Notes under the pieces: model-generated | Database searches by the model: none | Told to the model about the DNA's origin: nothing | The model's input: the letters and a program-made list of their open reading frames with translations, nothing else | Shown: one piece after another, positions 1 through 1,543 of the stretch | Position numbering within the stretch: the stretch's first letter is position 1 | How the letters are laid out: each line of letters starts with the position of its first letter | Program-made: the position numbers and the translations under genes | NCBI GenBank assembly: GCA_000004985.1 | Contig: GG739386.1 | Length of the DNA: 1,543 nt | Reading direction: 5' to 3' (one strand) | Source: Naegleria gruberi | Taxonomy: Eukaryota

Positions 1-717
1 CGAACCCATGTTATCAAATGAATTAGTGTTCATACTGTATGATGCATTAGTACTATTCATACTTTGATTTGAATGATATGCAATCTTGTCTTGATCGTGG
101 TGATGAATGCTTGCCATATTGTTGTTAGAATGATTTGTCGTAGTACCGTTTCCACCAACACTGTTACCATTCACCATGCTAGAATGTTGATGATGCAATG
201 GATATGAAGAAGGAACGTGTTGGTTGTTGGATGTTTTTGTTGTGTTGTTATTAAAGTGGTTTGATTCATTTTCTTGTTGGACAAAAGTTTGGCCTCTGGA
301 AATGAAGGATGCACTTGTTGGCGGAGAGTTTCTATGATTGGATAAACGATGGTTGCTTATTGCTCCTTGTTGAGAACTATCGGTTGTGGAGCTATTTTGA
401 TAGTTAGTAGTAATAGTACTAGTGGCAACAGGACCAACATGATGGACTGGACTTGCATAGGAAGGAGACATGCTTTTATATGCATGTGTATTATTGGTAG
501 ACATGGCTTCATGGTGTGATGCTACAGATGTGGTTGAAGAATAACTTTGTTGTACATGTGGTGGATGTTGGACAAACTCTTCATGTTGTGATTTACTTGC
601 TGTGGTTGTACCAACACGAAGAGATTGATCAGCAGATGATGTCGGTGAGGATACACTCTTCTTTGACTGACCAGATATATTAGTAGAAGAGTTGGATGTA
701 TTTTCAAATGTAGACAT
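1..717 (-). CDS. 5' part of a protein-coding gene. ATG at 717..715; ORF still open at position 1, so the C-terminus is outside the window. It encodes 239 N-terminal residues of a Ser/Thr/Asn/Gln/His-rich low-complexity protein. Product unknown, possibly a fungal transcription-factor-like regulator.
   Basis: Hand translation of the minus strand in the frame of plus triplets 1-3, 4-6 ... 715-717 gives 239 codons with no stop (no tta/cta/tca triplet in that plus frame). The protein starts MSTFENTSNSSTNISGQSKKSVSSPTSSADQSLRVGTTTASKSQHEEFVQHPPHVQQSYSS... and ends at the window edge ...HSNQSMNSTNASYSMNTNSFDNMGS. The first in-frame stop upstream is TAA at plus 739-741, and the first ATG after it is at 717. 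Context is ATCATC-ATG-TCT, with A at -3 and Ser as codon 2, which is typical of yeast. The plus strand over 1-717 is strongly G/T-rich and C-poor, as expected for the antisense of an S/T/N/Q/H-rich CDS. With about 6% stop codons expected per codon in AT-rich DNA, (0.94)^239 is about 4e-7, so an open frame this long is not chance. Confidence 0.8.
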   Translation of the reverse strand, partial: MSTFENTSNSSTNISGQSKKSVSSPTSSADQSLRVGTTTASKSQHEEFVQHPPHVQQSYSSTTSVASHHEAMSTNNTHAYKSMSPSYASPVHHVGPVATSTITTNYQNSSTTDSSQQGAISNHRLSNHRNSPPTSASFISRGQTFVQQENESNHFNNNTTKTSNNQHVPSSYPLHHQHSSMVNGNSVGGNGTTTNHSNNNMASIHHHDQDKIAYHSNQSMNSTNASYSMNTNSFDNMGS

Positions 718-848
718 GATGATGATATGAATTAGTGGTTAAATAATTAAATGCATTAAAGAAGCATTCAAAGTAGGGGGTTGTGTTGGTGATTTTCTTT
801 TTCTCAGGACAAACAACAACCAATAAGAATTGGGAAAATGGATGGAGG

Positions 849-859
849 TAACCTGGTTA
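849..859. repeat. 11-bp odd palindrome TAACC-T-GGTTA.
   Basis: Plus 849-859 is taacctggtta, and its reverse complement is taaccaggtta, so it is a perfect inverted repeat of TAACC around a central base. It shares the ACCTGGT core with the tandem repeat at 994-1015. Confidence 0.6.
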
Positions 860-993
860 TTTGGATCTATTGTATTTCAAATAGTGTGATAGTAGCGAAA
901 AGATTGATGGCTGCTTCCAGTTGTGATTTTTTGTTGGTAGTGTTTCCTTTTTCTAAAGTGGTTTATCATAGTTTACTAGTGTTTTTAGTGTTT

Positions 994-1015
994 GTTACCT
1001 AGTTGTTACCTGGTT
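994..1015. repeat. Tandem 11-bp direct repeat GTTACCTAGTT / GTTACCTGGTT (one mismatch). A third partial copy (GTA) starts at 1016.
   Basis: Read directly: 994-1004 is gttacctagtt and 1005-1015 is gttacctggtt. The core ACCTGGT is itself palindromic (ACC-N-GGT) and also occurs at 851-857. Confidence 0.7.
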
Positions 1016-1084
1016 GTAGATTAGTGCAACAGATGCAGTTGTGAAGACAAGAGAGAAGGTTGTGAGTATGTCCTCGGTGATGCC

Positions 1085-1094
1085 TTATTAATAA
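1085..1094. repeat. Perfect 10-bp AT palindrome TTATTAATAA.
   Basis: Plus 1085-1094 is ttattaataa, which equals its own reverse complement. It sits about 370 bp upstream (minus orientation) of the gene 1 ATG. It may simply reflect AT-richness. Confidence 0.4.
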
Positions 1095-1146
1095 CTTAAA
1101 CCCATTTGTGCTCTGGCCTTGGTGAATCGTGGTCCTAAGAGTGGAT

Positions 1147-1203
1147 GTAGTTGGTGGTGTAGCCGGTAGCCGGTTACAGCCGGATGGTAGTGCGGGTAGT
1201 CGG
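1147..1203. repeat. GC-rich island of degenerate short tandem repeats: GTAG(N0-2)C(C)GG about 5 times, containing CCGG three times plus CGGG and CGG.
   Basis: Plus strand gtagttggtggtGTAGCCGGTAGCCGGttacAGCCGGatgGTAGtgCGGGTAGtCGG. GTAG starts at 1147, 1159, 1166, 1187 and 1196. CGG triplets start at 1164, 1171, 1181, 1193 and 1201, with spacings of 7, 10, 12 and 8 between starts. This is the only GC-dense stretch in an otherwise AT-rich spacer. Confidence 0.6.
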
Positions 1204-1252
1204 AAGCTGTTGAATACACCTTCAAAGCCAAAAATTAATAAAAGTTCTATTT

Positions 1253-1543
1253 TTAAAATTTAACTTTATGGAAATTCATGAAAAACGAGTATTGGTTGAA
1301 CATTTCTTTGCCAGCAATATTATGAATCAAACATTTACCAATTATTTGATTTAGTGCAACATAGCCTGTTGTTACATGAATGTTTGAATCAATTAATCTA
1401 TATCCAATAATTGGATGAACCGAAGAGAGACACTTTTTGATGTTGGTGAAATATACTCTTTGCTCTTTAACCTCAACAAATTGACCAACAAGTAAGGAAC
1501 CATCCTTTGCCTTAAATAAAATAAATTCTTTGTTTTGTACAAT
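1253..1543 (-). CDS. 3' part of a second protein-coding gene: the C-terminal 96 codons plus TAA stop (1255..1253). The 5' end and start codon lie beyond position 1543. Unidentified protein with mixed hydrophobic and charged composition, looking globular.
   Basis: Minus-strand frame of plus triplets 1256-1258 ... 1541-1543 has no in-frame stop for 96 codons, then TAA. Translation: IVQNKEFILFKAKDGSLLVGQFVEVKEQRVYFTNIKKCLSSVHPIIGYRLIDSNIHVTTGYVALNQIIGKCLIHNIAGKEMFNQYSFFMNFHKVKF*. The composition is not low-complexity and has alternating hydrophobic runs like beta-strands. An AT-rich 3' flank follows the stop (TAAAAATAGAACTTTTATTAATTTTTGG on the minus strand). The open frame alone is only moderately significant ((0.94)^96 is about 0.003). 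I could not assign a family. Confidence 0.55.
   Translation of the reverse strand: MVQNKEFILFKAKDGSLLVGQFVEVKEQRVYFTNIKKCLSSVHPIIGYRLIDSNIHVTTGYVALNQIIGKCLIHNIAGKEMFNQYSFFMNFHKVKF

What the first reader, a model, noticed from the sequence alone, without database searches (positions are those of the whole stretch)
1..717. Edge-truncated 239-codon ORF missed by the ORF track: S/T/N/Q/H-rich low-complexity N-terminus
The ORF track lists only a 61-aa ORF. A by-hand reading of the minus strand shows one continuous frame from ATG (717) to the window edge, with no stop in 239 codons. The track tool evidently drops ORFs that lack a stop inside the window. The product is extremely biased: roughly 21% Ser, 12% Thr, 12% Asn, 9% His and 7% Gln, with clusters such as HHQHS, HHHDQD, HPPHVQQ and a duplicated SNHR. 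It has no hydrophobic signal peptide. Such N-terminal disordered regions are typical of fungal transcription factors or RNA-binding regulators, and the informative domain would be downstream, beyond position 1.
Basis: seen in the sequence. Interest (0 to 1): 0.55.

Follow-up and report, generated by a model that had tools for sequence, protein, structure and literature searches.

The report
Naegleria orphan gene's disordered N-terminus
The open reading frame is real, but it is the fast-evolving, probably disordered start of an already annotated "hypothetical protein" of the amoeba Naegleria gruberi, not a fungal transcription factor, so the finding is essentially ordinary.

Summary
The minus strand is open from ATG 717 to the window edge: 239 codons, with Ser 21%, Asn 13%, Thr 11%, His 8% and Gln 7%. 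The ORF tool misses it only because it drops ORFs that run off an end. No dinucleotide shuffle out of 2000 reaches this length, and codon usage fits this frame best.

An exhaustive HMMER search found one hit. It is the 676-aa Naegleria gruberi hypothetical protein NAEGRDRAFT_80435 (XP_002675041.1), identical at 238 of 239 residues. A 99.8%-identical metagenome contig shows an uninterrupted 678-codon gene.

Orthologues were found only in N. lovaniensis and N. fowleri. The window part is 18% identical to them and is undetectable by sequence search on its own. Its composition is conserved. It belongs to a polar, low-charge N-terminal region of about 436 residues that is probably disordered.

The constrained parts lie beyond position 1. 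One is an 87-residue helical core, 92-94% identical across the genus and flanked by Lys/Arg clusters. After it come an acidic linker and an alpha/beta C-terminal module of about 85 residues.

No Pfam, PDB or fold match exists. There is no zinc finger (two Cys in the whole protein) and no RRM. Myb/SANT-like and PB1-like readings were tested and not supported. Function is unresolved; a nuclear regulator or scaffold is my best guess.

The parts
1..717 (-). Codons 1-239 of a 676/678-codon protein-coding gene (Naegleria gruberi NAEGRDRAFT_80435). This is the Ser/Thr/Asn/His/Gln-rich, low-charge, probably disordered N-terminal region. The CDS continues about 1.32 kb beyond position 1.
   Evidence: Searches show the open frame, the composition and the shuffle control. 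Searches show 238/239 identity to XP_002675041.1. Searches show that contig L001 carries the uninterrupted 678-codon gene at 99.8% DNA identity. One search shows the codon usage fit.
715..717 (-). Start codon ATG, the first ATG after the in-frame stop.
   Evidence: The same start is used in the GenBank model and in the called genes on L001 and L002. Met1 aligns with Met1 of both orthologues.
739..741 (-). In-frame upstream stop (TAA) that closes the frame 7 codons before the ATG.
718..1252 (-). A 535-bp spacer between the stop of the upstream same-strand gene (1253-1255) and ATG 717. It is presumed to hold that gene's 3' end and this gene's promoter and 5' UTR. It contains short TTGTTACCTAG / GTAACCTGGTT repeats (848-858, 992-1017) and a G+C-rich patch (about 1101-1200).
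   Evidence: No Rfam family or tRNA, and no unusual RNA fold. The promoter role is inferred, not shown.

Best explanation
SHOWN: window 717..1 (minus strand) is the first 239 codons of a real, intronless gene of Naegleria gruberi or a very close strain. The gene is already annotated as hypothetical protein NAEGRDRAFT_80435 (676 aa; allelic forms 678 aa). These codons are the least conserved part of a polar N-terminal region of about 436 residues. That region has about 20% Ser, 7-10% His, 9-14% Asn, almost no charge, and no Trp or Cys. Its sequence drifts freely between Naegleria species while its composition and presence are kept, which is how an intrinsically disordered region behaves. The constrained parts lie downstream of the window: an 87-residue helical core (residues 437-523, 92-94% identical across three species), an acidic Ser/Asp/Glu linker, and an alpha/beta C-terminal module of about 85 residues (40% identical). 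INFERRED (much less certain, roughly 0.35): the Lys/Arg clusters (KIKKKK, KKNWKKKR, KKTKKLKR) look like nuclear localisation signals, and they sit with an acidic, CK2-site-like linker. This suggests a nuclear regulatory or scaffold protein. In that picture the invariant helical core binds a conserved partner (nucleic acid or chromatin protein). The long Ser/Thr/His-rich disordered N-terminus would then be a flexible, heavily modifiable interaction or condensation region rather than a folded domain.
For: The frame is open and non-random, and codon usage is best in this frame. An exhaustive phmmer search of 1.84 billion representatives gives one hit, P0001, at E 2e-138 over residues 1-239. P0001 is N. 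gruberi XP_002675041.1 / D2VLE5. ENA contig L001 matches window 1-1046 with 2 mismatches and carries one continuous 678-codon ORF. Orthologues of 769 and 881 aa in N. lovaniensis and N. fowleri are each one uninterrupted ORF in their genomes. Identity by region is 18% (1-239), 27-28% (240-436), 92-94% (437-523), 25-31% (linker) and 40-41% (592-676). The N-terminal composition is conserved in all three species. By the charge-hydropathy rule residues 1-239 and 240-436 fall on the disordered side and the C-terminal module on the folded side. AlphaFold predicts four helices for the core and beta-beta-alpha-beta-beta-beta-beta for the C-terminal module, both at low confidence.
Against: There is no transcript or protein evidence from these tools, and no paper mentions any of the accessions. 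Disorder rests on composition rules only; no structure prediction was run on residues 1-239. The functional guess has no homology support: no Pfam, no PDB sequence hit and no significant fold match. Both models have pLDDT of about 50. The charge-hydropathy rule also places the conserved core on the disordered side, so that rule is crude. Restriction to Naegleria is only partly tested. The exhaustive search used residues 1-239 only. The full-length search scored just the 8000 candidates sharing most words, which may be crowded by low-complexity matches.
Confidence: 0.75

Rival explanations
1. One reading: the N-terminal disordered region of a fungal (budding-yeast-like) transcription factor or RNA-binding regulator, with a zinc finger, zinc cluster or RRM downstream.
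For: The composition resembles fungal activation domains. G+C of 36% and a 535-bp spacer would fit a yeast.
Against: The protein is from Naegleria gruberi (Discoba, Heterolobosea), and the only relatives found are Naegleria proteins. The full protein has no Pfam match. It has only two Cys, so no Zn2Cys6 or C2H2 site is possible. There is no RRM.
Confidence: 0.02
2. The conserved core (residues 437-523) is a divergent Myb/SANT-like three-helix DNA- or histone-binding domain, making the protein a lineage-specific transcription or chromatin factor with a disordered activation-type N-terminus.
For: By eye there is a pattern of a basic run, then [FW]-S-x-[DE]-E-x-x-x-L-V, a second helix, then R-R-x-S-x-Y-R-K-K-Y-x-x-L. 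This resembles Myb_DNA-bind_4/5-type domains (from my own knowledge, a lead only). The core is predicted all-helical, with helices at model residues 25-38, 42-61 and 66-80. It has NLS-like flanks.
Against: No Pfam Myb/SANT family appears at E<=10. Foldseek against PDB gives nothing below E=7.5. Model pLDDT is 50.
Confidence: 0.2
3. The C-terminal module (residues 592-676) is a PB1/ubiquitin-like beta-grasp oligomerisation domain, so the protein is a self-assembling scaffold whose polar disordered N-terminus drives condensate formation.
For: The predicted order of secondary structure is beta-beta-alpha-beta-beta-beta-beta. hhalign puts 'IEYFDYSFGEF...KLRI' in register with the PB1 'Y-x-DEDGD...lrl' segment. 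A TFG PB1 domain appears in the Foldseek list (rank 15, TM 0.35).
Confidence: 0.12
4. The frame is a chance open stretch or a mis-annotated or degenerating pseudogene, with no functional product from residues 1-239.
For: The window part has no detectable homologue of its own, even in sister species. It is compositionally simple. Both differences from the metagenome allele are non-synonymous.
Against: None of 2000 shuffles reaches the length. The codon usage is frame-specific. The frame is continuous with a 92-94% conserved core. Long N-terminal regions of the same composition stay open (489 and 595 residues before the core) in N. lovaniensis and N. fowleri despite many indels, all in frame. 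The allelic indel (TN) is in frame.
Confidence: 0.03

Closest known systems
Naegleria gruberi hypothetical protein NAEGRDRAFT_80435 (XP_002675041.1 / EFC42297.1 / UniProt D2VLE5), 676 aa
   Same: Residues 1-239 match the window ORF at 238 of 239 positions, with the same start codon. This is the same gene.
   Different: The window has Val at codon 97 where the reference and the metagenome alleles have Ile. The window holds only the first 35% of the protein. The database entry carries no function.
Orthologues C9374_006655 (N. lovaniensis, 769 aa) and FDP41_006817 (N. fowleri, 881 aa)
   Same: Same architecture: a long S/H/N/T/P-rich N-terminal region, a near-identical 87-residue core, an acidic linker and a C-terminal alpha/beta module. 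Each is a single uninterrupted ORF.
   Different: The window part is only 18% identical to them, with many indels, and is not detectable on its own. Their His and Ser runs are longer. The flanking genes differ: BCCIP and HVSL-like versus an unknown gene and a PLA2G12-like gene.
Polar low-complexity (activation-domain or prion-like) disordered regions of eukaryotic nuclear regulators
   Same: Composition rich in S/T/N/Q/H with very few charged or hydrophobic residues. Sequence turns over quickly while composition is conserved. The region is attached to a small conserved domain.
   Different: This is a resemblance of kind only. No DNA- or RNA-binding domain has been identified in this protein, and nuclear localisation is inferred from Lys/Arg clusters alone.

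Membership tests
NAEGRDRAFT_80435 orthologous group (Naegleria-restricted hypothetical protein) | Near-identity to the reference protein over the available length, with the same start | tested here: met
   phmmer E 2.2e-138 over residues 1-239 to 1-239, with 238 of 239 identical.
NAEGRDRAFT_80435 orthologous group (Naegleria-restricted hypothetical protein) | Continuation of the frame into the conserved core DKKNWKKKRLFS...FQEYDQR | tested here: met
   Contig L001 is 99.8% identical to window 1-1046. It carries one ORF of 678 codons that contains the core.
Intrinsically disordered low-complexity region | Depleted in order-promoting residues, with low mean hydropathy at low net charge | tested here: met
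   S, T, N, Q and H make up 60% and aliphatic plus aromatic residues 18%. Normalised hydropathy is 0.383, below the boundary of 0.415.
Intrinsically disordered low-complexity region | Rapid sequence divergence with conserved composition | tested here: met
   18% identity against 92-94% in the core. Ser is about 20% and His 7-10% in all three species.
Intrinsically disordered low-complexity region | Lack of predicted or experimental tertiary structure | not tested
Fungal zinc-cluster (Zn2Cys6) or C2H2 zinc-finger transcription factor | Cys/His zinc-binding motif and a Pfam match | tested here: not met
   Two Cys in 676 residues and no Pfam family. The organism is not a fungus.
RRM RNA-binding protein | RRM domain (RNP1 and RNP2 motifs; Pfam RRM_1) | tested here: not met
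   No Pfam match at E<=1 for the full protein or at E<=10 for the separate domains.
Myb/SANT-like domain | Profile or sequence match to a Myb/SANT family | tested here: not met
   Pfam finds none.
Myb/SANT-like domain | Three-helix bundle with regularly spaced aromatic residues | tested here: inconclusive
   Helices are predicted, but pLDDT is 50. There is no significant Foldseek hit.
PB1 / ubiquitin-like beta-grasp domain | beta-beta-alpha-beta-beta fold | tested here: inconclusive
PB1 / ubiquitin-like beta-grasp domain | OPCA acidic motif or conserved basic-cluster Lys, and a profile match | tested here: not met
   No acidic cluster follows the Y-x-D. hhalign probability is 2.3%. No Pfam PB1.

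The most novel reading that the evidence does not exclude
The 87-residue helical core just beyond the window (residues 437-523) is 92-94% identical between Naegleria species whose flanking sequence has diverged to 18-30%. It may be a previously undescribed domain family restricted to Naegleria or Heterolobosea. One possibility is a new nucleic-acid- or chromatin-binding module, with the window's disordered region as its effector arm.
Probability: 0.3. Interest if true: 0.4.

Novelty: already known. Interest (0 to 1): 0.15.

Why it matters
It matters little for the scan. The ORF is a gene model already in GenBank, RefSeq and UniProt, and the window shows only its least informative, fastest-evolving part.

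Two practical lessons follow. First, the ORF track silently drops edge-truncated ORFs: two of them occur in this 1.5-kb window. Second, S/T/N/Q/H-rich low-complexity coding sequence in AT-rich DNA is not diagnostic of fungi.

The only point of biological interest is the orphan status of the protein. It has an almost invariant 87-residue core that no family library, solved structure or fold search recognises, in a genus that includes the pathogen N. fowleri.

Tried and rejected
- **Window-part searches.** A word-index protein search with the 239 aa found nothing, as did Pfam on it.
- **Upstream 96-aa fragment.** It had no word-index hit, no Pfam match and no PDB hit.
- **RNA features.** Rfam and tRNA scans of the window gave only a sub-threshold opuB match at E 0.7, taken as chance.
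- **DNA collections.** blastn against the phage and plasmid collections gave no match.
- **Contig scans.** JGI metagenome scans with the ORF and with the core alignment found no relatives. Viral and prokaryotic genome contigs scanned with the core and C-terminal alignments also gave none.
- **Exact look-up.** P0001 is not on record on any contig. The allelic forms P0005 and P0007 did work.
- **PDB profile searches.** Only noise came back: E at or above 0.55 for the core, and a summed repeat artefact with designed Kelch proteins for the C-terminal module.
- **Profile-profile tests.** The PB1 and Myb/SANT/NAIF1 ideas scored probabilities of 2.3%, 0.4% and 0.3%.
- **Synteny.** Neither neighbour is shared with N. 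lovaniensis or N. fowleri within +/-10 kb, and the spacer DNA has no similarity.
- **G+C-rich patch at 1095-1215.** The RNA fold z-score is about 0 on both strands.
- **Promoter and terminator scan.** The bacterial-type scan of the spacer found nothing, and it is not applicable to a eukaryote anyway.
- **Literature.** Searches for all accessions returned no papers.

Full report
**1. The observation**

Reading window 717..1 on the minus strand gives 239 sense codons. They begin MSTFENTSNSSTNISGQ and run off the window edge. The open stretch is 246 codons. An in-frame TAA at 739-741 closes it, so ATG 715-717 is the first possible start.

Composition is Ser 21.3%, Asn 12.6%, Thr 11.3%, His 8.4% and Gln 6.7%.

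The mechanical ORF list tops out at the 61-aa ORF at 522-707, and its own description says that ORFs running off an end are not listed.

The frame is not a chance event:
- None of 2000 dinucleotide-preserving shuffles, of the whole window or of 1-738, reaches 246 open codons (means 97 and 87, maximum 217).
- The other five frames of the same DNA carry 6-24 stops.
- The third codon position is strongly skewed (G 8%, T 43%).
- Relative synonymous codon usage correlates best with nearby coding sequence in this frame: r = 0.73, against 0.30-0.67 for the other five frames. The mean log codon likelihood is also best in this frame.
- The amino-acid bias is not produced by DNA tandem repeats. Only one 7-nt x4.6 array lies inside the ORF, at 218-249.

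**2. What it is**

The word-index protein search and Pfam found nothing for the 239 residues. The exhaustive phmmer search of 1.84 billion cluster representatives returned exactly one protein, P0001. It is 676 aa and aligns 1-239 to 1-239 at E 2.2e-138.

P0001 is the Naegleria gruberi hypothetical protein NAEGRDRAFT_80435 (EFC42297.1, XP_002675041.1, UniProt D2VLE5). N. gruberi is a heterolobosean amoeboflagellate in Discoba, not a fungus. The window differs from the reference protein at one residue: Val97 instead of Ile.

Two 678-aa allelic forms come from an ENA metagenome assembly and the Logan assembly of the same run. Their contigs could be fetched. Contig L001 matches window 1..1046 in reverse complement with two mismatches, at codons 97 (V/I) and 228 (S/G). 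There are no differences in the 329 bases upstream of the ATG.

On L001 the gene is one uninterrupted ORF of 678 codons. A PLA2G12-like gene follows it.

**3. Relatives and conservation**

A search with the full protein found only two relatives. They are hypothetical proteins of N. lovaniensis (769 aa) and N. fowleri (881 aa), about 40% identical over 62% of the query. Each is a single continuous ORF in its genome: 2310 nt and 2646 nt including the stop.

Identity of the N. gruberi protein to the two orthologues, by region:

| Region (residues) | Identity |
|---|---|
| 1-239 (window part) | 18% |
| 240-436 | 27-28% |
| 437-523 (core) | 92-94% |
| 524-591 (acidic linker) | 25-31% |
| 592-676 (C-terminal module) | 40-41% |

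The window part is so diverged that the exhaustive search did not pick up the two orthologues from it. Orthology is visible only through the downstream core.

The composition of the whole pre-core region is nevertheless kept in all three species. Ser is 20-22%, His 7-10%, Asn 9-14% and Pro 8-9%, with essentially no Trp or Cys and few charged residues. The region varies in length (436, 489 and 595 residues) and in its His and Ser runs.

By the charge-hydropathy rule, residues 1-239 and 240-436 fall on the disordered side and the C-terminal module on the folded side. The rule is crude, because it also places the conserved core on the disordered side. The overall pattern is what one expects of an intrinsically disordered, compositionally constrained region.

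**4. The downstream modules**

The core is DKKNWKKKRLFSIDEVTDLVAFVKQRSENQELTRDVNYAIFKEYEKLQDERRRASVYRKKYVQLFERHLISKDGTIDPSLFQEYDQR. Lys/Arg clusters surround it (KIKKKK and KKNWKKKR just before it, KKTKKLKR in the linker). A Ser/Asp/Glu-rich acidic linker follows.

- **Family and sequence searches.** Pfam finds nothing in the full proteins or in the isolated modules, even at E<=10. Profile searches of PDB sequences give only noise.
- **Structure prediction.** AlphaFold2 on the three-sequence alignments predicts four helices for the core and a beta-beta-alpha-beta-beta-beta-beta order for the C-terminal module. Mean pLDDT is only 50 and 49.

I tested two ideas suggested by eye:
- **Myb/SANT-like three-helix domain for the core.** hhalign probability was 0.4% against a Myb/TRF/GT-1 alignment and 0.3% against NAIF1.
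- **PB1/beta-grasp domain for the C-terminal module.** hhalign probability was 2.3%. A TFG PB1 domain appeared only at rank 15 with E 2.5.

The tests are weak, but as they stand neither idea is supported.

The protein has only two cysteines, so it cannot have a zinc cluster or a zinc finger. There is no RRM.

**5. How it most likely works**

- **Shown.** A real gene. A rapidly evolving, compositionally conserved polar N-terminal region. An almost invariant helical core. A moderately conserved alpha/beta C-terminal module.
- **Inferred.** The basic clusters resemble nuclear localisation signals, and the acidic Ser-rich linker is typical of nuclear and chromatin proteins. I therefore favour a nuclear regulator or scaffold, at roughly one chance in three. 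In that picture the core makes a highly constrained contact with a conserved partner. The Ser/Thr/His-rich N-terminus would act as a flexible, modifiable interaction region.
- **Not available.** No expression data could be reached with these tools, and no paper mentions any of the accessions.

**6. Limits**

The claim of restriction to Naegleria is only partly tested. The full-length word-index search scored only the 8000 candidates sharing most words.

Scans with the core and C-terminal alignments found nothing. They covered JGI metagenomes, viral contigs and prokaryotic genomes. None of those collections is a eukaryote genome set.

Synteny gives no functional hint. The neighbours in N. lovaniensis and N. 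fowleri are BCCIP upstream and an HVSL-like gene downstream. Neither is shared with N. gruberi.

**7. Verdict**

It is wrong about the organism and the domain type.

The gene model is already public, so this is "already known" and of low interest. The one mildly interesting residue is the unclassified, nearly invariant 87-residue core outside the window.

Noticed in passing
window 1253-1543, minus strand: A second edge-truncated ORF: 96 codons (IVQNKEFILFKAKDG...FMNFHKVKF) ending in a stop at 1253-1255. It is the C-terminus of the gene lying upstream on the same strand, and the ORF track missed it for the same reason. It has no Pfam, PDB or word-index homologue and no counterpart near the orthologues in N. 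lovaniensis or N. fowleri.
   Followed up: partly
window ~1101-1200: A G+C 0.56 island in a spacer that is otherwise 0.27-0.39 G+C. It holds GTAGCCG x2.3 (1159-1174) and several GCCGG motifs, and lies 50-150 nt 3' of the upstream gene's stop. There is no Rfam hit, and the RNA fold z-score is about 0 on both strands.
   Followed up: partly
window 848-858 and 992-1017: A tandem TTGTTACCTAG x2.4 plus a third GTAACCTGGTT copy, 130-300 nt upstream of ATG 717. This is a possible promoter element of the gene. It was not tested, and no similar spacer DNA occurs in the orthologous loci.
   Followed up: no
L003 7561-10000; L004 7100-10000: In N. lovaniensis and N. fowleri the orthologue is preceded by 2.4-2.9 kb without any called gene, against 535 bp in the window. 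This is long compared with the other gene spacings in those loci. The flanking genes (BCCIP, HVSL-like) differ from those in N. gruberi.
   Followed up: no
L001 2431-3033: The gene immediately downstream in N. gruberi encodes a 200-aa PLA2G12-like (group XII secretory phospholipase A2) protein with an N-terminal hydrophobic segment.
   Followed up: no
window 429 and 36 (codons 97 and 228); protein residues ~297 and ~371: Allelic or strain variation. V97I and S228G separate the window from the metagenome contigs, and both changes are non-synonymous. Among the database forms there is an in-frame TN insertion and an M/L change. The window matches none of the three database forms exactly.
   Followed up: partly
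protein cluster of P0001 (not in the window): The 90%-identity cluster of the 676-aa protein also lists six unrelated 33-51-aa peptides (MLKWHDHYYVGESVRDE...). This is apparently a clustering artefact of the collection.
   Followed up: no
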